Assembly: GCA_963665845.2 (NCBI GenBank)
Contig: OY762492.1
Span: 288,001 to 352,000 of the forward strand
Direction of reading: 5' to 3'
Length of the DNA: 64,000 bases
DNA from: Candidatus Poribacteria bacterium
Lineage (GTDB): Bacteria; Poribacteria; WGA-4E; GCA-2687025
Position numbers and translations under genes: made by a program. This document shows, piece by piece, positions 1 to 64,000 of this stretch. The notes under the pieces were generated by a model. It did no database searches and was not told where the DNA came from. It saw only the letters and a list, made by a program, of their open reading frames with translations. Within the stretch, counting starts at the first letter, position 1; every line of letters begins with the position of its first letter.

Positions 1-491
1 CCAGCGGCGCCCTGCGCATGAGCGAGGCGCTGTACCGCGAAAATATCGGCGAGAGGTATTACGGCTACGACGCCACCCTCGGCCTGCGCTACACCTTGAC
101 GCAATCCGACGCGGACGCCGACCGCCCCGCCCCCGCCGCCGATCTGTCCGCGCGGTACGCCCGCCCGATCTCATGGAGCTCGCAGATCGAGGGGCGCGCC
201 GCATGGGCAAGCCCGCTGGACGGCGATTTTGGATCCGCCTACCGCCTCACCGCGTCCGCGGGCTATCTCTACGAGGCGATGAACCGCATCGACTTTCGAC
301 TCGACTACAGGCTTGACATGGAGCGGTTTGCGGACGAGGGCGACACGGTGGTGTCGCACACGGCGACCCCCTCTTTTTTGTTTTATATTGAAAACGAAGT
401 GCGTTTGCTTGTCGGCATGACGCTTCTCCGCGCGGACGGAAAGCCATGGCGGCGCGAATTGACGCTGACGTTGAACTTCAAAGCGTTGTGA
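1..491 (+). CDS. 3' part of probable outer-membrane beta-barrel protein (likely 5'-truncated by window edge)
   Basis: Alternating hydrophobic/aromatic beta-strand pattern (YDATLGLRY, YRLTASAGYLY, LTLTLNF) near the C-terminus. Confidence 0.5.
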   Translation, partial: SGALRMSEALYRENIGERYYGYDATLGLRYTLTQSDADADRPAPAADLSARYARPISWSSQIEGRAAWASPLDGDFGSAYRLTASAGYLYEAMNRIDFRLDYRLDMERFADEGDTVVSHTATPSFLFYIENEVRLLVGMTLLRADGKPWRRELTLTLNFKAL

Positions 492-507
492 GAATCGGAG
501 GCATGCG

Positions 508-1083
508 GTGTTGAAATGGAAGCGGTGGGCGGCGGTCGGCGCTCTCGCGGCGGCAGGGATTGCATGGGGACTCGCGCAGCTGGAGGCGCAAGATACGGAG
601 GAGCAGATCGCGCGCGGAAAGTATCTGGCGGAGACGGTCGCCGCCTGCGGACATTGCCACACGCCCCGCAAAGGAGCGGAGCCTGATATGACGCGGCATC
701 TGTCGGGGCATCCCGCCTCGGCTCCCGCGCCGAAAAGCGCCGCGGTTGATCTCATCATGAAGGAAGGGATCTTTATCTCTATTTCGCCGACGATGACCTC
801 TTTCAGCGGTCCATGGGGCGTCTCCTTCGCCACCAATCTCACCCCCGACAAAGAGACGGGGCTGGGCGCATGGACGGAAGAGCAGTTCATCAGCGCCATG
901 CGCAGCGGCAAGCATCAAGGCGAACCTGACGGACGCGCCATCCTCCCCCCAATGCCCTGGAAACATTACCAGTCCATGTCGCAGCAGGACATGGAAGACA
1001 TGTGGGCGTACTTTCAGTCGCTCAAGCCGATACGCAACGCCGTGCCGAAAGCGCGCAACCAGCTCGGCAACCCGCTGGATTGA
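508..1083 (+). CDS. exported cytochrome c family protein
   Basis: Signal peptide, RGKYL, CGHCH heme-binding motif, GPWG..NLTPD.ETGLG.W, PPMPW. Confidence 0.85.
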   Translation: MLKWKRWAAVGALAAAGIAWGLAQLEAQDTEEQIARGKYLAETVAACGHCHTPRKGAEPDMTRHLSGHPASAPAPKSAAVDLIMKEGIFISISPTMTSFSGPWGVSFATNLTPDKETGLGAWTEEQFISAMRSGKHQGEPDGRAILPPMPWKHYQSMSQQDMEDMWAYFQSLKPIRNAVPKARNQLGNPLD

Positions 1084-1087
1084 CGGG

Positions 1088-2251
1088 ATGAAAACCGCCA
1101 TGCGCCCCCTCGCGTCCGGTTCCTCCAGCATGCCGATTTCAGGCATTCGGCTCATCATGGACATGGCGTCCAAGATTCCGGGCGCCATACGGATGGAGGC
1201 GGGGCAGCCGAATTTTCCGACGCCGCCGCATATCATTGAGGCGGCGCATCAAGCCGCCCTGGACGGATACACCGCCTACACGCCGAACGCGGGTCTAGAC
1301 TCTCTGCGCGAGCTGTGCGCCGAGAAGGTCAGGCGGGAAAACCAGATCGATGCGCAGGCGGAGAACATCGTTGTCACGGTCGGGTCTGAAGGCGCCGTCG
1401 CCAGCGCTTTTGTCGCCGTTGTGGAAAAGGGCGATCAGGTTCTGATACCGGAACCTGGCTGGACAAACTACGCGATGCTGACGCGCGCCCGCGGCGCGGA
1501 GCCTATCCCGTATCTGCTGCGCGAGGAGGACAATTTCATTCCCGATCTAGAGGCGGCGGAAGCGCTGGTCACGCCAAGAACAAAAATGCTGGTCGTCAAC
1601 ACCCCCGCCAACCCGACGGGAGCCGTCTATTCTGAAGAGACGGCGCGCGGGCTGGTAGAACTGGCGAACAGGCGCAACCTGTACCTGCTTTCGGACGAGG
1701 CGTACGAGAAGTTGACCTTTCAAGGCGCGCGCCATGTCAGCCCCGCCCGCTTCGATGAGGAGGGGAGGGTCGTCTCCGCTTTCAGCTTTTCCAAAACCTA
1801 CGCGATGACCGGCTGGCGCGTCGGTTTCGCGGTCGCAAGCGGCGACACGGCGCGGCTCATGGTCAGGCTTCAGGAGCCGTACTATTCTTGCGCGCCGTCC
1901 ATCTCGCAAAAGGCGGCGGAAGCGGCTCTGTTGGGTCCGCAGGAGCCTGTGCGCAAGATGATCAAAGCGTATGCCCGACGCCAGCGCGTTGTCTTCGATA
2001 CGCTGCGCTTCGCCATGGGCGCGCATTATGAACCGAACGGAGCGTTCTATCTCCTTGTCAACATTGCCGACACAGGCATGGACTCCTTCTCCTTTGCGCA
2101 GGCGCTTCTGCGGGAGACCGGCGTCGCAACGGCTCCCGGCGCCACCTTCGGAGAGGCGGCGGACAAGTATGTTCGGCTCTCCGTCGCCGCTTCAGACCAG
2201 GATTGCGCCGAGGGCGCAAAACGCCTGCGCGAATATCTAACCGCCTCATGA
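1088..2251 (+). CDS. PLP-dependent class I/II aminotransferase (aspartate aminotransferase-like)
   Basis: GQPNFPTP, NTPANPTG, SDEAY, SFSKTYAMTGWRVG. Confidence 0.92.
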   Translation: MKTAMRPLASGSSSMPISGIRLIMDMASKIPGAIRMEAGQPNFPTPPHIIEAAHQAALDGYTAYTPNAGLDSLRELCAEKVRRENQIDAQAENIVVTVGSEGAVASAFVAVVEKGDQVLIPEPGWTNYAMLTRARGAEPIPYLLREEDNFIPDLEAAEALVTPRTKMLVVNTPANPTGAVYSEETARGLVELANRRNLYLLSDEAYEKLTFQGARHVSPARFDEEGRVVSAFSFSKTYAMTGWRVGFAVASGDTARLMVRLQEPYYSCAPSISQKAAEAALLGPQEPVRKMIKAYARRQRVVFDTLRFAMGAHYEPNGAFYLLVNIADTGMDSFSFAQALLRETGVATAPGATFGEAADKYVRLSVAASDQDCAEGAKRLREYLTAS

Positions 2252-3393
2252 GGCTGTTTATTTCAGCGGGGGAACCGAGCGGAGATATGTACGGAGCCGC
2301 GCTTGTGAATCATCTGCGCCGGCTGAAACCGCAACTGGAGCCGTTCGGGATGGGCGGGGAGCAGATGAAAGCGGCGGGCGTTCAGTTGAGGGTCGAGATC
2401 GGCGCGTCGTCTGTGATGGGGCTGTCCGAGGTAGCTGGACAGCTGCCCGCATTTTTTCGGAAACGGCGCCGACTCAAGCGCGCGTTAAAACAGAACCCGC
2501 CGGACGCCGCCGTCTTCATCGACTTTCCCGACTTCCATGCTGGCTTGTTAGAATTTGCGTCTCGGCGCGGCATATCGACCGTCGCTTTCATTCCGCCTAA
2601 AGCATGGGCATGGCGCCCGAAGCGCGCGCGGCGTTACGCGCGGGCGGCGTCTCTGGTCGTTTGCGTTCTTCCGTTCGCCGCCGATTTTTACGCGAAAGCC
2701 GGCGCGAATGTTCAATACGCGGGACATCCGCTCATCGGCATTCTCGCCGAAACGAAGGCGTTGACCCGAAACGAAGCGAAACGAAGAATCGGCGCGGACG
2801 AGAAGGCGCCGCTGCTGGCGATTTTGCCGGGCAGCCGCGTCAAAGAAATCGCCGGTTTGGCGGGTGAGATGATCGGAGCCGTTCGCATTCTGCGCGAGAG
2901 AATGCCGTCTCTCAACGCGCTCGCGGCGCTGCCTGAGTCGCTGCCTGAAAGCGCCGACGCCGCGTTTCCGCCGGATTTGCCTGTTCTGCGGGGGCGTTCA
3001 TGGGAGCTGCTGCGCGCGGCGGACGCGGCGCTGGTGAAATCCGGCACCGCGACGCTGGAAGCCGCTCTCATGGAAACGCCGATGGTCGTCGCATACCGCC
3101 TCTCCGCGTTCACCTACGCCGCGGCGCGCCGTCTGTCAAGCGTTCGCTTTTCGGCGCTGCCAAACCTGCTTCTGAACCGCGAAGTATGTCCAGAGCTGTA
3201 CCAAGAAAACGCGGCGGCTGCGCAGTTTGCCGAGGCGGTTTTTCCTCTTTTAAAAAAAGAGGGACCGGAACGCGCCGCGCAAATCCAGGCGTTTCAAGAG
3301 GCGGCAGCGCAGCTCGGCGACGAAAAGGCGATGGAGCGCATCGCGCGCTTGATTTTAAAAACGGCGGACAGATCGGAGCCTCCGCATGGTTGA
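2248..3393 (+). CDS. lpxB: lipid-A-disaccharide synthase
   Basis: SAGEPSGD, IDFPDF, WAWR, GHPL, LPGSR..EI, KSGTATLE, LPNLL; ATG 2248 overlaps upstream stop. Confidence 0.93.
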   Translation: MRLFISAGEPSGDMYGAALVNHLRRLKPQLEPFGMGGEQMKAAGVQLRVEIGASSVMGLSEVAGQLPAFFRKRRRLKRALKQNPPDAAVFIDFPDFHAGLLEFASRRGISTVAFIPPKAWAWRPKRARRYARAASLVVCVLPFAADFYAKAGANVQYAGHPLIGILAETKALTRNEAKRRIGADEKAPLLAILPGSRVKEIAGLAGEMIGAVRILRERMPSLNALAALPESLPESADAAFPPDLPVLRGRSWELLRAADAALVKSGTATLEAALMETPMVVAYRLSAFTYAAARRLSSVRFSALPNLLLNREVCPELYQENAAAAQFAEAVFPLLKKEGPERAAQIQAFQEAAAQLGDEKAMERIARLILKTADRSEPPHG

Positions 3394-4483
3394 AACGCTG
3401 CCGCCGATAGCCCGATGGTTCGCGCCGCTGGAGCCGCTTGTCGCCGCGGCGGGCGCATGGCGGCGAGAGTTTTACCGCGGACGGGGCGCCGCGCGCGTCA
3501 TACGCCTGCCGATTCCGGTCGTGTCGATCGGCAATCTTGCGATCGGAGGCGCGGGGAAAACGCCGATGGTTGAAACGATTGTGGAGCATTTGACGCGGTC
3601 GGGATTTGCGCCAGGCGTCGTCATGGGCGCCTACAAAGCGCGCCCGCCCCTTCAACCGACCGAGAACGGAACCTTCTGGCGCCGAAGCCTCCGCTGGGCG
3701 TTCGTCTCGGACGGGGAAAATATCTATGCGGATGTCGAAACGGCGGGGGACGAGGCGATTATGTTCGCCTTGAAACATCCCGCTGTCCCTCTAGCCGCGG
3801 GCAAGGACAAGGCGCGCACGGCGCTGGAGCTCGCGTCCGAATTTCCGTTGGACGCGGTCGTTCTGGACGACGGCTTTCAAAGTTTGCGTCTGGCGCGCGA
3901 CCTGAACATCGTCCTGCTGGACGCGGCGCGCCCCCTTGACAACGGACGGACGCTCCCCGCCGGCTTGCTGCGGGAACGTCCAGAGGCGCTGGCGGACGCG
4001 GACATCGCCGTTTTGGTTGAGGGAGAAGAATCGGCTGAAGAAGACAGCGAAGCGGCAATCCGCCCGTATCTGAAATCGACGGCTCCTGTCCTCCGGGCGC
4101 GGCGCGTTCCATACGGCTTGACAAGCGGCGGCGGAGAGAGCCTCCCGTTGAGCGACCTGAACGGCGCCGAAATACTGGGCGTGTGCGGCATCGGCAACCC
4201 GCGCCAGTATGAAGCCATGCTGCGAAGCCTCGGCGCGCGCGTGGAGATGATGCCGTTCCCCGATCACCGCCGATACGGCGCGCGCGACTGGGACGCCATC
4301 GAACGCGCCGCCGGCGGACGAACCGTCGTCGCCACCGCAAAAGACGCTGTCAAATGGGAAGATTTCCCCCCCTTTCCCTACCTGACGCTGAACATTCGCA
4401 TGGAATTGGACGCGCCGCTGGACGACCTTCTCAACAGCGCCTTGAAAAAAGCCGCGCCGCTAAATCCGAAAGCGAATCGGTGA
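3386..4483 (+). CDS. lpxK: tetraacyldisaccharide 4'-kinase
   Basis: PVVSIGNLAIGGAGKTP, GDE, LDDGFQ, LPAGLLRE, GIGNP, FPDH, TAKDAVK. Confidence 0.93.
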   Translation: MVETLPPIARWFAPLEPLVAAAGAWRREFYRGRGAARVIRLPIPVVSIGNLAIGGAGKTPMVETIVEHLTRSGFAPGVVMGAYKARPPLQPTENGTFWRRSLRWAFVSDGENIYADVETAGDEAIMFALKHPAVPLAAGKDKARTALELASEFPLDAVVLDDGFQSLRLARDLNIVLLDAARPLDNGRTLPAGLLRERPEALADADIAVLVEGEESAEEDSEAAIRPYLKSTAPVLRARRVPYGLTSGGGESLPLSDLNGAEILGVCGIGNPRQYEAMLRSLGARVEMMPFPDHRRYGARDWDAIERAAGGRTVVATAKDAVKWEDFPPFPYLTLNIRMELDAPLDDLLNSALKKAAPLNPKANR

Positions 4484-6378
4484 AACGCGCTGTCGCCGCC
4501 GCATTGCTTGCCGCCATCTGTTCAGCGTCCGCCGATGTTCAAATCGAACTGACGCATCCGTTGGCGGGCGCGCGGTTTTCCACCAACAACCCGACGCTGA
4601 TACTGGAAGGTCGGCTCCTTTCAGACGGCGGACCGCTGCTGCTTTCGATAGACGCCGCCGCGGCGCCCTCCGCTCTGGACGGCTCTGAAACGCATACCTC
4701 CGAGCTGGTACTGGACGCGGGTCAACAAACTTCAGCCGAGGGAGTCGTCTTTCAGCCCGTCATCGAGCAAACGGAGCGGGGCTGGAAATCATACGGTCCC
4801 CGCGTCGTGGAGATCTGGACGGGAAACGCCGGCGCAGCGCCGTCCGCCGTCTTGGTCTGCCCGTCCGGCGTCGGCGACCCTCGCCAAGAGGCGTTCGTCC
4901 GCTTCGACAACCTCCCGCCCAGTCGATTCTACCGGCTGCGCTGGAAGGAGGGCTGGCAGCGCCGACCGGACGGAACGCCGCATGTACGTTTAAAAGGAGT
5001 CGCGCTCATGGGCGGTTCTGCCCAAATCGTTCAAACGGCGGCGTTTTTCGCGCAGGCGGACTCTGAAGTAACCTTCAGACGAACCGTCCAATTGCGCCCT
5101 GGCGCCAACCGCATTCGGCTTTCCGTTCAACAGCTGGAAACGGAAGAACGCGCCGACGCCGAACTGGAAGCGGAGCTGGCAGACCCGTTCGGACAAGGGG
5201 CGCCTGAAGAAACGGTTGTCCTAAGCGACGGAAGCGGCTTGACGATTGAGATGCCGCCCGGCTCCGTCGACGAAACGATGCGCGGACTCCGCCTGATACG
5301 CATGGATCCGCAGGAGACGCCGCTCGCGTCCTACCGCGGACACCGCCTCATTGACGACCGCCGTCCGCCGTTTGCGGCGTACCATTTTGAGGGGCTGTTT
5401 CAAACGGCGTTTGAGGCGGAGGCGAGCGCGTCTCTCCCTGGTCAACCCGCCTCGCTCGCGGCGGACGGGCGTACCGCTTATCCGTCAACCTGGATCGCCG
5501 CGCGGGCGCCGTTTCCGATACGGTGGAAGGTCGATCTTGGGCGCGTTGAGACGATCGGGCGCGTCGTCGTCCGCGCGCATCAGGAGCGGGGCGTTTCTTA
5601 TAGCCCAAGCAAAGCCTCCATCTGGCTCTCCGCAGACGGCGTCCATTTTCAGCTGGCGCAGGAGGCTGACCAGTTCAACGACGGGGCGACCGCCATCGAC
5701 CTTCCCCCTGGTATGAGCGGCAGATGGGCGGAGCTGTTGATTGAAGAGGGGAAGGCGGGGCATACGGTGCAGATCAACGAGATCGAGTTTTACGACGCAT
5801 CGGGGGCGCGGATTGCGGCGCTGGAGTCGCAGAGCGAGATTCCGTTTTTAAAGCCGGCGCTGGCGGCGGTGAACGTTCCTTCAGCGGCGGAGAATCAGCA
5901 GGTCGGCCTCTTTTTTCTGGACGCTTCAACGAATCGATGGGAGTGGACGCGGGCGGCGCAGACCGGCGGTCTTTTTCTTTTTGAAACGAACGCGCTGTCG
6001 CCGCTGGCGCTGTTTCAGATGCGCTCCGCGCCCTTCGACGAGGGCAATTTCACGGTTCAATGGAGCTTGAACCCATTTTCGCCGAACGGAGACGGCAAGG
6101 CGGATCGGTCGCGCCTGTTTTTAAATGCGGGCGGAAACTTGCAGAATCGACCGGTATGGTATACAGTAAAGATATACGATCTGCACGGAATGTTGATACG
6201 AACGCTTGCCGACCGGGCGAAAGCGTCCGCCGGAGCCATGTCGGTTGAATGGGACGGGATCGACCGAAATGGTCAGGCGGCTCCCATCGGTCCGTATGTG
6301 TATTCCGCGCAGGCGCATGTGGACGATGCGAAGACTGCGGCGGCGGTTTTCAGAGGGCTGATCGTGATCGCCCGATGA
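4480..6378 (+). CDS. secreted protein with discoidin/F5-8-like domain and C-terminal FlgD-Ig/CHU_C-like domain
   Basis: GTG 4480 overlaps lpxK stop; signal peptide; A.DG..T.W..W.VDLG..INEIEFY; NPFSPNGDG..IYDLHG.LIRTL..WDG. Confidence 0.75.
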   Translation: MKRAVAAALLAAICSASADVQIELTHPLAGARFSTNNPTLILEGRLLSDGGPLLLSIDAAAAPSALDGSETHTSELVLDAGQQTSAEGVVFQPVIEQTERGWKSYGPRVVEIWTGNAGAAPSAVLVCPSGVGDPRQEAFVRFDNLPPSRFYRLRWKEGWQRRPDGTPHVRLKGVALMGGSAQIVQTAAFFAQADSEVTFRRTVQLRPGANRIRLSVQQLETEERADAELEAELADPFGQGAPEETVVLSDGSGLTIEMPPGSVDETMRGLRLIRMDPQETPLASYRGHRLIDDRRPPFAAYHFEGLFQTAFEAEASASLPGQPASLAADGRTAYPSTWIAARAPFPIRWKVDLGRVETIGRVVVRAHQERGVSYSPSKASIWLSADGVHFQLAQEADQFNDGATAIDLPPGMSGRWAELLIEEGKAGHTVQINEIEFYDASGARIAALESQSEIPFLKPALAAVNVPSAAENQQVGLFFLDASTNRWEWTRAAQTGGLFLFETNALSPLALFQMRSAPFDEGNFTVQWSLNPFSPNGDGKADRSRLFLNAGGNLQNRPVWYTVKIYDLHGMLIRTLADRAKASAGAMSVEWDGIDRNGQAAPIGPYVYSAQAHVDDAKTAAAVFRGLIVIAR

Positions 6379-6404
6379 GCCGCCGCACAACTGAAGGTGA
6401 AACA

Positions 6405-7268
6405 ATGCCAGAATACCGCTACAGAATAATGTTCGTCGACGACGATGAAGACATCGTCGACATGATCGACTCCTATATGTCGTCGGAAGGGTACAAGGTG
6501 ATTCCGGCGTATGACGGGGAGTCCGCGCTCCAGATCTTCAACCAAGCGCAGCAATCCGATAACAGCGAAGACCGCATCCATCTCATCCTTCTCGACATCA
6601 TGATGCCGAAGATTGACGGGTTCGATGTGTGCCGGCAAATTCGCAAAATCTCCAACGTGCCGATCGTCATGTTAACGGCAAAAACGGAGGACATCGACAA
6701 GATCATCGGTCTTGAGCTGGGGGCGGACGATTACATGGTGAAGCCGTTCAACCCGCGCGAGCTGCTGGCGCGCATCCGCTCGGTCATTCGCCGCTCCTTC
6801 GCTCCCAACGAAGAATCGCCCGGCTCCGGCGACGGCGTTCTTGTCAACGGCGACTTTCGAATCGACCCGTCGCGGCGTTCCGCTTCCATCCGCGAGCGCG
6901 ACCTGAAACTGACCGCCACCGAGTTTGATCTGCTTTACTTTCTCGTCAAACGCGCCGGCAAAGTGTTCACCCGCCGCCAGCTGATTGACCACATCTGGAA
7001 CGCCGACTACTGCATCGGCGAACGCACCGTTGACGTACACATACGCCGACTCCGAGAGCATGTTGAAGAGGAGCCGGGCAGACCGCAGTACATCCTCACC
7101 GTCTGGGGCGTCGGTTACAAATTCCATGACGGCGCGTCCTTGACCAAGCCGATTGCGTTGGACAGCGCAGACGACGCCATCGAGAGCGTGATGATTGAGA
7201 CGGACGAGTCTGAAGACGCGATCGAGAGCATAGAAGTCCTCTCCATAGCGGGCGGCGAAAGTGAATGA
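6405..7268 (+). CDS. OmpR/PhoB-family response regulator with acidic C-terminal extension
   Basis: VDDD, LDIMMP, MLTAK, GADDYMVKPF, RTVDVHIRRLR, TVWGVGYKF; RBS-like GAAGGTGA before 6405. Confidence 0.92.
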   Translation: MPEYRYRIMFVDDDEDIVDMIDSYMSSEGYKVIPAYDGESALQIFNQAQQSDNSEDRIHLILLDIMMPKIDGFDVCRQIRKISNVPIVMLTAKTEDIDKIIGLELGADDYMVKPFNPRELLARIRSVIRRSFAPNEESPGSGDGVLVNGDFRIDPSRRSASIRERDLKLTATEFDLLYFLVKRAGKVFTRRQLIDHIWNADYCIGERTVDVHIRRLREHVEEEPGRPQYILTVWGVGYKFHDGASLTKPIALDSADDAIESVMIETDESEDAIESIEVLSIAGGESE

Positions 7269-8251
7269 TTGAGGCGGAAGGGCTGACGAAGCGGTACGGA
7301 AGCTACCTCGGCATTGAACAGGTTTCGTTCAAAATTGACGCGGGGGAAGCGGTCGGGCTTCTCGGTCCGAACGGAGCCGGCAAAACGACGACGCTGCGCA
7401 TTCTCACATGCGCCATGTCAGCCACATCGGGGCGCGCTTCGGTCGCCGGGTACGACCTGTTCAAAGAGAGCATGCAGGCGCGCCGCCATATCGGATACCT
7501 TCCCGAAACGCCGCCGCTTTATCCTGAAATGACCGTTGAAGCGTATCTGCGTTTTGCCGCGTCCATCAAAGGCGTCGCGCGCCGCCGCATCGCCGGACGA
7601 ATCAATGACGCGGTTGAGCTGTGCGGACTGGAAGAGATGCGCAAGCGGGTCGTCGGGCATCTGTCAAAAGGGTACCGGCAGCGGGTCGGCATCGCCCAGG
7701 CGTTGATTCATGAGCCGAAAGCGGTGGTGCTGGACGAGCCGACCAGCGGGCTTGACCCCGCGCAGATTGTTGAAATACGCGGACTCATCCAGCGTCTCGG
7801 ACAGGAGCGAACTGTCCTGTTGACGACGCATATTTTGGCGGAGGCGCAAGCCTCCTGCGGGCGTCTGCTGGTCATCAACCGCGGGCGCATCGCCGGCGAC
7901 ATACGCCTCAACGCGGCGGGGGAAGCGGTGTCGATTCAGACCGAGAACGGCGCCCCGCCGCTTTTGTCGGAAGGCTCCGTCGTCGTCGCCGCCCGCCCGT
8001 TTGACGAGGCGATGGAGGCGCGCCTTCGGCAGATTCCCGGCGCCGCGTCTGTCCGCCGGACGTCCAAAGACTCCGCCCTTGATATTCAAGAGGAGCCGGC
8101 ATGGCTCATCGAGGCGGAACAGGGGGCGGACATACGAGGCGCATGCGCCGCCGCGGTCGTGGAGGCGGGAGGAGAGCTGCTGAAATTGGCGCCCGCCCGC
8201 CCGTCGCTTGAGCGGCTTTTTTTAAACCTGACGCAGCAAGAAGCCGCATGA
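7265..8251 (+). CDS. ABC transporter ATP-binding protein (GldA-like)
   Basis: GPNGAGKTT, LSKGYRQRVG, LDEPTSGLDP. Confidence 0.9.
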   Translation: MIEAEGLTKRYGSYLGIEQVSFKIDAGEAVGLLGPNGAGKTTTLRILTCAMSATSGRASVAGYDLFKESMQARRHIGYLPETPPLYPEMTVEAYLRFAASIKGVARRRIAGRINDAVELCGLEEMRKRVVGHLSKGYRQRVGIAQALIHEPKAVVLDEPTSGLDPAQIVEIRGLIQRLGQERTVLLTTHILAEAQASCGRLLVINRGRIAGDIRLNAAGEAVSIQTENGAPPLLSEGSVVVAARPFDEAMEARLRQIPGAASVRRTSKDSALDIQEEPAWLIEAEQGADIRGACAAAVVEAGGELLKLAPARPSLERLFLNLTQQEAA

Positions 8252-8282
8252 AACAAGCCGCGCCAGCCCAAAGAGGCGACCA

Positions 8283-9044
8283 ATGAGACGTCTGACGGCG
8301 CCGCCGCTGGCTGTTTGTAAACGGGAAATCTACAGCTACTTCGTCTCCCCCGTCGCCTACTTTACGATCGTGCCGTACCTGCTCCTGTGCGGCTTTTTTT
8401 TCTATATTGCGTTCAACATCGCCTCCCGATCAAGATCTGAAACTGCCGCTTCGGATCTGATGATCAACGCGATACAGACGATGAGCGTGCTGTTGACGCT
8501 CGCGTCGCCGCTGCTGACGATGCGCTCCTTCGCCGAAGAACGCCGCGCAGGGTCGATGGAGCTGCTTGCAACATCGCCGATTCGAGAACGGGACATCGTC
8601 TTAGGCAAGTTTTTCGCCAGCTGGTTTCTGGTCGGCGCGATGCTGCTCGCGACGGCGCCGTATCCGCTCTTCGTGCAGAGATACGGCAACCCGGACGCCT
8701 TGCCGATACTGGTCGGCTATTTTGGATTGGCGCTGCTGGGCGGATGCTTGCTGTCTCTCGGTCTGCTCATTTCTTCGCTCTCATCGAATCAGATTGTGGC
8801 GGGGGTCACGACTCTCGGCGCCGGACTGTTTCTTTGGATGATCCAGTCGCTGCCGGCGGCGTCGGGTACCGCGACTCTCTACGGAACGGTACGCGAGATC
8901 GTCGTCTACATGTCGCTTCAGCAGCATCTAACGGGGTTTTCGCAGGGAGTCGTTGCCCTCAAAAGCATGGTCTACTATCTTAGCTTCATTTCGGTATGCC
9001 TCTATTTGACAACGATCTCCTCCGCCTCGTTCCGATGGAAATGA
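8283..9044 (+). CDS. ABC-2 type permease (GldF-like)
   Basis: REIYSYFVSPVAY, LTMRSFAEERRAGSMELL, IVLGKF; about 6 TM helices. Confidence 0.88.
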   Translation: MRRLTAPPLAVCKREIYSYFVSPVAYFTIVPYLLLCGFFFYIAFNIASRSRSETAASDLMINAIQTMSVLLTLASPLLTMRSFAEERRAGSMELLATSPIRERDIVLGKFFASWFLVGAMLLATAPYPLFVQRYGNPDALPILVGYFGLALLGGCLLSLGLLISSLSSNQIVAGVTTLGAGLFLWMIQSLPAASGTATLYGTVREIVVYMSLQQHLTGFSQGVVALKSMVYYLSFISVCLYLTTISSASFRWK

Positions 9045-9120
9045 GTAGATTGTTTTGACCGTACTGTATAGAAAAGAATCCGCTCAACGATAACAACGTT
9101 CGCATGCGCAGGATCGCCCA

Positions 9121-10683
9121 ATGAACCGTTCTTCAGACCGCCGCAGATTCGTTCTTGTCGGCCTCTTGCTCAGCTTCGGCATGTTGATCGCCGCATGCGT
9201 CGGCTGGGCGTTTGGCGGGTTTCGTTCGCTGGCGTTTCATCTGCCGTTTTGGATCGGCGCCGCCGGCGTTGGCGCGGTTTTTCTATGGGGAAGGGACCAG
9301 CTTGCCGACCTCTTTACAGGGAGGGCGGCCGCCCATGGAGCCGCCGCGGCATTCAGCGCCGTTGCCGCTGTCGGCATCGCCGCGATGTTGAACGCCATCG
9401 CCGCCTCCCGCTTCGACATCCACTGGGATTCCACCCAAGACAAAGTCTTCACGCTTTCGGAACAGACCCATGCGGTTCTCGACTCGTTGACCGAAAAGGC
9501 GGAGATTATCGGGTTCTATCCGTCCGACCCCGACGCGACGCGCTACCGCGACGGCTTATACGCCGAGCATCTGCTGACGCTATACCGCCGCGCGTCGAAC
9601 GGGAAGGTCGACTTTGAGATGGTGGATCCCTACCTCTCCCCGCGGCGCGCCCAGCAGTACGGCGTCATGCATGAGGGTATCGCCGCGTTTGAAATGGCAG
9701 GGCGAATAGAGCGCACCTCTAGTTTGACAGAGGCGGATTTCACCGCCGCGCTTTTGAAGTTGTCGCGCGGGGAAACGCCCGCCGTTTATTTTTTGACCAA
9801 TCATGGCGAACGTTCCATCGCGGATCCGAACGAAACGGGCTATACCAGCGTCGAAGTCGGGTTGATGAAACAGAACTACAGCGTTGAGCCGTTGGATCTG
9901 CGCCGCGCGCCGGTGCGCGTCCCCGCGGACGCCGCGGCAGTCGTCATCGCCGGCCCGAGGGAACCGTTTCTCGCCAGCGAGCTGAACGCGCTTGATCAGT
10001 ATGTGGACCGAGGCGGGCGCGTCATGGCGCTGCTGGATCCGATCCAGGAGGACAAGCTTGAAAACCTGCGGAGTTGGTTAAAAAAACGTTCCGGCGCCGA
10101 TATACAAAACGCCGCTGTCATCGATAGCGAATATAAATACAGCCCCGACCCGTTCTTTCTGTCGGCGCAGCTGGAGCCGCGCCATCAGATTACGGCGGGG
10201 CTGCATCGGTCGATCGGTTCGATTCCATTTCCTCTCGCCTCGCCTGTCCTCTTTGAGGCGAATGTCGACTATGCTCCGCTGGCAAGCAGCGGGAGCGACG
10301 CCCCGCAGTCCTGGATTGAGAACGATCTTGCGACCGCCCCGCCCGCCTATGAGCCGGAGAAGGGGGATGTCGGGGGGCCGGTTCTGATGGCGGCGGCTAT
10401 TGAAGGGAAGGGGGAGAACGGCGCCCGATTCGCGCTGTTCGGCGATTCCGATTTCGCGTCCAACCAGCTTTATGCATACGGAGGCGATCTGTTCCTTTAC
10501 ACGGTGAACTGGCTGACGCGCCAAGAGGAGCTGATTGCCATACCGCCGAGAGACCCGATGCAGCGGGTTCTCCGTCCGCCGGGTTCTCGAGGCGAGCGGA
10601 TCGCGTTTGTTGTGATGGCGGTCTTTTTGGCTCCCGCGCTTTTTTCGATGGCGGGGATTGTGGTCTGGCTCTGGCGCCGATAG
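9121..10683 (+). CDS. GldG-like ABC transporter auxiliary component
   Basis: D.T.DKVFTLSEQT, VDP, YFLTNHGE, IAGP, GDSDFASN, VNWL, C-terminal TM ending WLWRR. Confidence 0.85.
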   Translation: MNRSSDRRRFVLVGLLLSFGMLIAACVGWAFGGFRSLAFHLPFWIGAAGVGAVFLWGRDQLADLFTGRAAAHGAAAAFSAVAAVGIAAMLNAIAASRFDIHWDSTQDKVFTLSEQTHAVLDSLTEKAEIIGFYPSDPDATRYRDGLYAEHLLTLYRRASNGKVDFEMVDPYLSPRRAQQYGVMHEGIAAFEMAGRIERTSSLTEADFTAALLKLSRGETPAVYFLTNHGERSIADPNETGYTSVEVGLMKQNYSVEPLDLRRAPVRVPADAAAVVIAGPREPFLASELNALDQYVDRGGRVMALLDPIQEDKLENLRSWLKKRSGADIQNAAVIDSEYKYSPDPFFLSAQLEPRHQITAGLHRSIGSIPFPLASPVLFEANVDYAPLASSGSDAPQSWIENDLATAPPAYEPEKGDVGGPVLMAAAIEGKGENGARFALFGDSDFASNQLYAYGGDLFLYTVNWLTRQEELIAIPPRDPMQRVLRPPGSRGERIAFVVMAVFLAPALFSMAGIVVWLWRR

Positions 10684-10783
10684 TGGCGTTTCCAGCGTCT
10701 TTTGCGCGCATCCAGAGGCGGCGCAGAAACCGCCCGCGTCTATTTGCCGGTACGGCTTCTTAAGAACGGCGCTTGAAAAAATG

Positions 10784-10813
10784 TTGACGCTATGTCCCGC
10801 CGTATATTATGAT
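10784..10813 (+). promoter_or_regulatory. putative sigma70 promoter
   Basis: TTGACG-18 bp-TATGAT in an AT-rich intergenic stretch. Confidence 0.45.
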
Positions 10814-10905
10814 GTTTTTGTAGCATGGGTTTGCTTGCGTTGAAATCTGTTGCAGCGCGGCGATACGCATTTGCTAAAAATTTAAATGCGACAGGAGAAC
10901 ATACG

Positions 10906-11132
10906 ATGAACAAACGCATGATCAAGCGAACGATCCAGCATGGCGCTACTACCTAAAAGGAGAGACGCGCCTTGTAAACGCAAACCTGGACCCTCTTGAT
11001 CAAGATCCAAACATCAACAAGAAGCATTGGGACCCTCTGCCGAGCGCCGAACACAAAACGGAAACGCGGGAATTCCGACCTGACGGGGCGCCTGGTCAGT
11101 TCTGGGTGAAAGGCTGGAACGACACTCCCTGA
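10906..11132 (+). pseudogene. probable internally deleted or frameshifted gene remnant
   Basis: AGGAGA RBS + ATG 10906 gives 16 aa (MNKRMIKRTIQHGATT); an overlapping frame with no early start codon (10878-11132) reads as protein-like sequence ending ...GQFWVKGWNDTP*. Confidence 0.45.
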
Positions 11133-11155
11133 ACTGTAAGACGGCTGAATCGCCT

Positions 11156-11192
11156 GCGTTCGCGCCGAGACATGCGTGTTCGGCGCGAACGC
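11156..11192 (+). terminator. GC-rich hairpin, putative terminator or processing stem
   Basis: GCGTTCGCGCCGA..TCGGCGCGAACGC, 13-bp perfect inverted repeat; weak U-tract. Confidence 0.5.
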
Positions 11193-11219
11193 CCCGTTCT
11201 TACTTGAAAGGAACATGAC

Positions 11220-12341
11220 ATGAGATTCTTTGCCTTTTCAAAACGTTGGACAGCTCTTTCCGCTGCCGCGTTCTCGCTTCTGCTGTGCGCGTCCGCGCCG
11301 GCGGAAGATTATGTTCCGCTGGAAGATGTGACGAAACTGGAGCGGCCGACTCTCTGCATCAACCGAGATGGAAATCTTCGCCTCATCGACTGGGACGGCC
11401 AGAACGAACGACTCTGGATGACAGGCGACTTCGGCATGTCCACCAGATTTAGCCGAGACGGGAAATACGTTTCCTTCTTCGCCGGCGACTACAAACATTA
11501 CATTCTGGAGCTGGAAACAGGGCGTCTCATCGATATGGGGGAATGGCGGGACAACAACGGGTACGAACATCTCTACATCTCAGGCGGCGCCTGGTGGTTC
11601 CCAGACGGAAGGCGGCTCGCATGCCGCGGAAATGTCAAAGGAGCGCGGGTCTTTGGGGATGATATTTACGTGTTGGATCTCGATCGCAAGAGAATGATCA
11701 AGCTCACCAAAACGCCGGACAGGGACGAATACTGGGCGACCGTTTCTCCAGACGGCAAGACGATCGCCTTCAACAGTTATCCGCCCAGCGAAGAAGAGCG
11801 AGCGGCGCTGGGCATCGAACACTTCCCCACCCATCTTTATACGATGAGGAGTTCGGACGGGCGCAACGTCGTCAATCTAACGAACAGCGGCTCGTCCTAT
11901 GAGTATCCTGCGTGGTCGCCGGACGGCAAGAAAATTGCGTTCCAAGGCTCCGGCCGTGAGCTGCAAGAAGAAGGGATCGCCGACATACAAATCTATATCA
12001 TCAACCCGGACGGCTCCAACCTAGAGCGTCTCACTTTTGCTAAAATAGACGAGGCGTGGGCAATGCCTATGGACTGGTCGGCGGACAGCAAGTGGGTTCT
12101 TTATACAGTGGAAGACGAAGAAGCGCCGGGTTCGCCCAGGAGCCTTTACCGCATCCACATAGACACGCGGGAGATTGTTCGCATCAGAACGCCCAGCGCT
12201 GTCGCCAGTTGGGTTCATGCGGGCAAGAGCCGCTTCCTCTCCGTCGATCCTGCGGGCAAGAAGCATGACCAGTGGGGCGAAATGAAGGCGGCGGACGCTG
12301 AAGAAACGCGGACGGAAGAGAACGCCCCTGCCGAAGAATGA
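11220..12341 (+). CDS. secreted TolB-like (PD40) beta-propeller protein, copy 1
   Basis: Signal peptide; SPDGKTIAF, PAWSPDGKKIAF, WSADSKW; C-terminal SVDPAGKKHDQWGEMK. Confidence 0.85.
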   Translation: MRFFAFSKRWTALSAAAFSLLLCASAPAEDYVPLEDVTKLERPTLCINRDGNLRLIDWDGQNERLWMTGDFGMSTRFSRDGKYVSFFAGDYKHYILELETGRLIDMGEWRDNNGYEHLYISGGAWWFPDGRRLACRGNVKGARVFGDDIYVLDLDRKRMIKLTKTPDRDEYWATVSPDGKTIAFNSYPPSEEERAALGIEHFPTHLYTMRSSDGRNVVNLTNSGSSYEYPAWSPDGKKIAFQGSGRELQEEGIADIQIYIINPDGSNLERLTFAKIDEAWAMPMDWSADSKWVLYTVEDEEAPGSPRSLYRIHIDTREIVRIRTPSAVASWVHAGKSRFLSVDPAGKKHDQWGEMKAADAEETRTEENAPAEE

Positions 12342-13404
12342 CGTCCGCCCGCGCGCCTTCATCTTGAAAGGAGCATGACATGGCCTTCTCCGCTTTTACA
12401 AAACCCTTGGCGGCGTTCGCAGCCGTTGTCGTCTTGCTTCTGCTGTGCGCGTCCGCGCCGGCGGAAGATTATGTTCCGCTGGAAGATGTGACGAAACTGG
12501 AGCGGCCGACTCTCTGCATCAACCGAGATGGAAATCTTCGCCTCATCGACTGGGACGGCCAGAACGAACGACTCTGGATGACAGGCGACTTCGGCATGTC
12601 CACCAGATTTAGCCGAGACGGGAAATACGTTTCCTTCTTCGCCGGCGACTACAAACATTACATTCTGGAGCTGGAAACAGGGCGTCTCATCGATATGGGG
12701 GAATGGCGGGACAACAACGGGTACGAACATCTCTACATCTCAGGCGGCGCCTGGTGGTTCCCAGACGGAAGGCGGCTCGCATGCCGCGGAAATGTCAAAG
12801 GAGCGCGGGTCTTTGGGGATGATATTTACGTGTTGGATCTCGATCGCAAGAGAATGATCAAGCTCACCAAAACGCCGGACAGGGACGAATACTGGGCGAC
12901 CGTTTCTCCAGACGGCAAGACGATCGCCTTCAACAGTTATCCGCCCAGCGAAGAAGAGCGAGCGGCGCTGGGCATCGAACACTTCCCCACCCATCTCTAT
13001 ATGATGAGGAGTTCGGACGGGCGCAACGTCGTCAATCTAACGAACAGCGGCTCGTCCTATGAGTACCCTGCGTGGTCGCCGGACGGCAAGAAGATCGCGT
13101 TCCAAGGCTCCGGCCGTGAGCTGCAAGAAGAAGGGATCGCCGACATACAAATCTATATCATCAACCCGGACGGCTCCAACCTAGAGCGTCTCACTTTTGC
13201 TAAAATAGACGAGGCGTGGGCAATGCCTATGGACTGGTCGGCGGACAGCAAGTGGGTTCTTTATACAGTGGAAGACGAAGAAGCGCCGGGTTCGCCCAGG
13301 AGCCTTTACCGCATCCACATAGACACGCGGGAGATTGTTCGCATCAGAACGCCCAGCGCTGTCGCCAGTTGGGTTCATGCGGGCAAGAGCCGCTTCCTCT
13401 CCGT
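11276..13404 (+). repeat. 969-bp direct repeat (11276-12244 and 12436-13404)
   Basis: Line-by-line comparison: 5 mismatches, at 11837, 11842, 11906, 11933, 11936; offset 1160. Confidence 0.95.
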
Positions 13405-13486
13405 TGACCCTGCTGATAAAAAAAAAAGCGCAGTGGGGAGCGTTAAAAGCGGAGGAGCCGACCGCCCCTCAAGAGACAACCCCTGA
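12380..13486 (+). CDS. secreted TolB-like (PD40) beta-propeller protein, copy 2 (C-terminus shifted at an A10 tract; an A9 allele would end at 13496)
   Basis: Core nearly identical to copy 1; different signal peptide and tail. Confidence 0.85.
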   Translation: MAFSAFTKPLAAFAAVVVLLLLCASAPAEDYVPLEDVTKLERPTLCINRDGNLRLIDWDGQNERLWMTGDFGMSTRFSRDGKYVSFFAGDYKHYILELETGRLIDMGEWRDNNGYEHLYISGGAWWFPDGRRLACRGNVKGARVFGDDIYVLDLDRKRMIKLTKTPDRDEYWATVSPDGKTIAFNSYPPSEEERAALGIEHFPTHLYMMRSSDGRNVVNLTNSGSSYEYPAWSPDGKKIAFQGSGRELQEEGIADIQIYIINPDGSNLERLTFAKIDEAWAMPMDWSADSKWVLYTVEDEEAPGSPRSLYRIHIDTREIVRIRTPSAVASWVHAGKSRFLSVDPADKKKSAVGSVKSGGADRPSRDNP

Positions 13487-13511
13487 CGCTGAATGACGGG
13501 CGCGGAACGAT

Positions 13512-15554
13512 TTACCGTCCGGGCGCGATCTCGTACCGGTGAAACTCCATCGTGTGCGAGCCGCGCCCCTGCGTCAGCGAGCGCAGCGTTGTCGCATACC
13601 GTTTCATTTCGGCAAGCGGCGCGTCGGCGCGGACGATCTCCAGTCCGCCCTGCGTTTCCACGCCGAGTATCTGAACGCGCCGGCTCGACAGGTCGCCGAG
13701 CGTCCGCCCTAGATACTCGGACGGAACGACCGCCTGCAGCCGCATGACAGGTTCTAAGAGCGCGGGCGAGGCTTTTCGCAGCGCGTTTTCAACAGCAATC
13801 GCCGCCGCGGCCGACATGGAGATTGTCTCCTGCGCCGCCGCCTCGTCAATGCGCGCCTCCACATCCTGGAGCGGGCATCCCTCCAGAACGCCTGTTGATA
13901 GGGCGTTGGCGGCGCCCTCCAGCGCGGCGGAGCGCAGCGCGGCAGAGACGGCGCCTTCAGGCGCGCCGAACGCGACCTGGTTTCCGGTTCCGCGCGGCAG
14001 CGGTTTCACGCGCGCATGCGCCTCCCCGAACAGCGTCCCATCCTCCGTCTTTTGCGTGAAGCGCCCGGACGCCTCCGCTTCCGCCCGTATCGTCTCCCGA
14101 TAGGAAACCTGCGGATCGGACGCGCGCGCCTCCACTTTAAACTCGCGCAGCAGCCGATCGACGATGATTTCAAGATGCAGTTCGCCCATGCCGGAGAGAA
14201 TCTGCTGCCCCGTTTCAGGGTCTTCGCGCGCCTCCAGCGTCGGGTCTTCCTGCAGCAGAATCTGGAGCGCGCGCACCATCTCTTCTTTGTCGCGGTCGGC
14301 GCGCGCCTCCAGCGCAATCGACATGACAGGTTCCGGCGCCTGTATCGCTTCCAGCAGGATCGGATGTTTCGGGTCGCACAGGGTGTCGCCGGTCGCCGTT
14401 TGGCGCGGTCCGATCAGCATGACGATGTCGCCCGCCTGCGCTGTAGCGGTCGACTCGCGCTGGTTGGCGTGGATGCGGACGATGCGCGTAATGCGTTCGC
14501 GCCGCTTGACGCGCGGGTTCAGCAGCTGGTCGCCCGTTCGGATTTGCCCTGAATAGACGCGGGCGAACGCCACTTTTTCAACATTCGGATCCGCCGCGAT
14601 TTTAAACGCCAGCGCCGCGGTCGGCTCCTCGTCTGCCGGCTTGCGCGTGAGCGGGTCGCCGGTCGTCGGATGAACGCCCTCAACAGGCGGTACATCCAGC
14701 GGGGAGGGGAGAAACTCGACGACCGCGTCCAAGAGCGGCTGCGCGCCGCGATTCCGCAAAACGGCTCCGCATAAAACAGGAAAAACGCCGCCCTTGATCG
14801 TCGCGGCGCGCAGCCCTTTTCGCATCTCGTTTGGGGTCAGGTTTTCCGTTTCTAGAAACGCCTCAATGAGCGCGTCGTCTTCCGATTCAACGGCGGCGGT
14901 TTCGGCAAGCTCCATACGCGCCGCTTCCGCCTCCTCGCGCATTTCGGAGGGTATCGGCGCCGCTTCGGCTCCCGCGTCATGCGCCCCAGCCTCTTCCGCC
15001 CAGAAGTAGGCGCGGTTCTCGATCAGATCGATATACCCTTTAAAAGCGTCTTCAGATCCGATCGGGAGATGAATCGGCGTCGGCTTTGCGTTGAGCCGTT
15101 CGCGCATGGAATCGAGCGCGCGGTAGAAATCCGCGCCAACCCTGTCCATCTTATTGATAAACACGATGCGCGGCACATTATACCGGTCTGCCTGCCTCCA
15201 TACCGTTTCCGTTTGCGGCTCAACGCCGCCGACGGCGCACATGACGACAACGCCGCCGTCCAGTATGCGCATGGAGCGTTCCACCTCGATGGTGAAGTCC
15301 ACATGCCCCGGCGTGTCGATCAGGTTGAGCGTGCGTCCTTTCCATTGGCACGAGGCGGCGGCGGAGGTGATCGTGATGCCGCGTTCGCGCTCCTGCTCCA
15401 TCCAGTCCATGTCGGCGGTTCCGTCGTCAACGGTTCCTAGTTTATGTTTCTTGCCGGTGTAGAACAGGATGCGCTCTGCGGTCGTCGTTTTCCCGGCGTC
15501 GATATGCGCCATGATGCCGAAGTTGCGCGTTTGGCGCAGCTGCTGGATGTTCAT
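13512..15554 (-). CDS. fusA: elongation factor G paralog (outside the str operon, divergent domain IV)
   Basis: [48 protein letters not shown]. Confidence 0.9.
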
Positions 15555-16180
15555 GATCTTTTCCCCTCCGCCTCTGCGTTATGACGCTCCCCGCCGCGCA
15601 TGTAAAGTCGGTTTTTATGAATGTACTTCTCAACGGCGGCGGGCGTTCGATATCGAATCGACCGCCCCTCCCGGACGCGCCGGCGGATGTCGGTCGCGGA
15701 CAGATCAACCGCTGTCATTTCAAACAGCTCCGTCTTTTCTAAAACCCATTTCGGGGCGCGCGACAGGTCGTAATTCGGCCGCGTGACGGCGATGAACCTG
15801 CATAGGTCCAGCAGCGCGTCATGGTCGCGCCAGATTTCAAACTCGATGAGCGAATCGGCGCCGATGATCCATGAGAGAGTCGCGTCGTTTCCGTAGGCGT
15901 TCAAAAACTCGCGCGCCGTGTCGATGGCGTAGGATTTGCCTTGCCGGTCGATTTCGGAGCGGGAGATGCGAAAAGCGGGATGCCCCTGAATCGCAAGCCG
16001 CGTCATCTCATATCGATGTTCTGGGGAGGCGCGGTTCGGGTCGTCCAGCTTATGAGGCGGTCTGGCAGCCGGCAGAAACCAGAATTCGTCAAACTGGTAC
16101 GCCTCCAGCGCTTCTTCGGCGCAGATGAGATGCCCGTAATGGATCGGGTCAAAAGTGCCTCCGTAGATCGCTAGGCGCAT
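15551..16180 (-). CDS. nadD: nicotinate-nucleotide adenylyltransferase
   Basis: [27 protein letters not shown]. Confidence 0.93.
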
Positions 16181-16195
16181 GCGCGTCCCGCCGTC

Positions 16196-17083
16196 TCAAT
16201 CGTCTTTGCCGCGCTCATGGATGTCGCGCATTTTTCGCGCCAGGGCGATCATCTCATTTGTGAACGGCGGCTTCGGCACGGCGATGACGATATTGACCAG
16301 TAAATCGCCGACCTTCCGCCCTTTTTTCACGCCCCGTCCGACAAGCCGCAGCTTCTGCCCCGCCTGCGCCCCCTTCGGTATGTTGATATTGACCGGCCCG
16401 TCCAGCGTTTCGATGCGCGCCTTGCCGCCGAGGATGGCGGTTGTGAACGGCGTCTCCAGGTCGGCGATGATATTCAGCCCCTCCCGCCGATACTGCGGAT
16501 GCTCCTTGACATGGACAGCGACGCGCAGACTGCCCGGCGGTCCGCCGTTCGTTCCAGGGTAACCTGCGCCTTCGACCCGCAGCGTTTTTCCGCTTTCGAT
16601 GCCGGCGGGGATATTGAGCCGAATGCGCTTCGTCTCTTTTCCGCGCTTCACGACAAGCGTTTTTTCAACGCCTTTCAGCGACTCAAACAGGTCGATGGAG
16701 AGATCATGTTGAACGTCCGCGCCTCGGGCGGGCGTTTTCGGCTCCTGCTGGGCGGACGACGCGCGGTCTCGGCGCAGGTTGCCGACCAGATCGCCGAAGA
16801 CGTCTCCAAACCGCGTGAAGATGTCGCTCGTTCTGTCGAAGCCCTGGAAATCGTACTGCTGAAAATTGCCGACGCGAAGCTGGCGGTCGTATTTTGCGCG
16901 TTCTTTCGGGTCGCTTAGAACGGCGTACGCCTCGGACAGCTCCTTGAAGACCGCTTCAGCCCGTTTGCCCTTGTTTTTATCGGGATGATTTTCAAACGCC
17001 AGTCTTCGAAAGGCTTTTTTGATTTCGTCCTGTCCGGCGGTTCGTTTGACGCCCAAGACTTCGTAATAGTCGCGTTTTGGCAT
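16196..17083 (-). CDS. DnaJ-class co-chaperone without zinc finger (CbpA-like)
   Basis: [19 protein letters not shown], DnaJ C-terminal domain. Confidence 0.9.
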
Positions 17084-17092
17084 GGAACCGCC

Positions 17093-17335
17093 TTAGCTGT
17101 CGACGATGTCGCCTACGATTGGCTCAACCTCTACGCCGAGGTCTCGCATATACTCTTCTGCGCGGGTCAGCGCGTCCTCGTCGCCGCTGATCTCTAGGAC
17201 GACCCAGCCGGCGCTGTTTTCGACGTTGGCGCGGCGGATGTTGGTTACGACTTGGAAGTTCACGCCGACATTGTAGATGACCGGCTCTTTGACCAGCTTT
17301 GTTGGGAACGTCAATCGTACCCTGCGGGAAGGCAT
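17093..17335 (-). CDS. stand-alone NIL domain protein
   Basis: LTFP..V.EPVIY, TNIRRANV...GWVVLE; RBS AAGGAG. Confidence 0.8.
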   Translation of the reverse strand: MPSRRVRLTFPTKLVKEPVIYNVGVNFQVVTNIRRANVENSAGWVVLEISGDEDALTRAEEYMRDLGVEVEPIVGDIVDS

Positions 17336-17423
17336 GCTGTTCTCCTTGCGTTGAATGCGCGTCAAGTTACATTATGAAGCATGCCGCGCCAAACTGCAAG
17401 CGCGGCTGCAGATTCTTGGTGAT

Positions 17424-17452
17424 TTGCGCGCCGCGCTGTGATGCGGTAAGAT
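17424..17452 (+). promoter_or_regulatory. putative sigma70 promoter
   Basis: TTGCGC-17 bp-TAAGAT upstream of 17495. Confidence 0.35.
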
Positions 17453-17494
17453 ATGCCCATAGAGAATGTTCCATCATAACAAAGGCGGAACGAC

Positions 17495-17923
17495 ATGCGT
17501 AAACCAAAAGACCGAGAAACCGAACGGCTGGATGTCCGTCAGGAGCTGGAAGCGTTGAAAGAACGGCTCTATGAAGACAGCGCCGAGCAGACGCAAACGA
17601 CGCTGACCGCGGCGCGGAAGCGCATGGACGCGATACGCGCGCAGCTTCAAGAAAAAAACAGCCAAGCCGCTGACCTTGAACGCCCCGTCCGCGTTCCCGT
17701 CCCCGACAAGCGGTTGGATCCCGATTTCATGAGCGGCGAACCGGCGGAGAGCGAAGAAGCGGACGCCGCCTCCAACAGCATTCTGTCGCCGATGGAGGAC
17801 CGCGCCATTCTTTTGCGGCGGAAAGCGGAACTGAAACGGCGCGCCAGGAAAAGTCGGCAGCCGCAGGAACCGGACCCGTCCGTGCGATGGGTGTCGATGG
17901 ACGAGCCTGAAGAGAACTCGTAG
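17495..17923 (+). CDS. hypothetical charged coiled-coil protein
   Basis: 142-aa ORF with RBS-like sequence, directly upstream of 17942. Confidence 0.6.
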   Translation: MRKPKDRETERLDVRQELEALKERLYEDSAEQTQTTLTAARKRMDAIRAQLQEKNSQAADLERPVRVPVPDKRLDPDFMSGEPAESEEADAASNSILSPMEDRAILLRRKAELKRRARKSRQPQEPDPSVRWVSMDEPEENS

Positions 17924-17941
17924 ACGAGACAGGGAAACGCG

Positions 17942-19072
17942 ATGTACGATTGGCGCCCCGTTGAGAATCTGGACGATGTGTTCACTCCCGCGCTGCTTTT
18001 TGACGTTGAGCGGATTCAGTTCAACATACGGCGCGCCGTGGAGATGGTCGGCGGAGAGACGCATCGGCTGCGCCCGCATGTGAAAACGCACAAATGCCCC
18101 GAAATCGTCCGGCGGGCGTTGAGCGCCGGCATTTCCAAGCACAAATGCGCGACGCTTCGGGAGGCGCAGACGCTTGCCGACTGCGGCGCCGAAGATGTCC
18201 TGATTGCTTATCAGATGGTCGGACCGAACGCGGGAGCGTTGGCGCGCCTCATCGCGGAGCGTCCAGAAACGCGCTTTAGCAGCGTTGTGGACGACCTCTC
18301 CGCCGCGCGCGGGCTGAATACAGCGGCGGAGCGGCAGGGCGTCCGCGCCGATGTGTGGATCGATCTGGACGTCGGAATGGGGCGCACCGGCATCGCGCCG
18401 GACGAGCGCGCCGTTCAGCTGTGCCGGCGGCTGCGCAGTCTTGAAAACCTGCGGCTGCGCGGGCTGCATGCGTACGACGGACACAACCGCGCCTCGGATG
18501 TAGACGAACGGCGCCGAACGACTGAAGAGATACTGGCAGTTGTGCGGCGGCTGCGCGGACGTCTGGAACGGGTCGGCTTTCCGGACTTGTCGATTGCGGC
18601 GGGAGGAACGCCGCCGTTTCCGTTTTACGCCGCTCAATCGGATGTTGAAGCGTCGCCCGGCACCTTTGCGCTGCATGACCATGGTTACAGCTCTCGGCTC
18701 CCGGATTTAGGATTTGCGCCGGCGGCTGCGTTGGCGACGCGGATCATCTCGCGCCCGCGCCCGAACGTTGTCTGCGTCGATCTGGGGCATAAGGCGATTG
18801 CGGCGGACCCGTCTGGGGAGCGCGGCGTTGTCCTGAACATGCCGGACGCCGAGGTTGGACCGCAAAGCGAGGAGCATTGGACAATACGAACCCCGCCGCA
18901 CAACGCGCTTCCGCGGCAGGCGGACAGCGGAAACGACCTGAAAGTGGGCGACGCGCTCTATATCTGTCCGACGCATATCTGCCCGACGGTCGCGCTCCAT
19001 AAGCGGGCGCTGACGGTTGAAAACGGCGTCATAACAGGCGCATGGGATATTGAAAGGGAGAGGCTGGGATGA
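17942..19072 (+). CDS. D-threonine aldolase / D-serine dehydratase family PLP enzyme
   Basis: TPALL, LRPHVKTHK, DVGMGRTG, YDGH, GGTP, SEEH, HICPTVALH. Confidence 0.88.
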   Translation: MYDWRPVENLDDVFTPALLFDVERIQFNIRRAVEMVGGETHRLRPHVKTHKCPEIVRRALSAGISKHKCATLREAQTLADCGAEDVLIAYQMVGPNAGALARLIAERPETRFSSVVDDLSAARGLNTAAERQGVRADVWIDLDVGMGRTGIAPDERAVQLCRRLRSLENLRLRGLHAYDGHNRASDVDERRRTTEEILAVVRRLRGRLERVGFPDLSIAAGGTPPFPFYAAQSDVEASPGTFALHDHGYSSRLPDLGFAPAAALATRIISRPRPNVVCVDLGHKAIAADPSGERGVVLNMPDAEVGPQSEEHWTIRTPPHNALPRQADSGNDLKVGDALYICPTHICPTVALHKRALTVENGVITGAWDIERERLG

Positions 19073-19758
19073 AACGAAGCGTTGTATGGACGGCGGCATG
19101 GCTTGCGGCTGCATTGTTGACGGCGGGATGCGGCGGCTCGAAGCGGAGGAACACTGCGGTAGTGGAAAATGTCGGCATGCCGAAGCCGTTCACTTTAAAC
19201 AACCTTGCCGGCGAGAGCCGTTCGTATGATGAGTATGCAAAAAAAGAGGCGCTGCTGCTCTGTTTTTTTGAAACAACGCAGAAGCCCTCCGTTGACCAAG
19301 TCGATACCATCAGCAAGGTTTCCAATGCGTATAAAGACAAGCTGGCGGTTGCGGCGGTCGCGCTGGACGCACACACGGAGGCGGTGCGGGAGTATGCGGG
19401 CGAACAGAGTTTCAACTTCGATGTTCTGATCGGATCGCAGGATCAACTTCGGGCGGTCGCCGAGGATTACGGCGGGGCAAATTATCTGCCGACGACGCTT
19501 GTTGTGCGCGGGGGGCTGATTATCAAGCGTTTTATTGGTTACGCCGACGAGCGGGCGATAGAGGGCGTTTTGCCGGATCCTCCATCTCAAAAAAAGAAAA
19601 AGAAACAGCCCAAGGCGGAAGAAGCGGCAAACGAACCCGCAGAGCAAGCGGAGGAGCCGGCGTCAGACGAGCCAAAAACAAAGCCAAATCAAAAAGCAAA
19701 GAACGCGCGGAGAAACAGAAGAGCAGGGGCAAAAAAGCAGGGGCAGTCCAACAATTAG
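19069..19758 (+). CDS. TlpA/redoxin-fold lipoprotein lacking CxxC, with charged low-complexity tail
   Basis: Lipobox LTAGC; PFTL.NLAGE, LPTTLVV; FFETTQKPS where FWATWCxPC is expected. Confidence 0.7.
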   Translation: MKRSVVWTAAWLAAALLTAGCGGSKRRNTAVVENVGMPKPFTLNNLAGESRSYDEYAKKEALLLCFFETTQKPSVDQVDTISKVSNAYKDKLAVAAVALDAHTEAVREYAGEQSFNFDVLIGSQDQLRAVAEDYGGANYLPTTLVVRGGLIIKRFIGYADERAIEGVLPDPPSQKKKKKQPKAEEAANEPAEQAEEPASDEPKTKPNQKAKNARRNRRAGAKKQGQSNN

Positions 19759-19770
19759 CAAGCAGTCGGA

Positions 19771-20143
19771 TTCCCCTGAAAAAGGGGTTTGACCAGATTC
19801 CCCCTTGAAAAGGGGGGCTGGGGGGTTTAAAGCGCGCGGGTTGCGCTTGGTTTTGAACTAAGATTTTCAGGATGGATAGGATTTTCAGGATTTGGGGAAT
19901 GCGGCGTATCGGCTTTCGCAAACCTCATGTTAATCTTTTCAATCCTGGCAATCCTAGTTCAGACGGAATCGGGGTTGACGCCGAATGTTGAACGCAGACA
20001 TCTTCTGCGGCGCCTCTGGATTCCCGCGCGTTTTACCGCAAGGGCGGGAATGACGGCCGGGGATGCGGCATGTCAAGGGAGGCGTATCGGCATCCAGCAA
20101 TTCTCCTGGCAATCTTTTCAATCATGGCAACCCTAGTTCAGAC
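19771..20143. repeat. composite intergenic repeat island (CCCCTT/AAGGGG hairpins, TGAACTA..TAGTTCA element, GTCATTCCC..GGGAATC palindrome)
   Basis: About 19797-19964 is the reverse-complement homolog of about 37445-37620; palindrome at 20019-20054. Confidence 0.85.
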
Positions 20144-20156
20144 GGCGTATGCGGAT

Positions 20157-20924
20157 TCACCAGAGAACCCGTTTTAGAAACGCCTGCGTCCGCTCATGTT
20201 TTGGATCGCGCAGCAGCTCTCTTGGGTTGCCCTGCTCCACAATCTGCCCGTCGTCCATGAAGATGAGGCGGTCGCCGACCTCCTCCCCGAACCGCACCTC
20301 GTGCGTTACGATCAGCATCGTCATGCCTTCGTCGGCAAGCCGCTTCATCGCTTCCAGCACCTCATACACCAGCTCTGGATCCAGCGCGGAGGTGACCTCG
20401 TCAAACAGCATCACCTTCGGGTCCATCGCCAACGCCCGCGCAATGGCGACGCGCTGCTGCTGCCCGCCGGAGAGCTGACTCGGGTAGGCGTCCGCTTTCT
20501 CCTCTAGCCCGACCTGTTTCAAGAGCCGCCGCGCCTTCCGCTCCGCCTCTTCGCGCGGGTGTTTCAAGGCGAGGCGCGGAGCTAAGGCGACATTTTCAAG
20601 CGCGGTTCGATGCGGGAACAGGTTGAACCGCTGAAAGACCATGCCGACTTCAGCGCGCACTTTGTTGATGTCGGTCGTTTTTTCGTTTAAGACCTTTCCG
20701 TCGATGGCGACCTCTCCAGAATCGGGCCGCTCCAGCCAGTTGACGCAGCGCAGCAGCGTCGATTTTCCGGAGCCGCTGGGACCGATAATGACCGCCTTTT
20801 CGCCAGGGTAAACCTCCAGCGAGACATCTTTTAAGACCTTCAGGCTGCCGAACGATTTATGCAGACCGCGAATGGAGACGAGCGGATTCAGCGCGAAACC
20901 CCCTTTTTTCAAGGATACGGGCAA
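20157..20924 (-). CDS. polar amino acid ABC transporter ATP-binding protein (GlnQ-like); start uncertain
   Basis: [37 protein letters not shown]. Confidence 0.92.
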
Positions 20925-21612
20925 TGTAGGAGAGGCACAGCGTTAAACAGAGATAGACGCAGCCGAGCAAGGAGTACACATAAAACACATCGTAGGTTAA
21001 AGCGACCTCGCGGCGCGCTAGCTGGGTGATTTCAGGAATGGCGACTACGGAGGCTAGGGAGGTGTCTTTGAGAAGGGCGACCGCGTCGTTGACCAGGGCG
21101 GGGAGAACGTTGCGCGCCGCTTGAGGAAGAATCACATACGCCATCGTTTGCGTTGAGTTGAGACCTAAGGCGCGCGCCGCTTCGCTCTGTCCGTCGTCGA
21201 CCGACTCGATGCCGGCGCGAAACGTTTCGGCGAGATAAGCTCCGTAGCATGCGGCGAAGGCGGCGACCGTCAGCCAGAAATCGTTCAGCTTCCATCCGGG
21301 CGCCGCGCTGGGGAGGCCGTACACGACGAAGAGCAGCGTCACCAGAAGAGGAACGCCGCGCAGCGTTTCGATATACGCCGCGCACGGCAAGCGCAGGAGG
21401 CGGTGTCGGGAGAGGCGCGCCGCCGCCAGAAGCAGACCGATCGGCAGCGCGAGCAGCATGGAGCAGACCATCAGCGCCGCCGTCCACTGCAAACCGCCCA
21501 GCAGGTATTGTAAGGTGTCCGCCGCTTCGCGTATCTTTGCCGCCGTCCACTGCAAACCGCCCAGCAGGTATTGTAAGGTGTCCGCCGCTTCGCGTATCGT
21601 TTCAAAGTTCAT
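20857..21612 (-). CDS. polar amino acid ABC transporter permease with 21-aa N-terminal duplication
   Basis: [35 protein letters not shown]. Confidence 0.9.
21476..21601. repeat. 63-bp in-frame tandem duplication
   Basis: 21476-21538 vs 21539-21601, 62/63 identical. Confidence 0.95.
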
Positions 21613-21627
21613 TGCCGCGCGCCGTTT

Positions 21628-23082
21628 TCAGTCAAAATGCAGGTAAACGGTCTTGATCTGGGTATAAAACTCGACCGCCGCGCTGCCCTGTTCGCGCGTT
21701 CCGGTGCTGGAGCCTTTATACCCGCCGAACGGAACCTGCACCTCCGCGCCCGCCGTCTGCGCGTTCACATGGACAAGACCCGCCTCGATTCGGTTGATGT
21801 ATTCGAACGTCCGCTGGAGATCGCCTGTAACGATGCTGGCGGACAAGCCGTATTCAACATCGTTTGCGGCGTCCATCGCCTCGTCAAACTCGGTGAACGG
21901 CATGACAGCGACGACGGGACCGAAGATTTCCTCCTGGGCGATGCGCATGCCGCTGCGAACGCCGGTGAAGACGGTCGGCTCTACGTAGTAGCCCTTGTCG
22001 TAGTCGCCGCCGGTCAGGCGCCGTCCGCCAGCGACGATGTCGGCGCCCTCGTTTTTGCCGATTTCGATGTAGCCTAAGATGCTTTTCAGCTGCCGTTCAT
22101 CGACGGCGGGACCGATCTGCGTACCCTCTTTTGAGCCGTCGCCGACCTTCAGCCCGTTCACTTTTTCGATGAGCAGGTCGGTGAACGCCCGCTCTAATGA
22201 GCGGTGTACAAAGACGCGGCTGGTGGCGGTGCATTTTTGCCCGGTCGACCACATGGCGCCGGCGACGACCGTGTCGACCGCTTTGTCGATGTCGGCGTCT
22301 TCTAGAACGATGACCGGGTTTTTGCCCCCCATTTCGCATTGGCATTTGGCGCCGCGTCCGGTGACGGCTCCGTAGAGGCGCGTTCCGACCGCGTTGGAGC
22401 CGGTGAACGAAACCGCTTTGACGGCGGGGTTCATCGCCAGCTCGTCTCCGACAGCGCTGCCCGGACCGGTTACAAGGTTCAGCGTCCCAGGCGGCAGCCC
22501 CGCGTCTTCCAACGCGCGCGCCAGATGGACGCTGGAAATCGGCGCCAGCGAGGCGGGCTTTAAGACGACCGTATTTCCAGCGACGAGAGCGGGAAGCGCC
22601 TTCCATGCGGGTATGGCGATGGGAAAGTTCCACGGCGTGATGAGACCGACGACGCCAAGCGGCTCTTTGACGGTGTACAGAAAGGTGTTCGGCTGCCCTG
22701 ACGGGTAGGTTTCGCCGGTTAAGCGGCGCGCTTCGCCGGCGTACCATTCCAGCAGTTCAACGGCGCGGAGCGTTTCGCCCTTGCCTTCGGGGAGCGTTTT
22801 GCCTTCTTCGCGGGTCAGGTCGCGCCCGACCTCTTCGGCGCGCGCTTCCAGTATCTGCGCCGCTTTGAAAAGGATCTTGCCGCGCGCGGGGGCGGACATG
22901 GCGCGCCACGCCGGCAGCGCCTCTTCAGCCGCCTTGATGGCCGCCAACACATCCTCCCGCGCCGATTCTGGATGCGTCCCGACCGTCTCCGAGATGTCCG
23001 CCGGGTTGATGTTTTCAAAGACGGCGCCGCTCTGCGCGTCTATCCATTCGCCGCCGATGTAATTTTGGTACGCTTCAGCCAT
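21628..23082 (-). CDS. aldehyde dehydrogenase family protein (alpha-ketoglutaric semialdehyde dehydrogenase-like)
   Basis: ITPWNFP, FTGS, EMGGKNP, GQKCTA, EEIFGP. Confidence 0.92.
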   Translation of the reverse strand: MAEAYQNYIGGEWIDAQSGAVFENINPADISETVGTHPESAREDVLAAIKAAEEALPAWRAMSAPARGKILFKAAQILEARAEEVGRDLTREEGKTLPEGKGETLRAVELLEWYAGEARRLTGETYPSGQPNTFLYTVKEPLGVVGLITPWNFPIAIPAWKALPALVAGNTVVLKPASLAPISSVHLARALEDAGLPPGTLNLVTGPGSAVGDELAMNPAVKAVSFTGSNAVGTRLYGAVTGRGAKCQCEMGGKNPVIVLEDADIDKAVDTVVAGAMWSTGQKCTATSRVFVHRSLERAFTDLLIEKVNGLKVGDGSKEGTQIGPAVDERQLKSILGYIEIGKNEGADIVAGGRRLTGGDYDKGYYVEPTVFTGVRSGMRIAQEEIFGPVVAVMPFTEFDEAMDAANDVEYGLSASIVTGDLQRTFEYINRIEAGLVHVNAQTAGAEVQVPFGGYKGSSTGTREQGSAAVEFYTQIKTVYLHFD

Positions 23083-23098
23083 GCTCTCCCTTTCGCTG

Positions 23099-23443
23099 TT
23101 AGCCGGGCGGCCAGGACAACGCGCGCCCGCCCAGAATATGTATGTGTAGATGATGCACTGTTTGGCCGCCATGTCCGCCGTGGTTGACGACGAGGCGGTA
23201 CCCGTCCTCCGCCAGACCTAAATCCGCTGCGACCTGCGCCGCTGTTGTGAACAGCTTGCCGATGAGCGGCGCGTCCGAGTCGCTGATGTCCGCAATCGTC
23301 GCAATCGGTTTTTTCGGTATGACGAGAACATGCGTCGGCGCCTGCGGGTTGATGTCCTTGAACGCGAGCGTCTGCTCATCCTCATGGACGATGTCGGCGG
23401 GAATCTCTTTACGGATGATCTTGTCAAAAATGGTCTCTGCCAT
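23099..23443 (-). CDS. histidine triad nucleotide-binding protein (HinT-like)
   Basis: TIFDKII, DINPQAPTH, HLHIH. Confidence 0.93.
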   Translation of the reverse strand: MAETIFDKIIRKEIPADIVHEDEQTLAFKDINPQAPTHVLVIPKKPIATIADISDSDAPLIGKLFTTAAQVAADLGLAEDGYRLVVNHGGHGGQTVHHLHIHILGGRALSWPPG

Positions 23444-23452
23444 GGGCGTCTC

Positions 23453-24982
23453 CTATCGGTTTTTTGACCATTCCGCCGCGGCGCGAAAGGCGGCAAGCGG
23501 TTCCGCAAAGTCAGGCAGGCGAAGCAGCTTCTGCGCCTCGGCGACATACCCGCTTCGCTTCATTCCGTTTAACACGACCGAGACGCCCGATGTTGACGCG
23601 GCGGCGTTCAAGGCGAGTTCGCTCAAGGTCAAGCCGTCCGCGGAGGAGCCAAGCGCTTGGGTCAAGGCGGCGCAAAGCGGGGCGCGCTTCTCCGCGTCGC
23701 GCCTGTTGAGCTGGCTCACCGACGCATGCGCCATCGCCTGTATCGCCGCCGCGTACCGTTTTTTTAAAGATGTCCATTCGTCCCGCCGCCGCTCATCGAT
23801 CTGCTTTTCCGCTTCCAGCGCGGCTGACATGGCGGCGGGGGCGAGATAACGCTCAAACAGATGAATCCAGTCGCTTGCCGATTCTGTTTTTGGGTAAAGC
23901 CGCTTTGCCGTTTCGCCGATGCGAAAGCTTTTTTCAGGTTGAGTTACGGCGCGCCATTTTCGTAATGTCAAGTGGATGTCCCGCTCAACAGACGCCGCCG
24001 CCGCAAAGGTTTCAAGAGGCGCCGGCGCGTTCTCATCCGACGGATAGACCGCTAAACGGAACAGCGAGTCGTCTACAATCGCGTTCAAAGGGCGGTTGAC
24101 AAAAACAGCGATCTCGTTCTCCTGCGCGAGCTGTAAAAATGTCCGCCCGTCTTCAGCGGCCTGCTCATAGACGGCGCCCGTTTCAAGCAGGTTGAACGGC
24201 AGCTGCGCCGCGGCGAAACGCCCGCCGAACGTCAGCAGCCGCTCCAGCGACACATGGGTCGGGTCGTTCATCGGCGCGGCGAATGTGTTGGAGGAGACGC
24301 CGTACCAACCGATGAGACCCTCCTCCGCAAACCGCTCCATCGTTTCAAAGGCGCGCTGGACGCGCTCATAAAACGCCTCCCGCGCCTCATTTAAGGGGAC
24401 GCCCCGTTTTGCCGCATGCGAGAGAAAATACTCTGGGTTATGCAATAGCAAAAAATCGAGACGCTCCAGACGCAGCCGTTCCAGCGACCGCTCCAGCTCC
24501 TCCTCAAGCCAGACAGGATGAATGCAATGCCAAAGCCCGTCCGCGTATGTAACCATCTCTGGATAAGGGGCGCCGTCCGCTTCCGCCTGCCGCGCCCGTT
24601 CGTAGTTGGAACCTTGAACATAACCCGCCTTGCTGACGATGATCGTTTCAGAACGCTCGATTTTTTCATGTTGAATCAGCGTTGTCAGCGTCTCGCCGAT
24701 AAGCCGTTCCGACAGCCCGTCTGCATAGTTGGTGGAGGTGTCGATCAGATTGCAGCCGGCGGCGAGCGCGTCCGCAAGCGTTTGCCGATGCTCCTGGATG
24801 TCCGCCCGCGCGCGGTAGGCTCCGTAGCCGATCTTGGCGGCGCGCAGACCTGTCTTGCCGAGGGCGCGTACCGCGTCCGGATGGACGGGCGGAAAGAGGC
24901 GGCTCTCTCTCTCGCCGCCCGGTTCCGCCCATCCTCGGATGCGTTTCTCGTTCGCTGCTGTCAGGTTGCCCACACGTTCCAT
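23453..24982 (-). CDS. aldo/keto reductase family protein
   Basis: IGYGAYR, IDTSTNY.DG.SE, SKAG, LLHNPE, GVSSN; ATG 24982 preferred as start. Confidence 0.85.
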   Translation of the reverse strand: MERVGNLTAANEKRIRGWAEPGGERESRLFPPVHPDAVRALGKTGLRAAKIGYGAYRARADIQEHRQTLADALAAGCNLIDTSTNYADGLSERLIGETLTTLIQHEKIERSETIIVSKAGYVQGSNYERARQAEADGAPYPEMVTYADGLWHCIHPVWLEEELERSLERLRLERLDFLLLHNPEYFLSHAAKRGVPLNEAREAFYERVQRAFETMERFAEEGLIGWYGVSSNTFAAPMNDPTHVSLERLLTFGGRFAAAQLPFNLLETGAVYEQAAEDGRTFLQLAQENEIAVFVNRPLNAIVDDSLFRLAVYPSDENAPAPLETFAAAASVERDIHLTLRKWRAVTQPEKSFRIGETAKRLYPKTESASDWIHLFERYLAPAAMSAALEAEKQIDERRRDEWTSLKKRYAAAIQAMAHASVSQLNRRDAEKRAPLCAALTQALGSSADGLTLSELALNAAASTSGVSVVLNGMKRSGYVAEAQKLLRLPDFAEPLAAFRAAAEWSKNR

Positions 24983-26148
24983 CGGGTGTCTAGGATGCCC
25001 AGTTCTCGGTCGATGTCGTCTTGGTATCCAGTGATGCGGCACGCTTCCACCTGGCGCAGGTTCACCGGCGCGTTGATCCAGGCAGATTCAAGCGCGCCCA
25101 TGCAGATCGCCATCGCTTTCATCCCGATGACGCCGTCCGTTTCGGGGTAGTAGGAGTCGTCGCGTATCGACTGCGCGAATTCCCACAGCTCGGTGGCGAT
25201 GGAGTTTTCGACGCCGGCGGGATAGGTTCGTTCGCGTTCGTCGTCCGAGAGGCTGTCGCGGTAGTCGCCGACAACGTTCTTCGTTTCCTGTCCGCGGAGG
25301 GTCAATCCGCCGCCGAAGTCAAGCGAGCCGTCTTCGCCGTAGATGATGTGCTGGTTGAAGCCGCGTCCAGGCGCGGCGCGCACCGACGACCATTCCGCGA
25401 CCGCGCCGTTGGCAAACTGAACGATGGCGATGCAGGAGTCCTCGTTGGTGACCCAGATCGGGTCCTGTTTGGCGGCTCCGTCGCGGTATCGGCGCGGATC
25501 GAAGCTGCGCGCGTGGGCGAACACCTCGGTCGCTTCGCCGAGGAAGTAGATGAACTGGTCGGTGTAATGGACGCCGCCGTCCAGAACCCAGCCGGCTCCG
25601 GCGTCCAGTTTGGAGTCGCGCCATCCCCATGGTCCCAGCGCTTCGCCGTAATCGATGTAGACGAGCAGCCGCGGCGCGCCGATCATGCCGCGGTCGATTG
25701 CCCATTTGGTCGCGCGCCGCCCGGGAGAACGGCGGTAGTTTTCGGCGACAGCGAGAATCTTGTCGTTGCGCCGGGCGGCGTTCAGCATGAGCGCGCATGC
25801 TTTCATCGTCACGCCGAGCGGTTTTTCGATGATCACATGCTTCCCGGCGTCCAGGGCGGCGACCGCCAGTTCATGATGGACGCGGTGAAGGGCGCAGATG
25901 TCGACCGCTTCAATGTCCGGTTCTTTGTCAAGCATTTCATGGATGTCGGTGTAGACGTTCGGTTTTTTGCCGTCTTGCAGTTCGGCGGCTTGGTTGGCGC
26001 GTCCTTCGGCGGCGTCGCGGCGGATGTCGCATGTCGCGGCGAATTCGACGTTCAGGATGCCGGCGTCCAGCAGGTTTCGGTAACCTCCCATGTGCGCTCC
26101 GGAGATGCCGCCGCAGCCGACAAGACCGATACGAACCTTTTCAGACAT
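24961..26148 (-). CDS. Gfo/Idh/MocA family oxidoreductase
   Basis: GLVGCGGI, GKHVIIEKP, AENYRR, DGGVHY. Confidence 0.92.
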   Translation of the reverse strand: MSEKVRIGLVGCGGISGAHMGGYRNLLDAGILNVEFAATCDIRRDAAEGRANQAAELQDGKKPNVYTDIHEMLDKEPDIEAVDICALHRVHHELAVAALDAGKHVIIEKPLGVTMKACALMLNAARRNDKILAVAENYRRSPGRRATKWAIDRGMIGAPRLLVYIDYGEALGPWGWRDSKLDAGAGWVLDGGVHYTDQFIYFLGEATEVFAHARSFDPRRYRDGAAKQDPIWVTNEDSCIAIVQFANGAVAEWSSVRAAPGRGFNQHIIYGEDGSLDFGGGLTLRGQETKNVVGDYRDSLSDDERERTYPAGVENSIATELWEFAQSIRDDSYYPETDGVIGMKAMAICMGALESAWINAPVNLRQVEACRITGYQDDIDRELGILDTRWNVWAT

Positions 26149-26219
26149 AATGAGCCTTTCTGTGCTTGTGTCCGGTTGACCATACCATATCCGACCGCCG
26201 CAAACAAACGCGCCTTCCT

Positions 26220-26245
26220 CATGCGTCATTCGCGCTTGACGCATG
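26220..26245. promoter_or_regulatory. operator-like palindrome in a divergent promoter region
   Basis: CATGCGTCA-N8-TGACGCATG overlapping TTGACG (26236-26241). Confidence 0.35.
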
Positions 26246-26292
26246 CGCCTGTCTGCGCAATACTGAATAGGCAACGCAAATGGAGAAACGCG

Positions 26293-29184
26293 ATGGCGCG
26301 CCATGCGGAATCGAACCCGAACTTCAAACTTGCCGAAATGCTGCAGCGCATGGCGCCAAAAAGCCGCATGGAAGCGGAAAAAACAGGCGTCCTAGAAAAA
26401 AGCAAAGGGCTAAGACCCGACATACTGATCGCCGCCGACGGAAGATCGCCCGTCGTCATCGAGGCGGAATACCTTCCCGCTCCAAACGTCGAAAACGAAG
26501 CGCTGGACAGGCTCGGCGAACGCGTCGTCCATGAACAGCGGCACATCGAAGCGGTCGTTGCGCTGCGCTATCCTGAACAGCTGAAAAATGCCGAGAACAT
26601 TGAAGCGGCGCTGAAAAACGCGCGGCTTCAGTACTGCTTTTTTCAAGAAAGCGGCGCCGTAGACAAGCCGACCCGCTTTCCGGAAACAGGCTGGCTGGAA
26701 GGCGCTATCAGCGACCTGTCAGACATGGTACGCATGATCAGCGCGCCGCAAAAAGAGGTGGAGCAAGCGGCGGAGTTTCTTGAAACAGCGATTGAAAACG
26801 CGGCGCGCGTCTTAGACAACGCCGCCGAAACGCGACCCGAATTGTCTAAAGAAATCGCCCGCTTGCTCGGCATGTCGAATGTGCCGCAAACGCGCCGCAT
26901 GGCATGCGCCATCCTCGCCAACGCTCTCGCCTTCCATGAGCGAATCGCCGGCATGCATAGCGGCATTCGCCCGCTCTCCGCCGTCATCCGCGCGCCGCAT
27001 CCGCAGATCGACATGCTGGAAACCTGGGAGCAGATACTCGCCATCAACTATTATCCGATCTTCGCTGTCGCTCAAGATATTCTGACGCAGTTGACAGCGG
27101 ACATCGCCCAAGAGGTTCTGTCGAGGCTGCGTTACGCCGCCCAAGGCGCCCACATCACGAACGCCCATGAGCTGACAGGACGCGTCTTTCAACGGCTCAT
27201 CTCCGACCGAAAATATCTCGCCACCTTTTACACCCGCCCGTATTCAGCGGCGCTGCTGGCAAGGCTCGCCGTCAGCAAACTGCGCGGCGTCAACTGGAAA
27301 TTCCGCGAGTCGATTGAACGGCTCAAGATCGCCGACTTCGCATGCGGGACCGGCGCATTGCTCTCCGCCGTCTATGACCAGATCGCCGCGCTGCATGAGC
27401 GGGAGGGAGGAAACCTGGACGACCTGCACCCCGCCATGATGCAGGAGGTACTGCACGGCGCGGACGTCATGCCGTCCGCCGTCCATATTACCAGCGCGAC
27501 CCTCTCCGGCGCGAGACCCGACATCGACTACGGCGACTCGCGCGTCTATACGATGCCCTACGGCAGACAGACCGACAACACGGTCAAACTCGGCTCGCTG
27601 GAACTGCTGACGAACAGCAGCATCGATACGCTCTTCAACACGACCGACCCGGCAAAGCGCACCGGCAGGCATGGCGAAGAGACGGCGGCGCAGATCAACG
27701 TCGAGATCAAAGATGAATCGTTCGACCTTGTCATCATGAATCCGCCGTTCACCCGAACAACCGCGACTGGAGGCGAGTATGCCGGGACATACGCCGCCGC
27801 TTTTGCCGCTTTCGGCGCAACCGTTGACGATCAAAAGACGATGTCGGATCGAATGCAATCATTGAAAGGAGGCTCGTGTTACAACGGCAATGCGGGTATG
27901 GGGTCGGCGTTCGCTGCGTTGGGAGATAAAAAGTTAAGGCCCGGCGGCGTGTTGGCTTTAGTGCTGCCGTTAACCGCGATATCAGGACAATCTTGGTCAA
28001 AAATGCGGCAGATGCTGGCAAGCAATTTTACCGATATAGATGTTCTGAGCATCGCCGCTCCAAACACACGAGACGTCTCTTTCTCGGCGGATACGGGCAT
28101 GGCGGAATGCTTGATCGTGGCGCGCAAAAAAGCGGCGCGCCATGAATTGCATTCAAACGCCGCTCGCTTCACCTCTCTAAGACGACGGCCGCAGAATTTT
28201 GCGCATGCGGCTGAAGTCGCAAAGCGGATCGAATCCGCGGACACTGTTCGGCGTCTGGAGGACGGACCGTACGGCGGCGCGCCTGTGTCCGTTGGCGGCG
28301 ACCGAGAGGGTGAAGCGCTCGTTGGACCTATCAGCGCTGACGGCGACGCCTGGGAACTCTCGCGCATTGTGGATTATTCCGTTGCGCAAGCCGCTTATGC
28401 GCTAACGAATTCTACTCTATGGCTGCCAGGCCTCCATGATCCGATTGAAATTCCGATGGTTCCGCTTAATCAAATAGGTCGACGGGGATTTCACGATTTA
28501 GCCATAGTGGGGTATAAAGGATATTTTATTAAAGACCGCCCCAGCTCTACGGCAACATACCCATCGCTATGGAATCATGACGCTAAGAAAGAGACGCGGA
28601 TCGTTTGCGAACCTGATTCGCAGTTGCATGTTCAGCAAGGCAAGGAAGCAAAGGCGGCGGAAGTTTGGGCGACTGCCAGCCGGTGTCATCACAATAGAGA
28701 TTTCACATTGGGATCGCAGCCGCTAGCTGTCGCATTCACAGAAAAAAGAACAGCGGGCGGGCGCGCATGGCCAAACGTTGTTTTTGACGATACGCGGTTC
28801 GATTTTGCGTTTGCGTTATGGGGAAACAGCTCCCTCGGTATTCTCATGCACTGGTGGCATGCCAGCCGTCAACAGCCAGGAAGAAGCATCATAACGGTCA
28901 CTGGCATCGTATCGCTCCCGACGCTAGACCTGCGCGCCTTGTCGGACGAGCAGCTGTCTCTCGCCGAGGTCATCTTTGACCGCTTCCGCGGGGTGGAGTT
29001 CAAGCCGGCGTATATCGCCGATTTGGACGGGTCGCGCGCCGATCTGGACCGCGCCGTTCTGTGCGAGCTGCTGGGTTTGGAGGAGGCGGTTTATTTCGCC
29101 GTGCGCGAGTTATGCGCCAAGTGGGCAGCGGAGCCTTCCGTTCATGGCGGCAAGCCCCGCCCTGACGCGCCCTTCGCTGTCTAA
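26293..29184 (+). CDS. fused restriction endonuclease / N6-adenine methyltransferase (Type IIG/IIL-like), 963 aa
   Basis: N-terminal RPDIL..VIEAE nuclease-like motif; FYT, DFACGTG (motif I), NPPF (motif IV); C-terminal specificity-like region; RBS GGAGA before ATG 26293. Confidence 0.82.
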   Translation: MARHAESNPNFKLAEMLQRMAPKSRMEAEKTGVLEKSKGLRPDILIAADGRSPVVIEAEYLPAPNVENEALDRLGERVVHEQRHIEAVVALRYPEQLKNAENIEAALKNARLQYCFFQESGAVDKPTRFPETGWLEGAISDLSDMVRMISAPQKEVEQAAEFLETAIENAARVLDNAAETRPELSKEIARLLGMSNVPQTRRMACAILANALAFHERIAGMHSGIRPLSAVIRAPHPQIDMLETWEQILAINYYPIFAVAQDILTQLTADIAQEVLSRLRYAAQGAHITNAHELTGRVFQRLISDRKYLATFYTRPYSAALLARLAVSKLRGVNWKFRESIERLKIADFACGTGALLSAVYDQIAALHEREGGNLDDLHPAMMQEVLHGADVMPSAVHITSATLSGARPDIDYGDSRVYTMPYGRQTDNTVKLGSLELLTNSSIDTLFNTTDPAKRTGRHGEETAAQINVEIKDESFDLVIMNPPFTRTTATGGEYAGTYAAAFAAFGATVDDQKTMSDRMQSLKGGSCYNGNAGMGSAFAALGDKKLRPGGVLALVLPLTAISGQSWSKMRQMLASNFTDIDVLSIAAPNTRDVSFSADTGMAECLIVARKKAARHELHSNAARFTSLRRRPQNFAHAAEVAKRIESADTVRRLEDGPYGGAPVSVGGDREGEALVGPISADGDAWELSRIVDYSVAQAAYALTNSTLWLPGLHDPIEIPMVPLNQIGRRGFHDLAIVGYKGYFIKDRPSSTATYPSLWNHDAKKETRIVCEPDSQLHVQQGKEAKAAEVWATASRCHHNRDFTLGSQPLAVAFTEKRTAGGRAWPNVVFDDTRFDFAFALWGNSSLGILMHWWHASRQQPGRSIITVTGIVSLPTLDLRALSDEQLSLAEVIFDRFRGVEFKPAYIADLDGSRADLDRAVLCELLGLEEAVYFAVRELCAKWAAEPSVHGGKPRPDAPFAV

Positions 29185-29191
29185 TGAATTC

Positions 29192-29293
29192 GTCATTCCC
29201 GCCCTTGCGGTAACACGCGCGGGAATCTAGAGGCGCCTTAGAGGCTGCCCGCGTTCGCCCGCCGGCATGTCCCAACTAAAGACGTAAGGTCAG
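29192..29293. mobile_element. truncated MITE copy (one end plus internal palindrome)
   Basis: GTCATTCCC..GGGAATC followed by TGTCCCAACT..AGGTCAG end. Confidence 0.7.
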
Positions 29294-29299
29294 GGGAAC

Positions 29300-29467
29300 C
29301 TGACCTCATGCATAAAGTTGGGACATTTGAACCGACGATCGCTCTATTCATGGGAAAAAGACGCCGCCAACCAAACCGTCATTCCCGCGCAAGCGGGAAT
29401 CCAGAGTCTACCCAGAAACCGTCCGCGTTCACAACCAGAATTGTCCCAACTCTAAGGGTAAGGTCAG
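29300..29467 (+). mobile_element. 168-bp MITE, 26-bp imperfect TIRs, 9-bp target duplication
   Basis: CTGACCT-N9-AGTTGGGACA at both ends; CAGGGGAAC at 29291-29299 and 29468-29476; homolog at 37623-37790. Confidence 0.85.
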
Positions 29468-29479
29468 CAGGGGAACCTA

Positions 29480-29509
29480 TTGACATCAGCCGGCGCCGGC
29501 GCGTATCAT
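29480..29509 (+). promoter_or_regulatory. putative sigma70 promoter of the TPR-RelE unit
   Basis: TTGACA-18 bp-TATCAT. Confidence 0.55.
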
Positions 29510-29537
29510 ATACGTAATCAAAAGAAAGGGCGCGCGC

Positions 29538-30290
29538 ATGCATGAGCTTAGGAGGTTGGAAGACGGTCGGCTGTCGTTTCATTTCGGCGATTTTGCCGAG
29601 AGCATGAGAACGATTAGCGAGACGGCAGATTCGTTCGCCGTTCATTTGGATCGTTCCGCCGACGCAATGAGGCGGTTAGGCGCGGCGATGTCAAGCGCAA
29701 AAGAAACGCTTGACGCCGCTGGGGAAAACATTGACCAAACCAGTGTGTTCTGCCGCTTGTTTAAAAAGGCGCATGGACATTACAGCGAAGCGATCCGTTT
29801 GACAGCGGAGATAGACCTAGGGGAGGTTGCGCATTCCTTGTCGGCGAGTCTTTACCTTTGCCGCGGCCGTATCTCTTTGGTTTTGTACCAGTGGGGGGGC
29901 GATTCGACAGACACTCTCCATTCCGCAATTGCGGACCTCGTCAAGTCGGTTGAACTGGACCCCGCCGCTGAAACGCACATGCGCTTGGCGGAGGCGTATG
30001 TCGAATCGGACGACCTGGACGCCGCTATGGAGAGCCTTGAGAGCGCGACCCGCCTTGACATCAATTGCGCCGAGGCGTACCTCTTGAAAGGACTCATTCA
30101 CCGAGTAAGAGGCGAAGAGGAAGACGCGCACGAAGAAATCTTCGAGGCGATCTCTCTCGACCCCGACCTGTACCGAGAAGAGTTTGAGCCGATCATGCAG
30201 GCAGAACGGGAGTCGGAAGCTCTCTGGGACGAATTGCGGAGCCGACCCGAATTCGACGCCATGTTGGAGGAGCTGGAAAAAGAGCTCTAA
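29538..30290 (+). CDS. TPR protein with acidic antitoxin-like C-terminal helix
   Basis: TPR units (AIADLVKSVELDP, AEAYLLKG, AISLDP); tail ESEALWDELRSRPEFDAMLEELEKEL. Confidence 0.75.
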   Translation: MHELRRLEDGRLSFHFGDFAESMRTISETADSFAVHLDRSADAMRRLGAAMSSAKETLDAAGENIDQTSVFCRLFKKAHGHYSEAIRLTAEIDLGEVAHSLSASLYLCRGRISLVLYQWGGDSTDTLHSAIADLVKSVELDPAAETHMRLAEAYVESDDLDAAMESLESATRLDINCAEAYLLKGLIHRVRGEEEDAHEEIFEAISLDPDLYREEFEPIMQAERESEALWDELRSRPEFDAMLEELEKEL

Positions 30291-30323
30291 GCGCCGCGAA
30301 GACAACGAAACGAGAAACCGCTC

Positions 30324-30631
30324 ATGCGAACGGAACGAAGCGAGAGTTTCGAAAAGGCGTACCGCAAACTTGATCCTGCCATTCAAAAGAAAGTCGACCG
30401 TAAGTTAAAATTATTTGACGAACGCCTAAAACTGCTCGGCTCCGACCTGCGCGAAATGGTTCATATCCAAGGCTTCAATTTGCACAAAGATAAAAAGGTC
30501 GCTGGTGGATTCGCATTGACCTCCTCTATCGAGTTGCAGGAAAATTAAAAGGCGGTTGGAAAGACGGAACCATGATCTGGTATTTTATCGGAAAGCACGG
30601 CGGCACATACGAACGACACAAACAACGATAA
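30324..30631 (+). CDS. RelE/ParE-like toxin split by a -1 frameshift (102 aa if rejoined); may be a pseudogene or sequencing error
   Basis: Frame 0 reads MRTERSESFEKAYRKLDPAIQKKV..; the -1 frame from 30497 reads GRWWIRIDLLYRVAG..MIWYFIGKHGGTYE..*; junction GAT AAA AAG. Confidence 0.7.
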
Positions 30632-30722
30632 AGCAAGGATCGCCCAGCGGACAGCAGACGGCGCCCTCGTTGAGCCGTCCATTCATGGCGGAAAGCCCCG
30701 CCCCGCCTCCCCCTTCGCCGTC

Positions 30723-30828
30723 TAAACCCCCAGCCCCCTTGACAAGGGGGAGTCTACGAAGCCGCGCGCTCCGCAAGCGTCATTCCCGCCCTTGCCCCTT
30801 GCGGTAAAACGTAACGCGCCGGAATGAC
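30723..30828. repeat. CCCCTT/AAGGGG hairpin plus GTCATTCC..GGAATGAC palindrome variant
   Basis: Same repeat families as at 19.8, 29.2, 37.4-37.7, 48.8, 55.9 and 63.4 kb. Confidence 0.75.
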
Positions 30829-30916
30829 GAGAAGCCCGATTTGAGTAGGTTGCGCCGTCTCAACCGCTTTGCTAAGATGGGTTGTCTTTTGAACTGGCGA
30901 GAAGAGGAGACATACG

Positions 30917-32224
30917 TTGGATGCGGCGCAGCAGACCTTGTCAGATTCGGTACAGGTGTCGGGCGTTGGGTTGATGCTCGGCATGGAAGCGCGCTTGACG
31001 CTCAAGCCGGCTCCGCCTGACGCGGGCATTGTGTTTGTGCGGACGGACCTGGAAGGGCGTCCCGAAATCCCGGTCAACAGCGAGAGCGAGATCGCCGGGG
31101 CGGGGCGCAGCGCGGCGCTTGAACGAAACGGCGCGCGTGTTCAGACGGTTGAGCATCTGCTCTCGGCGCTCACAGGGATGGGCATCGACAACTGCATCGT
31201 TGAGATAAACGCGCCGGAGCCGCCCATCGGCGACGGAAGCGCGCTTCCGTTTGTCGAGGCGATACGGGAGGCGGGCGTACAGACGCAAGACGCCCCGCGG
31301 CGTTTTATTGAGATCGACGCGCCGATGGCGGCGGTGGACGGCGACCGCTCCGCGACGCTCTACCCAGAGGACGGGTTTCGCGCCGGCTTCGTGTTTGACA
31401 AGTACGACCGCCGCGGCGTTGCGAGCCAAGCGGCAACCTTCAACATCTCCCCAGAGACCTACGCGCGCGAAATCGCTCCAGCGCGCACCTTCTGTTTTGC
31501 GGATGAGATTGAGGCGCTCAAGGCGGCGGGCCTCGGCAAAGGCGCCAACGATGAGAACGTCATGGTCATCGACGACCGCGGCTTGCGCAATGGGCTGTTC
31601 CGTTTTGAGAACGAGCTGGCGCGCCACAAGCTGCTGGATCTGATTGGCGATCTGCGTTTGGCGGGGCGGATGCCGCGGGGTTATGCGCTGGCGGCGCGTT
31701 CGCAGCATGCGCTGAATCACCGCCTGGCGCAGCAGCTGCGCGAGCGAATCGACGCGGAGCGTTTTCGGTTGAATCCGCCGATGGGACCCGCGGAGATTGA
31801 AGCGGCGATACCGCACCGGTTCCCGTTTCTGCTGGTCGACCGCATCGTTTCCATCGAAGAGGGCAAGCGCATTACAGGGATCAAGTGCGTGTCGTATAAT
31901 GAGCCGTTTTTCCAGGGGCATTTTCCGGGGCATCCGGTCATGCCGGGCGTGTTGATTGCGGAGGCGCTTGCGCAAACGGCGGGCGTTCTGGTGAGTCGGC
32001 ATGCCGATTTTGAGGGCAAGATTGCGTATCTTATGACGATGAACAATGTAAAGTTTCGGGCGCCGGCGGTTCCCGGCGATCAGATCGAATTGAGAGTCGA
32101 AATAACCCGCCTGCGCCGTTCGGTCGGTTTTTTACGCGGAACCGCTTACATCGACGCCAAACTGACCGCGGAGGCAGATTTCAGTTTCGCGCTGGTCAAC
32201 CGCGAAAAGGAGGCGCCCAAATGA
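30917..32224 (+). CDS. lpxC-fabZ: bifunctional LpxC deacetylase / FabZ dehydratase
   Basis: TVEHLLSAL, DGSA, IAPARTF, HKLLDLIGDL; PHRFPFLLVD, FFQGHFP..PVMPGVL. Confidence 0.93.
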   Translation: MDAAQQTLSDSVQVSGVGLMLGMEARLTLKPAPPDAGIVFVRTDLEGRPEIPVNSESEIAGAGRSAALERNGARVQTVEHLLSALTGMGIDNCIVEINAPEPPIGDGSALPFVEAIREAGVQTQDAPRRFIEIDAPMAAVDGDRSATLYPEDGFRAGFVFDKYDRRGVASQAATFNISPETYAREIAPARTFCFADEIEALKAAGLGKGANDENVMVIDDRGLRNGLFRFENELARHKLLDLIGDLRLAGRMPRGYALAARSQHALNHRLAQQLRERIDAERFRLNPPMGPAEIEAAIPHRFPFLLVDRIVSIEEGKRITGIKCVSYNEPFFQGHFPGHPVMPGVLIAEALAQTAGVLVSRHADFEGKIAYLMTMNNVKFRAPAVPGDQIELRVEITRLRRSVGFLRGTAYIDAKLTAEADFSFALVNREKEAPK

Positions 32225-33030
32225 GCTCCAAAATACATCCCACCGCCATCGTCAGCCCCGACGCAGAACTGGCAGACGGCGTCGAGATCGGAGCTTACAG
32301 CGTTGTGGACGCCGGCGCGTCCATCGGCGAAAACACATGGATTGATACGCATGCGCGCATACACGGCGCGGCGACGATCGGCTCCGAATGCCGCATCCAT
32401 CAAGGCGCCGCCATCGGACACTCCTCCGTCGACCTCAAATTTAAAGGCGGGGACTGCAGAGCCGTCATCGGCAACCGCAACATTATCCGCGAATATGTAA
32501 CGATTTCCGCCTCCTCCTTCGACGGAAAAGCGACCATGATCGGCAACGGCAACCTGCTCATGCACTGGACAAACATCGCCCATGACTGCGTCATCGGGGA
32601 CGGCGTCATCATGGCGAACCTTGTCTCGCTGGGCGGGCATGTGGAGATTGAGGGACCATGCCGCATCGGCGCGCATGCCGGCTTTCATCAGTTTGTGCGG
32701 GTCGGGCGCGGCTCCATGATCGGCGGATACTCGAAGGTGACGCAGGACGCGCCGCCGTATAGCCTCACGGAAGGCAACCCCGCCTGGGCGCGCAGCCTGA
32801 ACCTGATCGGGCGGGATGTCGTGAAAAGCCACCCGATGGCGGATGTGCCGGAGGAGTCGATCTCGGCGCTAAAACAGGCGTTTCGGTTGATTTTTCGTTC
32901 CGATTTGAAGCTGGCGGACGCGCTTGATCAAGCGGAAGAGGCGGCGGGAAGCGATCCGCATGCGGCGCATCTGATACAGTTTGTGCGCTCATCGAAGCGG
33001 GGCGTGCGCCGGCGCGCTCCCGCTGAATGA
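32221..33030 (+). CDS. lpxA: UDP-N-acetylglucosamine O-acyltransferase
   Basis: IHPTAIV, hexapeptide repeats, DLKF.G, IREYVTI, AHDC, HQFVRVG. Confidence 0.92.
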   Translation: MSSKIHPTAIVSPDAELADGVEIGAYSVVDAGASIGENTWIDTHARIHGAATIGSECRIHQGAAIGHSSVDLKFKGGDCRAVIGNRNIIREYVTISASSFDGKATMIGNGNLLMHWTNIAHDCVIGDGVIMANLVSLGGHVEIEGPCRIGAHAGFHQFVRVGRGSMIGGYSKVTQDAPPYSLTEGNPAWARSLNLIGRDVVKSHPMADVPEESISALKQAFRLIFRSDLKLADALDQAEEAAGSDPHAAHLIQFVRSSKRGVRRRAPAE

Positions 33031-33875
33031 ATCGCGCCGAACCGCTGGGGCTTATCGCCGGCAGCGGTCAGCTTCCCGTTCTTCTGGCGCGGGAGACGGC
33101 AGGTTCCCGCTCCCTCATCACCGCCGCTATTTCCAACGAGCCGCAGCCCGAACTGGAGCGGCGGTCAACCTTTTTTGAACGAACGGCGGTCGGCAAGGCA
33201 AGCCGCATCGTGTCGATCTTTGAGTCGCATGGGGCGGCGGAGCTGGCGATCCTCGGCGGGGCGCAGAAATCGGAGCTGTTTAAACCGCATCGGCTCGACT
33301 GGCTCGCGTTGAAGATACTGGCGAAATCGAAGACGCGCGGCGATCAGTCGCTCTTTGCCGCCATCGCCGAGGAGTTTGAGTCGCGGGGGATGCGGGTCGC
33401 CGATCAGCGAACCTATCTGCCGTCGCTGACGGTAACAGAGGGCGTTTTGACGGAGAGAAAGCTGTCCCGCGCCCAGCGCGCCGACGCCGAATACGCCCTG
33501 CATTTGGCGCGTTCCGCCGCGGCGCTGGACATCGGTCAAACGGCGGTTGTCAAGAGCGGCGCGCCGGTCGCCATCGAAGGCATGGAAGGGACCGACGCCG
33601 CCATCCGCCGAGGCGGGCAGCTTGCCGGCAAAGACGCCGTCGTCGGCAAAGCATGCCGACCCGACCATGACTTTCGCTTCGACACGCCGACCATCGGGCT
33701 GAAGACGCTGGACGCGCTCATCGACGCGAAAGCGGGCGCGCTGGCGCTGGAAGCGGGGCGCGTGTTCATGCTGGACCGCGAGGCTTTGATTCAAGAAGCG
33801 GACCGCATCGGCATCGCTGTCATCGCCCTTCCGCCGAGTCGCTCTCCGCGCCGTTCATCACAACTGGATGTTTAG
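33027..33875 (+). CDS. lpxI: UDP-2,3-diacylglucosamine diphosphatase LpxI (DUF1009)
   Basis: GLIAGSGQLP, LDIGQT, AIEGMEGTD..I.R, DFRFDTPTIG; follows lpxA. Confidence 0.88.
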   Translation: MNRAEPLGLIAGSGQLPVLLARETAGSRSLITAAISNEPQPELERRSTFFERTAVGKASRIVSIFESHGAAELAILGGAQKSELFKPHRLDWLALKILAKSKTRGDQSLFAAIAEEFESRGMRVADQRTYLPSLTVTEGVLTERKLSRAQRADAEYALHLARSAAALDIGQTAVVKSGAPVAIEGMEGTDAAIRRGGQLAGKDAVVGKACRPDHDFRFDTPTIGLKTLDALIDAKAGALALEAGRVFMLDREALIQEADRIGIAVIALPPSRSPRRSSQLDV

Positions 33876-34589
33876 CGCCGTCTTTAGCTGGAGATCTGTT
33901 TTCTTCACATTTGCCGGCGGGCGCGTGTCATGGCTGACGCGCAGCCTGACCGGCAGGCGCAGCCGATCGGAGACGCGCGCCGTGAGAGCCGCCTCAAGCA
34001 GCGCCCGCGCGTCGTTCATGTCGCCGAGCTTCGGCTGAAGAAAGGTCGTTTGCGACAGCGTCAGATTCGGCAGCGCGTTCCATTCCAATGTGATATAAGA
34101 GGACCAGCGCCCCGCTTGCGTTTGTCCGCCGTCTTTGAGCCGTTCATTTTCGGTCATGAACGCCGAGCCGAGAGCCGCCAAGACGCGCTCCCCCGACCAG
34201 TGAAGCCGTAAGCCTGCCCCTGCAAGGGCGCGCAGCTCCAGCCGGCGAAAATCGTCCGAATCCGCCTGTATAAAACCTTCCGCGTCCAGCAGTCCAAACC
34301 AGCGCTGACGCCTGCGCAGATGTCCAAACAGGTTGGAGGCGAACCGTTCGCCGCCCTTGCTGCCGAGTTCGCCGCTGACGACCAGAAGCGTGATATTCCC
34401 TTCAGAACGCCGTAACGCCGCCGCCGACAAACTGAACAGCGACCGCTCCGTGTTGCCTGTGCGCAGATCGGCGGACGCTTCCAGCTGCGCGCTGAAACCG
34501 AGTTCCGCGTTCTGGGCGCTCGGCAGCACATTCACGATCTGCCCAGACGAAACGACCGCCAACGCCAGAATCAGCCCCGCCGCGTTCAT
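33858..34589 (-). CDS. DUF481-like outer-membrane beta-barrel protein
   Basis: Signal peptide, TGNTE, beta-strand pattern, DTRPP..VKKTD. Confidence 0.75.
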   Translation of the reverse strand: MNAAGLILALAVVSSGQIVNVLPSAQNAELGFSAQLEASADLRTGNTERSLFSLSAAALRRSEGNITLLVVSGELGSKGGERFASNLFGHLRRRQRWFGLLDAEGFIQADSDDFRRLELRALAGAGLRLHWSGERVLAALGSAFMTENERLKDGGQTQAGRWSSYITLEWNALPNLTLSQTTFLQPKLGDMNDARALLEAALTARVSDRLRLPVRLRVSHDTRPPANVKKTDLQLKTALNIQL

Positions 34590-35473
34590 TGAGAATTGCC
34601 CAAAGCGGGCGGTTCAACCGGCGCGGCTCCGGTCGTTTCAAACGGAAATTGCGGGTTCGGCATGAGCGGCAGCGGCGTCTCAACGCTCAAGACGCCGCGC
34701 AGCGTGTACTCCACTTCAGCCCTCTTGAAAAGCGCGTCCGACAATTCGGCGGGCAGGTCGGCGTAATCCACAGCGAACGGCATCTCAATTGTACCCGCCT
34801 TTTCGCCAAAGATTTCTAGGTCGGCGGTCGTTCTGGAACTTTTCCATGTCTTGTCTTTTAGTTTTGGAGAAATCTGGAGCGCCGTCGCGCGTATCAGAAA
34901 CCGGTTCGGGTTTTCGATTTGGATATGAAACCGTCCTTTTTCAGACCCCGCATGGAGCAGAACTTTACTTAAATGTATCTTTGGAGGCTGCGGGATCGGC
35001 ATGCGCCCATTCCGCGACATGCGCATCTCAACAGGCGGAAACGGCTTCGTTTGGGCGGTTAAGACGGCGTCAAATACCCATTCCGCCTTCTCTTCGCCGC
35101 TGAAAAGGGCGAGAGGAGCGTTCAGCAGGATCGGCAAGCGTCCGCTGCCGTTGGCGGGTATCTCAAACGGCTTGTCGATTTTGCCCTGTATCGGCTCTTC
35201 CCCGCCGATTTTCAGGACATACTCTGCCGATTGAATTTGCGCCGCTCTCGCGTTCGGGTTCCGTATCTTCATCTGAAAATCGAAGGAGGCTTTTGTGAAG
35301 GAGAGGTGGACGGCGGACGCCTTCATGAACTGAACCTCCAGCGGCTTGATGGAGCCGATCTGCGCGTCGGCGGGAGAGCGCGGACCGCGCGGACCGCTCA
35401 ACCCTGCGCATGCCGTCAGCGCCAGCAGCAGAATCGGCGCCGCGCCTTTTAACCAAAAAACGGAACGAGCCAT
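34586..35473 (-). CDS. LEA_2/WHy-domain lipoprotein (two domains)
   Basis: Lipobox LTAC; two I.NPN motifs. Confidence 0.7.
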   Translation of the reverse strand: MARSVFWLKGAAPILLLALTACAGLSGPRGPRSPADAQIGSIKPLEVQFMKASAVHLSFTKASFDFQMKIRNPNARAAQIQSAEYVLKIGGEEPIQGKIDKPFEIPANGSGRLPILLNAPLALFSGEEKAEWVFDAVLTAQTKPFPPVEMRMSRNGRMPIPQPPKIHLSKVLLHAGSEKGRFHIQIENPNRFLIRATALQISPKLKDKTWKSSRTTADLEIFGEKAGTIEMPFAVDYADLPAELSDALFKRAEVEYTLRGVLSVETPLPLMPNPQFPFETTGAAPVEPPALGNSQ

Positions 35474-36615
35474 TCTTCTTTGATCTCTAGCCCAAAGCCG
35501 GGTCTGTTGGACGGAAACACATGGCTATCGACCGGCGTTTCGTCTGGGTTGTACGGCTTCGCCTCCCGCAGCGGAACGCCCGGCGGACTGCCGATAAAGT
35601 ATTCGCACCAGGGCGTGTTCGGCATCGCGGCGGAGAAGTGAAGCCCATACGGATTCATCCCGCCGCCGTGCAGGATGACCTGAATCCCCGCCGCGTCCGC
35701 CATGAGCGCGATGCGCCGCGCCGCCGTCAGCCCGCCGACCCAGTGGATGTCCGGCTGAAGGATGTCGAGCGCGCGGAGCTGAATCAGCCGCTGAAACGGC
35801 GCCGTCAGATACATATGCTCCCCGCTGGCGAGCGTTTGCCATGGGATTCGCCGCTTCACTTCGCCATGCGCTTCCAGGTCTTCGGGCGGCAGAAACTCTT
35901 CGATCCATTTGAGTCGATAGGGGCGCATCCGCTCGGCGAGCTGAACGGTGTAGTCGACATCGAACGCCATGTAGCAGTCCAGCATGATCTCAATATCGGC
36001 GCCGCACAGCTCGCGCGTTTCGGAGATAAGCCGTTCGTTTCGGTTGAGTCCATTCATGCCGTCCGCGGGTCCATGGGGGCAGGCGAGCTTGACCGCTTTA
36101 AACCCGCACTCCAGAAACCAGTCGATGTCGTTGCCGGTGGCGTAGGCAAAAAGCGTCTCGCGCGCCGGCCCGCCCAGCATTTCATACACGGGCTGACCGC
36201 GCAGCTTGCCGGCAAGGTCCCACAGCGCCAGATCCACGCCGGAGATTGCGCATGCGGCGATCCCTGTTGAGCCGTACGGTTTCGACGCGCGCGACATCAT
36301 ATCCCAGCATTTGTCGATGGCGAAGCATGACTCCCCGATCAGAAGCGGACCGAGATGGTCCTCAATCACCGCGGCGACGGGGCGCCCGAAGGAGGTCAGC
36401 CCGCAGCCCCAGGTTCCGTCTTCAGCGGTCGCCTTGACCCAGACGGCGCCCCACTTCGGCATCCAGCTGGGGCGGTAACGTTTATAGCGCGGAAACTTGG
36501 ACATCGGGTTGGCGATCTCGGCGTCGGCGCTCCACGGGGGGCGCCTCGGCTCGGTTCTCGGACCGTCGGTCGCCGGCAAATGCAGCGACGCCGCCTGGAT
36601 GGACGCAATCTTCAT
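35449..36615 (-). CDS. enolase-superfamily sugar-acid dehydratase (L-rhamnonate dehydratase-like)
   Basis: IANPMSKF, AISGVDLALWD, YATG, MLDCYM, WIEE, GEH, QPDI.WVGGLT. Confidence 0.85.
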   Translation of the reverse strand: MKIASIQAASLHLPATDGPRTEPRRPPWSADAEIANPMSKFPRYKRYRPSWMPKWGAVWVKATAEDGTWGCGLTSFGRPVAAVIEDHLGPLLIGESCFAIDKCWDMMSRASKPYGSTGIAACAISGVDLALWDLAGKLRGQPVYEMLGGPARETLFAYATGNDIDWFLECGFKAVKLACPHGPADGMNGLNRNERLISETRELCGADIEIMLDCYMAFDVDYTVQLAERMRPYRLKWIEEFLPPEDLEAHGEVKRRIPWQTLASGEHMYLTAPFQRLIQLRALDILQPDIHWVGGLTAARRIALMADAAGIQVILHGGGMNPYGLHFSAAMPNTPWCEYFIGSPPGVPLREAKPYNPDETPVDSHVFPSNRPGFGLEIKEEWLVPFFG

Positions 36616-36872
36616 AAGAGCCGCCGCCTTTTCCGTTTGCGTTTACGGGCTTCGGCGGCGTCCTCCAGTATGCCCTCCAGCACATCGCCGAGGGGGCGCT
36701 GGACAGACTGCTCCGTCGCGACAGCGAAAGCGGCGTTCTGCGGCAGAGAACGGTTCGCTCGATACGCCGACACAACCGCCTTGATCTGCGCAGGCGTGAA
36801 CCCGTGAAGGATGATCGCCTTTGGACGATGTTTTAAGGTCTCGTCCCGTTCGTCCAGCCGTTCAAATTCCAT
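36612..36872 (-). CDS. small DUF3783-like protein
   Basis: ILHGF..QI..V, AFAVATE.S; stop overlaps the downstream start. Confidence 0.55.
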   Translation of the reverse strand: MEFERLDERDETLKHRPKAIILHGFTPAQIKAVVSAYRANRSLPQNAAFAVATEQSVQRPLGDVLEGILEDAAEARKRKRKRRRLL

Positions 36873-36889
36873 ACCGCCTCTCCTGCGTT

Positions 36890-37270
36890 TTAGGCGCGTT
36901 CCAGCAGTTCGATTTCATACCCGTCCGGGTCGTCAATGAACGCCATTTTGCGCCCCGTCGGGAAGGTTTTGCGCCAGTCGTCCGGCCACACTTCGATGCC
37001 TTTTTTCTCCAGCTCGCCGCACAGGGCGATCAGATCCGGCACGCCGACCGCAAAGTGCATCAGGTCTTCAGGGACGTTCAGCTCATAGTCGGGCGAGTAG
37101 CAGAATTCGATCTCATGGTCGTTGCCGGGCAGGGTGAGAAAAGCGAGGCGGTTGCCGGCGGGCGAGTTGTCGTTTCGCCCCTTCAGCTCAAAGCCGAGAT
37201 GCTCCGTGTAAAACTGGATGCTGCGGTCCAGGTCGCTGACGCGGATGCGCGTATGAAGAAAGACTGCCAT
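36890..37270 (-). CDS. VOC / glyoxalase I family protein
   Basis: HTRIRVSDLDRSIQFY, HFAV, FIDDPDGYEIEL. Confidence 0.9.
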   Translation of the reverse strand: MAVFLHTRIRVSDLDRSIQFYTEHLGFELKGRNDNSPAGNRLAFLTLPGNDHEIEFCYSPDYELNVPEDLMHFAVGVPDLIALCGELEKKGIEVWPDDWRKTFPTGRKMAFIDDPDGYEIELLERA

Positions 37271-37345
37271 TGCGTTCCTTTCAAGAAGCGGCGTTTCTTT
37301 GACGATCCTATCCGATATTGAGTCGGGCGTCAACCGCGCCTCTTC

Positions 37346-37620
37346 TCGTCCCCCGCTTCCACGAGGGCATGCATTCCCGCGCCCCCATAGCCTGCCCCCG
37401 TGAAAACGGGGGTCATTCCCGCGCAAGCGGGAATCTTATCCTTTGTCTGAACTAGGATTTGCATGATTGAAAAGATTGCCAAGAGGTTTGCCGAAAACGA
37501 TACGCCGCCCCCGACATGCCTGCGCCCTCAAAATCCTTAAAACCTATAAATCCTGAAAATCCTAGTTCAAAACCCAGCGCCCCGCGCCAAACCCCATAGC
37601 CCTGCTTTTCAAGGGGAAAT
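37346..37620. repeat. nested palindromic repeat island
   Basis: CCCCGCTTCC..GAGG.CATGC, CCCCCGTGAAAACGGGGG, GTCATTCCCGCGCAAGCGGGAATC (37412-37435), TGAACTAGG..CCTAGTTCA (37448-37569), CCC..AAGGGG. Confidence 0.85.
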
Positions 37621-37622
37621 AA

Positions 37623-37790
37623 CTGACCTTACATCTATAGTTGGGACATGGCGGCGGGCGAACGCGGACGTTGTGTGCGCCGCCTCTGGATTCCCGCTTA
37701 CGCGGGAATGACGGTTTGTTTGGCGGCGCCTTTTTCCCATGAATAAAGGCTTTGGTTGTCCAGATGTCCCAACTTTCAGCATGAGGTCAG
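37623..37790 (-). mobile_element. 168-bp MITE (inverted relative to the 29300 copy), 7-bp target duplication
   Basis: Same TIRs, length and internal sequence; GAAATAA at 37616-37622 and 37791-37797. Confidence 0.85.
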
Positions 37791-37833
37791 GAAATAAAAT
37801 TCACGTTGTCATTTCTGCTTGAAAAAGAACCGA

Positions 37834-38799
37834 TCACGGAGAGCCGAAAAGACGGCGAAGATAGGACCCTAGCAGCGATCGGCGAGGCACATCATACTGA
37901 TACTCCGCCACGAACGTACACGCCTCGCGCTTCACCCACGCATGCGCCTGCGTCTGCAGATTTATCTTGAGCCATTCGCCGTCCCGCTCCGACGCTTCAT
38001 ATGGGATGCCGGGGCGCGTAAAGCCCCTCGGCGAGGCGATTCGCGTCAAGCCCTTCTCCTTGCGGTACACCACATAATCGTTCACCTCGTAATGTTCCCA
38101 GTCCGCCTTGCTCAACTCATGGGCTATGTCTTGGCGCGTCGAGAGGCTCCTGATGTTGACGGCGTACCCCTCTCCCTTGGATTCATCGCTCTTGCCGATG
38201 ATCCGCCCTTCCCATAAGATCAGCTCCTCATGGGGGTACGGCTCGGTTCGGACCGGGATGCGCCGGCGGAAAATCACCTCGTCCACCAGCCCTTTTGACA
38301 CGGAAGCGACCTTATCTGCCGGCGTCCATCCTGCTTCGCTGCCGGGCTTCAGTTCTATTTTGACCCAGTCCTCGATCCGGCGCGTAAAGGGGCGGCGGGT
38401 GACCGGTTGAGCGGTTGCGATCGTGAGCGAGTCGCCGCGCGGAAAACGGCGCATTTTGGTACCCATTTCTACGGCGACCAGCAGTTCCGCCGCCTCCGGA
38501 CGTACCGCCAACGCCGGTTTTTCCTCCGTTACGGCAAACGGAAGCGGCTCCTCCAAAAGGAGCGCGCGGCGTTCCGCGTCAATGCTGAGGATGCGGGCGA
38601 ACGCCCCGTCCGGGTTGGCGTCAATGACGACGGTCTCTCCTGGGGCGAAGGCGCGGACGCTCTTCAGGCGCAGCTCCGTAGACCCGATCTCATGCGCGCC
38701 GACCGTTTCCGACAAGGGGCGCGGCGGAGCCGTCCACAGATACAACCCGACGCCAAGGAGCGTCAGTACGATGACAAGGCTAACGATCAGACGGCGCAT
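37834..38799 (-). CDS. membrane-anchored hypothetical protein with SH3-like segments
   Basis: N-terminal TM; DWVKIEL..GW and GEWLKINL..AWV patterns. Confidence 0.55.
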   Translation of the reverse strand: MRRLIVSLVIVLTLLGVGLYLWTAPPRPLSETVGAHEIGSTELRLKSVRAFAPGETVVIDANPDGAFARILSIDAERRALLLEEPLPFAVTEEKPALAVRPEAAELLVAVEMGTKMRRFPRGDSLTIATAQPVTRRPFTRRIEDWVKIELKPGSEAGWTPADKVASVSKGLVDEVIFRRRIPVRTEPYPHEELILWEGRIIGKSDESKGEGYAVNIRSLSTRQDIAHELSKADWEHYEVNDYVVYRKEKGLTRIASPRGFTRPGIPYEASERDGEWLKINLQTQAHAWVKREACTFVAEYQYDVPRRSLLGSYLRRLFGSP

Positions 38800-40486
38800 C
38801 AGGCGACTCCTTCACTAAACCGCGCGTCCGCACCACTGCTTCAACGCGTCGATTTCGGGCATCCTGCGGCGGCAAGCCCTCAACCTGTCGGCGCGATCCG
38901 CGCCCGTTTGCGTTCATTGAATCCAATTCTGCTCCCAGCGCCGCCGCCAAAATGCGGCTGACCGCCTCGGCGCGTTCCTTAGACAATCGATCCTCGGCGT
39001 CAACATTTCCCGACCGCTCCGAATATCCGTTCACCTCTATATGATAGCGCTTTAGAAACGGGCGCGCCGCCTCAGCGATCTTTTGAACGAGAGAAACGTG
39101 CGCCGGCGCGATGTCGGAGGAGCCATCCGCAAAGAGAGCCGCCGGCATTCGGAACGCGACCCCATTCTGCGCCGAAAAGACGACCGCGCCCTCTATTTTG
39201 GATCCCGCCTCCAACAGCGCCGCTTCGTCCGTTTGAACCTGGCGCGCCCATGTTTCCGCTTTGTTGAGTATATCGGATGCCGCTTCAGCGTTGCGCGCGG
39301 CGAGATTCAGGTTGCCGATCTCCATCAGGGAGGCGGCGAGCGCGGCAAGGGAACCGGCGGCGCCCAGCTCCGTTTCAAAACGCGCTTTTGCGAAGTTCGG
39401 CAGCGCCTCCGCCCGCGCGGTCATGAGGCGTGAGATGTCCTTGACAAGCGCAACCTGCTCTTCGGAGGTTCGCGCCCGCAAAACGTTCGACAAGGCGGCG
39501 CGCCCTTCTGAATACGCCAGCGCCGCGATGTACTCCGCCTTTTCAGCCGTTCCAAGCGCCAATTCATAGGCGTTGTTGTTGAAAAGATCGATAGCTTCTT
39601 GAACCATTTCTTCAGCGTCTTGGTAGAGTTCGGGCGCGCCTTGACGGTACTCTTCCGCCTTTCTCAACATGCCTTGCGCCGCCCCGATCGCCCAGCCTGC
39701 TGAACCTGCCGCCGCCGCCAGCGCGCGCGACTCCTCCGCGCGCCGCGCCGCCTGTTTGCCGATGGACGACACGCGCAGATCGTCCGCCTCGCGGTACGCG
39801 TCGAGAGCTTGAAGGCGCGCCTGCCGCGCGTCGCCGGACGCGAGCAGCCGGCGCGCCTCCGCTTCCATCTTCTGCGCGTTTTCAAAACGGGACGGCTCCA
39901 AGTTTGCCGCGTTCGCCTGCGCAGCCAGCTGGATGGCGCGGTCGGCAAGCGAGAGCGCCGTTTCGGCGAGAAGGCGGGCGGCGTCTTCTTCGGCTTGCGT
40001 TTTGGCGTCTTCGGCGGCGCGTTGAGAAGCTTGCGCTTCCTGGCGGGCTTGCGCGGCGTCCGATTCGGCGCGTTCCCGCAGGGCGCGTTCCAGATCGCGG
40101 CGCGCGTCGGCGGCTTCTCCTTTTAAACGCCCCTCCGTCATGAGCGCGTCCAGGTATGCGGCGAGCGCGCGGTTGCGTTCCGCTTCGGCGTCCGCCTCTT
40201 CAGCCTGCGCAGCGGCGAGGTCGGCGTAATGCCGCGCGCGCTCAAAGAGATCATGCGCCAAGCGGTTCTCGCCCTCCTGAAGCAGCGTTTGCGCCTCTTC
40301 AAACAAACGGCGCGCCTGCGAATACGCGGGCGATTCTTCAGCCCCCTCCGCGGCGCGGTAGGACGCCTCCGCCTGTTGATACGCCTCTTCAACCTGCGTC
40401 TTTGAGACGCCGGCGCCGCAGCCGGCGCCGACCGCCATCAACAGCAGAAGACAGACCGCCGCGCAGAGCCGTTCAATCCGACTCAT
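38780..40486 (-). CDS. OmpA-family lipoprotein with long Ala/Glu helical (DUF4398-like) repeats
   Basis: Lipobox-like GAGC; C-terminal LFADGSS, IEVNGYS, LSKERAEAV, NRRVE. Confidence 0.8.
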   Translation of the reverse strand: MSRIERLCAAVCLLLLMAVGAGCGAGVSKTQVEEAYQQAEASYRAAEGAEESPAYSQARRLFEEAQTLLQEGENRLAHDLFERARHYADLAAAQAEEADAEAERNRALAAYLDALMTEGRLKGEAADARRDLERALRERAESDAAQARQEAQASQRAAEDAKTQAEEDAARLLAETALSLADRAIQLAAQANAANLEPSRFENAQKMEAEARRLLASGDARQARLQALDAYREADDLRVSSIGKQAARRAEESRALAAAAGSAGWAIGAAQGMLRKAEEYRQGAPELYQDAEEMVQEAIDLFNNNAYELALGTAEKAEYIAALAYSEGRAALSNVLRARTSEEQVALVKDISRLMTARAEALPNFAKARFETELGAAGSLAALAASLMEIGNLNLAARNAEAASDILNKAETWARQVQTDEAALLEAGSKIEGAVVFSAQNGVAFRMPAALFADGSSDIAPAHVSLVQKIAEAARPFLKRYHIEVNGYSERSGNVDAEDRLSKERAEAVSRILAAALGAELDSMNANGRGSRRQVEGLPPQDARNRRVEAVVRTRGLVKESPDAPSDR

Positions 40487-40895
40487 TCGATTCGTCCAGC
40501 GCATTTCGTTCGTCCAATGTGTTGTTCCGTTCGGTTCGCAGTTTGTCGGCGGAAGCGGCGGTCTGTTCAAGCGCGCGTTCGGCGGCTTCCGTTTCCGCTT
40601 GAAGACGCCCCGCCCGAAGCGCCGCGCGCGCCTCTTCAACCCGAAGCAGAGCCAAACCCGCCAGCCGGTCCGATTCGGCTCCGTCGCCTGAATCGCGCGC
40701 CTCTTTGGAACGCTCAATCAGCTTTTCCGCCTGTTCAAGCGGCGCGGCTGCCGCGTCAACGCCCTCCTCAAACAGAAGCGCGGCATGGGCGGCTTCGGCG
40801 TCGTAGAGAAGCATGGACGCGCCGCTCCCGCCGCAGCCGTTGAGAGCCAGCGCAAGCAAGAGCGCGGCAGACGCAGACGATAAGTGTTTTGACAT
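40473..40895 (-). CDS. DUF4398-like helical lipoprotein
   Basis: Lipobox LNGC; Ala-rich helices; upstream of OmpA-family gene. Confidence 0.65.
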   Translation of the reverse strand: MSKHLSSASAALLLALALNGCGGSGASMLLYDAEAAHAALLFEEGVDAAAAPLEQAEKLIERSKEARDSGDGAESDRLAGLALLRVEEARAALRAGRLQAETEAAERALEQTAASADKLRTERNNTLDERNALDESNESD

Positions 40896-41074
40896 GATTC
40901 AGCCCGTTTCTCTCCCGCCGTTCATGCGCGGGAAATCGATTGCGAAACCCGCGAAGCGCCGATTTAAACGCTGCGCAAAATGTATCGTATAATTGAATCG
41001 CAGGCGGCGCAACCGCAGTACGCTCAAACGGATATTCTTCACGGGAACGCGATCTAAAAAGGTCAGGTCAAGCG

Positions 41075-44000
41075 TTACGGTTTGCGGTAATACGCCTGTA
41101 TCGGGCGCGGGGTGAGTCCGCTCTCTGCGACGGCTTGGATGCCATGGACGCTCGCCTGCGCGCCCGCCAGCGTCGTGATGAGCGTGATGTTCCGCTCAAC
41201 CGCCATCGCCCGTATCTTGTTCTCATTCGGCGCGTGGCTTCCCCCGCTCGGAGTGTTGATGATCAGGTCGACCGCGTTGTTTTTCACATAATCATGGATC
41301 GTCGGGCGCCCTTTTCCGATGCTATGCACAAGCTCGACCGAAACGCCCGCTCTGGCGACGGCGCGCGCGGTGCCGTGCGTCGCAACGATGTTGAAGCCGA
41401 GGTCGCGCAGCTGACGCGCAAGAAGCGCCGCCCCCCGCTTGTCCCTGTTGCGGACGCTCATGAAGGCGGTCCCGCTGGTCGGCAGCGGATGCCCCGTTCC
41501 GATCTGCGCTTTCGCAAAGGCGCGCCCGAAGCTTGGATCGATCCCCATCACTTCGCCGGTCGATTTCATCTCTGGTCCAAGCAGCGGGTCCGCCCCAGGC
41601 AGGCGGTCGAACGGAAAGACAGGCGCCTTGACGCTGAAGTATTCTGGCGTCCTTTCCTGGGTGAAACCTAAATTCGTCAGCTTTTTTCCTGTCATGACGC
41701 GCGCCGCCAGCTTCGCCAGCGGCGTTCCGATCGCCTTGCTGACATACGGAATCGTGCGCGAGGCGCGCGGGTTCACCTCCAGCGTGTACAGATCGTCCCC
41801 CTGAAAAGCGTACTGAATGTTCATCAGCCCAATCACATTCAGCTCCCGCGCCAGAGCCAAGGTCGCCGCCCGCACCGCATCCAGCTGGTCGTCGCCGAGA
41901 GAGTACGGCGGAATGACGCAGTCGCTGTCGCCTGAATGAATCCCCGCCTCTTCGATATGCTCCATAATGCCGCCGATGACGACCGTCTCGCTGTCGCAGA
42001 CCGCGTCCACATCGATCTCAATGGCAGACTCCAGATACTTGTCGATGAGTATCGGCCTGTCGGGCGACGCCTCGACGGCGTGGCGCAGATATTCGCGCAG
42101 CTCGTCGTCTGAATGAACAATCTGCATCGCCCTTCCCCCTAAAACATAGGAGGGGCGGACAAGCGTCGGATAGCCGATGCGGGCGGCGATCCCGCGCGCC
42201 TCTTCAAACGAAACGGCGGTGTCGTTGGGCGGTTGGCGCAGTCCGCATTTGTCCAGAACCTCCTTGAAACGCTGGCGGTCTTCCGCCCTGTCGATGTTGT
42301 CAGGGTCGGTGCCGATGATCTTGGCGCCCGCTTCTTTCAGCGCGCCGGCGAGGTTCAACGGCGTTTGACCGCCAAATTGAACGATGACGCCGTCCGGATG
42401 TTCGTTTTCGATGATGTCTAAAACGCTCTCGCGCGTCAAAGGTTCAAAATAGAGGCGGTCGGAGGTGTCGTAGTCGGTGCTGACCGTCTCTGGGTTGCTG
42501 TTGACCATGATCGTCTCGTACCCGTCTTCGCGCAGGGCGAGCGCGGCATGGACGCAGCAGTAATCAAACTCGATCCCCTGTCCGATGCGGTTCGGTCCCC
42601 CGCCGAGGATGAGTATCTTGTCCCGGTCGGAAGGCGGCGCCTCGCTTTCCTCCTCGTAGGTGGAGTAGTAGTACGGCGTGTACGCCTCAAACTCTGCCGC
42701 GCATGTATCGACCAACTTATAGACGGGCTTGATCTCAAGCGACTTGCGCAGCGTTCTCACTTCCGATTCGTCCCTCTCCCAAAGGTCGGCGAGCTGTCGA
42801 TCTCCAAAGCCGAGGCGTTTCAGCCGAAGCAGCTCCCCCCGCTGTTTCTCTTTGCGGGAGCCGCTTTGAAAAAACAGATCTTTCTTTTCTACGGCGGCGC
42901 GCTCCGCCTCCACCAGCTCCTGGATGTTGTGTAAAAAGAACGGGTCAATGCGCGTGTGCGTATGAATCTGCTCCACCGACATGCCTTTTTGAAACGCCTG
43001 CTTGATGAAAAAAAGCCGCTCCGCGTTCGGCACATTCAGCTTGCCGGGCAGCTCCGACACCGGCAGGTCGGCGACAGGCGGATTGCTCAAACCTGTCCAG
43101 CCGGTCTCCATGGAGCGCAGCGCTTTTTGCAGCGATTCCTTGAACGAACGCCCGATCGACATCGCTTCCCCGACCGACTTCATGGAGGTGGTTAAGGTGG
43201 CGTCCACATTCGGAAACTTTTCAAACGCCCAGCGCGGAACCTTCGTAACAACATAATCGATGGTCGGCTCAAACGACGCGGGCGTTTGACGGGTGATGTC
43301 GTTCGGTATCTCGTCCAGCGTATAGCCGACGGCGAGCTTCGCGGCGATCTTGGCGATCGGAAACCCTGTCGCCTTGGAGGCGAGCGCGGAGGAGCGGGAG
43401 ACGCGCGGGTTCATCTCAATGACAACCTGCCGCCCGTCTTCAGGGTTGACGGCAAACTGAATGTTGGAGCCGCCCGTGTCGACGCCGATTTCGCGTATGA
43501 TGCGGATGGAGGCGTCGCGCATCTGCTGATATTCTTTGTCGGTGAGCGTCTGCGCCGGCGCGACCGTGACGCTGTCGCCCGTATGCAGACCCATCGGATC
43601 GATGTTCTCGATGGAGCAGATGATGACCACATTGTCGGCGGCGTCGCGCATCACCTCCAGCTCGTATTCTTTCCAGCCGATAACGCTTTCTTCCACAAGC
43701 GTTTCGTTGGCGGGGCTGATGCGCAAGCCGTCCGCAATCATCTCGCGGTACTCTTCGATGTTGTAGGCGATGCCGCCGCCTTTTCCGCTGAGCGTGAAAC
43801 CAGGGCGCAGAATGAGCGGAAAGGGTATCTCGTTCAGCGCGTCCATCGCCTCGTCCAGCGAGCGCACAACGCGGCTTTTCGGCAGCTGCATGCCGATGTT
43901 CAGCATCGCCTGTTTGAAAAGCAATCGGCTCTCCGCTTTTTGAATAGCGGGCAGCTTCGCCCCAATCAGCTCTACGCCATGGCGGTCCAGTACGCCTGAT

Positions 44001-44311
44001 TCCGCCAGCTGGACGGCGAGGTTCAACCCTGTCTGTCCGCCGAGCGTCGGCAGCAGCGCGTCCGGCTTCTCCGCTTCAATCACCTGCTCAAGCGTCTCGG
44101 CGGTGAGCGGCTCAATGTAGGTTCGGTCCGCCATTTCAGGGTCCGTCATGATGGTCGCCGGGTTGTTGTTGACAAGCGCGATCTGATACCCGTCCTCGCG
44201 CAGCGCCTTGCATGCCTGCGAGCCTGAATAGTCGAACTCGCACGCCTGCCCGATGACGATCGGCCCCGACCCGATGAGCAGTATTTTATGGATGTCGTCG
44301 CGTTTCGGCAT
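41075..44311 (-). CDS. carB: carbamoyl-phosphate synthase large subunit
   Basis: [40 protein letters not shown] domain. Confidence 0.97.
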
Positions 44312-44348
44312 ATCGTCTTTGCCGCCTCTCTGGTAGTCAGCTTATGTC

Positions 44349-44422
44349 GTCATTCCCGCGTAAGCGGGAATCTTAGCCGTCATTCCCGCCCTCAACTCGT
44401 CATTCCCGCGTAAGCGGGAATC
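44349..44422. repeat. cluster of REP-like palindromes between carA and carB
   Basis: GTCATTCCCGCGTAAGCGGGAATC at 44349-44372 and 44399-44422, half copy at 44379. Confidence 0.9.
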
Positions 44423-44506
44423 TTAAAAGAAACATCTCTCGATCAACGCCATCGCCGTCCATAACTCTGTTTAAACGTACTGCCGCCTCTCGTTTGCGTC
44501 TTGGCG

Positions 44507-45598
44507 TTACCGCCGCTGGTCTTTCATCATATCGACAAACCGCTGAAACAGGTAAGCGGCGTCATGCGGTCCGGGCGAGGCTTCGGGATGGTACTGTACC
44601 GAAAAAAGCGGATAGTCCCGGTGCCGAAGCCCCTCCAGCGTCCCGTCGTTCAGATTGATATGAGTCGTCTCAACGTTCGTATGTTTCAGCGAGTCGGGAT
44701 CGATGCAGAAGCTGTGGTTTTGGGAGGTGATCTCAACCTGCCCCGTGTCGAGCCGCCGCACCGGCTGATTGGCGCCCCGATGTCCAAATTTCATTTTAAA
44801 GCGCGTCCCTCCCATCGCCAGACCGAGCAGCTGATGCCCAAGGCAGATGCCGAAGACAGGTACTTTTCCGATCAGCTGGCGTATCTCCTCGATGGCGTAT
44901 TGAACGGCGCCGGGGTCGCCCGGCCCGTTCGATAAAAAGACGCCGTCCGGTTTCATTTTCAATAGATCGCTTGCCGAATAGGCGGCGGGGACAGCGATCA
45001 CTTCGCACCCATGCTGCGTCAGCATGCGGGCGATGTTGCGCTTCATTCCGTAGTCGTACGCCGCGACGCGAAACGGCTGTTCGCTGTCGCTTTTTTCCCA
45101 GACTTTCGGGCTGTCCAGGGTAACGCTCCGCGCAAGGTCGGCGCCTTCAAGCCCTGCAAATCGACGCGCCCGCTCCACCAGCGCCGAGGGATCCGAAACC
45201 TCTGTCGACACGACAGCGCGCAGTTCGCCGCCGCCGCGTATTTTGCGCGTCAAGGCGCGCGTGTCGATGCCTTGAATGCCGAGGACGCCGTGTTCCTCCA
45301 TGAACTCGCCGAGGCTGCGCCGCGCGCGCCAGTTGCTGTAATGCGCCGTGTATTCGCGCACCACGAAACCTTCGACATGTATTTTTTCCGACTCGTTGTC
45401 ATCGTCCGGCGCGCCGTAGTTGCCGATGAGCGGGTAGGTCATCACCAGAATCTGTCCGGCGTAGGACGGGTCGGTCAACGCCTCCTGGTAGCCGGTCATG
45501 CTGGTGTTGAAGACCAGCTCCCCTTCGCCGGTTCCGGCGGCTCCGAACGCTTGTCCGCGCCATACGGTTCCATCTTCGAGAGCGAGCAGAGCGTCCAT
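44507..45598 (-). CDS. carA: carbamoyl-phosphate synthase small subunit
   Basis: FNTSMTGYQE.LTDPSY, SNGPGDP, GICLGHQ, QYHPEASPGP. Confidence 0.97.
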   Translation of the reverse strand: MDALLALEDGTVWRGQAFGAAGTGEGELVFNTSMTGYQEALTDPSYAGQILVMTYPLIGNYGAPDDDNESEKIHVEGFVVREYTAHYSNWRARRSLGEFMEEHGVLGIQGIDTRALTRKIRGGGELRAVVSTEVSDPSALVERARRFAGLEGADLARSVTLDSPKVWEKSDSEQPFRVAAYDYGMKRNIARMLTQHGCEVIAVPAAYSASDLLKMKPDGVFLSNGPGDPGAVQYAIEEIRQLIGKVPVFGICLGHQLLGLAMGGTRFKMKFGHRGANQPVRRLDTGQVEITSQNHSFCIDPDSLKHTNVETTHINLNDGTLEGLRHRDYPLFSVQYHPEASPGPHDAAYLFQRFVDMMKDQRR

Positions 45599-45600
45599 AT

Positions 45601-46878
45601 TCAGCTCCTTTGAAAGAGGGCGGTTCCGCGCCGTACGGTCAAGACAGGCCAACCGCGCAGGCGCAAGCCCATAAAAGGCGTGTTGCCGCTTTTTGAAAAA
45701 ATCTCATTGCCGCTGACAGCAATCTCTAAATGCGGATCGATGACGGCGATGTCCGCCGGCGCGCCAACCGCCAGAGACGGAACCGGCAGCCGCAGGATCT
45801 CCGCCGGCGCCCGCGTCATCTTGTCGACCGCCTCAACGGCGCTCATCTTTCCTTTTAGCACGAGATGCGTCCAGACAAGCGGAACGCACAACTCCAGACC
45901 GATGACGCCAAACGGCGCCTCCAGAAGCCCGCGCGCCTTCTCGTCGGGAGAATGCGGCGCATGGTCGGTCGCAATCGCGTCGATGGCGCCGTCCGCCAGC
46001 CCTTCGATGAGCGCGTCCATGTCGTCCCGCGTCCGCAGGGGCGGATTCATCTTCGCGTCCGCGCCGTGCGTCAAGACGGCGGAGTCGTCCAGCGCGAAGT
46101 GGTGCGGGCATGCCTCCGCAGTCATGTTCGCGCCGAGCGCCTTCGCCCGGCGAACGATCTCAACCCCCGCCCGCGTCGTGAGATGCTGTATATGCAGACG
46201 CCCGCCCGTTTCCAGACAGAGCCGCGCGTCGCGCGCTATGACCGCCTCCTCGGCGGAGGGCGGGATGCCTGGGACGCCGAGCGTTTTTGCAGTTTCGCCG
46301 CTGTGGATGACGCCGTCGCCGGCGATGAGCGGGTCTTCGCAGTGGACGAGTACGGGAAAGCCGCGCCGAGCGCTTTTTTTCAAGAGGCGGCGCATGATCC
46401 GTTCATCCATGGCGCTTTTGCCGTCGTCTGAAAAGGCGCAGACGCCGGCTTTCAGCAGCGCGTCGTACGGCGCCGGCTGTTCGCCGTTGATGCCGAGCGT
46501 GATGGCGCCTACGGTATGAATATCGACAGGGCAGCGCGTCTCGGCGCGTTTCAAAAGGTCCTGTATCAATACAGGCGAATCGAGCGCCGGGTCCGTGTTT
46601 GCCATACAGACCGCCCGCGTGAAACCGCCTGCCGCGGCGGCGCGCCCGCCCGTTTCAAGCGTCTCCTTGTGCGTCTGTCCAGGGTCGCGCAGATGAACAT
46701 GCATATCGATGAGGCTGGGCGTTACGAGCATTCCGTCGGCGTTGAAGGTTTCCTCGCCGTTCAGGGAGAGGCCGCGTCCGATCTCGGCGATCTTTTCCCC
46801 GCGCAGTCGAATATCCAGCCCTGTTTCGAGTCGACCGCCCGGCAAAACGAGATCGCCGTTCTTGATCAGCAGGCTCAT
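45601..46878 (-). CDS. pyrC: dihydroorotase (type I)
   Basis: [34 protein letters not shown]. Confidence 0.94.
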
Positions 46879-47432
46879 TCGTCCGCCTCTTCGCATATCG
46901 TCACGGCGTCCCGCCCATCCTTTTCTTCGATGGCGACGACGACCGTTTCGCGTTTGGAGGTGGGTATGTTTTTACCGACATAATCGGCGGCGATCGGAAG
47001 CTCGCGGTGTCCGCGGTCAATGAGCGCGGCAAGCTGAACGCGGGCGGGGCGTCCAAAGTGGGTCAAGGCGTCCAGCGCGGCGCGTATCGTCCGCCCTGTG
47101 TATAACACATCGTCCACCAAGACGACGCGCATTCCGTCGATGGCAAAGTCGATGCTGGTGCGGCTTCCGGCGAGCGCTTGACGGTTGAACAGATTCAGGT
47201 CGTCTCGATGCAGAGTGATGTCGATGGCGCCGACCGGCGGCTCCAGCGGTTCAATGGAGGCGATGTTGGCGGCGATGCGCCGCGCCAGCGCGTCCCCGCG
47301 CGAATGGATGCCGATGAACGCGAGCTGTTGAACGCCGCGGTTGCGTTCGCATATTTCATGGGCGATGCGGATCAGCGCCCTGCGCATCTCTTCGGCGGTC
47401 ATGACCAGCGCTTTTTCGATCTGCTTACTCAT
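46875..47432 (-). CDS. pyrR: pyrimidine operon regulator / uracil phosphoribosyltransferase
   Basis: [45 protein letters not shown]. Confidence 0.95.
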
Positions 47433-48033
47433 TTTCGTAGGTTCCGCTGCGGAGCTGTTCCAGTCGGCGGGCTAGCTCTTCAAACAGCTTTTGCGCGGCG
47501 GGGAGCGCGTTGATGTCGCTCAGTTCGCGCGCGTTTGTCCAAAAATCTTCAAGGCGGCGGGAGCCGGACGCTTCATATTCGTACGCCTGCAAGAGCGTTT
47601 CCAGCTTGTCGGCGGCATGGACGACGGCGCTTTCAAGCGTCCCGCCCTGTTCATATTCGTCCAACAGCGCCCGATACCGCCCGCCGAGGATGCCCATCGG
47701 CGAAAGGAGCGCGTCGGCCGCTTCCGCTTCTATTTTCGCTTTGAAACCGCGCGGAAAGCGTCTGGAGACTGGCTTCGGTATGTCGCCCGTTTTCGCCTCG
47801 GCGATGTCATGCAAGAGAGCCATGCGGATCGCTTTTTCGGCGTCAAGGGGGGTTCCGTTGTCGGCGATCCAGTCGGCGAGAACCATGGCGAGAACGGCGA
47901 CCCGATAAGAATGGTCGGCGACGCTTTCGGCGCTGCGGACGCCTCTAAGCGGCCATCCGACGCGGGGGAGGTCTTTCAACGCGCCGAGCGCGCGCAGAAA
48001 GTCGACGATCTGTTGGGGCGTCGGCGCAGACAT
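47425..48033 (-). CDS. HD-domain hydrolase (HDDC2/YfbR-like 5'-deoxynucleotidase family)
   Basis: [38 protein letters not shown]. Confidence 0.88.
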
Positions 48034-48046
48034 GGCTCCTTCTTCC

Positions 48047-48079
48047 GCCTTTCTAGCCTCGCTGGACTCGATTAAAGGC
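48047..48079 (-). promoter_or_regulatory. PyrR-binding RNA hairpin
   Basis: Transcript GCCUUUAAUCG-AGUCCAGCGAGGCU-AGAAAGGC matches CUUUAA..ARUCCNGNGAGGYU; closed by GCCUUU/AAAGGC; lies just 5' of AAGGAG RBS. Confidence 0.88.
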
Positions 48080-48096
48080 TGACGCTTCGACTAAAT

Positions 48097-48125
48097 AGTC
48101 TAGCATGGGGAGCCGTTGAAGGCAA
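48097..48125 (-). promoter_or_regulatory. putative sigma70 promoter of the HD-pyr operon
   Basis: TTGCCT-17 bp-TAGACT with extended -10 TG. Confidence 0.6.
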
Positions 48126-48136
48126 GCGGCGCGACG

Positions 48137-48198
48137 CTGACCTTACCGCTTTAGTTGGGACATTCCGATTGGCGAACGCGGAAGCGGAGAACGGCCGC
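48137..48198. mobile_element. solo MITE end
   Basis: CTGACCTTACCGCTTTAGTTGGGACA plus GGCGAACGCGGA, as at 37623-37685. Confidence 0.7.
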
Positions 48199-48231
48199 CC
48201 TATGACAGCGGATAGGGCGCGGATTTCCCCC

Positions 48232-48301
48232 CTGCCCTTAAAAAGGGAACGAGGCGCGCAGCCGATTCGTTGTTGCAATGCGAAGCAGAATGCGGTAACA
48301 T
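48232..48301 (+). promoter_or_regulatory. 70-bp repeat copy 1 carrying a putative sigma70 promoter
   Basis: TTGCAA(48273)-17 bp-TAACAT(48296); near-identical to 48860-48930. Confidence 0.7.
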
Positions 48302-48344
48302 GCTTATCAGATGGGCGTACCTTAATGAGAAAGGACGAAGGAAC

Positions 48345-48707
48345 ATGGCGCAACAGCCCCAAAACGATACCGAACTCTCCGTTGTGAAAGCGGAGCTCCA
48401 AACCGACATCCACGCGGTGGCAAAGTCGGTCCATAAAGTTGCCGAAGATCAGGTCGGGATCTCCAACCAGATCGACACGCTCAAAATCTTGATGGTCGCG
48501 AAATTTGCGCGGGTGGACGGCGACATTGACGCGTTCAAAACCGAATTCATCGCGTTCAAAACTGAGGTGGTTGAACGATTTGAACGGGTTGAGGGCGACG
48601 TCGCGGCAGTAAAGGGCGACGTCGCGGCAGTAAAAGCCGCCCTTGTCTTGATCGCAGAAGCGCTCGGCATTGGCGACGCGGTGCGCCAGCTGCTTACCCC
48701 GCAGTAA
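48345..48707 (+). CDS. small coiled-coil protein with heptad (21-bp) tandem repeats
   Basis: RBS-like AAGGA; AFKTEFI/AFKTEVV and GDVAAVK x2. Confidence 0.65.
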   Translation: MAQQPQNDTELSVVKAELQTDIHAVAKSVHKVAEDQVGISNQIDTLKILMVAKFARVDGDIDAFKTEFIAFKTEVVERFERVEGDVAAVKGDVAAVKAALVLIAEALGIGDAVRQLLTPQ

Positions 48708-48760
48708 ACCGCGCCGGAATCCAGAGTTCAGCCAAAGACGGCCAACCCCGCGGAAACCTG

Positions 48761-48876
48761 CCCTGCCGCCCTTTTCAAGGGCGGAAACCCCCCCTGCCCC
48801 CCTTTTCAAGGGGGAGTCCAGAAAATCCCCCCAGCTGCCCTTTTCAAGGGGGAGTCCCACTGCCCTTTAAAAAGGG
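48761..48876. repeat. tandem array of four CCCTTTT(C/A)AAGGG-type hairpins
   Basis: Units about 25-40 bp apart; same family as 19798, 30723, 55854, 63446. Confidence 0.85.
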
Positions 48877-48930
48877 AACGAGGCGCGCAGCCGATTCGTT
48901 ATTGCAATGCGGAGCGCCATGCGGTAACAT
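48860..48930 (+). promoter_or_regulatory. 70-bp repeat copy 2 carrying a putative sigma70 promoter
   Basis: TTGCAA(48902)-17 bp-TAACAT(48925). Confidence 0.7.
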
Positions 48931-48974
48931 AGATTTTCATGGAGCGGCGTTTCAGTCCATTTTGGAGAACGGAC

Positions 48975-51900
48975 ATGGCAGACACGAGAACGAACACAGC
49001 GCGGCGGACAGCAAGCATTTTCACGATACTTTTGGCGGCAACATTCTTACTCGTCAGCGGAAGGGCGCAAGGGCAGACCGGGGCTCCGTCTTACCCATTG
49101 ACATTGACAGGGCATGCAAACAATGTCAATTCGGTCGCATGGTCGCCGGACGGAACGAAGATCGTCAGCGGCAGCAACGACAACAAGATCAAGATCTGGA
49201 ACGCCGCCACCGGCGCGCTCATCCGAACGCTGACAATGCATACAGACAATGTCAATTCGGTTGCGTTCAACCATGACGGCACAAGAATCGCCAGCGGCAG
49301 CGACGATGACGATGTCAAGGTCTGGAACGTCTCCGACGGCTCCGTCGCCAACACGGAGACAGGGCATAGCGGCGATGTTACTTCTGTCGCGTTCAACCAT
49401 GACGGAACGGTGATCGCGAGCGGCAGCAAAGACGACTCTATCAAGCTTTGGAATCTCACCGTCTCTATTACAAACACATATAATTATAACGATGACGTTG
49501 CGGATTTTTTATCCGTCGCGTTCAACCATGACGGGACGAGACTCGCCTTCGGGAACGCCAACAACTCCCTCAGAATCGAGAGAATCGAGGGAGGTAGAGC
49601 CCCTTACAACGTTTTACATACGCTGTCAGCGAATACGGTCGCTTCTGTGGCGTACAACCATGACGGAACGCGGCTGGTTAGCGGCAGCGCCGGCACAGGC
49701 GCCGCCAATCAAACGGTCAAGATCTGGGATATGTCGGCAACTACGCCGACCGCCTTGCATACGCTGACGCATGGGAGTGCCGTTAATTCGGTCGCCTTTT
49801 CGCCGGACGGAACGCTGATCGCCAGCGGCGGCGACGACGACACGATCAAGGTGTGGCATGCCGCCAGCGGCGCGCTCATCAAAACGCTGACAGAGTCTAC
49901 GGACAATGTCAATTCGGTCGCCTTTTCGCCGGACGGGACGAAGATCGCCAGCGGCAGCGACGACAACGCCATCAGGATCTGGAAAACCCCCTTGCCGACC
50001 GACCCGCATTCAGGCGATGTCCTTTCGGTTGCATGGTCGCCGGACGGGACGAAGCTGGTCACCGGAAGCGCCGACAACACGGTCAAGATCTGGACCGACA
50101 CAACCGCCCCTGTCAAGACGCTGTACGGCCATACCGGCGCTGTCTATTCGGCCGCGTTCAACGATGACGGAACGAGAATTGCCAGCGGCAGCGGCGACAA
50201 CTCCATCCATATCTGGAACGCTTCCACCGGGGCGCTTGACTTCGACGGGCCGGCGGGCAGCTATGCGATCAACTCTGTAGCGTGGCGGTCGGACAAAACG
50301 ACGAACGTAACGGCCGTCATCAGCGCGAACGGCAACCTCGACGTTGCGTTCTGGAACGCCTCCACCGGCTTGTCTGTCCGCGCAGGGCTGACTGGAGCGG
50401 GCTATGAAGCGACGCTCAACCATGACAAAACGCAATTCGCCGGCTCCGTCGTAAACGGCATTAAGATCTGGAATATACCTGCGGATTTAGCCACAGCCGC
50501 GCCCACACAACAGGGCAGCGATCTGTCGGTGAACGCCGTTAGCCATACGGCGTTCAATCATGACGGAACGCGGCTTGTCAGCGGAAGCTCCGGCACAGAC
50601 GCCGCAAACCAAAAGGTCAAGATCTGGGATATTTCATCTACGCCCTTCGTCTTGCATGATCTAGTGCATGGGGGTATAGTGTTTGCGGTCGACTTTTCGC
50701 CGGACGGGACGAAGGTTGCCAGCGGCGGCGCCGACAGCAACATCAAGATCTGGAACGCCGCCGACGGGACGCTCATCCGAACGATCGATGGTCATACAGC
50801 GGCTGTCAATTCGGTCGCCTTTTCGCCGGACGGAACGAAGCTCGCCAGCGGCTCCGATGACGATACGGTTCGCCTGTGGAACGTAGCGACCGGGGAGCAG
50901 ATTGCCGAGCCGCTCAGCCCGACCGAGCCGCCTGTCGTCATTGACCCGTATCGTACCAACATCGAATCGCTCCGCTTTTCCGCCGATTTAACGAAGCTGA
51001 TCACCGCGCGCCTCGCTGGGTATGCGGACATCTGGAATCTGGATCTGACAAAGAAAACCGCCGTCTTGTCGAAGCCGTTGAAGCAGGGGCAGCACTGGGT
51101 GTTGGACGCCGATCTGTCCCCCGACGGCAAGCAGATTGTCAGCGCCGGCTCGAATATCGTCCTCCAGATTTCGGACGCCGAAACCGGCCTGATTGCCCAT
51201 ACGCTCAAGGGTCATACCGACTGGACGACCGCCGCCGCTTATTCTCCCGACGGCAGCCTGATCGCCAGCGGCTCTCAAGACAAAACGGCGCGCCTTTGGA
51301 ACGCCAAGACCGGCGCCCTTGTTCATACGCTGGAGGGTCATACCGGTACCGTCGGCGCCGTCGTCTTCTCCTCTGACGGCGCCTTGCTGGCGACCGTCTC
51401 TGAAGACAACACGGCTCGCGTCTGGAATGTGTCGACCGGCGCGCTTGTCCATACGTTGACGGGGCATACCGCCGCTGTCGGCTCCGCCGCCTTCTCTCCC
51501 GCCGGCAATATGTTGGCGACCGTGTCGGACGATGGAACGGCGCGCTTATATAACGTATCGACGGGCGCGCTTGTCCATACGTTGGAAGGGCATACCGGCG
51601 CGGCGACCGCGGTTGTCTTTTCGCCGAGCGGCGCTTCGCTCGTCACGGGCGACGACGGCGGGACGCGGCGCGTCTGGAGCGTCGGGACGGGCGAACTTCA
51701 AACGACATTAGGAGAGGCAACCGACCCGATCACTACAGGCTTCCTGACCGATCCCGGCAATAGCCGGCACCGCGGCTCCGTCCGCGCTTTGACGTTCACG
51801 GCGGACGGCAAAACGCTCATCAGCTGCGGCTCCTGGGTGGACGTCTTAATGCAGGAGCTGGAGATTGGCGATCCGCCGACCGTGACGATAACAGGTCCGA

Positions 51901-54218
51901 CCGACTCGGTCGACGCCGCCTTTGACGCGACAATCACCTTCAGCAAGGCGGTGACCGGCTTCGAGGCGTCCGATATTACGGTAACGAACGGCTCCGTCTC
52001 CTCCTTGACCGGCAGCGGCGCGGTCTACACGGCGGCGATCGCTTTGACGCCGCTTTTCGAGGGTACGGTCAGCGTTTCTGTGCCGGCAGGCGCCGCTCAA
52101 AGCGCCGACAAGGAAGACAGCCTCGCCGCCTCGTTTGAAGCGGCGGTCGATCTCGGCGATCCAACCGCGAACATCACAGGTCCGGAGGGTCCGATCGGCA
52201 CAGGCGCGTTTGAGATTACGATCGCCTTCAATCAGAACGTGACAGGGCTTGAGGCGTCCGACTTCGCCGTCACGGGAGGAACCGCCGCTGAACCGACAGG
52301 CTCTGGCGCCGCGTACGCCGCCTCGATAACGCCGTCATCGGACGCGGATAAAGTGACCGTGTCGCTGCCCGCGGGCGCCGTCCAGAACGCGGACGGCGAC
52401 ATGAACGAAGCCTCCAACACTTATGAAATCGCCATCGACAGCGACAGCCCAACCGTTGCCGTTACAGGTCCGAAGGGTCCGGTCAACGGCGATTCGTTTG
52501 ACGTTTCGGTCGAATTCAGCGAAGAGGTAACAGGTTTCGATGCCGATGACGTCTCGGTCGAGGGCGGAACCGCCGCCTCGGTCGACGGCAGCGGCATGTC
52601 GTATACGGTCTCGATAGACCCAGAGGATGACTTCGAAGGCGCGCTGACCGTCTCCATCCCCGCCGACGCCGCGAACGACAGCGCCGACAACGGCTCTCAA
52701 GCTTCCAGCGTCTATTCGGTTGAAGTTGACCAAACGGCGCCGACCGTTTCTATCGAGGGTCCAAGCGGACCGCTCGGTCCCGCGCCGTTGAATTTGACAA
52801 TAACGTTCAGCGAGTCGGTCAGCGGCTTTTCGTCGTCCGATGTTGCCGTAGTCGGCGGCTCGGCGAAGGCGTCCGGCAACGGGATGGATTACACCGCCGA
52901 GATCACGCCCGCCGATGATTTCCAGGGTATGTTGACGGTGTCGATTGGCGCCGATGCCGCGCAAGATTCCGCCGGCAACGGAAACGCCGCTTCCGACGCC
53001 TACTCGGTCGAGATCGTGCGCTCAACATCCTTCACCGTGAACCTGCGACAGGGTCTCAACATGCTGCATGTGCCTGTGAACGACGCGCGGGCGGAGCGTT
53101 TGAGCGGCTTATATAACGTATTGGGCGGTTTTCAAGACGTTGAGTTCCTTTTGGCGTATTCGTATGAGTCGGGACGTTTCATCGCCTATGTGGACAGCCT
53201 CGCCGGTTCCAGTTCCGATCTTCGGTTGGACGATGGAACCGCCGTCGTCGCTTCCATGAGAAATGCGAAGGCGGTTACGTTCACGGGCGGCCTTTTATCG
53301 CCTGAAGTTCCGCTGCGCGTCGGCATCAACCTGATTGGCGCCACCCGCTCCAGCGCCATTGAGACAATCGGCGATCTAGCGGCGCTTTCAACGGATTCGC
53401 TGCTCGTTCTCGCTCTTCAGGTGGACGATGCCGGCAACGCCCTCTTCGCAGACTCGACCGACTCAACCGCCGCGGCAAAAGGCGCCGAGGGTTATATCGT
53501 CTTCGCGGAAGCCGAAACGGTTTTGACCTTCGATGGCGGCGCATGGAAAAACGACGCTGCATCAACCGCCGCGCCTTTAGCAGCGTACGATCCGTCTTCG
53601 ACGCCGCTTCTCGTGGTGGAGGGTTCTATCGCGCGGGAGGACAATCTTTCCCCGCTGAACGGCTTGGAGGTTTCCATTACGAACCTGCAGACTGGACAGA
53701 CCGCGTCTGACTTGGCGGGTAGATCGTCCGTTTCGGGCCGTTTCTCCCTGCCGCTCTTGGCGTTGACAGGCGACAGCTACGCCGTCGGCGACGCCTTCGA
53801 CCTGCGCGTTTCCGATTCCAGCGGGGCGTTCGGCGGCGTCCGGACGGTTCGCATCGTACTGGATAAAGAGACCGCCTCATCGGGGCGCATCGACATCGGC
53901 CAGCTGCTGGCAACCGCCGTGCCGACCGAGTCGTCTCTCTTGCCGAATTACCCAAACCCGTTCAACCCAGAGACCTGGATACCGTTCGATCTGTCCGAGG
54001 CGAGCCGCGTGACGATAACGATCTACAACGCGGCGGGTCAAACGGTTCGCGCGCTGGAGTTGGGGCAGTTGCCGGCGGGCGCCTACCGCAGCCGGTCCAA
54101 AGCTGCCCACTGGGACGGACGCAACGCCCTCGGCGAACCAGCCGCCAGCGGCATATACTATGTCCGCATAGAGGCGGGGTCGTTTTCAGCGCTGCGGCGC
54201 ATGGTCGTCTTGAAGTAG
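48975..54218 (+). CDS. large secreted protein: 21 WD40 repeats, 4 Ig-like repeats, C-terminal FlgD-Ig/T9SS type A-like domain
   Basis: Signal peptide; GH..VNSVAFSPDG..ASGS.D..IKIW repeats; PTV.I.GP..FS..V.GF...D x4; LLPNYPNPFNPETWIPFDL..WDGRN..GE..ASGIYY; start 48975 (RBS GGAG) preferred over 48939. Confidence 0.92.
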   Translation: MADTRTNTARRTASIFTILLAATFLLVSGRAQGQTGAPSYPLTLTGHANNVNSVAWSPDGTKIVSGSNDNKIKIWNAATGALIRTLTMHTDNVNSVAFNHDGTRIASGSDDDDVKVWNVSDGSVANTETGHSGDVTSVAFNHDGTVIASGSKDDSIKLWNLTVSITNTYNYNDDVADFLSVAFNHDGTRLAFGNANNSLRIERIEGGRAPYNVLHTLSANTVASVAYNHDGTRLVSGSAGTGAANQTVKIWDMSATTPTALHTLTHGSAVNSVAFSPDGTLIASGGDDDTIKVWHAASGALIKTLTESTDNVNSVAFSPDGTKIASGSDDNAIRIWKTPLPTDPHSGDVLSVAWSPDGTKLVTGSADNTVKIWTDTTAPVKTLYGHTGAVYSAAFNDDGTRIASGSGDNSIHIWNASTGALDFDGPAGSYAINSVAWRSDKTTNVTAVISANGNLDVAFWNASTGLSVRAGLTGAGYEATLNHDKTQFAGSVVNGIKIWNIPADLATAAPTQQGSDLSVNAVSHTAFNHDGTRLVSGSSGTDAANQKVKIWDISSTPFVLHDLVHGGIVFAVDFSPDGTKVASGGADSNIKIWNAADGTLIRTIDGHTAAVNSVAFSPDGTKLASGSDDDTVRLWNVATGEQIAEPLSPTEPPVVIDPYRTNIESLRFSADLTKLITARLAGYADIWNLDLTKKTAVLSKPLKQGQHWVLDADLSPDGKQIVSAGSNIVLQISDAETGLIAHTLKGHTDWTTAAAYSPDGSLIASGSQDKTARLWNAKTGALVHTLEGHTGTVGAVVFSSDGALLATVSEDNTARVWNVSTGALVHTLTGHTAAVGSAAFSPAGNMLATVSDDGTARLYNVSTGALVHTLEGHTGAATAVVFSPSGASLVTGDDGGTRRVWSVGTGELQTTLGEATDPITTGFLTDPGNSRHRGSVRALTFTADGKTLISCGSWVDVLMQELEIGDPPTVTITGPTDSVDAAFDATITFSKAVTGFEASDITVTNGSVSSLTGSGAVYTAAIALTPLFEGTVSVSVPAGAAQSADKEDSLAASFEAAVDLGDPTANITGPEGPIGTGAFEITIAFNQNVTGLEASDFAVTGGTAAEPTGSGAAYAASITPSSDADKVTVSLPAGAVQNADGDMNEASNTYEIAIDSDSPTVAVTGPKGPVNGDSFDVSVEFSEEVTGFDADDVSVEGGTAASVDGSGMSYTVSIDPEDDFEGALTVSIPADAANDSADNGSQASSVYSVEVDQTAPTVSIEGPSGPLGPAPLNLTITFSESVSGFSSSDVAVVGGSAKASGNGMDYTAEITPADDFQGMLTVSIGADAAQDSAGNGNAASDAYSVEIVRSTSFTVNLRQGLNMLHVPVNDARAERLSGLYNVLGGFQDVEFLLAYSYESGRFIAYVDSLAGSSSDLRLDDGTAVVASMRNAKAVTFTGGLLSPEVPLRVGINLIGATRSSAIETIGDLAALSTDSLLVLALQVDDAGNALFADSTDSTAAAKGAEGYIVFAEAETVLTFDGGAWKNDAASTAAPLAAYDPSSTPLLVVEGSIAREDNLSPLNGLEVSITNLQTGQTASDLAGRSSVSGRFSLPLLALTGDSYAVGDAFDLRVSDSSGAFGGVRTVRIVLDKETASSGRIDIGQLLATAVPTESSLLPNYPNPFNPETWIPFDLSEASRVTITIYNAAGQTVRALELGQLPAGAYRSRSKAAHWDGRNALGEPAASGIYYVRIEAGSFSALRRMVVLK

Positions 54219-54230
54219 GGAAGGCGTCAG

Positions 54231-54830
54231 ATGAACGCAATCGCGCAACTGCCAGACGGGGCGGAGGGGTTCATTCGCCCCGTCGGGTATATGGCGAAAC
54301 GAATCAAAGCGGCTGACATGCTGGAGCCTGAGCATATCCGCGAAATCTATTCGGTGAGCAGCCACATCTCGCCGTATTTCATGAAGAACCGCTTTCGTCT
54401 CAAAGAGCCGAACGCCTACTGGCTTTTCAATTCGCCGATGGAGATACAGGCGGCGGCGGAGAACGACGGCGTCAACCTTGAAGGCGCGGCGGCTTTGTAT
54501 TATGAGGCATACTCGCGCGAGTTTCTTGAAGGCGCATGCGTCTGGCAAAACACCAAGACGAACTGGGACGGCTTGAACCGTATCGCGCCGCCGATAGAGC
54601 CTGTTTTCCGCGGCATTGACGCCGTCACCTACTGCGGCGGTTTCGATGCCGAATGTTCCCCGCTCTCATGCAATTACATGGCGCATGAGACGCCCGACGC
54701 GGTGAACGCCCACTGCCTTTTCGATACATTTGAAGCGGCGGTTGAGAATCTTGAAAAGGAACGGATCATCGGGGAGCCTGGGCCGTATCGGCTGCTAGCG
54801 GTCTATACGGTCAGCGCGCCTTGGGAATAA
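54231..54830 (+). CDS. hypothetical protein with conserved-looking Cys motifs
   Basis: PVGYMAKR, IYSVS, ECSPLSCN, NAHCL, EPGPYR; RBS-like GGAAGG. Confidence 0.65.
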   Translation: MNAIAQLPDGAEGFIRPVGYMAKRIKAADMLEPEHIREIYSVSSHISPYFMKNRFRLKEPNAYWLFNSPMEIQAAAENDGVNLEGAAALYYEAYSREFLEGACVWQNTKTNWDGLNRIAPPIEPVFRGIDAVTYCGGFDAECSPLSCNYMAHETPDAVNAHCLFDTFEAAVENLEKERIIGEPGPYRLLAVYTVSAPWE

Positions 54831-54890
54831 TGGATAATTCGGCAGATTTAGCGTATCTTTAAAAAAGAACGCTCACTCTGGGACGACAGC

Positions 54891-55877
54891 ATGGCATCTC
54901 CGCCGCGCGGCAAAATAGAGAACGCGCTCATCGTAACGCATTACGATCTGGACGGGTTTGTGTGCGCGCTGTCGCTCATCGAGGCGTTTCATCTGGGGGT
55001 CGGCCGCGTTCTGTTTTTGAGTTACGGCGCGCATCGGTCCAGCATGATCGAAAGCGCCGTCCAAAAAACGAACGCCGAGTCGGTCTTCGTGTGCGACATC
55101 GGGCTGTCGGACGACGACCTGGAGGCGGACTGGGCGACGGACCCGACTCTCTACCGCGTTCTGTTTGATCATCACCGCTCCACGCTGGACCTGAACCTAG
55201 ACTGCTTCGACGAGGTCTATGTGGACGCTTCGGGCGATGTATGCTCCTCGGATTTGGTATTTCAGTATCTACGGCGGCGCCTACCCGCGCACCTTGAAGA
55301 GAAGCTGCGTCAATGGACGGCGCTGGCGCATGACCGCGACCTCTGGATCAACCAAGACCGCGAGATGGGGCAGCGCGTTTCTTGGCTGTTGAAAGACCGC
55401 ATCCATCAGCGTCTCGAAACGGCTCTGACCGCCGCCGCCCCCGCCGAGTTTCTAAAACGGCTGCATGGAAAATGGAAGCGCGGGGAGGAGCTGTTTGCGG
55501 ACGCCGCCGCCTGCGCGAAGAACACGGCGCATCTGTTTGAGGACGGCGCCGTCCCTGTCAAGATTGCCTATGTGAAACGCGACACGTCGGATGTGGCGGA
55601 AGAGCTGCAGGAGGGCGGGCAGCTGATTGTGCTGCTGAACCTGTTTGGGCGGCATATCGGGGTGAGCCTGCGCGCCGACAGGAAGGATATTGACGCGGCG
55701 GAGATTGCGCAGCGCTGCTTTGGCGGCGGCGGCCACCGCTCGGCGGCGGCGGGCTTTCTCGACACGCGCCATCTTCTAGGCGGATACCGCGCCGTCTATG
55801 AGACGATCCTGCCGGTTCTAGAGGAGCAGCTGAAGTCGGGCGCCGCGTCCGATTCCCCCCTTGAAAAGGGGGGCTAG
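54891..55877 (+). CDS. DHH/DHHA1 family phosphoesterase
   Basis: THYDLDG, CDIG, FDHH, SLR, GGGGHRSAA. Confidence 0.85.
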   Translation: MASPPRGKIENALIVTHYDLDGFVCALSLIEAFHLGVGRVLFLSYGAHRSSMIESAVQKTNAESVFVCDIGLSDDDLEADWATDPTLYRVLFDHHRSTLDLNLDCFDEVYVDASGDVCSSDLVFQYLRRRLPAHLEEKLRQWTALAHDRDLWINQDREMGQRVSWLLKDRIHQRLETALTAAAPAEFLKRLHGKWKRGEELFADAAACAKNTAHLFEDGAVPVKIAYVKRDTSDVAEELQEGGQLIVLLNLFGRHIGVSLRADRKDIDAAEIAQRCFGGGGHRSAAAGFLDTRHLLGGYRAVYETILPVLEEQLKSGAASDSPLEKGG

Positions 55878-55966
55878 GGGGGTTTAAAGAACAGGCGTGT
55901 CGGCTGCGATGCCTTAAGATTCCCGTTTTCACGGGAATGCATGTCCTCGCGGAAGCGGGGAACGAC
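55854..55966. repeat. CCCCCTTGAAAAGGGGG hairpin plus nested GATTCCC..GGGAAT palindrome
   Basis: Matches 19798-19831 and the reverse complement of about 37346-37380. Confidence 0.8.
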
Positions 55967-55983
55967 GGGCGGCGCGGACGCTC

Positions 55984-56790
55984 TTAAATTGTGGTCGCCA
56001 AAAAACCGCCGTCGACGCGAATATCGGCTCCTGTAACAAACGAACTTGCATTTTCAGAGGCGAGAAAGATCGCCGCGCCAACCAGCTCGTCGGGGCTGCC
56101 AAAGCGTCCGGCGGGCGTATGCCCCAGGATTTGCGCGGCGCGTTCGGTCGGCGTTCCGTCCTCGTTGTAAAGCAGCCGCCGGTTCTGCTCGGCGGGGAAA
56201 AAGCCAGGGGTGATCGAGTTGACGCGGACGCCTTTGGACGCCCACTCGCGCGCCAGAAACTGCGTCAAGCTCAAAACAGCCGCTTTTGCGGACGAATACG
56301 CCGCGACGCGCGACAACGGAATATGCGCAGCGACCGAGGCGATGTTGACAATGCTGCCCCGCCCCGCCCGAACCATAGCGGCGCCGTACTCGCGGCATGG
56401 GTAGTAAATGCCGCCGCAGTAGTTGAGCGTCATGACGGCGTTCCATTCGTCCGTATCGACCGCTTCAAACGGGTTCTCTGGGGTGACGGTCGCTTCGGGT
56501 CGGTTGCCGCCGGCGGCGTTGACCAGTATGGTCGGCTCTCCAAGCAGCGCGGTCGTTTTATCGCGCGACTCTCGGACGCTTTCAGGGTTGACGGCGTCGC
56601 AGAAGACAAAGGCGGCGTTTCCGCCCGCGCGTTCGATTTCGCGGACGCGCTCCATCCCTGCCTCTTCGCGCCGCCCAAGAATCGCCGCCGAGGCGCCCGC
56701 TTCCGCCAACCCGACCGCAATCCGACCGCCCAAGACGCCCGTTGCGCCGATGACGACCGCCGTTTCTCCGCTTAGATCAAATCTGCTCAT
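55984..56790 (-). CDS. short-chain dehydrogenase/reductase (D-mannonate oxidoreductase-like)
   Basis: GATGVLG, NAAGGN, YSSAK, PGFFPAEQNR, VDGGF. Confidence 0.9.
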   Translation of the reverse strand: MSRFDLSGETAVVIGATGVLGGRIAVGLAEAGASAAILGRREEAGMERVREIERAGGNAAFVFCDAVNPESVRESRDKTTALLGEPTILVNAAGGNRPEATVTPENPFEAVDTDEWNAVMTLNYCGGIYYPCREYGAAMVRAGRGSIVNIASVAAHIPLSRVAAYSSAKAAVLSLTQFLAREWASKGVRVNSITPGFFPAEQNRRLLYNEDGTPTERAAQILGHTPAGRFGSPDELVGAAIFLASENASSFVTGADIRVDGGFLATTI

Positions 56791-56853
56791 GATGGCATCC
56801 CTTTCAATTTCGCAAAGCGTTCTTGTTGCCATGCCTATTTTACTCTGCGGCGG

Positions 56854-57621
56854 TCAAAGGTCAAACAGGCGCATCTGCGCAGTCCACTGACTCACGCGCG
56901 CTTCCGCCAGCGCGCAGTATCCCTCGTCAATCTCAATGCCGACGCCGAAACGGTTGTTGGAGACCGCCGCTACGAGAGTCGTCCCGCTGCCCATGAACGG
57001 ATCCAGAACCGTATCGCCGACAAAGCTGAACAGCTTGACGCACCGCCTCGGCAACTCCACCGGAAACGGAGCGGGATGCCCGATCCGCTTTTTGCTTTCG
57101 CCGGGGAATGTCCAAACCCCGTTCGTCCATTCCATAAACTCCTCTTTGCTCATGTCCGATTCGCCGCTTCCGCCCGTCTTTTTCCACCGTTCTTTATAGA
57201 GAACGGCAATCAGCTCCACCGGCGCAATCACATACGGCGCCGACGCGCGCATCCATGAACCCCATGCCGTCCGCTTTGAGATGTTGCCCTCGTTCCAGAT
57301 GATGACGGCATGGTACTGGAAACCGACGCTGATCGCCAACGTTATCAGATCGGGACCGACAGGCCGCTGCCCGCCCTTGTTGATGTCCAGCGGGATGTTG
57401 AGGCAAAAGCGCCCGTCCGGCTTCAGCCAATCCAGGCAGCGCAAAAACCATTTTTTAGAAAAATGGAGATAATCTTCGTAGGAGAGTTCGTCTTCATTCG
57501 AGTCGTATTCGATGCCGACATTGTACGGCGGCGATGTGACGATCAGGTCGATGCTGCCGTCCTCAATCGCCTGCGTTTTCAGGATGTCGTCGTTGATGAT
57601 CCAAAACCGTTTGTTATCCAT
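56854..57621 (-). CDS. site-specific DNA methyltransferase, N4-C/N6-A beta class
   Basis: DLIVTSPPY precedes HPAPFP..VLDPFMGSGTT. Confidence 0.92.
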   Translation of the reverse strand: MDNKRFWIINDDILKTQAIEDGSIDLIVTSPPYNVGIEYDSNEDELSYEDYLHFSKKWFLRCLDWLKPDGRFCLNIPLDINKGGQRPVGPDLITLAISVGFQYHAVIIWNEGNISKRTAWGSWMRASAPYVIAPVELIAVLYKERWKKTGGSGESDMSKEEFMEWTNGVWTFPGESKKRIGHPAPFPVELPRRCVKLFSFVGDTVLDPFMGSGTTLVAAVSNNRFGVGIEIDEGYCALAEARVSQWTAQMRLFDL

Positions 57622-57648
57622 GCTTGCATTCCTCTGCCTATGCATGCC

Positions 57649-57677
57649 GGTATAGGACGTTTGGGCATGGATGTCAA
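57649..57677 (-). promoter_or_regulatory. putative internal promoter of the beta-class MTase
   Basis: TTGACA-17 bp-TATACC in the 116-bp gap after the REase gene. Confidence 0.55.
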
Positions 57678-57737
57678 TTGGAAAATGAACGGCTTGAATC
57701 GCCGCAGCGCGCGTTACGTTCATCGCGGCATTTCGCC

Positions 57738-58415
57738 TCAACTTTCTGACGACCGCTTCAGATCCGCGATGAAATGCTCAAAAAGTTTCACTTTGCCGCT
57801 TTGTTCAAAGTCGGCGTCTGTCAGGACGTAGGTGCAGTCCAGCTCCGTTTCCACAATCGCTCTTCCTTTTTTCGGAACGTCGGCGGCTTTGAACGCGCCG
57901 TCTTCGTCGGGCGTGACAAAATAAACCTTGATATGCTCAGTGGCTTCGTCCGCCAGCAATTTCAGTTTCCAGTATCCTGTCTGGGCAATCCGCTCGCGCA
58001 GCGTGATTTTGCTTGAAATGACCGCAACGACCTGCAGCGTCTCCGGCTTATAGACCGCGATATCCACATCGGGCAAATGCAGCCCAAATTCGCCGTAGTC
58101 GATCGCTAAATTGCGTTTTACGGTACTCAACTCCTTGGATAAATTCTTACTGCGTTCCAGGCTGTTCCCGTTGACCACTTTCATCCCAAGCTGCTCTATC
58201 GATTCGGTGATGATCCGCTGGATCAGCTTCTCAAAGTTTTTCCCTTTGAACGCCTTCCAGCTCTGCTCATGATCCCCGTCAGGCTTCTTTTCAAGAAAAT
58301 CCCTGCGGTGGCGGTCTTTTGCGTCTTTCAGAAGTTGCGAGATATGCTTGTAGGAATCGTTCCCGTATTCTTGATGCAATTCGGCATACATTTCCCATAA
58401 ATCGTCAAACGTCAT
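57738..58415 (-). CDS. Type II restriction endonuclease, BsaWI / CCGG-family-like
   Basis: QSWKAFKGKNFE, LPDVD, ISSKITLRER; lies between two MTases. Confidence 0.75.
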   Translation of the reverse strand: MTFDDLWEMYAELHQEYGNDSYKHISQLLKDAKDRHRRDFLEKKPDGDHEQSWKAFKGKNFEKLIQRIITESIEQLGMKVVNGNSLERSKNLSKELSTVKRNLAIDYGEFGLHLPDVDIAVYKPETLQVVAVISSKITLRERIAQTGYWKLKLLADEATEHIKVYFVTPDEDGAFKAADVPKKGRAIVETELDCTYVLTDADFEQSGKVKLFEHFIADLKRSSES

Positions 58416-58421
58416 GCCCGA

Positions 58422-59744
58422 CTATTCCTTCAATCCGATCACGATATATTCGGTCGGGTACGCTTCCGAATCCGCCTTGTCCCTGCTGGCGAACCGCCCT
58501 GTTTTTTCATCTCGGCTTTGCGGCAGTATCTTCAGCGGAATGACCCGTTTGATGAGCCTGTCCAGCTTGAATCCTGAAATCTGCAGCGCCTCCGCAAACG
58601 CTTCGCCGTTCAGAATGCTGACGCCTTTCAGCTTCGTGTTTCCAATCACATAGCAGCATCTGCCGCCCGGCTTTAGAATCCGATAACTTTCATCAAACAC
58701 CTTCTGCATGTCGATAAAGAACGCCCGGATCTCTTCCGCCGTTTTTGCGCTCTTCTTCTTCATCTCTCGAACAATGTTGGACGCGATGCGGCTGTCCAGC
58801 GGCTTGAGACTATGCCGCCTGTAAGAGGTGCCGATGAACTCTTTTCGATACTCTTTGAGATCGTCCGCTAAATCGAGCCAGAGCGTGGAAAGCTGATGCA
58901 GATCGGCGTATTCATAGCTGGTCACATACGGGCTTGAGCTGACAATCAAATCGACGCTGTTGTCGGGAACATTTTGCGCTTCGGCGGAGCCGACCTGGAT
59001 ATTGACATGCCCGTTCGGATCCTCTTTCACATGGGACGGCACAACATCGTAAAATTGAAGGTTGCCTTTCTGCATTTTCAAAAGATGCCGTTTGAGAGCG
59101 TCGCGGGGCGGAGTCGGCCGCTTTTTGAAATCGCGCGTCGGTTTTGTGCTGCCTTGATTCCATATGGAGCATGTTTTGAGAACATGGCTAAACGCGACCA
59201 GCAGAAACGACTTGACCGAAGGATCGGTCTCCTTGCGAATCAACGCCAAAATTTTGCCCAGCTCGTCCCGCGCCGATTCCGTAAACCAGTAGTCGATCCG
59301 CTCCATATGCTTCTCTGGAATATAAGGCTCAATCGGTGAACCGCGAAACAGCCGCCCGTTCTCCTCCAGGCTCCATACCTTCGACAAAAAAGCGTTCACT
59401 TTGATGTCGAGATGGTCAGGCGGCAGCGCCTTCGCTTTCGCGCCCGTGATCAGATGAGCGACCTTGTTGATGTCGGTCCCGCTTGCATGAAAACCGCGCG
59501 ACACGGCGCTGACGATTGTTGTCCCGCAGCCCATGAACGGATCGTTGACGCTGGCGCTCTCTCCCGCGATATACTCATCCATCAGCCGCTCCACCAGCTG
59601 CGGGATGAACTTGGCGGGGTAACGGTGGTACCCATGCGTCCATTTGCCGGTGTCGGACGGCTTGCACTCGCTGAACGACCATGATTGGTCGGCGCTGGTT
59701 TGGTCAAACCATTCCAAAATCTGGTCGGGGGACATGCGGTTCAC
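58422..59744 (-). CDS. DNA methyltransferase, alpha class (probably N4-cytosine), variant catalytic motif SSPY
   Basis: THGYHRYPAKFIP, DPFMGCGTT before DLIVSSSPY, YRILKPGG. Confidence 0.85.
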   Translation of the reverse strand: MNRMSPDQILEWFDQTSADQSWSFSECKPSDTGKWTHGYHRYPAKFIPQLVERLMDEYIAGESASVNDPFMGCGTTIVSAVSRGFHASGTDINKVAHLITGAKAKALPPDHLDIKVNAFLSKVWSLEENGRLFRGSPIEPYIPEKHMERIDYWFTESARDELGKILALIRKETDPSVKSFLLVAFSHVLKTCSIWNQGSTKPTRDFKKRPTPPRDALKRHLLKMQKGNLQFYDVVPSHVKEDPNGHVNIQVGSAEAQNVPDNSVDLIVSSSPYVTSYEYADLHQLSTLWLDLADDLKEYRKEFIGTSYRRHSLKPLDSRIASNIVREMKKKSAKTAEEIRAFFIDMQKVFDESYRILKPGGRCCYVIGNTKLKGVSILNGEAFAEALQISGFKLDRLIKRVIPLKILPQSRDEKTGRFASRDKADSEAYPTEYIVIGLKE

Positions 59745-60667
59745 TCTCCGTCTTTGCGGTCGGTCAGATTCAGCAATTCGGCGATGTCGGGCGGAAGCGG
59801 GACGCCGACCCTCGCCTCAAATTCGGCGGCAACGTCCATCCCGTTTTCGATGGCCGCTTCTAAGTCCATTTTAGCCCTTTTCCATCGCCCGCGCCTAATC
59901 CGCTTACAGCCCCGAATAAAATAAGCGGCGTCGAGATTTTTGCGCGCGTCCGGGTCTTTCGGGTTCAGCTCAATTGCTTTTTCAAAAGAGCGAATCCCGT
60001 TCGCCATCCTCTTCATTCCGAAATACGCAATGCCGAGGTTGTTGAAGGCGCCGGCGTCTTTTGGGTTCAGCTCAATCGCTTTGTTGAAATCTCGAACGGC
60101 GTCGTCGTGCTTGCCTTCAGCAAGAAACACAGCGCCGCGCCCAAAAAAGAGGTCTGGGTTCTGCGGTATGGTCAGGATCGCCTTGATAAACTCATCAACG
60201 GCGCGGTCGTAGTCGCCTTGTTCTTTTAGAGAATCGCCGAGGCCGATGTAAGCATCAACCGATTTTGGGGCGCGCTTTATAGCCATTTTGAAATCGCTGA
60301 TGGCGTTGTCGTACCGCTTTATGGAAGCGTAGGCGTTTCCTCGGTGGACATACATTTCAGCCATATCGGATCGGAGCGCGATGGCTTTATTGTAACATTC
60401 GATTGCCTTGCGGTATTCGCCGATGTTGGAATAGACGACGCCGAGATTGAAGAGCGCGGCGGTGAACTGCGGATGCAATTTTAGAGCTTTCTTGTATCCC
60501 TCAATTGCATTCCGATACCATTTTCGCCGCTTTGTTTCTTCAGGGCCTGCATATTTTCGATTCAGCCTTACGGACGCCGTAAAGCCGTAATTCAGCAATT
60601 GAGATTGATCATGCATGCCGCGTTTAATTTCCGTTGCCATTATCACCGCCGCCGTCTGCTCAATCAA
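59741..60667 (-). CDS. TPR repeat protein (start uncertain)
   Basis: About 6 TPR units (ALFNLGVVY, AI.DF.KAIELNPKD); stop overlaps the MTase GTG. Confidence 0.85.
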   Translation of the reverse strand: MIEQTAAVIMATEIKRGMHDQSQLLNYGFTASVRLNRKYAGPEETKRRKWYRNAIEGYKKALKLHPQFTAALFNLGVVYSNIGEYRKAIECYNKAIALRSDMAEMYVHRGNAYASIKRYDNAISDFKMAIKRAPKSVDAYIGLGDSLKEQGDYDRAVDEFIKAILTIPQNPDLFFGRGAVFLAEGKHDDAVRDFNKAIELNPKDAGAFNNLGIAYFGMKRMANGIRSFEKAIELNPKDPDARKNLDAAYFIRGCKRIRRGRWKRAKMDLEAAIENGMDVAAEFEARVGVPLPPDIAELLNLTDRKDGE

Positions 60668-60710
60668 TTAATGCCGCCATTCGTCTCTGTTGTCAAGGGG
60701 CGGCCGCTCA

Positions 60711-62627
60711 TTAGCCCGGCATGATGCGGTAAGGAACCCCCGTAAACAGCCCAACCAGTATCCAGACCCCGCCAATCAGCGCATCCCCGACCACAACCCC
60801 CAAGAAAAACGGACGCCACCGCCGATACCCTCGAAAACCGAGCGCCTTCAAAATCATAAACTTAAACGCCCAGCCCCAGAAAAACGAAAACCAGACCGTA
60901 TGCGGCGCCCAACTGGTCGTCATCGCATAACCCAGCGGATGCAGACGCCACCATGTGAACCGATAGCGCAAAAAAATGAGACCCGACATCGCCGCCGTCC
61001 CGACGCCCATATAACCCAGCTCCGTCCAGCTGGTGTCCGACTGCGCCAATATCTGCCGCGACGCCCGCTGAAACGGCTCCTGCGCCGGCCAATAACCGAG
61101 ATTCAAACCGCCTTTGGAATACCAGAGCCACACGCCCGCAATATACGCCGTGAAGATTCCGAGCAGTATCGCCGCCGCCATCGGAAAAATCGTCTTGCGT
61201 CGCGGAACCTTGACCGCGTCCGCCGCCTTCAACGAGTTCATCATATGCGGCATCATGAACTCCCGCAGGTCGAACATGAGCGTTTTTTCATACGCCAAGA
61301 GCGTTAAATCCCGCGGCGGAATGCGCGCCGTCCCAAGCGGTATCGTTAGATAATCGGACGGGCGGAAGATCGCCAGCAGGAAAAAGAAGCCGCCGTCCGT
61401 CACCATCCATGTCAGCACAACGCACATGACAAAAAACAGCAAATGAACCGACAACGCCACCCAAAACGACATCCCCGCCAGCTTGCATAGAAAACTGAGC
61501 GCAAGGATTCCTCCGACGACGCCGAAAAACGCCGCGCGGTACGGCAGCGCCTCCTCCTCGTCCGAAGCGTCTGTCCTCATACCGAGCGCCTTGCGGGCGA
61601 TGCCGCCGAGATGACCCCGCGCCAGCCACAGCACATAAACAAACAGCGCCAGATACCCGCCCATTTCCTGGCGGTTCGCCATTGTCCATCCGCTCACATT
61701 CAACCCGAACGCGATCGACGCGACGCTCTGCGCCTTATACACAAGATAAAAAAGCCAGAAGCTGAGCGACACATCCAACGGCAGCAGGTAGGTGAAACCG
61801 ATCACGGTCGGATACAGATGCATATGCAGCCAGCGCAAACCCGTCCACGGCCGGTCTGAAAAGAGCGGGTTCGGGTTGAACCCCATCGGTATTTGCGGGA
61901 AGGAGGGTATATGCGCGTGGACGCCGTTGACAAGATGAATCGCAACCGGTATGGAGCATCCGAGCCATGTCATTTTGTTGCGGAAGAAGGCGTTGAACGC
62001 GCCGCCGCCGCTCGGCTCTAGCGTCATTTCGGCGGGCAGTTTCACCAGCGGGAAGGCGAACCGCTCATGCTCAACCCACTGCTTGCGCAGCATGACCGAC
62101 CCGCACAGCATGACAAGATAGCTCAAAAGAACATACCCGATCCAGATCAGCGCGGGGCGGATCCACAGCTCCCACGGGATTCGCCCGTTCGGCCCGACGC
62201 CCTCATAAAACTGACGCGCCGCCTCCGGATCGCTCACCACAAGCCATTCGGGAATATGCGGATACAGCAGGTTCGCCCAATCGTTCGACTCATTGGCGAA
62301 GTAGTAGGGAGAGGTGAGCATGAACAGGTGATAGCGCAAAAATCCGGAGGATGGGATGCCCGACGCGACGATCATCATGATCCATATGACCATCAGCTCC
62401 GCGGCGGAAAAGGCGGCGGAGGGGCGTATGCGCCGAAGGACAGGGTTCATAACGAGAATCAGCAGCGAAAAGAGAAAAAACTGCCCAATCGGAAAATGGT
62501 TGCCGGCGATGAACGTGTTGCGGACATAGTAATCGTTATACGGCGTCAAGGCGGAGAGAAAAACCACATACAACGCCCCGACGCCCAACGCGCGCCATGT
62601 GAACCCTCTTCGAACGCCGTTACTCAT
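60711..62627 (-). CDS. DUF6785/DUF6784-like polytopic membrane protein (putative peptide transporter)
   Basis: Many TM helices; LRKQWVEHERFAFPL, IGFTYL, SLSFWLFY, WWRLHPLGY, PFFLGVVVGD. Confidence 0.75.
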   Translation of the reverse strand: MSNGVRRGFTWRALGVGALYVVFLSALTPYNDYYVRNTFIAGNHFPIGQFFLFSLLILVMNPVLRRIRPSAAFSAAELMVIWIMMIVASGIPSSGFLRYHLFMLTSPYYFANESNDWANLLYPHIPEWLVVSDPEAARQFYEGVGPNGRIPWELWIRPALIWIGYVLLSYLVMLCGSVMLRKQWVEHERFAFPLVKLPAEMTLEPSGGGAFNAFFRNKMTWLGCSIPVAIHLVNGVHAHIPSFPQIPMGFNPNPLFSDRPWTGLRWLHMHLYPTVIGFTYLLPLDVSLSFWLFYLVYKAQSVASIAFGLNVSGWTMANRQEMGGYLALFVYVLWLARGHLGGIARKALGMRTDASDEEEALPYRAAFFGVVGGILALSFLCKLAGMSFWVALSVHLLFFVMCVVLTWMVTDGGFFFLLAIFRPSDYLTIPLGTARIPPRDLTLLAYEKTLMFDLREFMMPHMMNSLKAADAVKVPRRKTIFPMAAAILLGIFTAYIAGVWLWYSKGGLNLGYWPAQEPFQRASRQILAQSDTSWTELGYMGVGTAAMSGLIFLRYRFTWWRLHPLGYAMTTSWAPHTVWFSFFWGWAFKFMILKALGFRGYRRWRPFFLGVVVGDALIGGVWILVGLFTGVPYRIMPG

Positions 62628-62630
62628 CGC

Positions 62631-63323
62631 CTATGTCCAGTTATGAACAACATAGGCGGGCGCGGAGCGTTCATCCATCTGAACGCGGACATGGTCGGCA
62701 TCCGGCAGAAACTCGTTGCGGAGCGCGTTCGCGCGGCGGTTCGACAGGCTAAAGTTGAGAAGTTGCCAACGCAAGCCCTCCGTCCTGCAGACGCGCGCCT
62801 CGCCGGCAAACGGAAGAAACGAGACGCGGTTGAGTCCAGACCCTTCCCGCTGAATCGACAGCTTTTCAACGCACAGATAAAGCGCCTCTTTCGGCTCCGA
62901 CAAGCGCGCTTCCGCCCCGGCGTCATGCGCCTCGCGCAACAGCAGAAGGTTGCCGAGAAAATGGTCATGGTCGAAGGCGTCTTGACGCGGGAAGGCGCCA
63001 TGGATGTCGATCTGCCGCGGTTGACGTTCAAGGGCGGCATGCAGGGCGAGCTGTCCGTCGGTGAGGTCTTTGTCGGTTTGCCCTTCCCAACGGCGTTCAA
63101 TGAGCGCGCCGCCGTTTTTCAATTCGGACGGGTCAAGCGAATCAAAGTCGCCGATGACAAGGGGGCGGTTCGGCGCGGGGTCAAGCCAGCCCAGGACGCG
63201 CGCGCCGCCGTCCGCAAAGACGCAGACGGTTCCGCGCTGTTGAGCGGAGCGTTCATAAAACGCGCGCGCCGACAGGTCGTACCGTCCATTCAAAAACAGC
63301 GCGGCGCGCAAGCAATTCGACAT
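62631..63323 (-). CDS. thiN: thiamine pyrophosphokinase
   Basis: ADGGA, IGDFDS, KDLTDGQLAL, DHFLGN, GLRWQL. Confidence 0.85.
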   Translation of the reverse strand: MSNCLRAALFLNGRYDLSARAFYERSAQQRGTVCVFADGGARVLGWLDPAPNRPLVIGDFDSLDPSELKNGGALIERRWEGQTDKDLTDGQLALHAALERQPRQIDIHGAFPRQDAFDHDHFLGNLLLLREAHDAGAEARLSEPKEALYLCVEKLSIQREGSGLNRVSFLPFAGEARVCRTEGLRWQLLNFSLSNRRANALRNEFLPDADHVRVQMDERSAPAYVVHNWT

Positions 63324-63445
63324 GGCTGCAAGTGTAAGCGGTCATGACATATCTGTCAACGCCTGCGCCGATATGGCAGCCCGTAATCGGACAGCGGCGC
63401 GCTCATTCCCGCCTTTCTCCTCGTCGTCATTGCCGCGCCGGGCTA

Positions 63446-63485
63446 AAACCCGCCCCAGCCCCCTTTTCAAGGGGGAGTCTAGAAA
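63446..63485. repeat. CCCCCTTTTCAAGGGGGAGTC hairpin repeat
   Basis: Same family as 48788-48860 and 30723. Confidence 0.8.
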
Positions 63486-63552
63486 TCTACCGCTGGCGCG
63501 ATAATTGCATAGACGCCCTCAAAAGATTATTCTTTAGGGGAAAGGTTGAACA

Positions 63553-64000
63553 ATGAGAATGGAACGATTGACCGTCAAAGCAAAAGAGGCGCTCCAGCTC
63601 GCCCATGAGTACGCCAGCGAGCGCGACCATCCGGAGCTGTCGCCTGAACATACGATGCTGGCTCTCTTAGACCAGACCGAATCGCCCGTCTCCGCGGTCT
63701 TGGAAAGCGCCGGCGTGGAGCCTGCGCAGGCGCGCGCCGAGATACTGGCGGAGGTGGAGAAGAAACCGCGCGTGACCGGCGCCGCCGACCGGCTCATGTC
63801 CTCCAGCTCCCGCCGCGCCCTGGACGACGCTTGGAAGCAGGCAAAAGCGCTCGGCGACGAATACTTGAGCGTTGAACATCTGCTGATTGGCATTTTAAAA
63901 CAGGAAGAAACGTCGGCATCGAAGATTTTGCGCGAGCTAGGCCTCACGCCCGAAACAGCGCTGAAAACGCTGGAAACCGTCCGCGGCGGACACACTGTCG
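63553..64000 (+). CDS. clpB: ATP-dependent chaperone ClpB/ClpC family, N-terminal part (truncated by window edge)
   Basis: MRMERLTVKAKEALQLA..PEH.MLALL..A..LGDEYLSVEHLLIG..VRGG; absent from the ORF track because it has no stop in the window. Confidence 0.85.
   Translation, partial: MRMERLTVKAKEALQLAHEYASERDHPELSPEHTMLALLDQTESPVSAVLESAGVEPAQARAEILAEVEKKPRVTGAADRLMSSSSRRALDDAWKQAKALGDEYLSVEHLLIGILKQEETSASKILRELGLTPETALKTLETVRGGHTV

What the first reader, a model, noticed from the sequence alone, without database searches (positions are those of the whole stretch)
29480..30631. Candidate new defence module: TPR protein with antitoxin-like tail plus hidden RelE-like toxin, next to a Type IIG R-M gene
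Seen: a putative promoter, then a 250-aa helical/TPR protein ending in an acidic helix (ESEALWDELRSRPEFDAMLEELEKEL). 33 bp later comes a basic ORF that, joined across one frameshift, gives 102 aa with RelE-like features (SFEKAYRKL..IQKKV; WWIRIDLLYRV; WYFIGKH..YE). The unit is flanked by MITE and palindromic repeats and lies directly downstream of an R-M gene. Known: RelE toxins are normally neutralised by small acidic antitoxins encoded upstream, and TPR domains serve as phage-protein sensors in several immune systems. Inference: a TPR-antitoxin fusion releases a ribosome-dependent mRNase on sensing a phage protein, backing up restriction. This is the best candidate for an undescribed system in the window.
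Basis: partly seen in the sequence, partly recalled or inferred. Interest (0 to 1): 0.75.

Follow-up and report, generated by a model that had tools for sequence, protein, structure and literature searches.

The report
TPR-capped antitoxin with broken RelE toxin
This is one copy, with a frameshifted toxin gene, of a repeated two-gene unit in which a likely antitoxin is fused behind a protein-binding TPR domain, a design that recurs with unrelated antitoxin families in Poribacteria and may let these bacteria switch toxins on when the TPR binds a trigger protein.

Summary
The 250-aa TPR gene and the frameshifted RelE-fold gene are present. Intact 102-aa orthologues exist elsewhere (88-89/102 identical), and another orthologue is broken at a different site, so the break is a mutation, not programmed frameshifting. 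The genome has 12 TPR-plus-tail genes: 7 precede intact RelE/ParE-like toxins, 1 this broken one, 4 none. A same-genus genome has 11. The tail family is homologous to standalone ~72-aa proteins upstream of the same toxins in other Poribacteria (HHalign 96.8%). The window's tail is 17 residues short and is linked to them only through its paralogues. The TPR-tail fusion was found in 2 of 176 phylum genomes. TPR fused to the unrelated UPF0175 antitoxin occurs in 83 of 176. The R-M link is weak: only 1 of 7 R-M paralogues has such a unit. Tail-toxin binding, toxicity and phage sensing are untested. Eight literature searches and four look-ups of earlier scan notes showed no TPR-fused antitoxin. Verdict: new variant of type II toxin-antitoxin systems.

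The parts
26302..29184 (+). Type IIG-like restriction-modification gene (960 aa), one of 7 paralogues in the genome; part of the same ~4.6-kb insertion
   Evidence: Pfam Eco57I; motifs; paralogues; island 26217-30847 absent at the syntenic site of G001
29131..29184 (+). Last 54 nt of the R-M gene; left copy of the direct repeat that brackets the TPR-toxin cassette
29219..29298 (.). Genome-wide ~80-nt repeat (239 near-full copies) at whose end the MITE sits
29300..29467 (.). MITE with CTGACCT/AGGTCAG terminal inverted repeats, 9-nt target-site duplication and internal palindrome; 137 near-full copies
29480..29509 (+). Sigma-70-like promoter (predicted); similar sites upstream of 6 of 14 other TPR cassettes
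29538..30290 (+). TPR-fused putative antitoxin (250 aa): variable helical N-terminus, TPR repeats, acidic C-terminal tail (residues ~211-250, net charge -9) about 17 residues shorter than in most paralogues
30324..30497 (+). 5' part of the RelE/ParE-like toxin gene (58 codons); this frame runs on to a stop at 30548
30500..30631 (+). 3' part of the toxin gene (43 codons, with the conserved YR and W...GxH motifs), out of frame with the 5' part by one base
30672..30769 (+). Stump of an R-M gene 3' end plus trailing sequence (84% to the paralogue at C1:3160239-3160338; 85% over 54 nt to the adjacent gene); likely recombination scar

Best explanation
The unit is a likely type II toxin-antitoxin operon in which a putative antitoxin is fused to the end of a TPR protein and precedes a RelE-fold toxin gene that in this copy is broken by a one-base frameshift and is probably inactive. 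In intact copies the acidic tail is inferred to bind and neutralise the basic toxin, which is most likely a ribosome-dependent mRNase. The TPR part stands where other Poribacteria have small N-terminal domains and is inferred to be the control module: binding a trigger protein (phage-encoded is my leading guess) would unmask or destabilise the tail and free the toxin. Shown: gene order, recurrence, fold, family homology of the tail, the lesion. Inferred: binding, mRNase activity, TPR triggering. My odds are 0.9 for the toxin-antitoxin architecture, 0.8 that this copy is inactive, 0.7 for mRNase rather than gyrase poison, and 0.45 that the TPR is a trigger sensor.
For: 12 TPR-tail genes in G000, 8 directly followed by the toxin gene (7 intact), and no standalone antitoxin of this family among 76,112 six-frame ORFs. 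11 in G001, 5 with intact toxins, including a tandem triple array. In other genera the upstream ORF of the toxin hit the tail profile in 9 of 28 loci and the TPR profile in none. A profile of 8 such standalone proteins finds 7 fused tails in G000 at E 2e-7 to 0.009; profile-profile probability 96.8%, E 2.9e-10 over 57 columns. Toxins: PF24732 over cut-off in 3 of 6 paralogues by hmmscan and 5 places by genome search. Best folds are RelE/HigB/YafQ/YoeB at Z 9.2-10.4, above ParE at 7.3-8.5; W75 and H81 are invariant in 38 of 38. Charges: tail -9, intact toxin +15. Lesion: intact orthologues P0015/17/18, a differently broken P0016, and 3 broken copies in G001; frame changes in only 4 of 223 G000 orthologue-like ORFs. 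Trigger role: TPR is fused to the unrelated UPF0175 antitoxin in 83 of 176 genomes with ORFs of about 180-1350 aa, and to two PIN-associated tails in G000. The tail is 100% identical but the N-terminus only 60-70% identical between close orthologues. 5 of 8 pairs lie within 5 kb of a methyltransferase versus 19.6% of random sites (p=0.01).
Against: The window's own tail scores only 4.7 bits against the standalone profile (16 of 500 shuffles score as high), and direct BLASTP finds nothing, so its link is transitive. It lacks the conserved EA...GKT.P end. Short tails go with an intact toxin in 1 of 7 cases versus 11 of 16 for long tails (Fisher p=0.027; genes not independent). N-terminal dN/dS is 0.75-0.81, which does not show positive selection. 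7 of 23 TPR-tail genes have no toxin gene. No PADLOC model matches the TPR protein, and the toxin family matches only weakly. Methyltransferase proximity is not significant at 3 kb (p=0.08), and accessory genes cluster for other reasons. No reads could be examined.
Confidence: 0.6

Rival explanations
1. Addiction tag without sensing. The antitoxin tail was captured onto abundant TPR genes, and the TPR is only a stabilising scaffold or a passenger with its own job. The downstream toxin keeps the fused gene and its neighbours from being lost until the toxin decays.
For: Antitoxin-like tails also sit on non-TPR carriers in G000: 181-aa helical proteins before PIN genes and a 465-aa DUF4209 protein before MazF (tail identities recalled). 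The PF24732 partner tail has many different N-terminal domains across Poribacteria. Many copies are orphan or broken. Cassettes move between sites and some carry flanking duplications. The genome has 54 TPR-profile ORFs.
Against: Repeated fusion of TPRs to several unrelated antitoxin types, and retention of TPR-UPF0175 in 83 genomes of 3 or more families with the PIN partner adjacent in 7 of 8 loci checked, suggest a selected coupling.
Confidence: 0.25
2. The TPR couples the antitoxin to a host chaperone or protease, so the toxin is released by proteotoxic or host stress rather than by a phage protein. This would be analogous to toxin-antitoxin-chaperone systems.
For: TPR structural neighbours include chaperone-binding TPRs such as Tom71-Hsp70/Hsp82 and sNASP (generic TPR matches). 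The last TPR repeats are better conserved (89-90%) than the N-terminus.
Against: The fold matches are generic. A single conserved host partner would not need a repeat number that varies several-fold.
Confidence: 0.1
3. The window's toxin is active, either through programmed -1 frameshifting at the A-run (30492-30497) or because the break is an assembly error.
For: The break lies next to an A5G run. The TPR gene, promoter and both toxin halves are otherwise intact, with 88-89/102 identity to intact orthologues. Reads could not be checked.
Against: Orthologues are either fully in frame or broken elsewhere, so the shift is not conserved. Frame changes are rare in this assembly, 4 of 223 ORFs. P0019 reads through the same site in frame.
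Confidence: 0.12

Closest known systems
Type II RelE/ParE-superfamily (BECR-fold) toxin-antitoxin modules; Pfam PF24732 ParE_like toxins with small standalone partners
   Same: Antitoxin-toxin gene order with abutting or overlapping stop/start; acidic tail and basic ~95-aa toxin; RelE/YafQ/YoeB fold; tail family homologous to the standalone partner.
   Different: The antitoxin is 170-300 aa with N-terminal TPRs and no Pfam-detectable DNA-binding domain. The survey of this superfamily (PMC11980606; abstract, outline and term search seen) has 0 occurrences of TPR or tetratricopeptide in its main text.
Sensor-controlled anti-phage TA systems: CapRelSJ46 and toxin-antitoxin-chaperone HigBAC/CmdTAC
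   Same: An extra protein-recognition module is coupled to antitoxin function. CapRel's antitoxin domain is also the phage sensor (passage in 10.1101/2023.12.08.570793). The HigC chaperone senses lambda gpV (abstract of 10.1101/2024.02.24.581848).
   Different: Here the candidate sensor is a TPR array fused to the antitoxin, with a separate toxin and no SecB-like gene seen. Sensing is not shown.
UPF0175 (COG2886)-DUF3368/PIN pair
   Same: Predicted TA pair (passages of PMC5499597 and PMC2701414); in Poribacteria it carries the same kind of TPR cap.
   Different: An unrelated antitoxin and toxin family; neither paper mentions TPR in its main text (0 hits).
TPR-sensor immune proteins such as Avs/NLR-like STAND ATPases (recalled, not tested)
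   Same: TPR repeats used to recognise phage proteins.
   Different: No NTPase domain or oligomer-activated effector here; control would be by antitoxin release.

Membership tests
Type II TA, RelE/ParE superfamily | Toxin has the BECR/RelE fold | tested here: met
   Intact paralogue P0004: pLDDT 93.7; Z 10.4 to RelE 2khe, 9.8 to YafQ, 9.6 to YoeB. Both window halves match the paralogue profile (E 1e-6, 1.7e-7).
Type II TA, RelE/ParE superfamily | Two adjacent co-oriented genes, conserved as a pair | tested here: met
   8 of 8 toxin loci in G000 directly follow a TPR-tail gene; 8 loci in G001.
Type II TA, RelE/ParE superfamily | Upstream gene carries a segment homologous to the family's partner protein | tested here: met
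   Family level: HHalign 96.8%, E 2.9e-10; 7 fused tails found by the standalone profile. The standalone proteins are themselves putative antitoxins by position and have no Pfam match.
Type II TA, RelE/ParE superfamily | The window's own tail retains the full partner segment | tested here: not met
   20 residues after the conserved Trp versus 37 in most paralogues; 4.7 bits, 16/500 shuffles. The same stop is in P0011, P0012 and a G001 copy.
Type II TA, RelE/ParE superfamily | Intact toxin reading frame in this copy | tested here: not met
   One-base frameshift after codon 58.
Type II TA, RelE/ParE superfamily | Antitoxin binds and neutralises the toxin | not testable with these tools
Type II TA, RelE/ParE superfamily | Antitoxin has a DNA-binding autoregulatory domain (typical, not universal) | tested here: inconclusive
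   Only TPR families were found by Pfam; residues 1-70 are unassigned and modelled with lower confidence.
RelE-type ribosome-dependent mRNase (versus ParE gyrase inhibitor) | Closer to RNase members and keeps candidate catalytic residues | tested here: inconclusive
   RNase folds rank about 2 Z above ParE; Tyr-Arg and GxH are conserved (likeness to the YafQ/HigB catalytic His is recalled). PMC11980606 notes that fold alone does not decide this.
Anti-phage sensor-TA (CapRel/TAC-like) | Phage protein triggers the toxin; protection in phage challenge | not testable with these tools
   No assay possible; PADLOC gave no match for the TPR protein and only weak PD-Lambda-2_A matches for 3 of 38 toxins.
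Type IIG R-M accessory module | Conserved linkage to the R-M gene | tested here: not met
   1 of 7 R-M paralogues has a TPR-tail gene within 10 kb; the closest G001 homologues of the TPR gene lie beside other genes.
Programmed -1 frameshift gene | Shift site conserved across orthologues | tested here: not met
   3 full-length orthologues in frame; P0016 and the G001 C3 copy are broken at other positions.

The most novel reading that the evidence does not exclude
Poribacteria have repeatedly turned ordinary antitoxins into receptors by capping them with variable TPR arrays. RelE-, PIN- and DUF3368-type toxins all sit behind TPR-antitoxin fusions, forming a modular, diversifying pattern-recognition immune repertoire in which TPR binding of a phage protein releases the toxin. 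The window holds a retired member.
Probability: 0.3. Interest if true: 0.85.

Novelty: new variant of a known kind. Interest (0 to 1): 0.6.

Why it matters
How type II antitoxins are inactivated by a specific signal is known for only a few systems. A lineage that fuses TPR arrays to several unrelated antitoxins offers small, swappable two-gene units in which that question can be tested directly. It would also give a concrete non-host-interaction role to some of the many TPR genes in this phylum. If TPR triggering is real, the sensor-antitoxin design could be re-programmable. If not, the family is still a clear case of antitoxin tails being grafted onto larger genes, with frequent toxin decay. 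The window copy itself is a poor experimental candidate; intact paralogues are better.

Tried and rejected
Pfam on the two toxin halves: no match; NCBIfam on 38 intact toxins: none. Fresh nonsense mutation as the cause of the short tail: considered because the 11 codons after the stop resemble the missing tail, then rejected as recent because the same stop is in P0011, P0012 and a G001 copy. In-frame TPR-antitoxin-toxin fusion: none seen in the G000/G001 copies; a search for longer relatives of the toxin's first 58 residues found none (weak evidence). Wider distribution of the TPR-tail family: genome contigs gave only 6 loci, all from G001; the metagenome and viral scans gave none (pattern-based, close relatives only); the intact toxin had no match in 50,697 phage records. 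The 1.8-billion-protein HMM search was swamped by long TPR proteins: 149 of the 150 listed hits lacked the tail, so it says nothing about distant fusions. The ESM Atlas gave generic TPR clusters and nothing usable for the tail. Flanking direct repeats are not general: unique-sequence duplications were found at the window and C1:1239k, with a tandem duplication at C1:1692k, among 15 cassettes, plus one seen in G001. The first frameshift baseline was dominated by shadow ORFs and was redone with a composition filter, which still leaves some. Complex prediction and read mapping were not available, so binding and the base call remain open. Four look-ups of earlier scan notes gave nothing relevant.

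Full report
OBSERVATION. The window is G000:C1:288001-352000. The same-genus genome G001 is titled Candidatus Poribacteria by the tools. The MITE is real (CTGACCT/AGGTCAG ends, 9-nt target duplication, 137 near-full copies), but it and the palindromes are genome-wide repeats. The interval 26217-30847 (R-M gene plus this unit) is missing at the syntenic site in G001, where about 11 nt separate the flanking genes. A stump of an R-M gene end at 30672-30769 closes the unit and looks like a recombination scar (inference).

THE TOXIN. Neither half hits Pfam, but tblastn of the own genome found intact paralogues. Three of 6 scanned pass the PF24732 ParE_like cut-off, and 5 places do in a genome search. 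A model of one paralogue (pLDDT 93.7) matches RelE, HigB, YafQ and YoeB at Z 9.2-10.4 (rmsd 2.2-2.9, 78-90 aligned) and ParE-type toxins at Z 7.3-8.5 (Foldseek agrees). W75 and H81 are invariant and Y58, R59 and G79 nearly so in 38 sequences. I read this as a likely mRNase (0.7); the likeness of the GxH histidine to YafQ/HigB catalytic residues is recalled, and PMC11980606 warns that fold does not decide the target.

THE BREAK. Three full-length 102-aa orthologues (P0015, P0017, P0018) match the window gene at 88-89 of 102 positions, and fragment P0019 reads through the same site in frame. P0016 is shifted at residue ~41 instead, and three G001 copies are broken at other places. So the shift is not conserved, and toxin loss is recurrent. 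Frame changes were seen in 4 of 223 orthologue-like ORFs (88,819 aa, from 400 kb on 3 of about 40 G001 contigs), so a chance assembly error in a 300-nt gene is unlikely but not excluded; reads could not be examined. P0018 and the TPR orthologue P0011 have the same longest-contig length (14,993), as do P0016 and P0012 (4,921), which suggests shared contigs (inference). The short-tailed protein therefore probably coexists with an intact toxin in some strains.

THE TAIL. In 28 toxin loci from other Poribacteria genera, 26 had an adjacent upstream ORF; none hit the TPR profile and 9 hit the tail profile. A profile of 8 such ~72-aa proteins, built independently of the TPR proteins, finds 7 TPR-fused tails (E 2e-7 to 0.009) and no standalone copy among 76,112 G000 ORFs. 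Profile-profile comparison gives 96.8%, E 2.9e-10. Against this: the window's own tail was not among those hits, scores 4.7 bits (16 of 500 shuffles as high) and has no BLASTP match. It stops 20 residues after the conserved Trp instead of about 37. The stop is shared with P0011, P0012 and a G001 orphan, so it is old. Across 23 genes in two genomes, tails of 30 or fewer residues have an intact toxin in 1 of 7 cases and longer tails in 11 of 16 (p=0.027, not independent). The standalone proteins have no Pfam family (2 tested); their antitoxin role rests on position and charge.

THE FAMILY. G000 has 12 TPR-tail genes: 7 with an intact toxin, the window, and 4 orphans; every toxin of this family follows one. 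G001 has 11: 5 intact (three in tandem), 3 broken, 3 without toxin. Among 176 phylum genomes, full TPR-plus-tail matches (95-161 bits) occurred only in these two; the next best was 46.7 bits on the TPR part alone (28 candidates scored per genome). A protein search found 9 relatives, one of them more distant (P0010). Intact G000/G001 pairs show purifying selection on the toxin (dN/dS 0.11-0.35 in 3 pairs; rough Nei-Gojobori).

A WIDER PATTERN. Of 54 TPR-profile ORFs in G000, others end in different tails before other toxin genes. All 4 UPF0175 matches are TPR-fused, 3 of them directly before DUF3368-type PIN genes. Two further TPR proteins precede PF01850 PIN genes; calling their tails VapB-like is recalled. 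TPR-UPF0175 fusions were found in 83 of 176 genomes, in open frames of about 180-1350 aa, with a DUF3368-like gene adjacent in 7 of 8 loci inspected. G000 and G001 had no HicA (PF07927) or classical ParE (PF05016) match. The single MazF follows a 465-aa DUF4209 protein whose last residues resemble a MazE C-terminus (recalled). Antitoxin tails on large carriers thus appear to be the norm in this genome, and TPR is the commonest carrier.

DEFENCE LINK. The genome has 69 N6_N4 and 20 Eco57I matches, so adjacency to R-M is common. With 74 methyltransferase positions on C1, 5 of 8 pairs lie within 5 kb (19.6% expected, p=0.01; 4 of 7 without the window, p=0.03), but 3 of 8 within 3 kb is not significant (three cut-offs tried). 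Only 1 of 7 R-M paralogues has the unit nearby. PADLOC has no model for the TPR protein. PMC5649159 (passages) reports R-M and TA enrichment in sponge symbionts; the habitat of G000 was not determined here.

MECHANISM. Shown: architecture, recurrence, fold, family homology, lesion. Inferred: the tail wraps the toxin as in other RelE-family complexes; the TPR gates the tail. I favour ligand-triggered release because the fusion arose with unrelated antitoxins and because the N-terminus varies (60-70% identity, dN/dS 0.75-0.81) while the tail is fixed between close orthologues. Those values are equally compatible with relaxed constraint, and orphans are common, so addiction-tag and chaperone-coupling models remain live.

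PRIOR ART. Eight full-text searches (listings and abstract starts seen) showed no title or abstract describing TPR-fused antitoxins. Term searches inside PMC11980606, PMC5499597 and PMC2701414 gave 0 TPR hits, and in 10.1101/2023.12.08.570793 TPR appears once, as a gene label in a supplementary figure legend. I saw passages, abstracts or outlines only. Supplementary tables were not read and could list such architectures, and subscription journals are mostly not covered.

VERDICT. A real, apparently undescribed variant of type II TA modules; this copy is most likely a toxin pseudogene; the sensing claim is plausible but untested. Interest 0.6.

Noticed in passing
G000:C1:1300781-1310760 (L154, L151, L147); G001 C35 (L148, L152): Array of TPR-UPF0175 plus DUF3368/PIN pairs interrupted by an Eco57I-type gene; the fusion is present in 83 of 176 Poribacteria genomes with very variable TPR number. 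A stronger candidate for experiments than the window copy.
   Followed up: partly
G000:C1:2243853-2245597 (L179:83-1827): MazF/PemK gene overlapped by a 465-aa DUF4209 gene whose last ~15 residues resemble a MazE C-terminus (recalled motif).
   Followed up: partly
G000:C1:1690481-1693337 (L009): TPR protein with a short tail before a PIN gene, then an orphan TPR-tail gene and a second copy of the first TPR gene without PIN.
   Followed up: partly
G000:C1:3493623-3496101 (L140); C1:1674378, 1679458, 3609022: A 674-aa TPR protein and several ~181-aa helical proteins share the same C-terminal ...GGR[KT]FT...NER tail, and most precede PIN genes.
   Followed up: partly
G001:C26:173476-176175 (L058-L060): Three tandem TPR-antitoxin/RelE-like pairs with near-identical TPRs but different tails and toxins.
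   Followed up: partly
window 26302-29184 and G000:C1 2253121, 1702402, 2002280, 3160288, 3225334, 3712259: Seven paralogues of the Type IIG-like gene at 59-74% identity to the window copy, one of them split; the genome also has 69 N6_N4 methyltransferase matches, an unusually large set.
   Followed up: no
window 29300-29467: 168-nt MITE family (137 near-full copies) with target duplications; its transposase was not sought.
   Followed up: partly
L049:1440-2130 (G001 C9) and G000:C1:1238649-1239881: Orphan TPR-tail cassettes bracketed by 69-85-nt duplications of neighbouring sequence, like the 54-nt duplication in the window.
   Followed up: partly
L014-L039: The same W...D...G toxin-partner tail occurs behind several different N-terminal domains across Poribacteria, so it behaves as a portable module.
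   Followed up: no
window 30917-33875: Apparent lpxC-fabZ fusion, lpxA and lpxI operon (names recalled from sequence features), syntenic with G001.
   Followed up: no
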